Source: Carcharhinus longimanus
Lineage: Eukaryota
Assembly: GCA_030264375.1 (NCBI GenBank)
Contig: JASCQW010000027.1
Coordinates: 26,760,105-26,824,104 of the forward strand
Reading direction: 5' to 3'
Length of the DNA: 64,000 bases
Made by a program: the position numbers and the translations under genes. How positions within the stretch are numbered: the stretch's first letter is position 1; every line of letters starts with the position of its first letter. Under the pieces are notes generated by a model. It was given only the letters and a program-made list of their open reading frames with translations. It ran no database searches and was not told where the DNA came from. Of the stretch, positions 1 to 64,000 are shown in pieces.

Positions 1-76
1 CTTATTGAATGGCGGGGCAGGCTCGAAGGGCTAGATGGCCTACTCCTGCTCCTATTTCTTATGTTCTTATGTTCTT
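1..76 (+). mobile_element. CR1/HER1-type LINE 3' terminus, young
   Basis: GAATGGCGGGGCAGGCTCGAAGGGCTAGATGGCCTACTCCTGCTCC followed by a (TTCTTATG)n tail; the same tail occurs at 13757-13833, 14440-14513, 47430-47490 and 57780-57845. Confidence 0.85.
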
Positions 77-394
77 GCGTCCTAGTACAATATAAGTTGT
101 GAAAGCATCTTTGATATCTGTTTCAGATACTGCTGCACCCAACTGCTTCTTTGCAGTGAAAATGAGCATAACTTAAAGTGAAGCAACATACCAGGCAGCA
201 ACTTTCAGTGAATATGTGACCACAAACTGAAAATTCTGATCTATCATTCTTCTACTCACCTCCATTGCGGCCATGAACAGCAAACACTGCGGACCTGGAA
301 ATTTGGACTTGAGCATCAAAATTTGTTGGAAAGGCACGGTAGCTTCAAGAAGGATCCACAGCAGAAGCATTAAGTTTTCTGTGTTTGATGCACC

Positions 395-670
395 TCTGTA
401 CTTGGGAGGCGAGTGCAGTCGGAGTTCCGCCTTTCAGCTGAAATATCAATGCAAACTCCCAGCTGCTTTCTCAGGTGGGGATAACAGATCTTATGGGGCT
501 ATTCAAAAAAATAGATAGTGAATTTTCCCCAATGCCCTGGGCAACAACCACTCATCCCTCCAGCAATGACACTAACACAGTTCATTTGTTCATTTATGTA
601 CATTCCATTTCTGCTTGGAGAGACTGTGCTGTACATTAATTCGCTGCTATGGATGACTTCATTTCAACAA
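395..670 (+). mobile_element. DeuSINE/SacSINE1-like SINE, old
   Basis: Degenerate Deu-domain pattern (ctctcaggtgg..taa.agatc..atgg..ctattc; cctgggcaac..tcatccctc), similar to the copy at 58650-59000. Confidence 0.6.
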
Positions 671-679
671 TTAAGTAGA

Positions 680-925
680 AGCAAATAAATAAGAATTAAT
701 TCATCCTCTCAAGCTTGAGCTTATTTCCTCATTGATCATCTGTATGTCAATTTTATTCACCCACCTTTTCTCTACATCTCTCAATGCCCTTACATAACAA
801 AAATCTACAAACCCCAATCTTGAAATTGTTCATTGACTCGGCACGCACAGCCCTTTTTGTGACTATTCAATATCTCTGTCAGCCTTTGTGTGAAAAATGA
901 TTCCTGTTTTCATTCTTAACTGGCC
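680..925 (-). mobile_element. CR1 LINE 3' fragment, old
   Basis: Reverse complement of a CR1 3' end (aacaaaaatcta..ttgaa..cattgac..cacagcc). Confidence 0.6.
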
Positions 926-944
926 GATATGAACACTTTGATAT

Positions 945-2432
945 CTGATAAATCCCCAGGGCCTGGTACTTAAGAAAATAGCCCGAGAAATATTGGATCC
1001 CTTGGCGATCATCTTCCAAGGTTCTTCTGGACTCTGGAATAGCCTCTCTAGATTGGAGGGTAGCTGATGTAACCCCATTATTTAAAAAGGGAAGTAGACA
1101 GAAAACTGGGAATTATGGTCCAGTCAGGCTGAAGTTGATGGTGGGGAAAACTCTACAGTCCAGAATCAAAGATTTTATTTGTAGACAAGGGTAGAATTAT
1201 TCAGAATCGCCATGGATTAATGAAGACAAATAGTGCTTGACAAATCTATTGGAATTCTTTGAGCGTGTAACTAGTGGACGTAATGAGGAGGAACAAGTGG
1301 ATGTGGTTCACTTGGACCTGCAGAAGGCTTTCAACAAAGCCCCACGGAAGAAACTGGTGTGTAAAATTAAAGCACATGGGACTGGAAGTAGTATCATGAG
1401 ATGGATAGAAAACTGGTTGGCAGATGGGAAACGAAAGGTAGGAATAAAAGGTAGGCAGTGACTAGTGGGTACCGTAGAGATTGGTGCTAGGACCACAGCT
1501 TTTCACAATATGTATTAATGATTTAGATGACAGAACTAAATGTAATATGCCCAAATTTGGAGATACAAAGCTATGAGGGTGAATTGTGAGGAGGATGCAG
1601 AAATGCTTTATTACGATTTGGACAAGCTGAATGAGTGGGCAAATGCAACACAATGTGGATAAATGTGAGGTTATCCACATTGGGATTACCCACTAGGGGA
1701 TTTTTATAGTAACTTCACTGCAGTGTGAATGTAAGCCTACTTGTGACTCACTAGTAAATAAACATTAACTTTAGCAGCAAAAACAGGAAGCCAGATTATT
1801 TGAATGGCTATAAATCAAAAGAAGGGATGATGCAACGAGGTCCGAGTGTCCTCGTACATCAGTTGCTGAAGGCAAGCACACAGGTACAGCAGGTGGTAAA
1901 GAAGAATGTTCTTGCTATAGAGGGAGTGCAGCGAAGGTTTACCAGGCTGATTCCTGCGATGGCAGGACTGATGTACAAGGAGATCAATTCAGTTAGGATT
2001 ATATTAGCTGAAGTTTAGAAGAACGAGAGGGAATCTCATAAACACCTATAAAATTCTAACAGGACTNNNNNNNNNNGACAGGGTGGAAGGATATTCCTGA
2101 TGGTGGGGGTGTTCAGAACCAGAGGTCATTGTCTAAGGATATCGGGTAAACCTTTTAGGATTGAGATGAGGAGAAATTTCTTCAGCCAGAGAGTGGTGAG
2201 CCTGTGGAACCTGCTACCACAGAAAGCAGTTGAGGCCAAAACATTGTATGTTTTCAAGAAGTAGTCAGATATAGCTCTTGGAATGAAGGCAATCAAATGA
2301 TATGAAGAGGTGGCAGCGGCATAGGCTGAAACAAGCTATTGAGTTGGGATGATCAACCATGATCATAATTAATGGTGGAGCAGGTTCGAAGGGCTGAATT
2401 GCCTACTCCTGCTCCTTTTTTCATGTTTCTAT
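945..2432 (+). mobile_element. CR1 LINE ORF2/RT remnant with internal deletions
   Basis: Peptides KSPGP, TNLLEFFE.VT, DVVHLDLQKAFNKAP, WIENWL, LAIEGVQRRFTRLIP; CR1 3' UTR and tail at about 2390-2430; frameshifted. Confidence 0.92.
1693..1772 (+). mobile_element. V-SINE type-B tail inserted in the CR1
   Basis: ctaggggattttt.tagtaacttcactgcagtgt.aatgtaagcctacttgtgac..taaataaac. Confidence 0.75.
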
Positions 2433-3434
2433 CCTGAGACTGTAAGAAGTGCAATATAACTACATGCTCCCACTCCCCTCCCTTCCCTACCTCCCCACCC
2501 AACTGTTTAAACTGTATTATTTTTCTGCTTTCGTGTAATTTTTTTTTCTTTTTACATACGACAAATTTGACATTATTTACAGTCTTCTCCCTTTGCATAA
2601 TGTGCTGCAACAGTTGAATACCAATATAATTCTGAATATAAAAGCAACAAATGTATGCTTTGGGCATATTTCATAATACTTTCCATGAAATATCCTTGGT
2701 GGTTTATGAATTCCTGATAAGCAATAAAAATTTGTGGAAAACACCAATTTTTCAATTTAATGCGACTTTGTGTACGAGTTACCGAACATTATATCCAACA
2801 TAATGAAGACTGAAGGTTACAAAATCAATAGGAAAAAAGCATTACTGTGTCATGAATACAGTTCCATTACTAAAATCAGTTCTATTTAAAGATATACAAA
2901 TTACTGTGTGCTCTTCAAAGATCACGTCAAGGCTCTTCAGATTGTATTTAGTGCTGATTACCTAGACAGTATTAATCTGTGGTACTACGTTGGAATGAAC
3001 CACAGATTTATGCATCATCCTGCACAACTGGATTGCCCTTCAGAACAGCCACACAGACTGAATTGGCAAAATTGTCTCCTTCAGTGCTATGCTGCTCTAT
3101 AACTTTGTGATGTTTGATTGCTTAACCTCAGCTCTGATAATGTGGAGAAAGCATCAAATTTAAGCACAAATATCTCACAGGGAGAAAGGAAATTGATGGG
3201 AAGATTCCTCAACGCTCAGGTCTTGGAACATTTTTCAATATAAATGAAAGTTGTTCCTCTTGTCCTGTGTATGTCCTTGTAACCAGTGCCAATGTAAAAC
3301 TGGCAAAAGGCTGGGAAGTAAATCTTGCCCATCTGTTCTGATGCAGCTGTGGACCAGGGAAATCAGAGTTAAAATAGTGAGGTAATTTAGTGAAAAGTGA
3401 TATCACAGATAAAACTGAGATGAAATAAAACTGC

Positions 3435-3645
3435 GATCTCTTCAACCATAGAGCGGTGAATCTGTGGAACGCACTGCCACAGAGTGCTGTGGATGCCAGT
3501 TTACTGAGTGTCTTTAAGACAGAGATAGATAGGTTCTTGGTCAATGAGGGGTTACGTGGAGAAGGCAGGAGAATGATTGAATGGTGGAGCAGACTCGATA
3601 GGAGCAGAATTAGGCCATTTGGCCTACGTCTTATGGTCTTACCAT
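3435..3645 (+). mobile_element. CR1 LINE 3' fragment
   Basis: Encodes NLWNALPQSAVDASLLSVFKTEIDRFL (CR1 ORF2 C-terminus). Confidence 0.85.
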
Positions 3646-3727
3646 ATTTCACATAATGGAGCATAAAATTGAGCACCACATTGTTTCTTGATAGTAATAT
3701 TTTATTTAGATAGTTAATAGAAGTCAT

Positions 3728-4010
3728 GAGCAGCAGGGTAGTAACAGTGATTAGCACTGCTGCTTCACTGCGCCAGGGACCTGAGTTCGATTCCCAGTTT
3801 GGGTCACTGTCTGTGTGGAGTTTGCAAGTTCTCCCCGTGTCTGTGTGGGTTTCCTCCGGGTGCTCCTGTCTTCTCCCATATTCTGAAAGACGCAGTGATT
3901 AGATGCATTGACCCAAACAAGCACCTAACTGTGGCGACTCGGGGAAGTTCACAATAACTTCATTGCATTGTTAATGTAAGCCTTACTTGTGACTAATAAA
4001 TAAGTTTTTA
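3728..4010 (+). mobile_element. tRNA-derived V-SINE, type-B tail, near full length
   Basis: A/B-box head (agtgattagcactgctgc..gagttcgattccc), V-domain (tgtggagtttgca..ttctccccgtgtctg.gtgggtttcctccgggtgctcc), tail ..cttacttgtgactaataaataa. Confidence 0.88.
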
Positions 4011-4222
4011 CTTCACTTGTGGCTTTTGTCAATCACAATTCATCATCAGGATGATAAAAGGAACAACAGTGAGGGAGTTGCATTTGATGGAGGCATGTTT
4101 GAAAAGACACCAAGTGGCAGAAGTTCTTAGCTTAACTTGTGGCCTGCTGTGGATTACTCAATGTCGACATTCTCAGCAAGAATTAGTGAAAGAAAAACGG
4201 TTGTGCACTTATATAACACCAA

Positions 4223-4533
4223 GGTGGCATGGTGGCACAGTGGTAAGCACTGCTGCCTCACAGCGCCAGGGTCCCGGGTTCAATTCTGACCTTGGTTGAC
4301 TGTGTAGAGTTTCCACATTCTCTCAGTGCCTGTGTGGGATTCTTCCAGGTGCTCCGGTTTCCTCTCACACTCTAAAGATGTGCAGTTTAGGTAAATTAGC
4401 TATGGGGGATGTTTTGGATTGTGGGGCTGGGGCAGGGGAGGGGGGTGGGGCTGGGTGGAATGCTCTTCAGAGGGTCAATGCAGACTTGATGGACAAATCA
4501 CCTCCTTCAACACTGCAGAAATTCTATGATGAT
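4223..4533 (+). mobile_element. HE1-type V-SINE with CR1/HER1-derived tail
   Basis: tRNA head, V-domain and tail cctccttc.cactgcag..attctatgat; inserted in the tail of a minus-strand DeuSINE. Confidence 0.88.
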
Positions 4534-4790
4534 CCTAAGACACTCCAAAGCACTTTACACATAATGGAGGTACTATTTGCAAATTTGCAATGCAGGCAGC
4601 TAGTTTACATACAGCAAGCTCCCACAAGCAGTAATACAATAATGGCCAGATATTTTGTTTCTGTGATTTTGATTTGAGGAATAAGTATTGGCAAGGGCAC
4701 AGGTGAGAACTCTAATGCTCTTCTTGGAAAGAGTGTCACAGGATTTTTATATCCAGCTAACAGGGTAGACTAGGTCTCAGCTTAAGAGTA
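4534..4790 (-). mobile_element. DeuSINE/SacSINE1-like SINE
   Basis: caaagcactttaca, acagcaagctcccacaa, ttgaggaataagtattggc, ggatttttatatcca. Confidence 0.7.
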
Positions 4791-4999
4791 GAAAATCAAT
4801 GAAGTCTTTGCATTCTCTCTGAATTGAAACATTTGTATCAGGCTAAATTTCATAAATATGGCATTCAACCAGTTTATTTTAAAACAGCTAAATTCCCTCA
4901 GAGTAAAAACCCAGTGAGTCACGTCTGAGGGGATCTGCTCACCCAAAAATTCATGTTAAGTGGAGCTTTGTGGTACCCAAGGTAGCCCTGTTCCCACAT

Positions 5000-5530
5000 G
5001 TTGAGTTGCATTGTAACTCGATATGCCTACAAATGCAGTCCATATCAAAAACGGATTCAAATGCCAAATGAAAATACAGTAGGGCTTGAAAAGTCAATTT
5101 GTTCACATCTTATAATGCCTTGATCTTGTAAAAGGCCAGTGCTTGATATTGAAAATGGCAAGGAGTTTACATCAGAAAAGCTCTGTATACTTTTAATCCT
5201 TGGGCACACATTCATTGGTCTCTTCAGGGTTAGCTACCTCCTTGTTGGAGAATCTATGATTGCATCATCTGTCAGTTCTGTCATGCAGTCTACGACCACA
5301 TTCACCTCCAGATGAAGTTTCCATGGTTGACTCTGCTGGAATTTCCTCGCCAGCTTCCTGCAGGTGAGCAAGAAGGGTCTGATCATTGGACTGGCCTCAC
5401 CCAGGGCCTCCTTACGCGTAACATCTTGTGCAGTCGTAATCAGTTCCTCACAGAATTTAGCCATGCTTCCAGTCTTTGTGGTCGTTTCACAGGAAGAGCT
5501 CAGTCAATTGATAGCATGGCTAGCACTCCA
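5000..5530 (-). mobile_element. Possible decayed Tigger/pogo-like transposase C-terminal remnant
   Basis: Peptide VNVVVDCMTELTDDAIIDS resembles the acidic C-terminal segment of Tigger transposases; weak similarity only. Confidence 0.25.
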
Positions 5531-5959
5531 TGATTTTTGGACACGTGCAGTCTATCTCCACTCTGATTGGTCATATGACAAGCTAAGACAAGTTTGACTA
5601 ATCCAGCGTGACCAGTGTGGAATTTCAGCTTTCACGGGCATCATTCTATTGGATTTGCTATTCTGCCAGCGGAAATGGTTGATGACTTTGACATAAAACA
5701 GAAAATGCTGGATTCAGAAGAAGTCTAGCAACACTTTTACTTTTAAAAATCCCAAAAGATTGAAAGAAAATGTAAGCACACAAAATTATATGTACACAGT
5801 TAAAATTAGTCTTAAAGAAACATTCCTCCCAAAAATACAATAAATATCCTTCCAGGCAACAATCCCTTGTAGAAGTTTAACTATAAAAATTCAGTAATAT
5901 TACCCAAGGCAAACTCTAATAAAGAGGCATACCACAACTCACTTCCACTCTGCTGCAGA

Positions 5960-6430
5960 ATTCCAAGAAACCTCAGGAACAAGATTGCTTTGCACAGCCT
6001 AAAGGGGCCATTTTCCAGCTTCACTGCACCTAGTGCAGATCGCACCGAACCCAGAAAATTGATTGCAGGCCTCAGTGTGCCAGGACAGTGCCAAGGATCT
6101 AGAAGCTGGGTGGGGTCGTGAAGCAGTGGGGCCTCAAGGGGTGTAGCATGTTGAGGGTCATGCAGGGGGACCCACTGAGAGGGTCCCAATGTGTCGGGGA
6201 GGATGTGGGAAAATGCTGCCAAACAGGAGGTGGGGTGGCCTTTCTCCCAGTGCATTGCGATATTAGGGTGCCCTTTCAAAACGGCGCCTTCCCACAACCG
6301 ACATGCAACTCACCCCTCTCCCAAAAATTGATTAAGTTTGGGACAATTGGGGTCCAGTCCATGCAGGTCCGCGCTCTGCTTTTCTCACCATTATGACAGT
6401 CATTTATTCTTCGGTAAAATCGCGGCGCTA
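5960..6430. mobile_element. GC-rich non-autonomous DNA-transposon-like remnant
   Basis: GC-rich island ending in ggtaaaatcgcggc, resembling the termini of the MITEs at 10620 and 29102. Confidence 0.4.
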
Positions 6431-6639
6431 AATCTTTCTGGTTTGACTGATCCAAACTGTAGCTTCTCCCTGGCATAGCCAACAACCTCTAACCTCTCCA
6501 CAATCACACTAGGATACCCCCTTTCCCCTGCAGAGACATCACAATGTAATAGCCTCAATGTTCCAATGTTGGATTCCTGAAGTGTGATATACCCCTGTCA
6601 GGACACCCACATGCACAGGCATACGCGCGCACACACACA

Positions 6640-6750
6640 CAATGTTGGCTCTGTTTTCCCTCCACAGATGCTGTAAGACCTGCTGAATTTTTTTTCAGCA
6701 TTCTCTGTTTTTGTTTCAAATTCCAGCATCCACAGAATTTTGCTTTTATC
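6640..6750 (+). mobile_element. Penelope-type short repeat, family 2 (3' part, no ribozyme core)
   Basis: ctccacagatgctg..agacctgctga..ttttt.cagcatt..tttca.attccagcatcc.cag, shared with copies at 45-46 kb, 56.65 kb and 58.2 kb. Confidence 0.7.
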
Positions 6751-6776
6751 ACAATCTTACTGGACAATATTGCTCT

Positions 6777-6945
6777 AACAACTTATATTTATATAGCACC
6801 TTTGGCATAATAAAATGGTCCAAGGCACTTCAGAACAGCACTGTAAACAAAGTATGACCCCAATGACCAAAAGCTTGGTCGAAGAGTTGGTTTTAGGGAT
6901 TATCTTAAAGGAGGAAAGCGAGATAGAGAGGTGGAGATGTAGGGA
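6777..6945 (-). mobile_element. L2-like LINE 3' end
   Basis: aacaactt.tatttatatagcaccttt..ccaaggcacttca..aaagcttggtc..cttaaaggagg. Confidence 0.65.
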
Positions 6946-7159
6946 TCTTGAAAACACAACTGAACAAACTTACAAGTACTGAAAAAAGTAAAAGGTGACT
7001 TCCAAACATCATGAATCACAAGAAGCATGTAATCACAATAAAGACAACACTTCTCCTTGCATAATGAATATTCTTTGCTAAGTGCACTTTGCACAAGTAC
7101 AAAGTTAAACCCACATAGCAAAAACAGGATTGTTCAGTCAATGGGCTGACTAAGCATAA

Positions 7160-7520
7160 CTGGACTGAGTTAATAGCACTTGCAACCCTAAGTAAAAAAT
7201 GTGTGGGCTCAAGCCCCACACCAGGACAATTTAGATTGTCAGGTCGGTGTTGTGCTGAGGGAGTGCTGTTCTGAGCAGCACCCATTCACTTGAACGGCAC
7301 CATTTGAAGAATAGCAAGAAGTTTTCCTTGTGTCTTAACCAATAATCATTATTCAGCCACCATCACCAAAATAGATCAACGGACCATTTCCCTTACTTGT
7401 TGCCTGCAAGACTTCTGCAAACTGGTTGTAGTATCTACACTTCAAAAGGTAATTAATGGGGTGTGAATTACTTCGGGAAAACCCAAGGACATGGGAGGTT
7501 TTCCATACATACAAGTTAAT
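7160..7520 (+). mobile_element. DeuSINE/SacSINE1-like SINE
   Basis: tRNA-like head (gtgggctcaagccccac), gctgagggagtgctg, tail ctacacttcaaaag. Confidence 0.65.
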
Positions 7521-7785
7521 TTGTGCTTTCAGAAAAATGCTAGGAAAACAAGGTCAAAACTGATACATTTCCCAAAAATAAGTAAAATATAACATATTTT
7601 GGCCAGCATTACAAAAGGTAATCTCTCCACAAGCATACACTTAGTTAGAGAGAAATCTAAATTTAAGAAAAGTAAGTATGCAGCTCCAGTATCAGAGCAT
7701 TACCTATTAAATACACAATCTATAATATACAGTAGCCAAACCTACTTACAAAATTGGGCAGCATGATAGCACTATTGTCTCACAG

Positions 7786-7970
7786 CAATGGGTTAGCTGT
7801 AAAGTCTCGCATTCTAATCAGTATTCTGTAAACTGTGTGTGCCTTTTTATGCCCTTCTCTGATCAGAACTTTCCACACACCTGACGAAGGAACAGCATTT
7901 CCGAAAGCTTGTGGGTTTACTATCAAATAAACTGGTTGGATTTTAACCTGATGTTGTGAGCCTTCTTATT
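7786..7970 (+). mobile_element. Penelope-type terminal repeat, family 1, with minimal hammerhead motif
   Basis: cac-CTGACGA-a-ggaa.cagcat.ttcc-GAAA-gc-TT-gtg at 7878-7913, then aaataaac..gttgga.tttaacc.g.tgttgtgag. Confidence 0.75.
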
Positions 7971-9687
7971 GAGTTGGCACTTCAGCAGCAAGGGACAGAT
8001 CATCCTTTCCATTTCTCCTGCAAAAGCCTTGCCTCCACTTGGCAATTTGCCCAATAACACAGTTGAGATTAGGACTCACCTTCAGGGGAAACATTGAAAA
8101 TAATTTCCAAATGAGTCCCTTTGCTCACCTAAATCTAGGTTCTTAAAAAAAAATCAACTACAAAAATTGGTGATTTTTGTACCAGTTAAGCCATGTTATT
8201 TCAGACAATTTTCAGCAAATATTATCGGCAAGAGATGTCTGGATCATGAATATTTATGTTGTGTCTCCTGTGTTTACTGGCGAATGCAATTGCATCACAA
8301 TTCCCAGGAACATTAAAGGTGAACCAATTAAAATAATTAATCAATTTCACAGCTCATCAAAGTTAATGAACATTCCTTAAAGGGAGATACTTTATTCTAA
8401 GGAAGCATACTCATTTGGATACTATCTAATAACAAAGATAGTTTTCTAAGACACAGAGTCTTTAAAATAGGGGGCACTTGTAAATAGGTTGAATTCCTCA
8501 ATATATAATCAGAATTCAGTAGACAAGAGTGGGCCAAAACCACTCAGACACTTATCAGCCGTTTTACTTGAGTTTTCATTCTCTCTGAGACACAAAAAAG
8601 TAGTTTTCATCTTGCTGCCCATTGTAAGACTGACAGTGGAAATCATTTGCCCATTTTCGTTCCAATCAGGAATTTGCTTACTTCCCAAATGGGTCAAATT
8701 ATTCTACGGTTTTAGGCTGAACAGCCTAAGATGAACAGACCCACATGTCTTAAAGTCCTCTAAATTCAAGGCTAAATTGTAGTTTCAACATCTTTTTGTT
8801 GCTACAAAAACAGCCCTAAATAATTCTTAAAAAGTAACTTGTGTCACAATAAGTTCCAACTCTGGATAAGGCAGATGGGTAACTTACAGAAAGAAGGGCT
8901 GTTCCTCTGTCATGAATCTGTGTTGCGTTAGTTTGACCGTAAGTATGCTCTTAAAGAATTTGCTTCCCTACAGTGTTTTATAAAATGGCATTTAGCCAAT
9001 GAAAGGTTCCCTCTGCAGAACATTTGTTTCACATTATTTATCAGAATATGAAAAATAATTAAAAGATATAACCCCTTTGTCAATTAGCAAGATTAAATGT
9101 GAGCTGTATACACATGAGTGCATAAAGATACCTGACCTTTGTTTATAACTCAGAAAAAACTAGCTGCAAAAAAGAAAAAAAATCAGAATAAAATTTAAAA
9201 AGTGAATGTTAAACAATGGCATGCCTTAAACATATGGTACTGCCACTGCACCCATACCTGCACTTGATTTTGGAGTAAGCAACTTAGTGATTTCCTCCGA
9301 CTAGAGTTTGGTGATTTATATTTGTGCTTTAATGGAATCCATTAGTGATGTTTGAGCAGCGGGTGTGACACTATTGAAATGCCACTTAGCTTCTGTTTCA
9401 CAGCAGAAACATTTCATTAGTGGCAGAAGCAGTTTGTGAGTTTTGAAAGCCTGTATTGTGTTGCACACACTGAAAAGACCACGTTGGCTCATTGCTTGTG
9501 AACAAATACAGACTAAACATGTAAAACTAAGTATTCAGAATACCAAGCCAAATGCTCCAATTCACCTTTAAAACCTGGTCTCTCGGATTTGGTAAGTTTA
9601 AAATCGCAGTCTCTATTTTACTTGTAAGTATTTTTAAGTATGAACAAATGGAAACTGTTATTCTTTAAACTTGCAATACAGTAGCCT

Positions 9688-9795
9688 TAGAAATCATCAT
9701 AGAATCTGTACAGTGCAGAAGGAGGCCATTTGGTCCATCAAGTAAATCAACCACAATCCCACCCCAGCCCTATCCCCGTAACCCGATTTATATTA
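9688..9795 (-). mobile_element. HE1-type SINE 3' fragment
   Basis: atcatagaatc..tacagtgcagaaggaggccatt..caatcccacc. Confidence 0.8.
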
Positions 9796-10619
9796 ACTCT
9801 TAGAGCCTCTTGATCCTTCAGAGCTGAACTGAAAGTTAGCCAGCCAATAACAATACTAATTTTAGTTATAACTTTGAAGAATTATTACACATTGGATATT
9901 GCAGCAATACTTCAGAAATACCTAGGGCCTCAAACCTTCATTGTTCCACTGGCAGCAGTCAAATCAAAAGCATGCACCAAGAAGCAATTCAGGTAACTTA
10001 CTAAAACAATCTATGCAATTTGTTTTGTTTACATAATATGTGTTGGCAAAAAATGTACATGAACTCTTGAGTAGTAGTTTCTACTCATGTTCTACATTGC
10101 TTCATTTTCCTCTGGAGAACAGTGATGATCACACCCTGTAGTACTTGCGAGAGAAGAAATATTAGTTTTGAAGAGTAATCCTGCAAAAGGTTATCATTAC
10201 TACAGACTACACAGAAAAAGAACACAAACAATTGCTTTTTTGTTCTATTTTGCATTTAATTAGGAACATCCTCATTCTTTGAAGAGCAGCTCCATATACA
10301 ATGTGGATCTGTAGTCACCTATGGAGTAAACACATGTGGCTAGCTCCTTTTAAGAAACTAATCTTCTTGCCTTGCTATTTCAGTCATGTGATCTTTCTCT
10401 GCTCAGTGGCAATGGTGGTTCGTTCTGAATGCTTCATTAATTATTTGACTGGAGGAGTGCAGCAGACCTCGTCAAATAACAATGTGAGAAATTTGATGCA
10501 GTGAAAGTAGACCTGACATGGTTTGAGAAGATTAGGCTAGGTAGAAACTTTGAACTTAGGAATGTGAACTTTATGCCTCTGATGATAACTCTTGCTCATT
10601 CATTAATTCTGGACATCAT

Positions 10620-10743
10620 GGGTGGAATTTTCCCATCCCGCCCATGGAAATCATAGCTGGTGGGGATGAACCATGCAAAGGTCCACTGACCTCGAGCAGG
10701 AACTTCCAGCCTTGCAGCGAACGCAGCCAGAAAATCCCAGCCC
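10620..10743. mobile_element. Short MITE-like element
   Basis: Imperfect terminal inverted repeats gggtggaattttcc / agaaaatcccagccc; a related copy lies at 29102-29216. Confidence 0.65.
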
Positions 10744-11115
10744 AAATTTGAAAATGGATAATTTCCAGAATGCAGATGTTAGCACTGGAACTTTTAAAAC
10801 CTCATTGCAATTTGGTCACTGGAGGACCAAGGTGTATGTCATTTTCAGCTATCATATCAAGATAAGAAATCTTGGTGAAACAAAATCTCACTCCTTGCAG
10901 CTGACTTCTGAATAGATCTGAAGGAGGCCTTCTGGATCCTGTCCAACGATGGCCGTGACAAACAGAATGAGCGTTCCTTCTCTTTTTGTCTCAGTCTACC
11001 AGCCTTTTGAAAAGGTCTCTATTAGGGTAGAAACTTGGTGTCTATGTCAATTTGTATGATCTTCTTAGAGATCCTCTCCACTTTGAGCCGGCGGTTTGCA
11101 GTGTCGATGGTAGAT

Positions 11116-11245
11116 GTGATGTGAAGATGCCGGTGTTGGACTGGGGTAGGCACAGTAAAAAACCTCACAGAATAGGTTAAAGCCCAACAGGTTTATTTGG
11201 AATCACAAGCTTTCAGAGTGCTGCTCCTTCATCAGGTAAGTGGTG
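11116..11245 (-). mobile_element. Penelope-type terminal repeat, family 1, with hammerhead motif
   Basis: Minus strand reads tac-CTGATGA-a-ggagcagcactct-GAAA-gc-TT-gtg..ccccagtccaacaccggcatc. Confidence 0.8.
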
Positions 11246-12064
11246 AGGCTCATGCTCATGCCTTTATGCAGCATGGCCCTACCAACAGATTTTCTGTCTT
11301 CCTATTTGACAATCTGTCTACAAGTAGTGATTAGCATTGGTAGCTTGTTTACTCAACATTAATGAGTTCTGATCACAAAAATGGATTGGGTCTTCTGCTG
11401 ACTGCACTGGACGGGTGAGCAGATGTGACAAGCTGGTAACCTGGAAACACAAATTGCTCCGACTGTGTCTCAGAGTTGGCTACTTTTCTTGGCTGAATTG
11501 TCTATGTGTACAATGTCAATAAATCTGCCCTGTTCACTGAAACTGTCTGACATGCTGAGCAGTCTCAGGACTTTTTCTTTCTGCTCAGGAAGACTGAATG
11601 CTTGGAAGAAATTACAACAAGTAACCAAACTCAGAACTGCCTTTTTAAACAAATGGTGTAGTGATGCTCATGTTGATAAAAATAGAATTTGCAGTGACTC
11701 TATGGTCAAATGGATGGTATTTTATGTTCTCCTACCTGGTGCATTTGAAGGTGGGGAAGGCATTTAAATGGGCACAATGGTGGTGGGTGGGACCAGGCTA
11801 CCTGGCTGTCTCCATGCATTTACATCCATGGTAGGAATGTCTGCGGACCACTTCCCACCCTGATGCCAATTGATGTCCTTAAATGGGCAATTAGTGCAGT
11901 TACTTGCTATGCAGCGTGCATGATAACTTTTTTTTGCACAGTTATGTCCTAAAACAGTGCTTAACACAAGCAAACAATTATAATTCTTTGCAGGAATCGA
12001 CTAAAAGGTGAACTGAGTTTACAACACTGCTTTATATTGCTTATATTATTTTTCTTTATATTGC

Positions 12065-12240
12065 CTCTGGACCACCTTAACAGATAGGGCTTTAGTGTAA
12101 CACCACGCTACAAATGAAACATCTCAAAAATGCAGCATTCCCAAGGTTCATTTCAGAATCAACCTTAAAATCCTGGAGTGAACTTTGAATCTGTAAGCTT
12201 TGATTCAAAAGTCACTTGAGTCAACTGTGCCAAGTTAACA
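12065..12240 (-). mobile_element. DeuSINE-like 5' fragment
   Basis: aatgcagcattccc..ctggagtg..ctttgaa..tgattca. Confidence 0.5.
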
Positions 12241-13069
12241 TTTGAAAAATAAAAAGTTGCAGATGGGACAAAAATAGACTCAGAAGCAGCCATGGAATGA
12301 ATGAACACAAGCCAATTGCATCAATCATATTGTTGTGCATGAAAGCCACCTCAGGATGGACAACAAATGCTGGCCTTGCCAGTGATGTCTACAGCCCATG
12401 AAAGAATAAATGTATAAGTCTCATTTTAAACATGAATCCACAGATCAGGAATGCATATTATTATCTCATACACCAACCTAATCTCAAACATAAATGTACA
12501 TTTTTTGTGCTTGTTTTGATATCAAATGTGACTTCCATTTTTCTCCAGTGCGTGCTATCATTGCAACACTGGTTATAACCTCTCATTTGCCTATTTATCT
12601 GCCAAGATTAGTAAATGTAAATTGAACAAGAGCAGATTTGAAAAGGAGCATTGAAAAATAAAACAAACAAGTACATTGAATGTAAATAAGGAATTATTTA
12701 AAAGAGTTTTAATAGCTTCCATTATTTTCCCATTGGTGCCAGCAAGTTGAGATAGCCACACTACTGAAGCATTTTCTGGCTTTCTCTCATTTGAAAGCAA
12801 AACAAAGAACAAGATTTCAGTTGAATTGTGAAAGATCACTAATGGAAATTGGCTTTTCCTTTGTTGAAACTGGAAAATCTCAGACAACTCAGGGGCAGCT
12901 GAAAAGTACTGTTGGAAGACAATTTATAATGTAATCTATGTTAGGACATAGATTACATTAAATGGATGTAATTCAAGATATTTTTTCTCTTTTTTTTAGA
13001 AATGCAGATGAAGCAGTGAATAATGCAGAACACCATCAAAGCTGTAAGGAATAAAAGAGAATATAAGGT

Positions 13070-13757
13070 GGAAGAAGAAGATTCGGTGACACCACCTCCT
13101 CCACAATAATCCTCAAAACCGGTGTCCCATAAGGCTGTGCTCTCAGCCCCTTACTATACTCTTTATGCACCTATGAGTGTGTAACCAAATTCCCCTCTAA
13201 CTCAATTTTCAAGTTTGCTGATGATACCACCATAGTGGGATGGATGTCAAACAATAAAATGGAGTACAGGAAAGAGATAGAGGATCTGGTGAATTGGCAC
13301 GACAACAATAATCTCTCCCTTAATGTCAACAAAATGATCATGGACTTTAGAAAGCGTAGTGGAGGACATGCCCTTGTCTGCATCAACGGGGATGAAGTGG
13401 AAATGATCGAGAGCTTCAAGTTTCTAGGTGTCCAGATCACCAACAACCTGTCCTGGTCCCTCCACGCCGATACTATAGTTAAGAAAGCCCACCAATGTCT
13501 CTACTTTCTCAACAGGCTAAAGAAATTTGGCATGACCACTATGATTCTCACCAACTTTTACAGATGCACCATAGAAAGCATTCTTTCTGGTTGTATCACA
13601 GCTTGATATGCCCCTGCTCTGTCCAAGACCCCAAGAAACTACAAAGGGTCGTGAACGAAGCCCAGTCCATCACGCAAACTGCCTTCCCATCCATTGATTC
13701 TTTACATTTCTCACTGCATTGGAAAAGCAGCCAGCAAAATCAAGGATCCCACTCACC
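13070..13757 (+). mobile_element. Rex1/Babar-clade LINE RT fragment
   Basis: GCALSPLLYSLY, KFADDTTIVG, NNNLSLNVNK, FKFLGVQITNNLSW, LYFL.RLKKFG, FYRCTIESILSGCITA. Confidence 0.88.
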
Positions 13758-13833
13758 ATAAGAACATAAGAACATAAGAAATAGGAGCAGGAGTAGGCCA
13801 ACTAGCCCTTCGAGCCTGCCCCGCCATTCAATA
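13757..13833 (-). mobile_element. Young CR1/HER1 3' tail running into a gap
   Basis: (cataagaa)3 ataggagcaggagtaggcca..ccttcgagcctgccccgccattcaata. Confidence 0.85.
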
Positions 13834-13933
13834 NNNNNNNNNNNNNNNNNNNNNNNNNNNNNNNNNNNNNNNNNNNNNNNNNNNNNNNNNNNNNNNNNNN
13901 NNNNNNNNNNNNNNNNNNNNNNNNNNNNNNNNN

Positions 13934-14565
13934 CAGCATTTCCGAAAGCTTGTGGGTTTACTATCAAATAAACTGGTTGGACTTTAACCCGGTGTTGTGA
14001 GACTTCTCACTGTGTCTCACAGTGCCAGGGACCCGGGTTTGGCTCGAGTCATTGTCTGCGCAGAGTCTGTGAGATCTCCCCGTGTCTGCGTGGATTTCCT
14101 CTGTGATTTGATAGCGTGGACTACCAAATAAACTTGTTGGGCTTTAACGTGGTGTTGTGAGACTTCTTACTGGATTTCCTCCACAGTAGGAAAGACATGC
14201 TGGTTAGGTGTATTGGCCATGCTAAATTCTCCCTCAGTGTACCTGAACAGGTGCCGAATGTGTGGCAACTAGGGGGATTTTCACAGTAACTTATCTCTGG
14301 AATTCTCTGCCCATTGAAGTGGTGGAGGCTACCTCAATGAATATGTTTAAATCATGGGTAGATAGATTTCTGATTGATAAGGGAATTAAGGGTTATGGGG
14401 AGCAGGCGGGTAATTGGAACTGATCCACTTCAGATCAGCCATGATCTTATTGAATGGCGGGGCATGCTCAAAGGGTTAGATGGCCTACTTCTGCTCCTAT
14501 TTCTTATGTTCTTCATTGCAGTGTTAATGTAAACGTACTTGTGACACCAATAAATAAATTTTAAA
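13934..14565 (+). mobile_element. Nested cluster: Penelope end, type-B V-SINE, second Penelope fragment (about 14120-14172) and CR1 3' end (about 14292-14513)
   Basis: The SINE tail tttcacagtaactt / cattgcagtgttaatgt is split by the CR1 insertion, and the V-domain is split by a Penelope fragment. Confidence 0.8.
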
Positions 14566-17500
14566 TGCTCCCATTTCCTTTTCCATAGCTTCTCAGACTT
14601 GGACAGCTGTTTTTTTCCAAAAAAACATGCACAGATATTTGCGTATTTTTAAACCATAAAGTTTGTCCACATCTTGCTGCATAACTAGATTTCTATTAGG
14701 TAAAATAACATGCCAAAGGAACTACAATTGATTTCCAGATGGGCAAAAGTCTTCAGCCATTCATAGTGAAGTACTATCACTATACCAGTCTAAAGCAGTT
14801 TCAGTTGCAAGCCAGCAATCTGACCCCAGAACTCAACTTAATCTAAGCAACGTGACACCCTTTCAAAAAGGGTTTCAGACCCCCTGGGCATTTTGCAAAA
14901 ACTACCGCCTTTTTTTTCTCCCAAATGTTACAAGAAAATTGATACTTTTTCACTTATACTTTAAAAACATTTTCTAAGTTTAGCGAATTGGGAAACATCT
15001 TTCCATGCACAGGCTGTGTCCCTGTGCAGGGAATAGCAGTATAACTCAAGTTATTCCCTTCTGCGCTTTGCAATCTGCATCTAAAAGCAGCTTAAAGTTA
15101 GTGCCCCATTTGAAACTCTTTCAGAGCATTTGGCCAGATTTTTCTCTCCAAAATTGTATGATTTTAAGAGATAACCAAGTTCAGTCATCACACAACCACC
15201 ACCGAATGGTTTGTGGCTACTTGAATTGCTTTCAAGTTAACTCATTTTTGGGAGACGGTTCCTCAAAATAGTAACTTCACAATCACAATTTTTGGTTTAA
15301 AATGCATACTCTTCTTGTGTGTCATCGATGGCTTCGTCTTGTTAAGTCTCCATCCCAGAGGGAGAGTCTTCTCCATCCAACTATTTCCATCACTCCAGAA
15401 CTCTTCTGGTAAGATTATAAGGCTTATTTACGTGTTGCAAAATAAAAAAGGGGCAAGTTGCAAAGAATCTGTGCAAATCAGGATCCCAATTATTTTTAGT
15501 CAATAGATAACTGGCAAATTACATGCAGTTATGCCTTTTCTAAAGGAAAAAAGACAGCAGCTAGTTTTATCCATCTGTGATCTTTGGAGAGTAACTGCGG
15601 TTACATTTCATTTCGTCTGAACATATTGAAAAATTCAGAAGGAAATTGCAGAATGTCAACTCAACCCCCTGATTCACCCTCAACCTATGTGTGACTCACT
15701 GAAAGGGAAGTCATGTGATCAAACCAGTGAATGTGATTGAGAACAGTGTTGCTGGCTTTTTTTTTTGAAAAAAAACCTTTCTGCGGAAGAAACAAAAGCC
15801 TGGTATTAACTGGCCACAGCCATTCAAGGGTGGGTCTGAATGGCAAATTTTAAAAAGCCCCAATAATGGGCTGAGGTTAATCTTAATGGGGGCCCACTTT
15901 AACCTTTTGAATGCATCAAAAATGCGAGAACTGCATCTTGCCCCAGGACCATTGCAAGGCTACCTCCATTCACTGCGGAGATTTGTGTTTTGCAGCTAAA
16001 TTCCAACGGGAAATGATTCTAGCGTGGTATTGTGTTGCAGCATTTGCAACGGCGGCACTCTCACAATTTGGAACACCTCGTTTTAAACAGTTAACTGTGG
16101 CTTGACGGTAACCTCCAGCTTAAAGAAACTGCCCCTCCCCCATCCCTGAACTGTATTGCACTGCAAGCTTCTTAAATAAATAGGAGTATCGGGTGACCAG
16201 GGTGATGGGTGGTCTTAAGGGCCGCAGCCAAAGCTGCACTATGTTTGGACCAAGGAGATAAGAACAAAGTATTGGCTGGATTCTGATCAGAGACAAACCA
16301 GGCGAGTGGGGGTTGGGTTGGGGCAAATGATTGGATTTAAAAAGAAAATCCATAATCAATTTAACCAATTAACTACACACAATGAAAATAAAAACAGGAC
16401 ATATTGGAGGTGCACAATATTCAAACGGAGGCAAGTTCCAGTGTCTGCTCCTCTTTGCTTCAGCTATTTTCCACATGTTGTATTTACTTCCATCTTTCTG
16501 TTCGAGTCCCATCCAAATGACCACAGGAGAGCCACTTGTAAATAATTCAGAAACAAATTAATGCGTACATAAAAGCCCACTCTGTAGATTTTTGTGAAGC
16601 TCTAACTGTGGCTGGAGTACTTAATAATATTGGTCTCATCTCCTTACCCACATTTCCACCGCCCACCCCCCCCCCATCACTTGAGAATTATGGATCAGCA
16701 CTCTGTATATTAGTCATTCATGAGCGGGCAGTTAATTAAGGTAGCAAAGGTCAAGTAGAATTCAGGTTTTTAATGTAGCAAACTGGGACTATTAATAGGC
16801 AAATAAAATTAAAATAACAGTTGATGGTCACAGAAGGCGCTTGGGCAAGGCAACAGATTTTTTTTTTAAAAAGCCAGCAAAATCGACGGGGAATGCAAAC
16901 CCGTTGCAATATTTTGGAAAATTCCAAATTCCTGTGTAATGGAAGCTGAATGATTTCTGTGGTCACCTTAAAANNNNNNNNNNAACAGCGACTCTGGCAA
17001 TGATTTTCCCTGGCCTCCAGACCCTTCGTTTGATGAAGGCAGCTTGCAACCTGATCCCAGAGGGTGCAAAAAAAATGTTTCTTCGTTCAGGAGGTACTCT
17101 TCCACCCCCCCACCCCCCCCAAACCCAGTCGAAGAGCGAAGAGGAAATAATTATAAAGGGGTGGACATGAGACCAAACCACCAATAGTTAACTCCTCATG
17201 CTGGAGCTTGATCTTTGGACAAAATAGTTCTCGCAGTTAAAAACCACATTTTTTCCTCTGTTACCCACAATTGTACGTCTCAATTTATTTTTAATTACTA
17301 ACTCAAAAGTTTATGCAATTGTAAGCGGGGAAGGGTTTCGCAGTGAGGAAATCGCCTTTAGATTTGGAGGCAGGTAAGATCAGACAGACTTATTCCCCCC
17401 TGCCATGTGGAAGGTACTTTCCTAAGTATTCTTGCAGAGGTGCTCGTCAAAGAAAAGATACGTGAATTAGCATCATATATATTTCTACGGTTTACGATAG

Positions 17501-17599
17501 AAATTCACATCTTAAATGGCTGCACTGATATATACACATTGCAAGTTTTGTTGAGAACTTTCTTCAAAATTTGAATGGTACAATCCTGCCGCAACCAGG

Positions 17600-17850
17600 A
17601 ACACAAAGGAACTGGAGCAGGCCATTCAGTCCCTCCCGCGTCTGTTCTACCATTCTTTTATATCCATTCTTCAACCTTGTCCTTTACCCAACAGAAATCT
17701 ACCAACGTCAATTTCAATTGACCCAGCATCCACGGGGAGAAAGTTTCAGAGTTCTGCTAGCCTTTTGAGTGGAAAAGTGTTTCCTGATTTCAGCCGTGAA
17801 AGAGTGGAGCTCTCGTTTGTAAACATCCTGCCCTCAATTCTGGATCTCAC
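17600..17850 (-). mobile_element. CR1 LINE 3' fragment
   Basis: ggagcaggccattcagtccctc..ttgacccagcatccac..aagtgtttcctgatttca. Confidence 0.65.
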
Positions 17851-18059
17851 CACCGGAGGAAATGGATAGGTCCACTTTATCCATCGGATTGAATCTTTTT
17901 AAAATCATTTTAAGTACATCGCCTAGATTGTTAGTTAAAATAGGTGCTTATTATGTCAGAATTCAAAACCCAAATTAAGTAAAAGGAACGCAGCAAGCTG
18001 AATCTTTTGGAACACATCATAAAATGCATCTTAAACAGAATAACAATGCTTTAATTCTA

Positions 18060-18185
18060 TAACTGTAAAACTACATTCTGCACCCTCACCTTCTCCATGT
18101 ACAATATGCTTCGTATAGCGCGCAAGAAACAACGCTTTTTAATGTATATCGATACATGTGACATTTATTATTGTCAAATCAAATG
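18060..18185 (+). mobile_element. Rex1-type LINE 3' tail
   Basis: ctacattctgcac..gtatagcgcgcaagaaacaa..tacatgtgaca..tcaaatcaaat; matches 55080-55195. Confidence 0.75.
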
Positions 18186-19359
18186 ATCTTTTTGGAGTCT
18201 TTCCACCTAAGTCCATCTCCATTGCTTTTCTCTTCAGTTATGTGTTCAGCTCTCCTACTTATAGCTGTTGAATGTAGATTAATATAAATCCATTTATGTT
18301 AAGTTACCTCAGAAAAGGCCAGGTTTATGTTTTTACCATATTTAATGATATATTGATTTAACGATATATTGATTTAACTTCCAATTGTAGGTTTACAACG
18401 ATGTTTTGTTCAAATTAATCTTCCATTGCTATGTAAAGGAGAGCTTGTAAATATCACGTCCTGGAAGACTCTAAAGGCCGGTGTTAATTCTAGCGTCTGA
18501 CTGACAAACACATAAGAGTATGTACCATTTTTTACCTGCCCAATCTCACTCAATTTCTAGAGGCTGGTTTCTAAGTAACAACAATCAAGGCTGGGAAGTA
18601 GGTTTCCTGCCTGCCTCGCTTGACTAGACAAGTTACAAGGTTTGACAAAAACAAAAGAAGTGAATGGGGGGAAAAAGATATCAAAAAAGGTTTCCCTCAA
18701 AAACACAATTTGAAAAGCCAAAAAGTAAAAACAGAACCCACAGCAATTTTCTAAGCTTTAAGATAGAGTGACTAAGAAAAAAAAAATTAAAAATTAACTT
18801 GCATTGATAAATTTGCTTATCAAAATTACTTTAAACATGCAGTATGCAGCCAAGTAACTTTTAACACATTTTTAGAACTACTAATGTCACAGAGTCTTAA
18901 TTATGAATGTAAAGCATTTTTCACCTTCATGTTAATTCTTGCATTGAGAAAGGCACAATAACAAAGCTTTTTTGCTAGAATTACTGACAGATTTTTAATT
19001 TTCTAACTCTCACTTTATCTAGTAGGAGCTAGGCTAGGAAATAACACAAATAAAACACAATTAAGTGGTTTTCTGAAAGCAATTACCCAGAACATAAGAA
19101 AACACAATTAGATATTTTTGTTCATATCCTGAGATAGGAATATCAGATCTATGAAATGACCCTTTGAAACCTTTCAAAACACTGGAACCAATAATGCATG
19201 TATTACCAATGGACCATATTCACTGATAATTAAGGGGAAAAAATCCACACATTTGTTAAAATAAACCCTTTTTTTTCAAAATGACTGGCACTCACTGTAT
19301 CTATCCTGGATTTGAAGAATTTTCAATGTATTATGAGAAATAAGGGCTGTTACTGTCCA

Positions 19360-19600
19360 CAACAACGATTTATATGGAGTCTTTATTGTAATTAAACTTC
19401 CTCAAGACACTTCATTGAGGTTTTATAAAGCAAGTTATGACACTGGGCTGCAGAGCTTTGAACCCAAGCAGTTAAAGGCACAGCCACCAATGGCAGAATG
19501 ATTAAAATGCTCAAGGAACCAGAATTAGAGAAACATCAATATCTCAGAAGGTTGTAATTCTTCAGGATATTACAGAAATAGGGAGGGGCCAGGAAATATT
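19360..19600 (-). mobile_element. L2-like LINE 3' fragment
   Basis: aaggcacagccaccaatgg..gctcaag..ccagaatt.gag..ttacaga.atagggaggggc. Confidence 0.55.
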
Positions 19601-20289
19601 GGAAATTTCGGATTCAGTGCACCCTGGCACAGGAAATAAGGTTAAGTACTTTCTAGGCCTGCGTAACAAAAGGTGCACTTCAAAGCTATATGAAGCACTT
19701 TGACTGCAAGTGCAAGTATTTCTTTCTTGCTTACAACAAATGAAGATAGCAGGTAGCGGCTATTTCCCCACATACCTTTGAATATTAAAATTAGAGTTGC
19801 AAATTATCCAAGAAAGCAAAAATTAAAGTTGAAAGAGTCTTTCATCTGGAGCTGATTTTATTTATATCATCAGTATGTCATTATTTCCTAAATATAATGG
19901 AGTTGATACACAATGGATAATGAAGACCAGTTTAGGTTAACTAAGTTACATAATGAAGCACAACCTTTTGAAAGACTAATGATAATAAAATGTCTTCACC
20001 GTTAGGCTTTCGTTGAATGTTGCGCAATTTTAATATTTAAACTGGACCTTTTAAACCTGCTCATTTTCTAAGTGAGAGCAACAGGTTATGTTGAACAGTA
20101 GGGATTGGGTAAGAAATGATGCTGACTAGCTGGCTGTCCCATGAATGAATTAACAAAACATTTCTTCACCTCTCCCCACCTTCCACTCAGATGCAAGTTT
20201 TTTTTTCCCTGCTTGAAATCATATTGTCAGCATTGCATTTTTCCAAAGTTGATTTGAATTTGGAGGATATTTCATCATGGAACAGATTT

Positions 20290-20510
20290 TCTCTAACTGG
20301 GTATGTCTGAGATACAGAGGAAATCATGGAGAGCTTATAATCGACAGGATCAGGCTCAGCTGTGATGCTCCTTGTAGCCAAACAGCCCATCTGCACTCAC
20401 ATGAGTACTGACTACACTAGGTACTGAAGGGTTACTGGTGCCGGTGGAATAAAAGAGCAGCAAATCAGTGAACACTTTGAAGAGAGGACTGGGGTGTGGA
20501 AAATAAGCAT
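20290..20510 (+). mobile_element. Ancient tRNA-SINE (AmnSINE2-like)
   Basis: gacaggatcaggctcagctgtgatgctcc..aaacagcc..aggtactgaagggttactggtgcc; related copies at 21.6, 22.15, 26.6, 33.15, 37.3, 39.65, 50.5, 59.3 and 60.35 kb. Confidence 0.55.
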
Positions 20511-20619
20511 AAAAAAAAATTTTAAAATTAAAATTCTTTAAAAAGGTCAGCTAAGATTTTATTATCCATATATTAAAATGCTCAACAGCAACTGTTATTA
20601 ATTTGACTCATTGATACTA

Positions 20620-20850
20620 AAAAAGAACTTGCAATTATAGAGCAGCTTTCATAATCTCAGTGTGTCTGGAAACTCTGTAAACTCAAAGAACTACTGTAGT
20701 AGACAATACACAGGAACTCTGAGTATCCATTTGAGAGAATAGATGGGGCTCTGACACGCAACACCTTATCTGAATGTTTGCAGCACCAACAATGCAGCAT
20801 TCCCTTTGTACTGTTTTGTAATATCAGCCTAGATTTTTCAGCTCAAGTTC
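20620..20850 (-). mobile_element. DeuSINE-like SINE
   Basis: aagaacttgca.ttata.agc..tttcat; aatgcagcattccc..gtactg..tcagcctagatt..gctcaagt. Confidence 0.6.
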
Positions 20851-21629
20851 TGCCACCTATTCATCATTGCTGCAGAATTATCTGTTGATTCTTGTCCTTT
20901 TTGACAGAGAATTTCCATAAATATGTAACAAATCGGATAGAAATGTGTTAAAAAGGGCTTACATCAAGACATGATCAGCTGACCTGCATTCATAAAGTGT
21001 GTGCAACTGGCAACAAACGTGTTTCAAATTTAACAGGACTTCAATATAAAAGTTATCAAATCTAACATTAATATTGCTGTGCAGGTAATATGAAAATTGT
21101 ATGTTGCACACTCCTTATCTGGGCATTTTCGGTGCAATTTTTGCGCTTTCTGCCACATACTACCACCACTAGATGGAGTTTAATAAGCTCTAGATTCTCA
21201 TATCTACCTGTGGCATCAGTGATTCAAGCACTTGAAGGGAAATTATCTTCAAGTCCATTTGCCACAGAAAGTCAGGATAAAAATAAAGACTTTGAATGTT
21301 AAGTTGACACGCTACTAATTCCACACAGCTGCTTGGCCCTAGTTTCTTTTCTCTTTCAGATTAATGATGTTTTTAAGGACCCTTTGCTAATTCACGATCC
21401 GATCCATCATTTTAGTATCTGGTATCAGAACTCGATGGATTAAAATACAAGTTTGAAGTAACTTTTTTTTCAAAGACAGATATGGTAAAGGTTTATTGTT
21501 AATTTCAAGAAATCACTACAGTATGCATGTTAAATATCGATTGATGAATAATATTGGGTAAATTATATGAACTAAAATGTGAAAGTAGTGAAATTACCAT
21601 TGTTCAAAATAACAATCACCAGCACTTCA

Positions 21630-21875
21630 ATGGATCGTAAGCAGTTGGGCGCAAGTATCAGAAAGAACCCAGGTTTGACTCCTGGTCTTGTTAGGAGATG
21701 GGAAGCAAAAATAAAAGAGTCTGTTTTCCTGTTCCTTGTTGCAATTGGAAGCACATTTGTGTGAACATCAGTCAAAAGGTCAGATAATATCCCACCAACA
21801 CTCATTGTCTGAGCTCACTCTGGCTAATTCTGAATGATACAGAAACACACGCCATCTTTGGAAGACATCACAAAG
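21630..21875 (+). mobile_element. Ancient tRNA-SINE (AmnSINE2-like) with head
   Basis: B-box-like cccaggtttgactcctggtct; ccaacactcattgtct.agctcac. Confidence 0.5.
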
Positions 21876-21879
21876 AGCA

Positions 21880-22145
21880 AAGAAAAGTATACAACACAGG
21901 AACAGGCCCTTCAGCCCTCCAAGAATGTGCCGATGATTATGTCCTAACTAAACTTCAAAAAACACCTTCCATCCTTAATCAATCTGTATCCTTTTTTTTA
22001 CTTCCTCAGTCATATACCATTCAGATGTGTCTCAAATGTTGCTAATGTGCCCGCTTCTAGCACCTCCTGTGGCAGCCCATTCCAGGCACTCACCACTGTG
22101 TGTAAAAAAACTTCCCCGCATATCTCTTAAAACGTTCTCCCTCTC
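21880..22145 (-). mobile_element. CR1 LINE 3' fragment
   Basis: cacaggaacaggcccttcagccc..cattccaggcactcaccact..gtaaaaaaacttccccgca. Confidence 0.8.
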
Positions 22146-22457
22146 ACAGCAAGACTGATCCTCCCCTTGGCATTAGGATGAGATTGGTCTGGCTGGAATC
22201 AGGCAATTCCTATCTGATCTCTCTCAAGACCTTTTTAGTCTGGATAGGTCAGATATTTACTACCTTTACCATTTGGGAAACAAGCAATCGTATTGGTGTG
22301 AAAAAGTTAAATCTTTTGTGAACAGTTGCCACAGTCCCAAGGCTGTAGTTAGGTCAGATTGCTGATTCTTTTTGGAAGGGACTGTATTGTACAAGACTGT
22401 ATTGTACACTAAATCTAGCTATTGGGGAGACCATCAAATTTGAATAGAATTCACCAA

Positions 22458-22640
22458 TTCATAGAATCCCCACAGTGCAGGAGGAGGCCATTCAGCTCAT
22501 CGAGTCTGCACCAACTCACTGAAAGAGTATCTTACCCAAGCCCACCCCTGTCTGACCCTTGTAACCCCCTGCATTTACCATGGCCAATCCACTTAACTTG
22601 CACATCTTTGGACACTTGGACAATTTGGCACGGCCTATTT
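22458..22640 (-). mobile_element. HE1-type SINE 3' half
   Basis: catagaatccccacagtgcaggaggaggccattc..catggccaatccac.taac.tgcacatctttgga. Confidence 0.8.
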
Positions 22641-23600
22641 ATAGAACATAGAAAACAGAACAGTACAGGTCCTTCGGCCCTTGATGTTGTGTCATGCTAT
22701 GTCCAAACCCAAGATATCCCACTCCTTATCATTCTCCCTATCCCACTCCTTATCATTCTGGTGTGCTCCATGTGCCTGTCCAATAACTGTTTGAAAGTTC
22801 TTGAAGTGTCCGACTCCACTATCACAGCAGGCAGTGTATTCCACACCCCAATCACTTTCTGAGTAAAGAATCTGCCTCAGACATCCCTCCTACATCTCCC
22901 ACCATGAACCTTATAGTTATGCCCCCTAGTAACAACTACATCCACCCGAGGAAATTGTCTCTGCACGTCCACTCTATCTACCCCTCTCTTCATCTTATAA
23001 ACCTCTATTAGGTCACCTCTCATCCTCCTCCGCTCTAAAGAGAAAAGCCCCAGCTCCCTCAACCTTTCCTCAGAAGACCTACCCTCCAAACCAGGCAGCA
23101 TCCTGGTAATTCTCCTCTGCACTCTCTTCAATGCTTCCAAATCCTTCTTATAGTGAGGTGGCCAGAACCGAACACAATATTCCAAATGTGGTCTCAAATT
23201 TATGCAACCTGGCCTCATAACTTCAAGACTTGGTATCATTCTGGTGCACATCTCCACTATTCCCCTTCCAAGGCCAACTTATCATCCCTAAGATATGATG
23301 CCCAAAACTAAATTTAGTCCAATTCCAAAATATCTCAATCATTTTGAAAAAAAGGAAAATATCCCATTAGCCTTTTTGATTATTGTTATATCTGAACACC
23401 AGCTTTCAGTGATGTGTATATCTTGACCACAAAGCTCTCTGCTCCTCCAAAGGTCCCAAGTCTTTCACCATTTGGATCCAAGGAAGCCAAATAAGAAAAC
23501 CTTTCACTTCCCCAGATTGAAAGTCACCTGCCAAGGATTGAGTCAGTCACCCTAGTCTGCCTATACCATTTTAGAACTTCCTGCTCCCAGCCTGCGCCTA
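22640..23600 (-). mobile_element. CR1 LINE ORF2 C-terminal fragments (younger 22640-23200, older 23215-23600)
   Basis: RPHLEYCVRFWPPHYKKD..RVQRRITRMLPGL..LGLFSLERRRMRGDLIEVYK. Confidence 0.9.
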
Positions 23601-24439
23601 TCAATAGAGCTATTTAAACTAGCTGATTTTAACATTGGGATCAAAAAGTCACCTGCACCCAAAAAACAGGAGCAGCCTGTGCTGCAGATTCTCCTCTTTC
23701 AGTATTAGTTACAAGTAACATCAACATGCATCAACAAGCACTCAAGAGTGCTTCCTGCACATTTTTGACATCATGTTGTAGGAAGCCACTGTGGCTATTT
23801 GTGGAAACTTTATTTTTAACCAACCTTTATAACAGATGAGTGCATGACAGTACTGACATTCAAGGTGGGATGTACAGTGCAGATTTAATTTAATAACTGA
23901 CATTTTTAAATTAAAATTTTTAAATATCCCTTTTAAAAGGAGATAAGTTTGGATTGGTCACAGAAATTGTGAAAATAAATTGATATCAGGGAAAGAAGTA
24001 AAATTGCAATGATTCTAGGTTTAAGGTACAGGAGCTGGATACACTTTGAAGATTGTACACACTACCTTCTTTAGCACTTTCATGGCAAATATCTTTCCAG
24101 TATACGCTCCTGATACTTTTCTTACTTGGAAAACCTGCAAACGAGACAAACGTTTCATACTTTACTTTTGAAAAGCACATCTAATCCAGAATGCCAAAGT
24201 ATCAAATCAATTCCCATTATGTAGACTCCTCATTTCAGCAGACATGAGAGACAGCAAGTATGTGGGAGAGAAAAGGGCTACTTTTTATTTTCAACTACTT
24301 TTATCTCAATGAAGTATTAAAAAAAATCTAGCTGGAAACACTTGAGCTGAAATTACTTCAGATCTCCAAACTCACCAGAATGCAGCCCAACTGATGTTGG
24401 TACACAGCTCGAGGCAACCCAGATATTTTTTGGTTTACT

Positions 24440-25050
24440 TTATTCATTCATGAGATGTGGGTGTCATGGGCAAGGCCAGCATTTATGGCCCATCCCGACC
24501 TTTCCAATTATTAGAGCCTGTTTGAATCAACGCAGTCTCATGTGGTGAAAGCATTCACACAGCGCTATCATTAAAGAATTCCAAGATTTTGACCCAATGA
24601 TGATGAAGGAACAGCGATATATTTCCAAGCCAAGGTGTGGTACGACTTGGAAGTGAACTGGGAGATAATGATGTTCCCTTGTGCCTGCGGTCCTTGTCTT
24701 TCCAGGTGGTAAAGTTCACAGGCTTGGAAGATGATGTCTGAGAAATTTTGTCAGTTGCTGCAGTGAATCTTGTAGATAATACACAATGCAGCCATGCTGT
24801 TAGTAGTGGAGGGAATGCACTTTTAAGGTGATGGATGAGGTACTGATTAAGTGGGTTCATTTATCTTGATCCTAATATTGTTGGAGCTGCACTAAGCCAG
24901 GCAAGTGGAGAGTATTCCGTCATAACCCTGACATGTAGATGGTGTTTGGGAAGAGTCAGTCACTGCAGAATGCCCAACCTCCGAACAGCTCTTACAGCCA
25001 CAGTACTTACGTGATTGATCTGGTTAAGTTTCTGGTTAATCGTAACCCAC
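24440..25050 (-). mobile_element. Second CR1-clade LINE family, 3' part
   Basis: Tail ttcattcatgagatgtggg..ggccagcatttat.gcccatccc; gaattccaagattttgaccca..gaaggaacagcgatat; a further fragment lies at about 26130-26420. Confidence 0.7.
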
Positions 25051-25054
25051 AAGA

Positions 25055-25345
25055 TAGGGATGAATTGCTCAATGGCAGAAAGGTTAAAAACCAGTGGACA
25101 CCAATTTAAGGTGATTGCTCACTGATTCTTTTGCAAAATTTTGTTATGCAGCAAATGTGAGGACCTGGAATGGCTAACAGTGTTATGAACGCATATTCAA
25201 TTGTGACTTTCAAAAAGGAATTTGATAATTATCTGAACAGGAATAAACTGTAGGGCTACAGGGAAGAGGACGATGAATGGGATCTATTGAATACCTCTTA
25301 CAGCAGGCATAAACATGACAGGGAAAATGACTTCCTCTATACTGG
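25055..25345 (+). mobile_element. CR1 LINE 3' fragment
   Basis: aatttaaggtgattg..ttcaaaaaggaatttgataa..cattctatgattct. Confidence 0.7.
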
Positions 25346-25484
25346 TTATCATTCTATGATTCTGCATTGATGATGTATGTTCCAATAACTATAATACTAT
25401 TGGATGTAAAGTGAATGTGGTTAAACTCTCGCCTGCTGCAGATGGTTATGGCCTGATACTTGGGTGCCACAAACCTCTTAAAAT

Positions 25485-26000
25485 TCTTTCATGGGTTGTG
25501 GGCGCCATTGGCAAGGACAACAATTGATGCCCACCACCGCTAATTGTTGTTGAACTGAATGTCATGTTTGGTCATTTCAGAGGGCAGTTAGGAGTCAACC
25601 ATATTTTTGTGGGTCTGGAGTCACATGTAGGCTAGACCAAATAAAGACAGCAGATTTCCTTCTCTGAAAGACATTAGTGAACTAGAAGGGTTTTTAGAAC
25701 ATTCCAGTGATGTGCAGGTTAAATTGATTGGCTATGCTAAATTGCCCCTTAGTATCCCAAGATGTATATATAGGTTACGAGAATTAGCATGGTAAATAAA
25801 TGGGGTTACAGGGATAGGGTCTGGGTAAGATGCTCTGTTGGAGAGTTGGTGCAAAACTGATGGGCCAAACTGTTTTCTGCACAGTACGTATGTGGAAACA
25901 ATCGATGATAGTTTAATTGCTAACATTACTGAGTTGAGCTTTCAATTCTGCATTGTTTCATTAAACTGGATTTGAATGGCACCAGATGTCATGGTGGGAC
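25485..26000 (-). mobile_element. SINE sharing its tail with the 24440 LINE family, interrupted by an HE1 fragment (plus strand, 25708-25890)
   Basis: cagagggcagtt.agagtcaacca..gtgggtctggagtcacatgtaggc..cagatttccttc; sense copy at 47590-47777. Confidence 0.7.
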
Positions 26001-27220
26001 TTTTTCATTTTATGCTAATTGTAATTCCAGTCAGTGGAAAGTTTTCCTCTCAGTTCCTATTGACTTAATTTTACTAGGGCTTCTTAGTGTCACTCAGTCA
26101 AAGGTTGGTTGATGATACTCTCCCTTTATCTCTTGAGCTTAACTCCTCTGTTTAGATCAAAGCTTTAATGAGACCTGGAGCCATGTGGTTCAGGCAGAAA
26201 ACAAAATGAACATCAGCGAACAGGTTAATTGCCACTTGATGGCACTGCCGATGACACCTTCCATCACTTTGTTGATGATTGACAGCAGACTGATGACAGG
26301 CTATCAAGCCCGAAAACCTCTGCACTGGCAAAGTGATTTTGCACACTCACCTGGTGCTGAAGTTGCATGCTCAGATGTTTCCTGCTTATCAACTGGCACC
26401 GCAAAATTATCTGTGCTTGGCCCCAAGGTCCTCTCTGACCAGATCTGCAACTGATGCAAGGGTAACACAGCTCTTAACAAGTTTGAACACAATAATGGCT
26501 CCATGCAGAATATATGCTCCTGATTCTTGGTTAGTCTTGAATAAGTTGGTTGCAACTGGGCTGCTGCAATGGTCACAGTGGCCCTGGGCTGGGGGAATGG
26601 AGGGAAAATAGCCAGTGCTCCGGATCCTGATCATTATCCGCAACTTGCTGGGAAACATATGAATTCACAGCCGGTGAAAAGGGGAAAGAATTCAGCTATA
26701 ATGATCCTCAAAGAGATAAAAGTTCAATACACTCAATGATACACCCACTTCCTCAAAGTATAATCCATTGTTTTCCCAGTTGTTCAGACACAAGTCAATA
26801 GGTACACAATTTATTGTCTGACCTCATTAAAAATGAAGACTTCAAATATAAATCTCTGTAGATACATTTTATGTTTGACTGTTTCAAAAAAAGTAACTAA
26901 TTCACAAAATGTTAATATTGTTCCTTTAATATCTATTTCATACTTGAAATTAAATCTAGACTTTAATTTTTGCAGCACAAAGAGGTGCATTTACTTTTCT
27001 GACAACAGGGTCCATATATTGCATTTGTTCAGAATTCGTCCAGCAGCAATAAAACACCAAAATGAAAACCCAAACATTTATTAGTTTTAGATGGTGCATT
27101 TTCCATCCTCAAACATGCCTGACTGTCTAAATTGACTAGACATCCCTCATGTGCAAGCTTAGATGAGAGCTTGCAGGCCTTTGAACTTAAAAGCACATCC
27201 TCATCCACCATCTCTGTATT

Positions 27221-27535
27221 TCATAGAATTCCTACAGGAATTCCTGCAGGAGGGCAGCCATTTGGCCCATCAAGTCTGCAGCAACAATAATCCCATCTAG
27301 TCCCTTTNNNNNNNNNNTATGGATTTATTTTACAGTCCCCCTGACAATAAGGCATAATTCAGTATGGCCATTCAACCTAACCTGTATATCTTTGCACTGT
27401 GGAAGGAAACCGGAGCACCCGAAGGAAACTCACGCAAAGACATGAAGGACGTGCAAATTCCATACACTCAAGACCGAAATTAAACCTGGGTCCCTGGCGC
27501 TGTGCGACAGCAGTGCTAACCACCATTCTGCCATG
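27221..27535 (-). mobile_element. HE1-type V-SINE, near full length
   Basis: Head cagcagtgctaaccac, V-domain ggaaaccggagcacccg.aggaaac, CR1-like tail. Confidence 0.85.
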
Positions 27536-28001
27536 CAAAATATACATCAGTGATTAGGGGGGAGGCACCCTGCTGATTTCACCTATGCCCCTTTCCATCA
27601 TCAGATCAGAAACTATCAACTATAGTCACCGCACAAGCACCCTCCCCCAAATCCCTTGTTCAAAACTGTCCCCCTCCCACCCAAAACTGGGGGCCTCCCA
27701 CATACAAGGCTCAGCGCCGCACTGCATATTTATTTAATAAGCCACCAGGGAAGCTCTCAATGCTTTTTCCTTCACCAAAATACAGTACAATCATTATCAC
27801 AAAAATGTTACTTTAAAAAAAAACTGTTTTTCTAAGCTCTTCCAATTAAAATAAAACCATGCTGGAGTTCACAATTCGACTTTGTATTTTAGCCAACACT
27901 GNNNNNNNNNNNNNNNNNNNNNNNNNNNNNNNNNNNNNNNNNNNNNNNNNNNNNNNNNNNNNNNNNNNNNNNNNNNNNNNNNNNNNNNNNNNNNNNNNNN
28001 N

Positions 28002-29025
28002 TCAGCAAATTTACTAACCCACCCTTCAGCCCCCTCTTCCAAGTCATTGATAAAAATCACAAATAGCAGAGGACCCAGTACTGATCCCTGTGGTACACCG
28101 CTGGTAACTGGTCACTGGTCTGAAAATTTTCCCTTCACCACCACCCTCTGTCTTCTGTGAGACAGCCAGTTACTTATCCAATCTGCCAAATTTCCTTCTA
28201 TCCCACACATCCTTACTTTCTTCATGAGCTGACCATGGAGAGCCTTATCAAACACCTTACTAAAATCCATGTATATGACATCAACTAGTCTACCTTCATC
28301 TACACACATAGTTACCTTCTCAAAGAATTCAATCAAATTTGTGAGACAGGACTTACCCCTGATGAAACCGTGCTGACTATCCCGGATTAAACTGAATCTT
28401 TCCAAATGTTCATAAATCCTATCCCTCAGGACCCTTTCCATAACTTACTGACCACCAAAATAAGACTAATTGGCCTATAATTACCAGGGTCATTCCTATC
28501 TCCTTTCTTGAAGAGAGGAACAACATTTGCCACTCTCCAGTCCTCTGGCACAATCCCCGTGGGCAGTGAAGACCCAAAGATCAAAGCTAAAGGCTCCGCA
28601 ATCTCATCCCTTGCCTCCCAAAACATCCTATGATGTATCCCATCTGGCCCAGGGGACTTATCGGCCCTCAGGTTTTTCAAAATTGCTAACACGTCTTCAC
28701 CTTCCATCCTATCAGCCTGTATCACACACTCATCCTCAAAAACATGGCCCTTCTCTTTAGTGAGCACTGAAGGAAAGTATTCATTCAACACCTCACTTAT
28801 CTCTTCTGACTCCATGCACAAGTTCCCACTACTATCCTTGACTGGCCCTAACCTCACCCTGGTCATTCTTTTATTTCTCACATAAGAGGAAAAAGCTTTG
28901 GGGTTTTCCTTTATCCGACCTGCCAAGGACTTATGATGCCTCCTCCTAGCAATCCCAAGCCCTTTTTTTTAAACTCATTCCGAGCAACCTTGTAATCTTC
29001 AAGGGACTCAACTGAACCTTGTTTT
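28002..29025 (-). mobile_element. CR1 LINE ORF2 RT fragment
   Basis: [86 protein letters not shown]. Confidence 0.95.
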
Positions 29026-29101
29026 TATGTCAGTATTACTATGGTCTGTACTCCTTTAAGTAGTCCATTCATGTTCCTTCAAAGTTAGTTTTTAAGGTAC
29101 T

Positions 29102-29216
29102 GGGGAAATTTTCCTGTCCAGCCCGCCACAGGAATCGCAGTGGACCACACAAAGCTCTTTTGACCTTGAACAGGATTTTTCAGTTTTGGGGCGAATGCGA
29201 CTGGAAAATCCCACCC
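29102..29216. mobile_element. Short MITE-like element
   Basis: Termini ggggaaattttcc / ggaaaatcccaccc; homologous to 10620-10743. Confidence 0.6.
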
Positions 29217-29493
29217 AACTGACTTAGATATTTCTCCTTTTATTTCTCACTCTAACCTAGCTCTGTTGAAATCAAGATTTGCATCTCTTTCTTTCACAAA
29301 CTCAAAGCTGTGGAACTCCTTTCATTTCCCTCCTTTCACAATCTTCAAGCTTTTAAAACCTAAGCTTGACATTACCTCAGTACTTCTCATTTCTTTTGGT
29401 TTCCTTTTAATCTTCTCAGCTGTGGTGTGACATTTTGTATTATGGGCTACGGCCCTTCACTTTTCTGAGTGAAGAAAACTGCTTTGTTATTTA

Positions 29494-29795
29494 AAGTTTA
29501 AAGTTCATTTATTCATCACGAGTAGGCTTACATTTGCACCACAATGAAGTTACTGTGAAAATCCCCTAGTCACTAGAGTCTGACACCTGTTCGTGTGCAC
29601 TCAGGGAGAATTTAGCATGGCCGATGCACCTAACCAGCATGTCTTTGGAGTGTGGGAGGAAACCTAAGCATCCAGAGAAAATCTATGCAGACATGGAGAG
29701 AATGTGCAAACTCCACCCGGACAGTAATCCAAGCTGGGAATCAAACTCAGGTCCCTGGCACTGAGAGGCAGTAGTGCTAACCACTGTGCTACTGT
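29494..29795 (-). mobile_element. V-SINE, type-B tail, full length
   Basis: aaagtttaaag..agtaggcttaca..aatgaagttactgtgaaaatcccctagtc..ggcagtagtgctaaccactgtgc. Confidence 0.88.
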
Positions 29796-30699
29796 TCATT
29801 GCTTTGGTGTAGCAGTTTGTTATCAGTCAAGCTATACAGTGACAGTGCTATTGACAGTGAAAGGAAACTAAGTCTGTAACTTAACCAATTGTTTCTAAAC
29901 CCAACTATTAGCTTTAAGTAATTCACTCAAATACTACGCAAGAGTCACTCCATTGATTTCCATTTGTCGTGGTGGAGAGGCTTGTGCACTCCCTTGAGTG
30001 ATGCCAACAAGATTCCCTTGCACCAAAGTTGGGCTGGAAAAAGGCAGAACAAAGTGCAATCCAGAAGGCGCTCAGCAGCAGAACAGACGATGGAAGATTG
30101 TTCATCTCACAGGCTGGGAAGGTGCAGCAAGGCTACAGTGGCAAAGGTGGTTTTGACAGATCACCAAAATCTAAGCAGCTTTAGTCAAATTTGTGTGAGT
30201 GAAGTTTAAACCTGGTCCTCGGGGCACAAGCTTCTACCAGGCCCCTTCTGCCATGTCTTTTGGTGATGGAAGATTGGGAAAGAGACCAGGCGTGGGAATC
30301 TGGGAATTCCTATTCAAGATATGTGACAGATGCATTAAGCTCACTGAATACCAGTGTTGAGACAGAAGTGGCCTTGGGCACTTGGCCGTGACTTGAGCAA
30401 TCCTCTTCATGACAAAGTTCACTGGGTCAAGAAATTGGCCTGCTCAATCACAGGAAGGCCCATGGCAAAAAGTTACAACCCTGAGTCGACATCACATTTG
30501 AATCGAGGGACAGCCAATGACAATTTGATACTTAATGTTATATGTGTAATTATTATTTATAAAGGGTTTGAACAAGTTCACTGAAGTTTAAAATTATCTT
30601 TTTGCACCCAATATGTTGTGCAATAAAATGAGAAACAAAATATAGTCATAAGTGTATAAAGTTAGTTTGTTTCATTAAATTCATTAAAAGAATTCATTA

Positions 30700-32930
30700 A
30701 AAGCATCCTAATAGTAGGAGAAAATGGTGGGGCAAAAGTGAGGAACTTAAGACAACTATCACAAGAATCGATAAGCAAACTTATGGGACGAAAAGACTAA
30801 CAAGTCCCTGGAGCCTGACTGCCTGTAGCTTAAAATCCTAAAAGAAATGGCTGCGGAAATTGTGGATGCATCTTCCAAAATTCCTTTGATACTGGAAAGG
30901 TCCCAACAGATTTGAAAACCGCAAATGCAATGACCCAATTTAAAAAAGGGAGATAAAGTTTATAAGTTTAGTTTGTTAGTGTCCCAAGCAGACTTACCTT
31001 AACAATGCAGTGAAGTTACAGTGAAAATTCCCAGTCACCAGACTCTGGTGTCCATTTGGGTATACTGAGGGAGAATTTAGCACGGCCAATGCAGCTAACC
31101 AGCACCTCCTTCAGACTGTGGGAGCAAACGCATGCAGATATGGGGGAGAACGTGCAGGCTCCACAGACAGTGACCCAAGCCAGCAATTGAACCCTGGTGC
31201 TGTTAGGCAGCAGTGCTAACTACTGTGCCACCCCACCAGCAGGGTGTGTAAAGGAGAACCAGGAAATGTAATGGATTTGAATTTTCAATAGGCATTTGGT
31301 AATGGGCCACATAAAAGGTTACTACGCAAAATGAAAACTGAATATATCACATGGATACAGGATGCCAAACTAACAGGGAACAGAGAATTGAGGCAAATTG
31401 GTCACTTTTGGGATGTCAAACTGTGGGATTTTGCAGGAATCAGTGCAAGTGCCTTAACTATTTGAGTTGTTTTCCTGGGGCAAAAAAAGGATATTGAGGG
31501 AGTTTTGACTGAAATGTGCAAGATGATTAGAGGTTTGTAAAAGGTAGACAGGGGAAGAAACTTCCCACGAGCTAATAGTACAAGGTCTTGGAAACACAAA
31601 TTTAAGGCTTTGGGCAACATATTCAGAGGGATTGTGGAGAAGAACTTTATTATGTATCAAGTGATAATGATCTGAAAAACACTGCCCATGAGGGTGGTGG
31701 AAGCTGAAATGATCAATGATTTTAAAGGAAATTGGATGGACACTTTAAGGAAATAAACCTGCAAGGCCATCAGGAGCGAGCAAGAGATTGGGACTGACTG
31801 GATTACATCGCAGAGAAAGGGCATGGACTTGATGGGCTTCATGGCCTCCACTACACTGTAAAAGATCCATGACTCTCAATATTATATAATTTGAGGGATC
31901 AAGTGCAGTGTAGCAAAATTTGCTGACACAAAAATTAAGAAAGGAAGTTGTGAACAGAAAATAAAGAGTCTACAAAGGAATATAAATAGGTTAGTAATGT
32001 TGTTTGATGGGAAAAATAGAAAAGCAGAGTATTATTCAAGTGAAGAAAGACTATAAAATGCTGTAGTAGAGGGATCTGGGTGTCCTTGTACATGAATCAC
32101 AGGTTAGCATCCAAGTTCAGTAAGTAATTAGGAAGGCAAATGGGATATGGGTCCTTAATGCAAGGAAGTGTTGGAGGTTGCACCAACATTTACTGCATAC
32201 CACTTTGGATACCTAATTTAAGCAAGAAAATTCTTGTGTTGAAGGCAGTTCAGTGAAGATTCCCTCAGTTGATTCCTGGGAGGAAAGGGATTATCTTACA
32301 GAATACCTACAGTGCAGAAAGAGGCAGTTCGGCCCATCGAATCTGCACCGACCACAATCCCACCCAGACCCTATTCCCGTAAACCCACATATTTATCCTC
32401 CAAATCCCCTGACACTAAGGGGCAAATTAGCATGGCCAATCCACCTAATCCACAAATCTTTGGACAAGATATATGAAAATACTGTTTGTNNNNNNNNNNN
32501 NNNNNNNNNNNNNNNNNNNNNNNNNTGCTCAATGGAATTTAGAATAATGAGAGGCGATCTTATTGAAATATATTATTGAAGGAGTTTGATGGGGTAAGAT
32601 TCAGAGGATGTTTTCTCTCATTAGGAAGTCTGGTACAGAGCACACTTTTCGAATAAGGTGTCTCCCATTTAAGATGAAGATCAGGATGAATTTCTTCTCT
32701 CAGAGGGTCATGAATCTTTGGAATTCTCTTTCCCAGAGAGATGTGGAGGTTTGGTCGTTCTTAATGTTGAAATAAGACAGATTTTTGAAATTTAGAGCAA
32801 TCAAGGATTATGGGCAACAGGCAGGAAAGTGGAGCTGAGGCCAAGATCTGATCAGTCAATTATTTATTGAATAGCAGTGCAGACCCTTAGGCCAGTATGG
32901 CCTACCCCGGATCTGATTCCTTATATTAAG
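30700..32930 (+). mobile_element. Old CR1 RT remnant with nested insertions: type-B SINE 30955-31235 (minus), CR1 tail 31505-31875 (plus), HE1 32296-32465 (minus)
   Basis: aagtccctgga.cctga, aaatttgctgacacaaaa, EFRIMRGDLIE, CR1 3' UTR. Confidence 0.82.
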
Positions 32931-33384
32931 AACATTTCCTCACTCAAATGAAAAATTTCAATTGAATTTTGCTCACAGAAATTTAATATTTTCACCAACA
33001 TCCTGAAAAAAATCTTGAAGTACTTTCAGCTCTCTCCCTTCTCCATTCATTTTCATTTTTTTTTAAGAATTCCTATTCATTTCTTCTCCACACTTCCTTT
33101 GAAACATGGACAAGCTGCTGGAGCACAGCTCAATTGACATGGATCTCCTGACAATACTTCAGCCAGACACCATTATTCATGCATGAATAATGAGTATAAG
33201 TAGAATATTTGATCACCTGGGGGATCACAGCCAAGAACAATCCTGCCCTCTCACCTAGATCCATACATAAAAATTACAACACAAAAATAGGTCTTGTAGC
33301 ACTGTTTGTGTTTATTGTCCACTTGAACAGCACTCCTCCTCCATGTGACTGCAGTGTGGCTTTCCAGCAGTGGTTACAGGCGAT

Positions 33385-33682
33385 AAGATGGCATAGCGGT
33401 TAGCAGCGCTGCCTCACGTTGCCAGGGGCCCGGGTTTGATTCCCATCTTGGGTCACTGTGTGTGCAGAGCTTGCATATTGTCCCTGTGTCTGTGTGGGTT
33501 TCCTTTGAGTGCTCCGGTTTCCTCCCGCAGTCTGAAAGACATGCTGGTTCAGTGCATTGGCCATGCTGAATTCTCCCTCAGTGTACCCAAACAGGTGGCA
33601 GAGTGTGGTGACTAGGGGATTTTCATAGTAACTTCATTACAGTGTCAATGCAAGCCTACTTGTGACACTAATAAACTTTAAA
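33385..33682 (+). mobile_element. V-SINE, type-B tail, full length
   Basis: tRNA head, V-domain, tail actaggggattttcatagtaacttcatt..aagcctacttgtgacactaataaactttaaa. Confidence 0.88.
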
Positions 33683-36600
33683 CACATCAAAAAAAAAACA
33701 GAGCACAGCGCCATGTGTTACCTCAACATAGATGTGGGATCAAAGCTGTAATCTTCTTAAGTCTTGATGGTTCAAGTACTCAATGATGGTGAAGCATCAC
33801 TAATAACATTTCTACATTTTGCATTCAATATTGGTCCTGCATTTTCAGTAACATCAAATTTCAAGTAGGAGCCACGTTCTGGGGATAGCTACCAGTAAAA
33901 ACTTAATTTGTCACTGATGCTGAATGTTTCCATCAAACAATCAAACTTCCTGCACATAAAGACAACTACAACTAGAATCATAATGAAAACATATCTTCTC
34001 CTCATTTATAAAATCCTTTTTGGGAGATGACCATTTTGACATAATTTATTTAGGGGTATTGTAGTAAATACCCCATAATGCAGCACAGAAATTCAGCAAC
34101 CTAAGTTCCAGTATCTTAATAATAATAATTAGATAGAAAGGTGCATTAAAAAAGGACAGGAGAAACATTTTCAAAATTAAGAGGAATCTACACTAATACA
34201 GCTATAAACTCAGAATATCTTGGAGTTATTTGCAATTACAGAAGCTACTAATCATTGCCTACAACATTTTACATCAAGGTATCATTTCTTATGTTGACTA
34301 TCAGTTAACCTTTCGAGGCACAACTTTTAACTGTACAATGAATTGCTCAGGTAGTAACACTTCATTCTTAAATAGTGTTTCGTAACAGAAGTAAAGTAGC
34401 AATTAAAATACATTTTAAAAGGCAGGCAATTTCTTCGGTTGTGATTTATGTTGTTAAATAGCGTCAGACTGGCACTTATAAAACGTTAGAAGGTTAGTAA
34501 ACATTTTCAGGATCTTTACCATGGAAATGTTTCATGTTGCCTGGACTTAAATGGAGCCCTTTTCTCCCCCCAGATGGTGACAACCCGTGAAGAAAGGCAT
34601 TTAAAACAATGAATAACTTCAAGGGCAAAGGACCACACTCGAAAGAGAGGGTTGAAGTGCTACTACGGAGCCGGTGTTAACGGAACACAATTAACATATG
34701 CAAATGCTTAATGAAGCTAGACCTTTGACAAAGTGTAGAGCAAATATTTAAATCATTTTATGACAGGAACAGCTCCAAATGTCTTATCAGCATGGGAGCT
34801 TTATCCATTTTATCTCATCAAAGGGGGCTGACAGTTTAGTTGGATGCTCTGTGGGAAGCCAAATACCCAGATCTTCAAAGAATGATAGTGTCAACCAGAT
34901 CTGATCCAGGATCAGTTAAACATACTTTCTAAAAAAAATTGGCATTCCCCAAATACTTGCAACTTTTAAGTAGAACCAAGCTAATCTTTCAAGAGCTTGA
35001 TATAGGTTTTACGTGCAGCGTTCCGTATAAATAAGAATTTCGTGGAATAACAAGTCCTTTCTGATAATTTAACTTAAAAGAATATCTTATTTAAGTTTGC
35101 AACTACTTTGAAAGCTTCACAGCATCTTCCCAAACCCAGGTTTACATTCAACAAACTGAAGCTTCATTTGTTCTTGCAAATAGAAAATCCCAAGGAGAAC
35201 AAAGCCTTAAATGAAAAGGATTAATTACCACACAGCATTTTGTTTCTCAACAGTTGAAAAACAGTTCTAAAAGAGAAGGCACATGTATGCAAATATCATC
35301 ACGCAAAATGAGGAACAAAAGAACAATTTAAGCAACAACAATAAGAAATGTGAACTTGTTTCCAATGTGGGAAATGTGCAAGCAAAAAGCAAAAGTCTGT
35401 TAGAATATATTCCCTTGCATTTTTAGACAGTGACTCAATAATCTGGTTTTAAAGCCATCTAATTTTCCACACACTTTATTGGAAACAAGTGCTGCAACTG
35501 GACAGATCACATTATCACTTAAGATCTCAATGTCAACGTTTATTTAATTCAATTCACAACCATTTACATTTTAATTTCAGATATACTCTGCTCCCCCTCC
35601 TATTAATGCATTTCCCCCACCATATTTAAAAACATTATTTATAGGTTTTAAACAAGATAGTTGAAACCATATCATTTTGCTTTCATTGTGCTAATAGTCA
35701 CTTTTCCAAATTTCAGTGCTTTAGAATATAACTATAAAATAGAAAAAAAAATCCAAGGTACATTAAAACAAAAGCAGCTTGATTTATCTGTTTCCTAGCA
35801 ATAAATGTTTAATTTCCATAAAGTAGTACAACCAATAAAAGAAAATGACTAACAGTTTTTGATATGAATAAACAGGTTTATAATATTTTTAGAAATTCAG
35901 CAATTTACACATATTCAAACAGCTGACTGTGCTGATCAAAGAAGTTATCAAAATGTAATTGCAAAATATGACGTTTTATGAGCTTCCTATGCCAGATCTA
36001 CAAATTAAATTCTGATTTACAGTTTCCTGTAGTTTATCTTACAAAAACCAGCAGTGTTAAGACAACACAGAAGGACCAATGTTCTCCACAAAAAAAATCA
36101 ATAGATTGAGTATACTGATTATTGCTGCTGCCCACAAGTGTATTTTTACAATTCATTCAGCCATCTTGATGATATGTTTGCCCTCACTTGGAATCAACAT
36201 GTCAGGATTATGTTCTTACTACAANNNNNNNNNNNNNNNNNNNNNNNNNNNNCAAAAACCAACAGTGATACACATTCAGTAACACAACCAATAAATTTAA
36301 ATTTTCAATTTCTGAGCAAACATTATGGAAAATGAATTGGTAAATTTGGAGTGTAATCTTTCAGTTATTTTAAAATCATAAACCATCCTTGTATTTTTAT
36401 GCATTGGGATGTAAAGTCAATCCTTATAATCAATAAAACTCTACAAATTTGACTTAACTAATGATCACATACAACACATTTTTCTTTTCAAAATAAAAGC
36501 CTCTGATATATTTTAGAATTCAGAATAGCAGCATTTGTGATTTTATACAATTTAATCAAACTTATCAAAGTTAGGAGCTGCAACAATATGTGTACAAACC

Positions 36601-37279
36601 TTCATTACATTGTGAAATGTGGTAGCCATAGAATACAATGTTTCTTGGTTTTAAACTGAATTAAAAGGCTGATTATCCAGGCTTACCTACGCTGTGGAAA
36701 TGAGATGACCACATGTCTCAATATTAGTGCATCCAATTCAAATATTTTTATGTTTCTTGTAAAGAAATATCAGGGGAAAGCTCTCTCTGTGGTGATATCA
36801 CATCACAAAATGATTCAACAGATTGGGGAATTTTAAAAAGCCCATTAATATTTATTTTCCAGTTTAATTGCTACATATTATGAATATATTGTGGTTAGCC
36901 AGATAATACTTTAAACACCTCCAATCATAAGGAAACTCTCAGTAGCCCATTACAACTTCCATCACTGATTATCTGTTCAATTATCTTATTTCATAACTTG
37001 ATATTCTGCATTTCTATTTCTGCACAATAAAAATGACCAAATGTTAAAAAACACACAAATGAGAGTCGTCAGTTTGTCATCAGATTCCGAAACTATACTA
37101 AATAAAGACAGGCAGATAATAAAATGTAGTTATTTACCGTACTAAGATTCTGTATACATCATATATTTGATTATACATTCTTAGTTATTTTTTAAAGGCT
37201 ACTATTAAATTATTGATAGTTACTTGCTACATTCAATATTATTCTGCAATATAGTTTTCTATTTTCAGAATTCTCTTTC

Positions 37280-37610
37280 TTGGCTTGTGCTGGATTTGTT
37301 GATCTCAGCTAGGATAGTGCCAGAAATGGCCTAAGCAACCTTTTGGTTGAAAGGTGGTGGCGGGGAGCATGGATAAAATTCTCTCATTCCTTATCACAAT
37401 CCAATAATCCCTGTTGTTTGGGAGGACAGGTGTAGAGTTAGATATGGTGTCTTCCATAGTTGGAGAGTCTGTTGGCATTTAATGTCTAAACAAATGCAAT
37501 AGTCATCGTGATGAGATATCAGAGGGTCCCTTGCAACATGGATCCAGACCAGAGCAAGGGGGTCAATGCCTTCAGGGGCTCAGAAGGGAGGGGCAGGAAG
37601 TAAAATTGCA
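37280..37610 (+). mobile_element. Ancient tRNA-SINE (AmnSINE2-like)
   Basis: gtgctgg..tgatctcagct.gg..tggcct.ag..gaggacagg..gtcaatgccttcagg. Confidence 0.5.
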
Positions 37611-40600
37611 AAGTAGATTAGCAAGAAAAAACTCGATATCCGAAATGGATATTCCATTGTTACATTTTAAACTTTTTTCTTATTATAAGCATCTTTAAAA
37701 ATAATGGATGTACGAAACATTGTTTTGTAGCCAATCTTCGTATTGTGCTTCTTGCATTTATTGTACAATTGTAGCCAATTTTTGTATCATCCTTCTTGCT
37801 TTTATTTAACAATCATTTTAAGGAACATGTCTCTGTATTCCTTGTTATTTTTGTATATCATCAGGGCATTATGTTAACATCCTTTTGAGGTAGATTAATA
37901 ATTTTTAAATGTGAATTAAAATGTTGAAAAATAACTCAAATATTTCAAAGTCAAAAAAAACATTTTGGCAAGTTATAACTAAAGCACAGATTTATGTGTT
38001 TGAATGCTTCTGAGAAACTTAATTTTATAGGTTTAATTTCAGCAGACTTATTCAATGTACGAAAAAATTCAATCATTTTTTATGCCATGACAACAAAATA
38101 CTAAAAATTTTTAAACCCTTTTTAAAAAAGTCAAGGCGAAATACCAGTACATGATTCAAAAGACAGTTACTATCAAAATTAAAACATTAGATAAATAGTT
38201 GGTTCATACATCTCTCTAGACCATTTCATAGAAAGAATGTAAGTTTGAACATGAAACCTTGAGCTAGAGCAGTACAAGCATAAAAAGTGTTCAAAAGTCT
38301 ATTTCATCTGCACATCTTAAGTTCAAATGCAAAAAGCAAATCAAATTTACATGAATTACTTAGAAAATGTTTTGTGTTTGAGGCTAATGGTTAGGAGTAT
38401 GCAAATGATATGGTATTCAATAGTAGCAGTTGCACCATCCTAAATGCAGTTCAGATTGTTTCTTTCCTGGCTAATTACCTTTGGCAATAGATTATTTTAA
38501 ATTACATGCAGGTCTTACAATAATTTATATTTTAAAATATAGTTTTATGTAATAGGCTACTTTCAATTCAACACCCCACTCCCCCACATTCTTCATCCCC
38601 TTTTCTTGTTTATACTACAACTAAGAAATCCACATAAATAATACATTTTTACTCCATCAATTTTAAGATATCAAACATGAAGCTTAACTACAGGTGATCT
38701 GTTGGTTATATTCAGTTAAGTTTTGTGAAGATGTTTGCACAAATGGGTGAAAACTAGGAGTTATTTAATTCTCATAAAGGAACATTTAAATAGTCATCTT
38801 TCGAAAAGGGGATAACTTGAAAAATACATCCTGAGGTTTTGAAAGTATCAAGATGCATTAAACAGTTCCAAATTCAAAAATGCAAATATTGCTTTAAAAC
38901 CTGCCCCTTTCAATCACTTGAATGTGGAATAAATGTCCAAGAATACAGGATGACAGCTCTACAGAAGGCCTACAGAGACAATAACAATTACTGCAAAACT
39001 GGCAAAAAAAAAATGCATCTTTTTACACCAGCACAGAATCTTTTGAACAATTGGATGCCCTTAAATACGTTTGTTTAAAAAAAATGCATATGCCCACTGT
39101 GTTAACTAATAATGTTATTCATCTCATAGGACAAACAGATAAATATGATTTCACATAACACTCATTTATGCAACTTATTTAATTTGCGAAACACGTGCAA
39201 CAGTTCCAACTAAAATCCATTGGAACACATGGCGAGGGGAGAGGGAAGGCTCTTACATGGCAGCATAACCAGAAAGAGGCATTATCGGAGCGGAATCCTT
39301 AGATATGTAACGATTCAAACCATTCCCAACAAATAATTCCGTCCAACAAAAGACAATTTGCTTCCTTATAAACCATGAGTTTACAATTCAAATGTCGTTG
39401 AGCCATTCTAATAAACGCAAAGCACACGTTTGTGTCTTAAAACAGATCTGAAGATGTGGAATATCATTTTGAGGAGGGGGTAGAATCGAACTCTTAACTG
39501 GTTTCTGGCCACAGCCGAGCCCTTACGTTGAGGCAGAAACAAAAATTTATTTTTGCCCTCCCCCCAAAAAGAAAATGCTAATTGTATTAAATTAGACAAG
39601 AAACATTAACTTAAGTAAAGACTCGAATGGAGATTTGAAGCTCGCCTCTGTGGTGGCAACAGTCCTGAGCGAAGCATGCAACAGGAGCACGAGGGTGCCA
39701 AGCAGCTCAGCCCAATCCCTTTCCTTCTCCTGAGCTTGCAGCTGCCTTTTGGGTCTGTAAAGCAATCTTACGAGGTCGTAAACCCACGCTTAACGACCCA
39801 AGGAAAGGTTTAGAGAAAGGAGAAAAGAGGGAACGGAGAAGAAATCAGAGCTTCCGACTGCATACAAGCATTGGGAAGGGGCTGCTATAGGAGACCAGGG
39901 ACATGTAGCTGCACTGTGGTCACAACCGGTTTAAGAGTTCGATTCTCTATGCCTTCCCAAAACATTCTATTTCTCACCTTCAGATCTGTTTTTTGTCAGT
40001 TGGGGGGTGGGGGTGGGGGGGGGGGCGGTGGGATCGAGGCTGGCTGCAAAGTATCTAGTCCCATCTCTCTGTGTACCTAGCTCTCCATTCTAAAAAAAAC
40101 ACTCGTTGGTAAGACAGTGGACAGACACCTCGCACGGCCTCATATCAATAATCCAAAAGTTTCATTGACTAAAGTAATTACTCCTCCAGATATCTTCCGA
40201 AGCCAATTGTCACACAAATTAAAAGGGGCAACAAATAGAGGGGGAATTCCTATTTCACTCCCCAAGATTTATAAGAAAACGCAGTTAAATAAACAGGGGG
40301 GTTGCATTTCAAAGCATTCCGTCTCATAAATAGAATAGGGGGGATTGCTACATGTCAATATCCGTTCCTCTCTCGATATTTCCCCGTATAACAGTGAGCC
40401 CAGCATTTCCGGGTTTCACCTCTGACCTCCACAAACAAATCGTTAGTTTGATATTAGCAACCGGCAGAGCAAAACGTGCGTATGCGCCTTCCCCATTCAA
40501 CTTCATTTATTCACCGCACTTCCTCCGTCGCTGTGTATTTTTTTAAAAAAATATATAAACATATCGTTTGCACACTCACCCCGCACGGATAAAAAACATT

Positions 40601-40946
40601 CTGTGCAAACAAAAAATATTTTGCCAGGCACATTCGACCGCTGCCGCCTTGATATCTCCTTTCCAGGGCTCACGAAGCCAGGCAAGGGCAACATTTAAAA
40701 ACAAGCACCTTATTTACAAGTGTACGCTCCATGGAAGCCGGCTACGGCTCATACCATACCATACACAAATCTGTTTACACCAATCGCCTTGTGTAGTGGC
40801 AGGCTTTGAAATGTAACTTTTTGACTGTTTTTTCTACACAAACAACACCCATCCACGACTCCCCCACCCCCAAACAAAAACGTAAAACATTCAGGTATAA
40901 AATAAAAAATGAATGAATGAAGCAGACGGAATTATTGCCAACTTAC

Positions 40947-41128
40947 TTGGTGCACGAAAACGTCCACAGGCGATTCCAAGGGGGTGCCTTCCCGACAGGT
41001 CATGGAGATAAATCCGAATCCCATTCTAACGTTGAACCATTTACAGTGGCCTGATCCCTGTTGGATTTGAGATTCTTCTTTCTCTGTCAATTTTCTTTTT
41101 TCGTCTCCAGCACCTTTACCCGCCCCTC
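40947..41128 (-). CDS. LIN28B: LIN28B exon 2, N-terminal half of the cold-shock domain
   Basis: GGAGKGAGDEKRKL..GSGHCKWFNVRMGFGFISMTCREGTPLESPVDVFVHQ contains RNP1 (GFGFI) and RNP2 (DVFVH). Acceptor ttgtccag (phase 1), donor CAA/gtaagt (phase 0), 182 nt. GHCKW, GFISM and REG.PL are B-paralog residues (LIN28A has GICKW and GFLSM). Confidence 0.95.
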
Positions 41129-42065
41129 CTGGACAATCACACACACACAGACAAGACACATACAGGGGGAAGAGAGAGGGGAAAAAAGGTTTCAATTCAT
41201 CTGATGTTAACAAAGGAAGGGGGCATCATTAACAAAATACATTTCAAAATAAGCTTCTGGGAGGAGGAACACTTGGCATCGCTCTAGACATTGGCTGAAG
41301 CCTCAGTGCAAAGCCCTCGCAATATCGATCTGAGTCCATGTGCAATGCTGCCAAAAGAACACTCCATGTTGAGATTAGCCAAACCGTACTAACTGGAATG
41401 AGACTGGTTTAAGACGGATCCCATCTCCCGCAGAAACCACTATCACACCGGCTCGGCGTTTCTTCCTCCCCTCTTCCCGCAACATTCAACAGCGTCGATC
41501 GCGACAGCTCCCACCCGCTCTCCCCAGTCTCCAACCTTCCTTGTGTGCGGGCTTTTTTTTTGTAAAAACGACTTTCCACTAAAAAAAAGCTTCAGTATGA
41601 CACTGGAAAGAATTGGGAGAGCATCCAGCGTGCGTTAACTGTACTCCCAATCAAACTTAAGGGGCAGGTGCCTTCCACACACTTAACACTCAAACTAAGA
41701 GGGGGGGGGGGGGGGAAAGAGAGATATATATATATAAAAAAGCTGAACTGAATGGCACACAAACAGTCCATACAATAGCCCCTCAGAAAGCCTTTGAAGT
41801 TCTNNNNNNNNNNNNNNNNNNNNNNNNNNNNNNNNNNNNNNNNNNNNNNNNNNNNNNNNNNNNNNNNNNNNNNNNNNNNNNNNNNNNNNNNNNNNNNNNN
41901 NNNNNNNNNNNNNNNNNNNNNNNNNNNNNNNNNNNNNNNNNNNNNNNNNNNNNNNNNNNNNNNNNNNNNNNNNNNNNNNNNNNNNNNNNNNNNNNNNNNN
42001 NNNNNNNNNNNNNNNNNNNNNNNNNNNNNNNNNNNNNNNNNNNNNNNNNNNNNNNNNNNNNNNNN

Positions 42066-42205
42066 ATCAATCTAGCGTCAGAGGATTGAGGGATCAAAAA
42101 TGTCGCAATCGCCAATGCTCGCATGGTCTAACGTGCTTTTCCCCTCGTTAGTCACCCCCCCTCCTCCTTTTTTCCTGGCCTTGGCACACACGTGACTCGT
42201 CAATT
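42066..42205 (-). other. LIN28B: LIN28B exon 1 5' leader; start codon and donor inferred to lie in the gap 41804-42065
   Basis: Minus strand aattgac.agtcacgtgtg..aaagcac.ttagaccatgcgagc..tagattgat matches my recollection of the human LIN28B 5' UTR; the implied intron 1 is about 0.8 kb. Confidence 0.7.
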
Positions 42206-42275
42206 ACATGCTTTCTTGCCGCTAATTACACATCGCAGTCTTCAGAGGCAGCAGTACAGAGCCAATCGGCCTCTC
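42185..42275 (-). promoter_or_regulatory. LIN28B core promoter: E-box and CCAAT box
   Basis: CACGTG at 42189-42194 (GTCACGTG on minus); AGCCAATCGG NF-Y-type site with CCAAT at 42262-42266. Confidence 0.6.
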
Positions 42276-44924
42276 CTGTAACCTGCCACCGCAATAATCG
42301 ATGATCCCTCCTCCTCACTCCCCTCACCACCACATCCACCCCCCCAAAAAAAATCCTCCAGCTTTTCTATCCAGCTAATTTGTCCGACATTTTTCAATGA
42401 ACCCCGGTCAGACTTAAAGCTACAGGGTCTCTCTCTCTCTGTCTCTCTTTCCTCCCGTTGTTTAGCTTTCTGTCGGAAATGTCAACCTACATATATATAT
42501 AAAATAAACTAACCACAGATCAACTGTTACGACAAACACCATGGGCTGATCACGCTGCGTTGATTTCTCCAATCGCCTGTACATTTGGCAAAAAAAATGC
42601 TTACAATTGATGCAGTGTAAGCCTTTTCCCTGAATGTAATATTCTGGTATCAGTATATTAAGTATGGGAAGAGCAATTTTTTTAAAAAATGTGCAAAAGA
42701 GTGCCGGTTGTTTTATGTAGTCGCATTCAGAGACGATTTGGGCAGGAAATAAATCAAAGATTTCGCAAAGATATTTAATAGCTTCATTCTTAATGGGTGT
42801 TGTGTGTCTGTATGTGTGCGCGCGCGCGGGGAGGGGGGTGGTGGTGTTCTGTTGTTGGGTGCCTCCCCCTAGGCAAGGTGGTATCATCCGAATTTAAGAT
42901 GTCATTTTCAAATGGTCTCCGTTTAAACTATAAAACGCTTCATCAATTACGCCAGGCGTACATGATGCCTTTATTTCAGGATGCCAGTGGCGAGTGCAGC
43001 AACAGAGAGGGAGAGGTGCCTTTTTTCAAGCATTGTTCTCTTTGAGGACACGTGTATGGGGACGGGGGGGGGGGGGGGGGGGTGGGGGTGGNNNNNNNNN
43101 NNNNNNNNNNNNNNNNNNNNNNNNNNNNNNNNNNNNNNNNNNNNNNNNNNNNNNNNNNNNNNNNNNNNNNNNNNNNNNNNNNNNNNNNNNNNNNNNNNNN
43201 NNNNNNNNNNNNNNNNNNNNNNNNNNNNNNNNNNNNNNNNNNNNNNNNNNNNNNNNNNNNNNNNNNNNNNNNNNNNNNNNNNNNNNNNNNNNNNNNNNNN
43301 NNNNNNNNNNNNNNNNNNNNNNNNNNNNNNNNNNNNNNNNNNNNNNNNNNNNNNNNNNNNNNNNNNNNNNNNNNNNNNNNNNNNNNNNNNNNNNNNNNNN
43401 NNNNNNNNNNNNNNCGTTGCTGCCCAATGCATTGTCCATTACCATGCGTTTTTTGCTCCCAAAAAAACTGGCCTGACGCCTCGGCGCCAACCAGTCTGAC
43501 CAATTGTAATGGGCAGTTTGCACTTAAATGCCTTGTTTGCCGCTCTAACATCCAACGTTTTAAATCGGCGCAACATTTGATTTTGCACAACCTGCACTGT
43601 TGTCCCTAAAGTGTGTATGTGTGCGCTGGTCAAGTATTGCCCGCCGGCTGTAGGACATTTCTGTAAAGGGGTTGGGACGGGGAGGAGCGGGGGGGGCGGT
43701 GGAGAGAGTAACTAACTAAAGTCGAAGCTCTCAGCACTGAAATTCCTTTGAAGTTTTCAACCGTAAATTTCCTATAGGTTATTTCAACAGAGCGTGAGTT
43801 GTGGCCCAATCCCTAAAGCGACCTAAAAATGGTTGAGTTTGTTGGCTCTTGTCTGTGATCACTCCAGTTGCTCGGCAGTGCTGCTTTGTACTAGCCCATC
43901 GATTACATTTTTTTATATAAAAAAATCGTCAAAATATTTAAGAAGAATCCCTTACACGTTTTATATATATAACCTTCCATCTCACAGATTGTTTACGAAC
44001 GAAACTGCGTGCACTTAACAAAAGCCCACAGGACCCATTGATATTTTATATATATTTATACATAAACCTGCCTTCTTCAGAGTTAAGTGTATTCATTGCA
44101 AACGCAATGAAAATCAATTTTAAAACCTTTTTACGAATACACAGTGAGGAGGGAGCGAATAGTGTCGTCTTCGTTTTAATTTGTTTGTTCGTGTCCTAAT
44201 TATGTGAACTGTCTGGACTTGTAATGCCGGCCTCGGGAAGTTAAGGATGTTTCTAAATTCCTGAGATTCTTAAAGACCCCGTTAAGAGTGTTTTTTAAAG
44301 GGGGGGGGAGAAGTATGGAAATATTTCATTTGCTTCCCAAACTCATAGATGAGCCCCGCCACAACCCGCCCCCCCCCCCACACACACACACACACACAAA
44401 CACCACCCACCCACCCAAATACAAATCGGGAAAGTTAATTATAACAAGCACTACTGATTTATCCAAATTTTTCCTTTAATACTTGATCCCCTGACAAGCG
44501 GTCGACAGAAGGGGCTGTTTTTAGGCTATTCCTCGTATTAGGAGAATTAAGGTCGGGTCAGCGGAGTGGGCAACGGTGTCAGATGTTATCGAGTCATTCA
44601 TTTCCTGAGAGAGGTCTCCAGCCTTTCAAGTCAGGCAAAGGTATAGCTTTGGTCAGCTGGGAAGTCCACATTCCAGCTTTATCCCATTCAGAAAGAATCA
44701 GCCGAGTTGTTCTTTGTAAAGAAAGCTTTTTTATATGTCTTATCTTTTAACAAAATACCCAAAAAAAAAAGCTTGGGGAATTTAACCACGTTTTCTAGTG
44801 AGCATTTCTGTATTTGCACGAAGATATAGCTTAAGTCTTTATTGCTGAATCCGCACGTGCTGGTTGGTGCATTTCCCCTGAAAGGTCCAATTCAAAGCTA
44901 AGTTTAAATGCTCGCCCCACCCCT

Positions 44925-45050
44925 TGTAACACTATATCATGCATCCTTTCCTTCTCCCCGACGTACTCTATGAACGGTATATTTTGTCTGTAGAACGCGC
45001 AAGAAACAATACTTTTCACTGTATTCCAGCGGGTGACAATCAATCAAGTC
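44925..45050 (+). mobile_element. Rex1-type LINE 3' tail
   Basis: gcgcaagaaacaatacttttcactgtat..gtgacaatcaatcaa. Confidence 0.75.
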
Positions 45051-45080
45051 ACTAACGGAGAACCGGCTTTACAGCAAGTT

Positions 45081-45220
45081 TAAAAGCAAATTACTGCGGA
45101 TGTTGGAATCTGAAACCAAAGCTTTGACAAAGGGTCATCTGGACTCGAAACGTCAGCTCTTTTCTCTCCTTACAGATGCTGCCACACCCTGCTGAGATTT
45201 TCTGGCAATTTTCCTTTTCA
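45081..45220 (+). mobile_element. Penelope-type short repeat, family 2, with hammerhead motif and inverted end segment
   Basis: gct-TTGACAA-a-gggtc.atctg.gactc-GAAA-cg-TC-agc at 45121-45157; 45081-45120 is the reverse complement of the family's 3' end. Confidence 0.78.
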
Positions 45221-45439
45221 TTAGAGCATGTTTACTTTGTTAGTGAGGACACATCGCGTTTCTACGGTTCTGATGATAATGTGAACATGTTAATGTTCTG
45301 TGTCGCATTCAACAATGTGAGTATAAACTCCAAAAGCCAATTCGCCCGATCAGATTTACGCGTTAAAAATTGCACCATTCGTACACATCTACTTTCTGTT
45401 CGATCATGTATCTTGTGTCATTCAGGACACTTAAAAGCA

Positions 45440-45765
45440 ATAACGTGCATTGAGGAAGCACCTTTCTTGACCTCAGGATGTCACACGGTGCTTTCCAGCC
45501 AGCGGAATGTCACTGGAAGGCGGGACATTTGTGATGCAGGAAACATTCCCTCCTCCAAACGAGTCCTCGCCCACATCAGAGAGAGAAGGACCTGGTCGTC
45601 AGTTTTGATGGCATTCAGCGAGGAACGAATACGGGCCAGGAAACGGGGCACAGCTCCCATCTTCGCCTTCAAAATCGTACCACAGGAGAGGGTGTGCCTT
45701 CCCTTGGTCGACTCTCAGCTTTGGAGCGGGACATGAACCTATCACCTTGCGACTCAGCTATCTGA
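45440..45765 (-). mobile_element. DeuSINE-like SINE, degenerate, CpGs retained
   Basis: gcacctttc.tgacctcaggatgtc..gcttt.cagcca..ggagcgggac.tgaacc..accttgcgactcag. Confidence 0.55.
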
Positions 45766-45864
45766 ATCAAGAAGGCAACCCTATATTTGTAACATCTATT
45801 TAAAAAATGTTTTGAACCTGATTTATTTAATAGCTATCGAGCAGCAAAGCACGGCGTCATTCAG

Positions 45865-46335
45865 TAAAAGATGACCCTTCGTCTGAGCTCTGAAATCCAA
45901 ATCCGAAGCGTTGGCTCTATTCTCTCTCCACAGATGCTGCAAGACCTGCTGAGATTTTGCAGCATTTTCTATTTTTGTTTCCGATTCCAGCCTCCGCAAT
46001 ATCCGCTTTTGTCGTTCAATAAAGGTTATGTTCCGAAATTGGGAAGAATAACTGACATTTATATAGACTTAATCCCAGCAACATTCAATATCTACACCTG
46101 CCCGAGAGAAAATGCTGGAAAATCTCAGTAGGTCTGGCAGCATATGTAAGGAGAGAGAATAAAGCTGATGTTTCGAATCCAGGTGACCCTTTGTCTAAGC
46201 ATATGTTTGAGTTTTGACATAGATTCATCTGGACTCGAAATGTCAACTCTTTTCTCACCTTACAGCCGTTGCCAGACCTGCTGAGATTTTCCAGCTTTTG
46301 TTTTTCTTTTTAAATACTGCAGATGCTGCAAATCT
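45865..46335. mobile_element. Cluster of family-2 Penelope-type repeats in both orientations
   Basis: Plus copy about 45900-46012, minus copy 46105-46200, plus copy 46212-46305. Confidence 0.75.
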
Positions 46336-46559
46336 TGACCTGCTTTTCGTTGAGATTGCTACATTTTCGGTTTAAGAGAAAGTTTAAAAAAATACAGTTG
46401 TGAAGATATTGATGCAAATATTGACGTTATATTTCTGAAATATCATATTTGCCTAAAAAAAATCAAAATAAAAGTAGTGTGGGGGCGGGGTGGATTGGGT
46501 TAAATAGTTATCAGTAAAAAAAAGTTCTTTTAGAAAAGCCTAATCACTGATGTCGAATT

Positions 46560-49500
46560 ATTAAAATTTTCCAAAGCGCGGCATTGACTCCTCAGTGGAT
46601 GTTAACAAGTGATTCATTAGTGTTGCAAATTAAAGCGGAACGCATCCTTTCAAAAACCGCGTTCCCCCTGAAGAGCAACTGAATGAGTCATGCACATTGT
46701 CAAGATTTTAATGTTGTGTTTCTTCCTCCAGCCCCGTGAAAGTGACGGTCTATAGATCCTCCTATCATCCACGCTACCCGCCGCTCTATCGGCTGACTCT
46801 ACATGCGGGCTAATGTATCCGTCTTTGCAGCCGTTCCCCCTCCACCCCCTGCCATCTCCTGTGCGATTGGACTCCTTGCTTTTTACTGTCGTTGAGGGAG
46901 CTGGACAAGACGAATGAGATGCTGTCTATGCTGCCGGTGACTCTTAACAGCAACAGATCTTTCGAGCTAGGCGTGGGGGAAGAGATGTTACTTCCTCGTA
47001 CCACCAGGACCTGTTCACCATACATTCACTATTGGCTAGCGAGCAGGGGCCAGGACTCTCTCCGCATCACAACCATTAGAGTAAACAGCCTGAACCGCAT
47101 TATTCGTGAATTTTGAAAAGGGCTACATGAATCGGTGACATTTCTTTCATCCGTGTACACACCACACGCCACGACCTGGAGTTGATGCGTGGGACTCCAT
47201 TCATTAAAAAAACATGATTTAGTGGGGCCTGTTTGCATGGTGGATTCACCAGCGGGAGGCTGAGAGATAGGGCAGTGTGTCCAATGAAATGTGATACCAT
47301 AAAAATTGGCAGCATATATTTGTCCCCTTTAGCTGAGAGCGTGAGGGGCAGGGGGTGTCCACCGAATATATCACTTCCCAACTGAGAAGGGGGAAATTCA
47401 GGATGATGAATGTGGTGACCAGCCATGATCTTAATGAATGGCGGAGTAGGCTCGAAGGGCCGAATGGCCTACTCCTGCTTCTAGTTTCTGTTTCTGAATC
47501 GCAAGAGATGAATTTGGAGAATGGTTACCATGGTCCAACACTGCCGGGCTTGTCGCCAACTTTATTTGCGGGCTCCAACAGGATTTCTATACTTAAAAAA
47601 ACCAACCTGGTGCACTATTGTCCTTTTAGGGAAGGAAATCTGCCATCCTTACCTGGTCTGGCCTACATGTGATCTGGCCACCGCAATGTGATTAACTCTC
47701 AACTGTCCTCGGGAAACTAGGGATGGGCAATAGGTGTCACTGGCTGGCCAGCATTTATGTGCCACGAATGAATAAAGAGAAAGATAAAAGAGGACAAGGT
47801 GCAAACATCACTGTTAAGTTGGTGTAGCCCACATAGAATTTTACCAGGAGATCACCGAGAAGGTTTGGGAAGTAACGTCTCTATCTGCCAGATGGGTTGG
47901 AAATGAGAGAAATCTGATATATGCGCTGCCGTTTGGATTTCCCAGAAATGGTCCACGTAAGCGTTTATTTCAAACCTCTATCTGAGCGGATCTCAGGGCA
48001 GCAGAATTTAGAATGGTCATTTGAAAAGTTTTAGCAAGAGGTGACTCTTGTGACACAGGAGGAGGAGGCTGGTGACAGTTGCTTTTTAGTCGGGAGACTG
48101 GTGACAACCGAGACCTGATGGATCTGCCCTGATACCGAGATCAGACTGCCGGGGGTAGGGGTGGGGAAATCGGTGTGTTTGTAGCGTTGGGAGCCAGGCG
48201 AATCTATGCTCACAGTGCCTGCAGTGTCACTCCCGCTCCTCCACAGCCCCTCCCCGCCCCCCCCCCCCAACTTTAGTGCAATCCCGACCCGGAATTCCCG
48301 GATTGCCCAGGTGGCAAACCAAACCTCACGAAGGAGCAACCTAGGTACTAAAATTGTGGGGTCAGGACAGCTTGGTTCGTTTCCCGGAAATTTAAGTTAT
48401 TCGCCCGTGTTTGAATAAAACATGGTTTGAGCCAGGTATGCGTTTGTTACAGGGTGCCCGCTGATCCGAGAGTTATTCGATGATTCCACCTTTGGCGGGG
48501 CAGTGAGCAGCGCATTTGAAGCGTACTTTTAATCTTACAAACTGCCACTTTAGTTGACATACAGTGTGTGGATCCCGTTAAAAATCAGGAGGCGGGCATG
48601 ATTCATTATTGGTACATTTGATGTGATTATCACCTCTGACTCAATCCCATACCTGCTTCATCTTAGTGTACGGCTTGGCGTTTTTGACTTCGGAAATTGG
48701 AAACAGCGAGGCTGGAACCTAAGTTCCCTGAAGCACAAAACAGCTGCAAAGTAGCGATCTTTAAGATCAGCGATATGACCTCTCGCAGCTCTGCGCTAGC
48801 TAGGACACAGTTTGTAAGCATTTTGCGATGGTTTGGAACCGAATCGAGAACGAATCTTCAACGACACCACAGCGCGTGTGTGAATGACAAGCCGGTCTGC
48901 GTGCTGCAGTGGATTTGGACACTCTGGCAGGTACAGTGCCCCGATGGGTGAAGAACCGAAACGGAAAACTGGGGCAGGCTGGACCTCTGAGCACTGAACT
49001 GAGCAGCCACACTGTCCTTCCACTCAGAGAGACAGTGAGTGCTAGGTTGCTGTTCGCCCATGACGATTTATACATACGATATACAAAACTATAATTAAAT
49101 ACCCAACATAAAGACACGATTCCAGTACGCTTTACACGAAGCTCAGCGCTAATCATATTTTTGCATTCCGTTACCTTGTCCTTTGCACCATCGTTCCGAT
49201 GTGTTTTCCTGTCAATAATGTAACATGAGCTGTAACATTGACATTATGGTACAGGGAGAGACCGGCTGCAAAGTTCCAAATAAAAAACATGCATGGGACA
49301 TTTACGTAGGTTCCCAAGCGGAATCAGAGCAATTAAATATATGAGAGGGAGAGAAGATCTGACCACACCCCACTCCTTGTGCCTGACCTTCCCGCCCATT
49401 GTACCAAGAGATCAGCAGTATAACTCCGGTCTGCAGATCCCAATCCAGGAATAGGGCAGAGAGCAGGTGCCAAACAGCTAGGACAGAAGGCACAAATCCT

Positions 49501-51750
49501 TCCAAACTGGCTCCTGGAAATCGTGACAGGGCGGGAGGGAAATCTTCCAGCTTGCCGAAATCAGTAGGATATGGATTAAAACTGGAAAGTACAATTCTGG
49601 GTCCCAGCAATTGTCCCTCAAATAACTTAAACGTCCCGGACGAAAGATCAACTCTCTCTGGAAAATCATCTCCGGAGCAAGAACTTGCGAGAATTTCAGC
49701 AGGGAGCCGTCTGGTTTGGCGTTATTCCTTTTTTTACCCCATAGCGATAATTTTTTTTTATAACTATGACAATCTCAGTCGGGATATCCGCCGGAGGGCC
49801 GCCGGCGCCCGAGTGGGGGGGGGAGGGTCGAGGAAATCCGAACAACAGACTAACGTGGGTAACTTTTGGCCATTTCTTGCTCCGAGCCCTTTATTGGAGC
49901 ATGCAAGACAGTGTTAGATTTCCCCCTCCCCTAATGTTACCTCGCCGTTAACCTCAAGCTGGCCAGCTGATGAATTCTTTATGTTTCGCTGTGGACACGG
50001 TAGGGTTTGAAACGAATTGTATCTGAATTTTTCACAGTAACTTCGTTGCAGTGTCAATGGAAGGCTACTGGTGTCACTAATAAATAAACGTTAACGTCCT
50101 GGGAACGTTACTTTAACACCGACCCCCTCCCTCTGTGTGTGTCTCTCTCAATTGTCTTTTGCTAACAGCCCGCACAGGAGCAGACTATTTCAGAATGGAT
50201 TCGAGGAGAGTAAATGAATGTGAGCTCTGGCCGCGGCCCATTCAGTGCACTGAATCTGCCCAGCCAGCAGGGTTTTGAACTCAGACCTCAGGTTAGCTTG
50301 AATTAAGTCCACGGGAACGCCAAACCAGCGACTGGCCACGCCCTACACTTAGAGGATGAGGCTTGAACTAATCTCATTTCCAGCATCGGCACTATTTCAC
50401 TTTCAGTTGAAATAATCATGTTAACACACTGAGTGCCAAATAAACCTCAAGATTATTTTCCGAGTCAAACCCAGCACCCAATGACTGGGAGACTGCGATT
50501 CAGGGATGTGAGGGTGTGGTGTCATCTAGTTAATTCGCCGTGTTTGCCTGATCTTATTGGACTCTCGATGGCAGTAATCGCTAATGTTAAGAATGCCCGA
50601 GAGGGTGAGAAGTCCCACATCCCAGCTTTCAGCCTGTGCTTCCATTCATTGAGCAGAAGCTCCTACACCAGGCACTGTGCACCTAGAACAGGTAGGTATC
50701 GTTCTTTGGGAGCTTTACCAATTAAATGCCAAGTGCAACATCTGGCCAGAGCGCGGTAGGTTGAAGATACTAACTTGGGAGTTAACCAAAAAAAAGAATC
50801 TGGAAATGGAGCAGTGCAGCCGTATAGGTCAGTATCCTTTTCTAAACAAAATCAAACGGATTTCTCGTCTCCAGTCCGCAAAATGATAAGATCCTTCGCC
50901 TCTATTTAACTGAGACATTCAGCTTAATTTGGGTTCTCACTTTCCGGCTCTTTCTGACTACTTCCCTCCGCCCCAGCAAGATGCTGTCCTTGTAAGGTTA
51001 CAAATACAAGCACTAGCCGCCGGATTTAATATTGATTTCATACCGCGCGGGAATACTTGTTAAAATTCCTGTGGATAAACGTAGGATTGCCAACAGGATT
51101 GCAGCAACACCTTTATTCCATGACAGTTCGATTAAGAGCGGACTTCACGTTGTTTGAAACCCATTACATGTGGCAGTTCATTGTGAGCGGATTTTATCAT
51201 CGGTTGGGGTAGGTTAGTTTTGTTAACTTTAATTAAGGCAATTTAATGTGGGACAGCTACACCGCCTGTACTTCTGACTCGGCAGCTAGGTGCTGCACAC
51301 AGTGAATCCACCTCAAGTGAAAAAACATTCATTCATTGTGGGCGGGCACTAGCTCGCAACGCTTTCATTCATAGTCAGAGCTGCCAAGCAACTGGGAAAT
51401 GGATCGGCGATTAGCTGTGTCTGGAAAGTGATCCGAGTTCACCACTATATCCGCGCTGTATAATCAGCTTGGTAATCATGTCCCTAATCAGTCCCTAATT
51501 CTGGGAACTGGTAACTGAAGCTGCCTAATATCCACAATTAACACTAGCTTCTCTTTCCTGTATTATAAACTTTCATCTGGACAATGACCCATCATTCCAC
51601 GATCACTGTTTACGGTCGAGACAAAACTCGCTTTAAATCAAAATATCAGAAATAACACACCAAGCCTCGCAGACGAGAGAGGTTGCCTTATAGTTTGATT
51701 TTTAAAACGTGTTTTCTGCCGCCTATTGCTGTCCTGTGTTATAACTCCCC
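46560..51750. promoter_or_regulatory. Second CpG-enriched domain upstream of LIN28B
   Basis: Dense CG dinucleotides (e.g. ccggagggccgccggcgcccg at about 49790) with few young repeats; judged by eye. Confidence 0.5.
47590..47777 (+). mobile_element. SINE 3' half, same family as 25485-26000
   Basis: tttagggaaggaaatctgccatccttacctggtctggcctacatgtga..ctagggatgggcaata..gaatgaataaa. Confidence 0.75.
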
Positions 51751-51944
51751 CTGAGCGATTTTCTCCCAGTTAAAAGATGCAAACTTGCTCACAAGAATAT
51801 AATAGGTCCGTGTTTTGTACACCTTTGTCCTGTGTGAAATATTGAACATCTCATCATCAGAGACCACTGACAACTTGTCAGATATTTAAAAAAAACAGTA
51901 TGACTGCCATTCATTAATTTTCATAACGGGTGTTTTAAACAATA

Positions 51945-54250
51945 TTTTAAATGTATATTGTACCTTTTGACGTAACAGAACATCGAAGGATGTTATCAAA
52001 CAAAACAAAAAAGGACCTCAAACCACGTTGAGACAGTAGGACAAATGACCAAATGCGTGATCAAATGTCTTGAAAAAGGAAAACAAGGTGGAACACTGTA
52101 GGCAGGTAACTCCGGAGCTTAAGGGCCAAATAGTTCAAAACAGGGACATCATTGTTGGAGCCTTTAAAACCAGGAATGCTCGAGAAGCCAGAAGTAATGG
52201 AGGCAGGTATCTCAAGGCATGTGAGGCTAAGGGAACTTAGAAGATCAGGGACAGGGCATGAGGGATTCGAAAAAAAAGAATGAATTTTATCTTTTAAAAA
52301 GCATTTAGATAGTTATATGGGTACAATGGGTATAAAGGGATATGGGCCAAATGCAGGCAATAGGGATTAGTTTAAGGGGTTTAAAAAAAAAGGACGGCAT
52401 TGACAAATTGGGCTGAAGGGCCTGTTTCCATGCTGTAACCCTCTATGACTAATATCTAAACACCAGGAGACAGTGAACAGTTTTTTTTAAATTTATAGAA
52501 GCACAAGTATGAAGTTACTGTGAAAATCTCCTGGTTGCCACACTCCAGCGCCTGTTCGGGTACACAGAATTTAGCATGGACAATGCACCTAGCCAACATA
52601 TCTTTTAAAGTAATAATTTTTATTTATTAGTCACAAGTAGGTTTACATTAACACTGCAATGAAGTTATTCTGATAATCCCCTAGTCACCACATTCCAGTG
52701 CCTGTTTGGGTACACAGAATTTAGCATGGACAATGTATCAGTGATGTGGAGATGCTGGCATTGGACTGGGGTAAACACAGCAAGAAGGCTCACAACACCA
52801 GGTTAAAGTCCAACAAGCTTCTTTGGTAGCACAAGCCACTAGTTTTCAGAGTGGCTGCCCCTTTATCAGGTAAGTGGGAATTCTGTTCATAAACCAGGCA
52901 TATAAAGACACAAACTTTGTCTTTATATGCCCTGTTTGCAATGCATCAAACCAGCACATCTTTTGGAATGTGGGAGAAAGCACATGGAGGAAACACACAG
53001 TCACAAGGAGAACATACAGACTACACAAAGACAGGGACCCAAGCCAAGAATTGAACCCAGGTTCCTGGTGCTGAGGCAGCAGTGTTAACCACTGTGCCAC
53101 AAGATAATGGCCCCAGGGATGATGAGTGAATGGAACTTGATGTGAGCAAGGGCATGGGTAGCAGTACTTTGAAGGACACCGAGTTTAGAGGAAAGAAGGT
53201 GGGAGATGAAGCAGGAGGTCTAAATAGAATAACCAAGTCAAAAGATAACAAAGGTCCAGTTGAGGGTTGCAGTAGCAGATGAGCTAAAGGGCAGACCCCA
53301 AAGATGTTACAGTGGTAAAAATAAGCGATCATAGTTATGGTGCACTGTATCACTCATCTTGGTCAAATATGAAGTAGGTGTTTCAAAGAGCCTCAGGCAT
53401 TCGCCTGGGGGAAGGAGGAAGTTGGTAGCTTGGCAGGAGTGTTTGTGATGGGCACTGCCAAAAACATTAGCATCAGTCTTCCCCACATTCCTCCAGGGTA
53501 CCACAGTGGTTAACACTACTGCCTTACAACACCAGGGACCCAGGTTTGATTACTAGCTTGGGTCACCGTCTCTGCAGAATCTGCATTTTATCCATGTCTG
53601 TGTGGGTTCCTCCGAGGGCTCCAGTTTCCTCCCATGGTCCAAAAGATGTGCTGGTTAGGTGCATTAGCCATGCTAAATTTTCCTTCAGTGTATTCGAACA
53701 GGCACCAGAGTGTGACTGGGAGATTTTCACAGTAAGTTCATTGCAAGGTTAATACAAGCCTACTTGTAACACTACTAGATAAACTTTTAAGATACCCAAA
53801 GAGGACATTTTTGCTCACGCAGTACTGATGCTAGAATAAGCAGTCTAATTTTTTAGAAAAATAACAGAGAAACAGAGTGGTAATTGTGAGGTAGAGCTCA
53901 ATGTTGTCAGCGTGTACATGGGAAATATGAAGGACAAACGGTAGATGTTCGGGTGGGGATAAGGGATACCAGAGGTAATATTGAGAGAACAGGAAGTTAT
54001 TAAAAGTGATGCTCTGATTATGATGAGATAGGTATGAAGAGTCTTTAAGAAGTGGTGTAAGGGGTATCCAGTTATAGAAGGTTCAGGAGAGAATTGCAGA
54101 GCTGTAGGTCAAAATGCGGTGAAAGCTTTCTCATTGAACGTGAAGGGAAAAGTGCCAAGGTTAGAGATGGAAGAGGTTGCACAAGTAGGAACAAATCTGA
54201 ATTTAATGTACCAAGTGATGAAGAGTCACTGGAAGCCAGCAAGGCCAAGA
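51945..54250 (-). mobile_element. Old L2-like LINE remnant with nested CR1 tail (52295-52450), type-B V-SINEs (52490-53100 minus, 53497-53790 plus) and a Penelope end (52740-52935 minus)
   Basis: Purine-rich L2-like matrix (gaggtagagct..tgttgtcagcgt.tacatg), with SINE and Penelope motifs as seen elsewhere in the window. Confidence 0.65.
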
Positions 54251-54469
54251 CTGATAATGCATTCTAAAGCCTGTTCCCTTGTAAGAGAAAACTGAAAAAT
54301 CTCAGCAATATTCAATGGTGCCACTGTTATTCAGAACCTAATATCAACTTATTGGAATCTTCATTGACTTAACTAGGTCAGTGTGGCAAAAAGAATGAGT
54401 GTTCTGTAATGTTTGGATCATATCCTTATTCTCCACAGGCTTTTTTTTAAACCAGGTTATTGGGATGTT

Positions 54470-54662
54470 TTTGATTTGATTTATTATTGTCACATATTGT
54501 ATACAGTGAAAAGTATTGCTTTTTGTGCACTATACAGACAAAGCATACCATTCAAAGAGAAGGAGAGAGTGCAGAATGTAGTGTTACAGTCATAGCTAGG
54601 GTGTAGAGAAAGATGTAGGTCCACTCAAAAGCCTGATGGCAGCAGGGCAGAAACTGTTCAGA
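54470..54662 (-). mobile_element. Rex1-type LINE 3' end
   Basis: Reverse complement of about 55000-55195. Confidence 0.8.
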
Positions 54663-54737
54663 ACTGTGGTGGCTTCACACAATCCTCCATTACCATCAAA
54701 TTGTGCCTTCAGGGAAGATTACAGAAACTCACCCAAG

Positions 54738-55197
54738 ATACAAATACACCATAGAAAGCATTCTTTCTGGTTGTATCACAGCTTGGTATGGCTCCTGCTC
54801 TGTCCAAGATTGCAAAAAATACAATAGGTCATGAATGAAGCCCAGCCCATCACGCAAACCAGTCCCCCAATCATTGAGACAGTCTGCACTTCCCATCGTC
54901 TCAGAAGAGCATCCCACACACCCCAGACATTCTCTCTTCCACCTTCTTTCATTGGGGAAAAAGATATTAACGTCTGAGGACACATGGCAACCAACTCAAG
55001 AACAGCTTTTTTCCTGCTGCCGTCGGACTTTTGAATAGACTTACCTTGTATTAAGTTGATCTTTCTCTGCACCCTAGCTATGACCATAACAATACATTCT
55101 GCACTCTCTATGTATGGTATGCTTTGTTTGTATAGCACACAAGAAACAATACTTTTCACTGTATGCTAATACATGTGGCAATAATAAATCAAATTGA
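54738..55197 (+). mobile_element. Rex1-type LINE 3' part with tail
   Basis: 54747-54860 overlaps 13567-13680 (accatagaaagcattctttctggttgtatcacagcttg), which links this tail to the Rex1 RT. Confidence 0.88.
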
Positions 55198-56007
55198 TAT
55201 TTTAATTGCATCTCTACCTTCGGTTACAGGGTCTGCAACAAGACCGAAAAATGTTATCATTCACTATTGGCTTCAAGTTTCTCTCAGAATAACTCACCAT
55301 CTTTCCTTGTGCATATAATTAGTCTTCATCATCACCTGATTGAATCCAATTAAATCATTACCTAACCATCAAGGATGCATAATAATAATCAATTAAAGGA
55401 GGTTCATCATCACTGACTCATGGCTGTTAACAATGAGCAATAAATGAAGTCTCACTAGCACTGTCCCCACTCTGTGAATCAGAAGACAAAGTGGTGACAT
55501 TTTGGGTTTGGGTGAGGTGTGTGCAATGGAGCTGGAGAGAATGTTAAGATGATGTGGGTAAGGAATAAATGGTGTTGGTGGTGAGGTCAGGATAGAGGTG
55601 TGACGTTATAGGAGATGGAAACACTAAAAAAAGTTTGAAGCTCAACTTGGGATAAAATGAGACATACCATAATGTCTATCGGACCATGGGATTATGTCCA
55701 AGAAGGGGAATAGATAGATAGATTGGAAGCTTCAGTCCAGAGTTGACAAAGTTGAGCTGGATGTCTTTGGACTTGCAATAAAGTGGTGGAGACATGTTTC
55801 TCGTACCATTCGGCTCCTTACACCCACAGCCCCTAATCCCCTTAACCACCAGGCTGGTGTCTTTATGAATATCCATCAGGCTACAAATGTGCTTACCAAT
55901 ATGAAAACAAAATGATTGTCATGGAGTATTAAGAATTATTTACGTTTAGAAAACCACATTAAATCAAAATAATCCACGTGAAGTAATAAGGTATCAAGCA
56001 TTATGCT

Positions 56008-56138
56008 TTTGATTCGATTTATTATTGTCACGTCTCAACATAGTGAAGAGTATTGTTTCTTGCGCGCTATACAGACAAAGCATACCGTTCATAAAGAAGG
56101 AAAGGAGAGAGTGCAAAATGTAGTGTTATAGTAATAGC
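56008..56138 (-). mobile_element. Rex1-type LINE 3' tail
   Basis: gatttattattgtcac..gtattgtttcttgcgcgctatacagacaaagcatacc. Confidence 0.8.
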
Positions 56139-56651
56139 ATTTCACCTTGGGTAGAAGAGAACTTGTTGTGCCCTATCTTTGTATATCGATATTTAACTGC
56201 AGAGATTAAAATAGAAAACTCCGCCCTAGTTACAGCAGAGGATAACTAGAACTGCCCACTTTAATGTGATAGTTTTGTTTGTGTTTAACGAAGCGTCACT
56301 ATATGTATCAGAAGTTACAATTAACTCCAGGGCAAATAAAGCAATCAGATGAGACGTTCATTTGCATGTTTCCAGAAGCGAACAAGCCCGTGTGTATTAT
56401 TTTAAAGTAATTTATAACAAGCGTGAAACAAAAGATTTTTTGTGTTTGCGTTTTTTTCAAAGTCACTCGTTTCTTATTCAGAATTCAGGAAATGACGCAA
56501 ATGACATTCAGGGACAGAGACCTGAAGAAAGCTTTGGTAAAAATCAATCCAAAGTAGTATAGATCCATCAGCACCCACCCACCATCTGTCCCTTGCTCAT
56601 CCTCTCTCAAGTGATAACTCACACACATTAGCAGCCCCTTAAAAGGTATAG

Positions 56652-56735
56652 ATAAAAGCAAATGACTGCGGATGCTGGAATCTGAAACAAAAAGAGAAAA
56701 TGCTGGAAAATCTCAGCAAGTCTGACAGCATGTGT
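56652..56735 (-). mobile_element. Family-2 Penelope-type repeat, 3' part
   Basis: taaaagcaaatgactgcggatgctggaatctgaaac..aatgctggaaaatctcagca. Confidence 0.7.
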
Positions 56736-57651
56736 GCATGTGAGAGAACAAAGCTCGATGAATGAGCAACAAGGAGCTGTAATTATCCCTGAAACTAGAT
56801 GNNNNNNNNNNNNNNNNNNNNNNNNNNNNNNNNNNNNNNNNNNNNNNNNNNNNNNNNNNNNNNNNNNNNNNNNNNNNNNNNNNNNNNNNNNNNNNNNNNN
56901 NNNNNNNNNNNNNNNNNNNNNNNNNNNNNNNNNNNNNNNNNNNNNNNNNNNNNNNNNNNNNNNNNNNNNNNNNNNNNNNNNNNNNNNNNNNNNNNNNNNN
57001 NTAAGCTAACGGCTAGTAACGAGGCTAATGCTACTTTTAGCTTCACTGCCTTTTTTTTAAAGCAACAGGATCTGATTCAGCATGGATTAAAACAGCAGTT
57101 TGGAGGGTTGCAGGGCAGGAAGGGCTTTGCAGCACAATAAGGCAGTCGCCATCAAGAGAACTAAAAGTATCCCACCCCCAACCCCCCTCTTTCAGAGTTT
57201 GCAGCTTGATTATACGACACCAGCTATTTATCAATTAGCCTGGGTGCTGGGCTGACCGCTGCCGATGCACTGAAGCCTGGAATGAGTGAGCCAGCAATTC
57301 CCCCTCTTTGCCGTTTTGTGCAAGAGGATTGACACAAAGGCAGTGAGAAAAGATGTGAAAGAATAAATAATGGATCATCTCTGCATCCCTTTGAGAAACG
57401 GGTTACAACTACCAGTAAACACTGATGACGAACCGGCAGAGAGTTGATCGCCTCGCAATTCAGAAGCGATGCCAGACAGCTGACGGATTGCAATAGGATT
57501 TTGGTCTTAGATTATTCTGCTACTTCTGGATCCTTTTCGCACATGAATATANNNNNNNNNNNNNNNNNNNNNNNNNNNNNNNNNNNNNNNNNNNNNNNNN
57601 NNNNNNNNNNNNNNNNNNNNNNNNNNNNNNNNNNNNNNNNNNNNNNNNNNN

Positions 57652-57845
57652 AATTCCCTGCCCAGTTGAGGCTCCCTCATTGAATGTTTTTAAGGCAAGG
57701 ATAGATAGATTTTTGAACAGTAAAGGAACTAAGGGTTATGGTGGGCGGGCGGGTAAGTGGAGCTGAGTCCACGGAAAGATCAGCCATGATCTTATTGAAT
57801 GGCGGAGCAGGATCAAGGGGTCACCTGCTCATAGTTCTTAAGTAT
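57652..57845 (+). mobile_element. CR1/HER1 3' end
   Basis: atagatagatttttgaacagtaaagg..agatcagccatgatcttattgaatggcggagcagg. Confidence 0.85.
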
Positions 57846-58170
57846 CTTAAGTACACCACCTTGTTTCGGTTATGTCATCCTTAACCCACCCACCCAACAA
57901 AATCTCTCAACCTCAGTTTTGTCATTTTCAATTGACTCCCCAAACCCCCAACAGCTTTTTGACAATCCACAGCTCTGCTTGGTGATTTACTGGTGTCAGG
58001 GTCACTTGTCTGAAATGATCTTAGGAGAGGGACACATCACCATGACAACCTGGCCCCACAAGTGGATTGAGGGGAGGTAACTAAACAGCACAAACGTTAA
58101 CCACCGGTACACGTTATTCCATCCCGGACAGGGCCAGCTCGCCGAGTTCGAAAGGAGGCTGGCTGGTGGC

Positions 58171-58335
58171 TAAAAGCAAATTGCTGTCGACATTGGAATC
58201 TGAAACCAAAGAAAAAAAGGCTGGAAAATCTCAGCAGGTCTGGCAGCATCTGTAAGGAGAGAAAAGAGCTGACGTTTCGAGTCCAGATGACCTTTTGTCA
58301 AAGTTGATTTTCCAACATTTTCTGTTTTGGTTTGT
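58171..58335 (-). mobile_element. Family-2 Penelope-type repeat with hammerhead motif
   Basis: Minus strand reads TTGACAA-a-aggtcatctggactc-GAAA-cg-TC-agc (58268-58304). Confidence 0.78.
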
Positions 58336-58439
58336 TATGTCTAGAATCCGTTTCAGCAAATAATGATCTATGATCTAATGATTAGACACTATATGAATTA
58401 ATGCTATTGGTGTGGTCTACAAGGCAATTAGCCACAGTC

Positions 58440-58625
58440 CACACAGCAGTCCAGGGAAGAGAGACAAGTAATTACATAGCTTGAGGGGCACCACGCTGCA
58501 TCAAACATGGGGCAAGACAAGGAGGCAGAGCTCCATGAGCTACCACAGCTAGCATAGGGATTGAACCCACTCAGTTGGCATCATTCTGTACCATAGTTTG
58601 GTCATCTAGCCAACTGAGCTAACCA
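58440..58625 (-). mobile_element. tRNA-derived SINE, separate family
   Basis: Minus strand head ggttagctcagttggctaga (A-box) and gggttcaatccc (B-box). Confidence 0.6.
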
Positions 58626-58649
58626 ACAAGCCCTCTAAGCATTAGTTTT

Positions 58650-59000
58650 ATTTGTTAGTGGTAACACACTCATCTCGGAAGCTTGTAGGTTCAAGTCCCA
58701 CTTCAGGAGACTTGACCACATAATCTAAACTAGCACTGAGGGAATGCTGCACGGTTGGAGGTGCAGTCTTTCGAAATCAAGTCCTCATCTGATCTCTCAG
58801 GTAGGTGTAAAAGATTCCATGATACCAATTGTTGGATGAGCAAACTATCCCTAATGTACTGGCCAATAGTTAGCCCTCAATCAACATTACTGGCAAATAA
58901 CGATTCCATTCATTCACCTTCTTGCTGCTTGTTGAAGCTTACTTTATGCAAATTAGCCATGTTCTCCTCCCCACTATTTCAATAGTGACTACACTTCATT
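58650..59000 (+). mobile_element. DeuSINE/SacSINE1-like SINE, near full length
   Basis: ggttcaagtcccac, actgagggaatgctgcac..ggaggtgc.gtctttcg, ctctcaggt.g.tgtaaaagat.ccatg, tagtgactacacttca. Confidence 0.8.
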
Positions 59001-59029
59001 TCCTCTGCATGTTGAGATATTAATTTAAA

Positions 59030-59145
59030 ATTAAAGTCTATTTATTAGTCACAAGTAAGGCTTATATTAATACTGCAATGAAGTTATTGTGAAATTCCTC
59101 TAGTTGCCACATTTGGCATTTGTCGAGGTCAATGCACCTAAATCA
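59030..59145 (-). mobile_element. Type-B V-SINE tail fragment
   Basis: tatttattagtcacaagtaaggctta..actgcaatgaagtta.tgtgaaa. Confidence 0.75.
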
Positions 59146-59334
59146 GTAACCTAATAGTGACTGCACTTCGTTGCCTGTGCATGTTGAGATATTAATTCAA
59201 GTTCTTGTTTTCTGTCACATCATTTCTTGCCACTAACCTTATATTTTACTTTTGTAATCCATTGAAAAAGTTTGTTTTAAAGTGTTTATGGAGTATTCAG
59301 TCACAGATGAGTATTGAATGTTTAGTCACCAAAT

Positions 59335-59630
59335 TATGATCTTAGCTGATCTCAGCTAAAATGATTGTATAGATGATTTAATTGGCCTCAGCATCCTGCA
59401 ATGAAGAGTCACACAGTGACTGGATTCCCACCACAGATTATCAAATTATTGGAAGTGTGCGCTCAACGTTTCACAAGGATTAGGCTTTGCTGTGATGCTC
59501 CTCATGGTGGAATAGCTGCAAATATTAACTGGCAACACTTTCTGGTGAGAAACTAGAAGTGAATTTGTGCACCTGAAACCATACCCAAGGGAAAATAGTT
59601 CTATTTTAAGAGGGGAGAAAGAGAGAAATT
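59335..59630 (+). mobile_element. Ancient tRNA-SINE (AmnSINE2-like)
   Basis: ttagctgatctcagct..aattggcctcagc..aggattaggctttgctgtgatgctcctcatggt.gaatagc. Confidence 0.55.
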
Positions 59631-60344
59631 ACAACACATTTAAAACTTGTTGACAATGACTATTTCACATACACAAGGAGAGAGANNNNNNNNNNNNNNN
59701 NNNNNNNNNNNNNNNNNNNNNNNNNNNNNNNNNNNNNNNNNNNNNNNNNNNNNNNNNNNNNNNNNNNNNNNNNNNNNNNNNNNNNAATCAGGCTCGTTCA
59801 CTAACCGAGACCCCATGAATAAGATTAAATACGTTTAATACATATTTCAAGTAATACTTCATTATGAAATATCAACTTCACATGGTAAAAGAAACATAAA
59901 TTTACACTTGAGCCACTTGGAACTACAGTTACTACTCTTAGGAAGGCTAACTCTGCAATCATTTCATGCATAACAAGGTCCCATTGAGTGTTATGGGATG
60001 AAATACTAGTAGTTAATCTGGTTCTTGGTAGATTTTGAGGGAAGACAGTTAGCCAGAACAATAGCAAACTATTTAGCTCCTCAAGCTTGTTCTGCCATTC
60101 TACGAAATCATGGTTATCTGTAGGTCAATTGCATTTATCGACCTAATCCAGTCCAAATAGAGCCTTTAAACACCCATTAAAATTGAAACCATGGTGGATT
60201 GCGACTCAATTTACTGTCCCATCCAAAAGACAGCACCTTCATCAATGCAGCATAGCCTCAATATTAATCTCAAACTGTTGTGTTTCAGTGCATGTGCTCA
60301 AATCCAAACATCTTTCCATCATACTGGGGAAATGCAATATAGAA

Positions 60345-60690
60345 TTACACAGAACAGGAATGTCCCTGATTTGATTGCTGACCTGTACAAGGTTTGTTGG
60401 TCTCTGATTGGAAGGCAGTTTAGTTGCAAGACAGCTGGCTAAAGAAGCAAAAAAAAATCAAAGTTCCTACTTTTAGTCACATCACAAAATCTGTCCTAGA
60501 AAATATGTATGTGTGGAGATGCAGCAAGGGCACTCAAGATCAACTGTGACACACCATGTTGTTAAATAGCTCCCCAATATTTGTCAGCTAAGCTTGCAGT
60601 GAAGAATAGCCATTTGGTTGAAGCATGCAGGACTGCCAACACCTGCAAAAGTGTATTGCAAAATGGAGGAGTGGAATTTTGAAAGGAATG
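60345..60690 (+). mobile_element. Ancient tRNA-SINE (AmnSINE2-like)
   Basis: acagaacaggaa.gtccc head; ctgtga..ccatg..aaatagc..tgaagaatagccatttgg. Confidence 0.5.
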
Positions 60691-61620
60691 AATGCAATAC
60701 AACCCTTCAATAAGTATATGAATTTATTATTTGAATACACAAACCAATCGCAGAGGATGGTACAGATTATATAACATACTCACACGGTGAATAGAAATGA
60801 ACAGAAACAAAGTTTAAAGGAAATGTACTTTCTTAAAAATCTCATGAAACGAGCAGGAGATAGAAGTTGGAGCAAAGTGGGGGTTGGGCTTAAATGGTCA
60901 GAATCAGATCTCTGATGTTGAACTATGGCCATGGGGAAAACAGAGGTTGAGGGCACATATGGTCCTAGTTAGCTCAAAATCAACCCTACCATTACGAGGC
61001 ATGTCCTGGAAACAGAGAGAAACAAATCAGGTGGAGAAATGAAAAAAAACACAAGAGCTTTCTGCTTAAAGAACGAAATGATGCAGTGGGATTTCATGAA
61101 CGTAACTAAAATAAAAATTCAAAATATTACTCCATTATCCCGAGCTCAAGATATTCTCTTATAAACAATCCTACTCTTTCATGTGATCGCTTAGTGACAA
61201 TGGTGCCAGTCACTCCATATCTGCAGTTTACAAGCTGGTTTGATTAAATTTTTGCTACCACAGTGTGGTCACTACAGCTGAGCAAGATATAAATGAGCAA
61301 TGATGCTGGTGTCAGATCCCAAAGCAGGGCAATTTTTTGCTGCAGGCAGTTTAAGGTCCTGGTTAATGAAAAAATATCCCATCTGTGGCTGTTGCTATCT
61401 GTTAATTCTGAACAAAATGTTCCAATTATCCCAATTCTCCTGCTATTGCACTAGTCCTGCAAGTTGCACCACTAATACAAACGGTCTCATTTGGGCCTAT
61501 GACAATACTAAGATGTGTCAAGCATAACAATATCAGGAGTTCTAAATTGTTCTTCACAATATTCATGATGCTAACAGTGCAGCTAAATAGATTGTAATAG
61601 CCTCCATCACACCAGTTCCA

Positions 61621-62393
61621 TTATACCCGCCTTTGTAAACTATTTGGTTTATGCTAAATGTATTCAGATTCAAGCACAACACAGTGTCAGATATTTTTAT
61701 TCTGGCGAGTAAGCCATCTCAAGTGCAGATTGGAGTGATTTACTTTTTATTTCAAATGTATATATAATTACCATTCATTGTTGGTGGGAAAATATGGCAC
61801 AACTGGCATCTTAGATTTACTATACTAAGAACAATAAGTAAACAAGAAATAAAAGATAAATCAACAAATGAAATAAGAGTAAGCCATTCTGCCCCTCAAA
61901 TCTGTTCTGCCATTCAACTAGATCACGGCTGAAATACCATAACACTATTTTCCTGCATGATTCCCATATCTTTTGAAGTCTTTAATATATAGAAATCTCG
62001 GAAAAATCAAGATACTAATGGCTTCAGTGACTGGGGATAAGCTAAAAGCTGTCCATCATAATAATACATGCCATTAGTTAAAAATCACATTTGTGCATTA
62101 TATTGATAAGCTGGATTATTCTCAAAGAAAGCAACATAAAAATCAAATTTGCAGGTTGGTAGATCACTAGACATTCCAAAACATTGTCTCCCATCTAGCC
62201 AAGTCACAAACACAAGGAGGCAAGAAGATGCCAGTATTCTCCCATCAACGAGTGGTAATTATATATACATATTGAAATAGAAAGGTGAATCATGCCAAGC
62301 TGCACCTGAGATGGCTTACTTGCCAGAGTAAAAGCAGCATGAAAGCATGACACACTCCTCATCATCAGCAAATGGCATAGAGTGTAGGTATAA
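61621..62393. mobile_element. Foldback/MITE-like element with long inverted arms, interrupted by a CR1 tail (61825-62000, minus)
   Basis: 61685-61812 is an approximate reverse complement of 62225-62352. Confidence 0.7.
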
Positions 62394-63611
62394 CTTTTCC
62401 TTAAATAACAGATAAGATGTTACCTATATAAAATTAGTAGCTACACTTCAAATATCAGTTCATTGGACATGAGGCACTTTTGATCATGAAGGAACACCAC
62501 ATAAAAGCAAATATTTTCTACGTTAAAACCTTCTGATTTAATACTGTGGACTTCAAAGTTGTTCATTTTCTTTAGTAAGCAGTTAACAATCAATGTATGC
62601 ACATTCCATCAGGAAATTAAAATCTTCTAGCAGTTGCCACCACTTAAACATACAAGGTGTTCATAAATCACTGTTTAAATTACTTTTGTTCACTTAGGAT
62701 GTAATTTCCAGCTACCCAGCCAGATCCCTTGACTGTCCCAGCTTACAACGGAGTTCACAAACAACATTTCCCAAAATATTCAACCTATCAGGGCTGTGTA
62801 ATTCTATGTGGGTTGTATAATGCACATGCAAATATTTTACATTCATAAACACACAAAAACCCCTAACATCCTGGTGAGGCTAACATTACACAAAGCAATA
62901 CTCATCAGATTTCCAGTAGTGTTATTTAAGGGTAATCTGGGCCCTGGAGCATGGCAGTGATTTAACTGCTAACCTGGCCTGTCCCATCAAGGCAATGGCA
63001 TAAAGACTCCCAGTGGGAATCCAGATAATTATAGGTGCTTGTAAATTCCTCTGGTCAATTAGGGGTCAATAAAGCTTGTAAATGCAAGGATGCAGGACCA
63101 AATGCCTAGTTTTCTTTCTCTTTGTAAGGATGGTTTTGCACTGGGTAATACACTTTGATATGTGAAATGAGGAGGGTGTGTGTTAAAGGGAAGACTCATA
63201 TTAAACATTTCTTGTACTTTTTAATGCACTAAGGAAAATCTCTTATGCTATTGTTCACAGTAGAAAACAGCTTATTTTGAAATCATAACTGTTTTGTCAC
63301 ACAAGATTTCATATCAGGGTCACTGATTTATGGTGACTGCTGAAATCAAGTTCTTTATACATGGCATTCTGGTGCTTTGGAGATTGATTTCCACAGCATT
63401 GTTCCATATTCTGATAAAAGAGTAAGTCAGTGGCCCTTTTAGCTTTTTTTTGAATTCAGGGATACACAACATGATGGTGTTGAAGACATTTGTTGAAAGT
63501 AGATATCTAGTATTTAGCAAGTCAGTAAGGTAAAGTTTAGCTGCATCACAGGGCAATGCGGGCTTTTATAACAATGGGAATGATTTTAGGCTTCTTTAAA
63601 AGTGAGGATTT

Positions 63612-63778
63612 AGAATCATAGAATCTCTGCAGTACAGAAGGAGGCCATTTGACCCAAGACTGTACTGAGCACAATCCCACCCAGGCCCTATTCTCGTAAC
63701 CCTCATTTACCCTGCCACTCCCCCTGACATTAGGGTCAATTTAGTATAGCCGATCAACCAATCTAACCCATACATGTG
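63612..63778 (-). mobile_element. HE1-type SINE 3' half
   Basis: agaatcatagaatct..cagtacagaaggaggccatt..caatcccacccaggcccta. Confidence 0.8.
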
Positions 63779-64000
63779 TGGGCCAGTATAAAAGGGTGTG
63801 ATGCTTCCAGAAGGTGAGTTTAGTTGAGTATCCAACATACAGCAAACTAACTGGTCAGCATCTTCACGTGATGGAAATTGCTTCGCAATGACTGAAGGCC
63901 GTCCACACTATCCCTGTTGGTACAGTGGTGTACCCGAGACACTAGTTTAAAACAAAATCACAAACAGTCCCTCAAGTCGTCACTGGAGTTCACCAACTCC

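What the first reader, a model, noticed from the sequence alone, without database searches (positions are those of the whole stretch)
42066..42124. Candidate deeply conserved upstream or overlapping ORF in the LIN28B leader
Seen: an upstream AUG at 42124 with A at -3 (tagACCATGcg), open as MRALAIATFLIPQSSDARL until the gap. From recall, the human leader has the same AUG reading MRAKFVIAQNQDVRLM and continues out of frame over the main AUG. The shark sequence differs by a frame-preserving 12-nt indel and keeps MRA and F.I.Q..D.RL. If the frame relation holds, the shark ORF enters exon 2 as GAG GGG CGG GTA and stops at TGA 41089-41087. Inference: an ancient translational brake on LIN28B, possibly favouring downstream initiation of the short isoform that lacks most of the cold-shock domain, or encoding a micropeptide.
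Basis: partly seen in the sequence, partly recalled or inferred. Interest (0 to 1): 0.7.

Follow-up and report, generated by a model that had tools for sequence, protein, structure and literature searches.

The report
Shark copy of LIN28B upstream ORF
A shark's LIN28B gene carries the same upstream start codon that mammals and bony fish have, which likely acts as an old brake on making the LIN28B protein; the element is already known from mouse, and an assembly gap hides whether the shark version overlaps the main gene in the same way.

Summary
In detail: ATG 42124-42122 (minus strand), A at -3, 19 open codons to an N gap, about 1 kb upstream of LIN28B exon 2. It is the shark orthologue of the known Lin28b upstream overlapping ORF (mouse 'PLUM', 85 aa, PMC12657964; called vertebrate-conserved in PMC4712605). 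Database proteins confirm the recalled mammalian peptide and show the same start in teleosts and paddlefish; 28 of 31 readable distinct peptides cross the main AUG in one frame. The shark frame is not closed: the main AUG lies in the gap. A relative's 30 letters extend the ORF ten codons, in register with coelacanth; about 42 nt stay unread. In that frame the shark ORF would stop at 41089-41087 (about 60 aa), 29 codons before the mammalian stop. Amino-acid changes look neutral, and conservation runs upstream across a stop, so AUG and frame, not peptide, seem to be kept. Most likely a leaky-scanning brake (shown in mouse reporters, inferred in shark). The short-isoform idea is unsupported. Lead: fish and rabbit gene models join this ORF in frame to exon 3.

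The parts
42066..42124 (-). First 19 codons of the LIN28B upstream ORF (uAUG 42124-42122), with a 4-codon insertion after MRA relative to bony vertebrates
   Evidence: AUG unchanged in the 5 relatives' contigs that cover it (X2, X10, X13, X17, X22)
42125..42145 (-). Conserved block in front of the uAUG: A at -3 (42127) and an in-frame TAG (42130-42128)
   Evidence: tblastn 9 of 10 residues identical to salmonid- and tetrapod-type entries across the stop (P0159, P0167, P0179); residue before the AUG is Thr in 16 and Ile in 1 of 17 records, i.e. A at -3
42189..42233 (-). Conserved non-coding block (42225-42199) with an E-box CACGTG at 42194-42189 and two tiny ATG-stop frames (42233, 42209); likely promoter or start of the transcript (that the mammalian start site lies here is recalled, not tested)
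41804..42065 (-). Assembly gap (262 N) that is inferred to hold the rest of the uORF's exon-1 part, the main ATG of the MAEG isoform (predicted near 41993) and the donor of intron 1
   Evidence: relatives bridge it with 266 (X10) and 252 (X13) letters; 17 of 49 cartilaginous-fish entries begin MAEG but the expected junction motif has 0 matches in G000
41394..41424 (-). Coding part of an alternative first exon (MGSVLNQSHS, donor GT at 41393); transcripts starting here would bypass the uORF
   Evidence: 9 of 10 residues identical to catshark isoform P0135
40947..41128 (-). LIN28B exon 2 (182 nt; phase 1 in, phase 0 out), N-terminal half of the cold-shock domain
   Evidence: 61 of 61 residues identical to Mustelus LIN28B P0212
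41087..41089 (-). TGA that would end the uORF if the bony-vertebrate frame holds (about 60 aa); the stop matching the mammalian one is at 41002-41000
   Evidence: no change listed at 41087-41089 in 4 of 4 runs laid

Best explanation
This ATG is the shark counterpart of the known LIN28B upstream ORF and likely works as a cis-acting brake on LIN28B translation. Scanning ribosomes would meet the uAUG (A at -3, C at +4: a middling context) first; those that start there would read past the main AUG in another frame and stop in exon 2 (predicted about 60 codons), so they could not make full-length LIN28B, and only ribosomes that leak past the uAUG would. What is kept since the common ancestor of sharks and bony vertebrates is likely the AUG, its context and the frame, not the peptide. 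Shown here: the AUG, its context, orthology, the frame in bony vertebrates. Shown in mouse by others: translation and start-codon-dependent repression. Inferred: the shark frame, that the AUG is on the shark mRNA, and repression in shark.
For: Gene identity: exon 2 is LIN28B, exons 3 and 4 lie intact further on in G000. Orthology: position, first rank of 855 controls, 0 of 2000 shuffles, conserved block upstream. Frame: of 36 distinct peptides from 59 records, 28 cross the main AUG in one frame with 43, 44 or 45 codons, 2 are in frame, 1 in the third frame, 5 cannot be read. A 43-codon head plus the rodent exon 2 gives 85 aa (P0074, P0093), the length of PLUM. Mouse: Ribo-seq, Flag, antibody and MS (PMC12657964); repression lost on ATG-to-TAA and stronger with a better context (rebuttal text). 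Shark: 30 letters from relative X22 (10 of them also from X17) extend the ORF by ten codons without a stop; read by hand they match the tetrapod peptide for four residues and stay in register with coelacanth P0236, whose spacing to the main AUG (26 codons) equals the tetrapod spacing. 0 of 49 cartilaginous-fish entries begin with the uORF peptide, whereas the in-frame salmon copy is annotated so, which argues against an in-frame extension. Peptide not constrained: mean BLOSUM62 of changes -0.68 (75 changes) and -0.47 (75 changes, alignment-free subset) against neutral -0.36 to -0.63 and -0.02 for the folded LIN28B core.
Against: About 42 nt up to the shark main AUG are unread; the last letters read (an A run) may be one base out of register with coelacanth, and against tetrapods the match shifts frame locally (by hand). 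The frame is not inviolable: one Salmo copy (4 records) and one piranha copy are in frame, one cyprinid-like contig is in the third frame. The tally is biased, since protein searches find only ORFs that are open and alike. No shark ORF was among the 26 hits of the full HMMER scan or the 8 and 25 hits of the two word-based profile searches. Conservation runs upstream across a stop codon and into the promoter block, so DNA-level constraint could carry the AUG along. The chemistry test cannot tell a neutral sequence from a disordered one: the LIN28B tail also scores -0.63. Within sharks there are only 4 changes (3 non-synonymous, 1 synonymous), too few to test.
Confidence: 0.62

Rival explanations
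1. Same AUG, other outcome: in sharks an uncompensated indel in the unread 42 nt has moved the ORF to the third frame (stop TAA at 41118-41116) or ended it before the main AUG. It would still be a repressive uORF, but not a frame-conserved one.
For: Possible one-base offset at the end of the 30 letters read; frame changes in 3 of 31 readable peptides.
Against: In register with coelacanth for 11 codons (by hand); local shifts in this segment are compensated within a few codons elsewhere (P0152 against P0204; coelacanth against tetrapods).
Confidence: 0.2
2. Passenger: the AUG sits in a conserved promoter/leader element kept for DNA- or RNA-level reasons, and its translation does not matter in shark.
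For: Conservation upstream across an in-frame stop and at the E-box block; few changes over 42174-42290 in relatives; neutral-looking substitutions.
Against: Length changes between lineages are whole codons (43, 44, 45 codons, plus the shark's 4-codon insertion); A at -3 in 17 of 17 records; any AUG in good context on a leader captures ribosomes (established knowledge) and this one does so in mouse.
Confidence: 0.12
3. The ORF is kept because it is the coding start of a second LIN28B protein: when exon 2 is skipped, the uORF head joins exon 3 in frame and gives a LIN28B without the first half of the cold-shock domain but with both zinc knuckles.
For: Gene models with the head joined straight to exon 3 in rainbow trout (P0168), tiger barb (P0175) and carp (P0182, P0183), and through an inner donor in rabbit (P0178, P0184); shark exon 2 is 182 nt and exon 3 starts in phase 0, so the same join would be in frame here.
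Against: These are predicted models, not shown proteins; 0 of 49 cartilaginous-fish entries are of this kind (the searches could miss them); the head shows no sign of peptide-level selection.
Confidence: 0.2
4. The shark ORF makes a functional PLUM-like microprotein acting in trans.
For: Mouse PLUM is detected and has knockout and rescue phenotypes (PMC12657964); N-terminal likeness.
Against: Predicted stop 29 codons early; the main-frame residue pair that yields this stop varies among cartilaginous fishes (LA 14, LT 12, QT 10, RT 4, LS 3, LK 2 of 45 entries), so the C-terminal length is probably free; neutral-looking changes; the partner L1TD1 arose in eutherians (PMC4161310 abstract).
Confidence: 0.08

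Closest known systems
Lin28b uORF / microprotein PLUM (mouse; Hao et al. 2025, PMC12657964)
   Same: AUG in the LIN28B leader with a partial Kozak context; the mammalian ORF that starts MRAKF gives 85 aa in rodents by arithmetic, the published length (the paper's sequence figure could not be seen); overlap with exons 1 and 2 of the main ORF in another frame.
   Different: The paper claims conservation among mammals only ('zebrafish' 0 occurrences). The shark ORF has a 4-codon insertion, would end at about 60 aa, and has no L1TD1 to bind; frame, translation and repression are untested in shark.
Translated lin28b uORF in mouse ES cells (Popa et al. 2016, PMC4712605)
   Same: Footprints on a Lin28b uORF, called 'highly conserved in vertebrates', with repression suggested.
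   Different: Its Fig. S11 could not be read, so which species it shows, and whether a cartilaginous fish is among them, is unknown.
Overlapping uORFs as leaky-scanning brakes (general class; textbook knowledge, recalled)
   Same: Out-of-frame AUG whose ORF ends downstream of the main AUG, so that reinitiation cannot give the full-length protein.
   Different: Unusual depth of conservation of start and frame with free peptide change.
LIN28B-short isoform (reviews PMC10470845, PMC6029494)
   Same: Lacks the first 70 residues and a complete cold-shock domain, as an exon-2-skipped product would.
   Different: Described as coming from a different 5' exon, not from uORF-driven initiation; the primary papers were not held.

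Membership tests
LIN28B upstream overlapping ORF (orthologous element) | AUG in the leader of the MAEG first exon of LIN28B with A at -3 | tested here: met
LIN28B upstream overlapping ORF (orthologous element) | Homologous N-terminal reading | tested here: met
   first of 855 controls, 0 of 2000 shuffles by best score; next four residues match in a relative
LIN28B upstream overlapping ORF (orthologous element) | Runs over the main AUG out of frame | tested here: inconclusive
   main AUG in the N gap; 89 of about 131 nt read (window plus relative X22); in register with coelacanth except possibly the last bases
LIN28B upstream overlapping ORF (orthologous element) | AUG lies on the mRNA and is translated | not testable with these tools
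   needs shark 5'-end and ribosome-profiling data
LIN28B upstream overlapping ORF (orthologous element) | Start-codon-dependent repression of LIN28B | not testable with these tools
   shown for mouse constructs only
PLUM microprotein | About 85 aa, ending at the stop beside the FISM methionine of exon 2 | tested here: not met
   in that frame TGA 41089-41087 comes 29 codons before the matching stop at 41002-41000; not filed as PLUM protein
PLUM microprotein | Binds L1TD1 and controls its condensates | not testable with these tools
   L1TD1 arose in the eutherian ancestor (PMC4161310 abstract); not searched in G000
Conserved-peptide uORF (sequence-dependent) | Purifying selection on the amino-acid sequence | tested here: not met
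   substitution chemistry like neutral simulation (P 0.57-0.89), unlike the folded core; a rough, protein-only test, blind to disordered peptides; no dN/dS could be computed

The most novel reading that the evidence does not exclude
The LIN28B uORF dates from the ancestor of all jawed vertebrates and was kept for its start and frame: it brakes full-length LIN28B on the normal mRNA and becomes the in-frame N-terminus of a cold-shock-truncated LIN28B when exon 2 is skipped. The mouse PLUM function through L1TD1 would be a late, eutherian co-option of an old regulatory ORF, and frameshift knockouts of PLUM would also remove the fused isoform.
Probability: 0.22. Interest if true: 0.62.

Novelty: new member of a known kind. 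Interest (0 to 1): 0.36.

Why it matters
LIN28B sets let-7 levels and developmental timing and is reactivated in tumours. A brake on its translation that is as old as jawed vertebrates would mark dosage control as an ancient need, and it bears on an open point that a reviewer raised for the PLUM paper: how much is cis repression and how much is the peptide. A shark ORF that keeps the AUG but loses the last third of the peptide, in an animal without L1TD1, is a natural test of that question. The element itself is known, so the gain is in age and interpretation.

Tried and rejected
Closing the gap from the own genome: the leader has one copy only, a uORF protein query gave chance hits only (best E 0.16), the junction motif had 0 matches. 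Public runs: no RNA holder listed among 22 runs; this is no evidence either way. Metagenome scans for vertebrate leader DNA found nothing, so no dN/dS. ESM Atlas: no usable hit. RNA fold of 42066-42210: not more stable than shuffles (z 1.06, 170 of 200 fold as well); no structural explanation. LIN28A paralogue (L003): has a MAEG exon but 0 of 4 upstream ATGs in the 360 bases read stay open over its main ATG; only weak leader likeness (2 of 300 shuffles reach the score): not a pre-duplication feature as far as seen. Reinitiation at the in-frame ATG 41024 (A at -3, G at +4; 62 nt after the predicted stop) was considered; reinitiation after about 60 codons is generally poor (recalled), so it is kept as a minor possibility. 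My first reading of the 30 letters as a net frameshift against tetrapods was dropped after comparison with coelacanth. The distal first exon seen in other sharks was not found in the window. Earlier scan findings: none relevant. No structure or complex prediction was run.

Full report
Observation. On the minus strand the window has ATG at 42124-42122 with A at -3 and C at +4, an in-frame TAG two codons upstream, and 19 open codons up to a run of 262 N (42065-41804). It is the last ATG before the gap; two tiny ATG-stop frames lie at 42233 and 42209. Nineteen open codons are common by chance (855 of 2375 ATGs), so the case rests on homology.

The gene. 41128-40947 is exon 2 of LIN28B: the best database hits are shark LIN28B proteins and the translation is identical over 61 of 61 residues to the Mustelus entry P0212. 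Exons 3 and 4 lie intact downstream on the same contig, and a LIN28A-like paralogue lies on C146. Of 49 cartilaginous-fish entries 17 begin MAEG; that short first exon is not in the window and its expected junction motif has no match in G000, so it is inferred to lie in the gap. A further first exon (MGSVLNQ, 41424-41394) lies between gap and exon 2.

The ORF elsewhere. Gene models and unspliced contig ORFs in the protein collection start at the same AUG. Two word-based profile searches and one full HMMER scan gave 8, 25 and 26 hits. From all 292 stored proteins a motif filter drew 59 records with 36 distinct peptides (entries that start at a later Met were dropped by the filter): 28 cross the main AUG in one and the same other frame, after 43 (10), 44 (17) or 45 (1) codons; 2 run in frame into MAEG (one Salmo copy in 4 records, while the whitefish copy is out of frame; one of two piranha copies); 1 is in the third frame; 5 leave the exon early and cannot be read. 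Named sources include primates, rabbit, paddlefish, salmonids, cyprinids, plaice, goodeids and piranha. The residue before the AUG is Thr or Ile in 17 of 17 records that show it, so A at -3 is general. This tally is biased towards open ORFs. No hit was a shark ORF. The shark 19-mer ranks first of 855 window controls by best score and beats 2000 of 2000 shuffles, but not by mean score (97 of 2000 reach it).

Shark relatives. Contigs from seven distinct runs were laid; six, from six coded organisms, cover most of the uORF. Changes inside the 59 bases: 42102 and 42104 in all six (codon 8 becomes Lys, which anchors the 4-codon insertion; codon 7 silent), 42111 in two (Ala5 to Glu) and 42117 in one (Ala3 to Val). 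No gap falls inside it in five contigs; for X10 three inserted letters were not placed. The AUG is unchanged in the five that cover it. Two contigs bridge the gap with 266 and 252 letters. X22 gives 30 letters into the gap, X17 confirms 10. Read by hand they continue the ORF for ten codons without a stop, the first four matching the tetrapod peptide. In the frame that is the main frame in coelacanth they read I-D-A-E-D-stop-P-F-R-G-K-S against I-D-A-E-D-H-Y-S-Q-R-K-K in P0236: in register, with a possible one-base offset only in the final A run. Coelacanth has 26 codons from that Ile to MAEG, the same as follows from the tetrapod peptides. Applied to the window, the main ATG would be at 41993, 131 nt from the uAUG, in the common frame, and the ORF would have 47 + 13 = 60 codons and stop at 41089-41087. 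About 42 nt are unread, so this is a prediction; I put the common frame at about 70%.

Peptide or frame. Amino-acid changes among bony-vertebrate uORFs have mean BLOSUM62 -0.68 (24 rows, 75 changes outside the indel zone) and -0.47 (24 rows compared without alignment, 75 changes; the piranha, cyprinid-type and one locally shifted row left out), as in neutral simulations (-0.36 to -0.63; P 0.57-0.89) and unlike the folded LIN28B core (-0.02; 21 of 24 chosen proteins used). The disordered LIN28B tail scores -0.63 too, so the test cannot exclude a disordered peptide. Conservation continues upstream across the shark's in-frame stop and in a block at 42225-42199. In the common frame the shark stops 29 codons before the stop that matches the mammalian one (41002-41000), and the main-frame residues that create the early stop vary among cartilaginous fishes. 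Together this favours selection on start and frame over selection on the product.

Mechanism. Most likely a leaky-scanning brake: ribosomes that start at the uAUG pass the main AUG out of frame and are lost to full-length LIN28B. In mouse constructs repression was lost on mutating the ATG and grew with a better context (authors' rebuttal; the figure itself not seen). In shark every translational step is inferred. Transcripts from the other first exons would escape the brake. A second possibility came up in the data: gene models of trout, tiger barb and carp join the uORF head directly to exon 3, and a rabbit model does so through an inner donor; with a 182-nt exon 2 and a phase-0 exon 3 the same join would be in frame in shark. 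These are predictions only.

What is known. PMC12657964 (seen: abstract, introduction, first results sections, discussion, passages, the text of supplement 1, passages of the peer-review file; the sequence figure is a picture and was not seen) describes an 85-aa overlapping Lin28b uORF, conserved among mammals. A 43-codon head with the rodent exon 2 gives 85 aa, which ties it to this AUG by arithmetic. PMC4712605 (passages; supplement cut before Fig. S11) already called the lin28b uORF translated and highly conserved in vertebrates. PMC10470845 and PMC6029494 (passages) describe LIN28B-short; the former says it differs in its 5' exon. PMC4161310 (abstract) dates L1TD1 to eutherians. bioRxiv 10.64898/2026.08.12.739961 (one passage) only cites the PLUM work. 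Searches listed no paper on a cartilaginous-fish LIN28B uORF or on a uORF-exon 3 fusion, judged from listings alone; unseen supplementary figures may already show the shark sequence.

Verdict. Real, orthologous to a published element, frame in shark likely but unproven. New member of a known kind; interest 0.36. The boldest reading not excluded (old frame-selected ORF that doubles as the start of an exon-2-skipped isoform, later co-opted as PLUM) has probability about 0.22 and would deserve about 0.62.

Noticed in passing
window 41424-41394 (-): Alternative first exon MGSVLNQSHS, like the N-terminus of LIN28A; the paralogue L003 has the same pair of first exons (MAEG at 901, MGSVSNQQFG at 1301), so the two-exon layout predates the LIN28A/B duplication while the uORF was seen only in LIN28B.
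   Followed up: partly
proteins P0168, P0175, P0182, P0183, P0178, P0184: Gene models in trout, tiger barb, carp and rabbit join the uORF in frame to exon 3 (exon 2 skipped or cut short), giving a LIN28B with a broken cold-shock domain and a uORF-derived N-terminus.
   Followed up: partly
proteins P0177, P0154, P0167, P0171; P0109: In one Salmo copy and one piranha copy the uAUG is in frame with the main ORF and would give a 40-42-residue N-terminal extension; the whitefish and second piranha copies keep the usual frame.
   Followed up: no
proteins P0051, P0127, P0258: Lemur, slow loris and paddlefish models join about 36 codons of the uORF in frame to exon 2; a real inner donor or a modelling artefact.
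   Followed up: no
window 42233-42189 (-): Non-coding block conserved to salmonids with an E-box and two tiny ATG-stop frames; few changes in shark relatives.
   Followed up: partly
window 41024 (-): In-frame ATG in good context 62 nt after the predicted uORF stop; several shark, sturgeon and frog gene models start at this Met.
   Followed up: no
window 39000-52000: CpG-rich zone (observed/expected about 0.5-0.8 against 0.1-0.4 in most of the rest) that reaches about 10 kb upstream of the LIN28B leader.
   Followed up: no
window 41096: One contig of run X2 lacks one base in an A run of exon 2; probably a sequencing error, not checked.
   Followed up: no

Follow-up and report, generated by a model that had tools for sequence, protein, structure and literature searches.

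A U3-A8 minimal hammerhead in an old, probably Neptune-type Penelope-like element of Carcharhinus longimanus and its C3-G8 sister subfamily

The window, by which we mean the whole stretch of 64,000 nucleotides that was analyzed (Carcharhinus longimanus, assembly GCA_030264375.1, contig JASCQW010000027.1, forward strand positions 26,760,105 to 26,824,104), carries at 45120-45158 on its plus strand a motif of 39 bases which reads AGCT TTGACAA A GGGTC ATCTG GACTC GAAA CG TC AGCT. The motif belongs to a repeat family which is classified here into two subfamilies, A and B, and the copies of this family that bear on it in the window are given below with their window coordinates.

45081-45120, minus strand: inverted arm made up solely of the last approximately 40 nt of the element (the PLE 'tail'), head to head with the hammerhead; its reverse complement matches the tail of subfamily A
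45120-45158, plus strand: subfamily A minimal type I hammerhead, by reading of the sequence, which fits the hammerhead descriptor
45159-45218, plus strand: remainder of the short pLTR copy, which ends near the first common 3′ end (approximately +100)
45870-45890, minus strand: short inverted arm of a subfamily B copy, with C3-G8 and U4A
45886-46008, plus strand: direct arm of that subfamily B copy, with a damaged core and B-type diagnostic sites 3′ of the core (alignment row L001/2294-2393)
46107-46201, minus strand: left arm of a head-to-head subfamily A pair, with U3-A8, U4A and a decayed ACGU
46210-46310, plus strand: right arm of the same subfamily A pair (46107-46310), with U3-A8, A9U and a damaged stem II
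58174-58305, minus strand: second subfamily A copy with a tail, in which U3-A8 is kept and G10.1 and one base of stem I are changed

The hammerhead stretches of the other subfamily A copies lie at 58267-58305 (-), 46163-46201 (-) and 46209-46248 (+). An earlier sequence-only reading of this DNA had reported that the same core recurs at 58268-58304; the U3-A8 pair is indeed present there, on the minus strand, but the copy is not otherwise the same, having G10.1 changed to A along with a change in stem I. The two degraded copies which it listed were recovered at 46164-46200 (minus, U4A) and 46212-46246 (plus, A9U). Its partial copy at 45870-45890 (minus) does carry C3-G8, with U4A in the same core, and is the inverted arm of the sister-subfamily copy at 45886-46008. 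The 16-mer spanning the cleavage site has 4 matches in the window against 0.12 expected from shuffles. Two further fragments of the A/B family, at 6641-6748 (+) and 56653-56754 (-), are without a hammerhead core, one of them being B-type and one ambiguous. Three A/B insertions fall within 1.2 kb at 45081-46310, far denser than in the position-chosen sample described below. Target-site duplications of 7 nt or more were found at none of the four window insertions, and tblastn with the frame of the element (see below) found no piece of it within the 64-kb window. An unrelated third family of minimal hammerheads with C3 is present at 7881 (+), 11235 (-) and 52869 (-).

Direct reading confirmed the sequence and fold which had been proposed for 45121-45157, and since stem I has 4 bp (AGCU/AGCU) the motif spans 45120-45158, slightly wider than first given. 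The core UUGACAA occupies 45124-45130, with U3 at 45124 and A8 at 45129, and an extra A at 45131 stands between position 9 and 10.1. Stem II has 5 bp (GGGUC/GACUC) and is closed by the pair G10.1-C11.1. GAAA at 45147-45150 is followed by CG, by U and by C17 (45154), after which cleavage is predicted; the palindromic ACGU lies at 45150-45153 and the cleavage triplet is GUC. Helix III and the loop contacts of canonical retrozyme hammerheads are absent, while the type I core, the Watson-Crick 3-8 pair, the palindrome and the extra base are those of the minimal hammerheads of Penelope-like elements (PLEs).

In the best predicted fold of the monomer the GAC of the core pairs with the GUC triplet (-9.8 kcal/mol against -8.3 kcal/mol for the hammerhead fold), and in the dimer the energy model gives the hammerhead fold -14.9 kcal/mol against a minimum of -23.2 kcal/mol; in monomer and dimer alike such models favour an inactive pairing of the core with the triplet. 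Stem I together with the GUC triplet is nearly complementary to the start of the core. A scan of the whole window with Rfam gave no hammerhead match at E<=5, which is explained by the minimal architecture and not by the U3-A8 core alone, because the window also holds motifs of another family with C3-G8, and these were equally missed. The earlier caution that searches needing CUGANGA would overlook the U3-A8 family proved sound, as that descriptor misses at least 4,399 copies in the genome, the lower bound for the copy number of subfamily A.

The element that carries the hammerhead was identified from copies which continue beyond it. Sixteen of the 122 loci extend upstream of the motif, and two of these (L041 and L050) have approximately 1.2 kb in common there. 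The genome was searched with this stretch and the best 40 of 10,811 candidates were scored, giving long copies in which the open pieces are a decayed reverse transcriptase (RT) and then a GIY-YIG endonuclease (EN). These copies run uninterrupted from the motif into the RT-EN frame, and the hammerhead lies approximately 380 nt 3′ of the stop of that frame, i.e. in the PLE pLTR. Pfam searches of the open stretches gave RVT_1 with a best E of 1.5e-4 and GIY-YIG with a best E of 1e-3, both below the gathering cut-offs; the best named homologues of the frame are from sharks and rays with 54-58% identity, and other matches carry RVT_1 and GIY-YIG domains. The order is thus that of an EN+ PLE, a single frame with RT and then a C-terminal GIY-YIG, as read from decayed copies with weak Pfam scores, and the Penelope partner which the sequence-only reading had asked for has been found in this decayed form. 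A Pfam scan of five short decayed frames gave no element domain and matched only an unrelated nearby RT. Another RT which is decayed and unrelated to the element (RVT_1, E 2.2e-6) was seen at L143:4779-5887, on the opposite strand from a long copy and upstream of it.

Among the nine extended loci neither a full-length copy with two direct pLTRs nor an intact frame was found, and the longest shared stretch is about 2 kb. The Neptune clade of PLEs is marked by a CX2-5CxxC linker before the endonuclease and by a CCHH motif (10.1101/2021.04.23.441226); the protein of the element has a CX4CX2C linker and a CX2C..H..H motif, which by the scheme of that paper fits Neptune and not Penelope/Poseidon, and the element is likely a Neptune PLE. 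Outside CpG columns the long copies are 8.1% from their own majority sequence, and their tree is near-star with few sub-lineages. The element reads as an old Penelope-like retrotransposon.

Copies were classed as A or B from eight sites 3′ of the core only, and loci which had been picked for what they carry at positions 3 and 8, or because they resembled the window copy, were left out of the classing, as were too-short and ambiguous copies. Subfamily A (n=102) has 94 copies with U3-A8, 3 with U3-G8, 1 with C3-A8, 1 with C3-G8 and 3 with another state, and subfamily B (n=45) has 21 with C3-G8, 18 with C3-A8 and 6 with another state. C3 is found in 2 of the 101 readable A copies vs 40 of the 45 B copies (Fisher p about 8e-28), so positions 3 and 8 are linked to the subfamily, and the double change marks a whole repeat subfamily as the sequence-only reading had supposed. 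The subfamilies are about 90% identical. In 285 kb of position-chosen sequence there are 1 A copy and 11 B copies, which would scale, with a wide error, to roughly 10^4 A and 10^5 B copies genome-wide. The same subfamily A is present in contigs of three other organisms and of one further run, where C at position 3 makes up less than 5% of the depth; the family is therefore not confined to the genome of C. longimanus.

The dinucleotide at positions 7-8 separates what the masters carried from what happened to the copies. In subfamily B it is CG in 8 copies, TG in 11 and CA in 19, which is the pattern of a decaying CpG by which G8 is lost. In subfamily A it is CA in 92 of 102 copies and never TG. 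The master of A therefore already had A8, and an origin of the A8 of subfamily A by mere CpG decay after insertion is ruled out. The unrelated minimal-hammerhead family has C3 in all 12 fetched copies and G8 in 93 of the first 100 among at least 3,987 matches, and C3-G8 is accordingly the likely ancestral state.

Exact matches with one fixed flank were counted across the 2.68-Gb genome, giving 796 for U3-A8, 44 for C3-A8, 21 for U3-G8 and 11 for C3-G8. The expectation that C-G and U-A would both stand far above the mixed states fails on this single flank (796/11/65), where the 65 mixed matches outnumber the 11 with C3-G8, and it holds once the copies are sorted by subfamily. Eight of the 11 exact C3-G8 matches are B, 1 is A and 2 are unclear; 20 of the 21 with U3-G8 are A; and among the 30 of 44 C3-A8 matches that were examined 16 are point changes of A, 9 are inverted-arm junctions, 3 are B and 2 are unclear. 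Background rates in A copies are 31/536 (5.8%) for A>G and 19/908 (2.1%) for T>C, and the mixed states can be accounted for by CpG decay together with background mutation. An intermediate master with U3-G8 or C3-A8 was considered and rejected on the frequencies of these two states, which are at the background level. The C3-A8 matches were likewise rejected as a separate class, 9 of the 30 being junctions where an inverted arm enters the core.

Several single loci deserve description. At loci L103-L106 and L121 a shared TGAC joins the inverted arm to the direct copy and produces a false C3 in the core. At L008:1440-1540 an inverted pair has TG at positions 7-8 in one arm and CA in the other, as would be expected if the source copy had been U3-G8 or if each arm had changed separately. 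Positions 17 and 1.1 (window 45154-45155) are CA in A and TG in B, with CG in locus L067, as if an ancestral CpG had been resolved oppositely in the two masters.

The ends of the copies were analyzed in an anchored set of 91 copies, which come from 90 loci among the first 100 in the list and were found by a 23-mer just 3′ of the cleavage site; this anchor leaves the hammerhead free to vary save at one place fixed by the pattern. None of the 91 starts at the cleavage site, and likewise none among 100 listed 12-base upstream strings that were inspected by eye, which argues that the RNA templates were uncleaved. The match reaches up to the first base of stem I in 54 of 91 copies, the upstream TATA segment is present in 11, and a head-to-head inverted arm in 30. 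The 3′ ends fall into two groups, one near +100 and one near +133-135; that of the window copy belongs to the former, and its approximately 40-nt tail is inverted at the 5′ side. Loose ends at the same 5′ base and the same 3′ ends are also seen in the contigs of the three other organisms and of the further run. A 5′ truncation, an inverted 5′ arm and an optional tail of 30-40 bp are all found in these copies, and such insertion features are known for PLEs (10.1101/2021.04.23.441226).

In both subfamilies a TATA box starts 30 nt before the first base of stem I, and it is on this spacing that we would place the start of transcription at the shared 5′ end. TATA-like motifs have been reported in the pLTRs of a rotifer PLE (PMC3846280), and an internal promoter without TATA is described for the Penelope of D. 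virilis (PMC2377424). A possible but less probable reading is that the boundary marks a hot spot of fold-back or template switching at the AGCT palindrome and not a transcription start: inverted arms do join at or near this palindrome, and palindromes at the inverted junctions of rotifer PLEs have been interpreted as self-priming (PMC3846280), but the majority of copies with the shared 5′ boundary have no inverted arm, and the TATA at exactly 30 nt is kept in A and B while in the surrounding 3′-UTR the agreement is down to about 55%. At 45159-45178, immediately 3′ of the cleavage site, both subfamilies have a pyrimidine run ending in CAG and then ATG, which looks like a 3′ splice site. An intron close to the 5′ end is a known trait of PLEs.

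Once inserted, the copies lose the ribozyme. In the anchored set 35% of the copies no longer have G12, each of the two CpGs has decayed to CA as well as to TG (the first CpG being CA in 25 and TG in 19), and the core, the ACGU and the G10.1-C11.1 pair are together intact in 5 of 91 copies, the window copy being among such few. The scattered copies are not under selection and decay neutrally. The sequence-only reading had taken the amplification itself as implying selection for self-cleavage, and this is not supported, as every one of the 91 sampled copies spans the cleavage site, none beginning there, and their decay is neutral.

Selection can be looked for in the master elements by comparing A with B. 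Of the 39 positions of the hammerhead they have 34 in common, or 33 if A is represented by the majority of the long copies, and elsewhere they agree at only 188 of 343 columns of the 3′-UTR and at 22 of 30 four-fold sites. The five hammerhead differences are at positions 3 and 8, in loop II, at N17 (C in A and U in B, both of which are allowed) and at 1.1 (the pair is U-A in A and U-G in B), and all five are compatible with the fold. Simulations of 150,000 trials showed that five random changes retain the descriptor in 0.5-0.7% and retain it together with a 3-8 swap in 0.04-0.08%, although the family was picked for its swap and the fair figure is therefore the conditional one of approximately 4-6%, that the other changes are tolerated given the swap. 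Since the differences between A and B keep the fold and random changes do so in less than 1%, selection on the fold of the master's hammerhead is likely, and we hold it with fair confidence. It has to be weighed that the approximately 95 nt 3′ of the hammerhead are as conserved between A and B as the hammerhead itself, with 8 fixed differences, so that some of the conservation may be owed to a promoter or to protein binding, and that the 3-8 swap happened once, in a single lineage, and is for one half a CpG transition.

On a rival reading the U3-A8 swap came about by neutral coincidence, in a PLE master which had no more use for its hammerhead, both changes being fixed by drift, the one as a CpG transition at G8 and the other as an ordinary C-to-T at position 3, and the region being kept for its promoter or for protein binding. 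G8 does lie within a CpG that has decayed in most B copies, the equally conserved 95 nt downstream are not ribozyme, cleavage is not needed for insertion in the PLE of Anolis (PMC11167929), and no copy comes from a cleaved template. We nevertheless regard this as rather improbable, because the other 13 positions of the core, the palindrome and the closing pair are unchanged, including two more CpGs which are quick to decay in copies, because the other differences between A and B are confined to N17 (U or C), to one pair of stem I (U-G or U-A) and to loop II, and because the same covariation occurs in unrelated PLEs (PMC4209133).

The preferred reading, to which we give high confidence as a whole, is that an old PLE, likely of Neptune type, has a minimal hammerhead at its pLTR end, that the master swapped C3-G8 for U3-A8 with the fold likely under selection, and that thousands of short copies, which span the predicted cleavage site, have since decayed. 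The change of G8 to A8 would likely have come by CpG deamination, and C3 to U3 would have restored the pair, in either order. Transcription would begin at the first base of stem I, set by the TATA 30 nt upstream, and the RT of the element would start at one of two internal sites and copy uncleaved RNA back to the 5′ end. The PLE of Anolis has been found in vitro to have two internal RT start sites and uncleaved RNA as its main template (PMC11167929). The RNA of the shark element is predicted to cleave after C17 weakly, as a dimer through ACGU or with the help of the element protein, and such cleavage would take off the first 35 nt of the transcript.

With this position at +1 of the transcript the hammerhead may act, as a tentative proposal which we think doubtful at present, as a self-decapping switch that removes the capped first 35 nt, instead of excising an RNA of unit length. 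If this is true, the RNA would be withdrawn from the pool for insertion or translation; it would explain how the fold could be selected through the swap of the core though no inserted copy derives from cleaved RNA, and the A/B pair would be a ready natural test of the purpose of PLE hammerheads.

One could also see in the short unit a non-autonomous retrozyme or a SINE-like element, which would multiply by way of cleaved, circular or multimeric RNA and owe its copy number to self-cleavage, but this is very improbable: it would suit the thousands of short non-coding copies with common ends, and the contigs of other runs do show a small number of direct head-to-tail joints, but no tandem array is present at the motif and no head-to-tail array with a hammerhead per unit was found there, in the 91 anchored copies or in the nine extended loci, the repeated arms are head to head (30/91) with no copy starting at the cleavage site, the longer copies continue unbroken into the RT-EN frame, and canonical helix III and loop contacts are lacking.

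The animal non-LTR retrozymes do resemble the shark copies in being short non-coding repeats with a type I hammerhead and a link to PLEs, and they form head-to-tail arrays with a hammerhead per unit and give circular RNAs (PMC7229834; bioRxiv 10.64898/2026.07.22.740005), whereas those of the shark are the ends of a coding element and stand singly or head to head. A closer system is the one in which the minimal hammerhead of PLE pLTRs was defined, by Cervera and De la Pena 2014 (PMC4209133), with about 1,300 U3-A8 matches in Schistosoma mansoni tied to Cercyon elements. Like the Cercyon motif, that of the shark is a minimal type I hammerhead in a PLE pLTR with no helix III and with a U3-A8 core, a palindromic 15.2-16.2, an extra base before stem II and the G10.1-C11.1 pair, and the copies of both are mostly solo or on opposite strands (PMC4209133). 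The shark motif differs in its helix II of 5 bp, against 7-8 bp in Cercyon (PMC4209133), in its probably Neptune-type frame, and in having a sister C3-G8 subfamily of about 90% identity which shows the swap directly. The minimal hammerheads of PLEs are described in the same paper as having low activity, even as dimers.

Natural hammerheads with U3-A8 covariation were reported as a rare core variant by Perreault et al. 2011 (PMC3088659); they have the same compensatory tertiary 3-8 change and are cited there as active in vitro, and the survey section of that paper gives this activity for motifs other than a helix III-less PLE motif such as that of the shark. The Poseidon PLE of Anolis carolinensis (Frangieh et al. 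2024, PMC11167929) is alike in its pLTR hammerhead, in the two RT starts which define the tail and in its uncleaved RNA template, the last of which is inferred in the shark element. It is unlike in its C3-G8 core and in its Penelope/Poseidon clade, and its account comes from tests with purified protein where ours comes from genomic sequence. Mutants of its hammerhead left insertion in vitro unaffected (PMC11167929).

A search of the literature, whose coverage excludes most subscription journals and supplementary file 1 of PMC4209133 with its possible vertebrate cases, gave no U3-A8 PLE hammerhead in cartilaginous fish. U3-A8 is not new in the hammerheads of PLEs, and the swap, the link to PLEs and the anatomy of insertion have all been published before, so that what is gained is a further lineage and a more pointed test and not a new system. 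What is added is a close C3-G8 sister, a distinction between selection acting on the master and neutral decay among its copies, and the idea of a ribozyme at the start of the transcript. The role of PLE hammerheads in vivo is at issue, as they cleave poorly and as insertion went on without cleavage in one in vitro study. Sisters A and B, which differ by a compensatory tertiary swap, give a good argument from the genome that the catalytic fold was of importance to the master, and the pair permits a four-way test (U-A, C-G, U-G and C-A) in one natural backbone.
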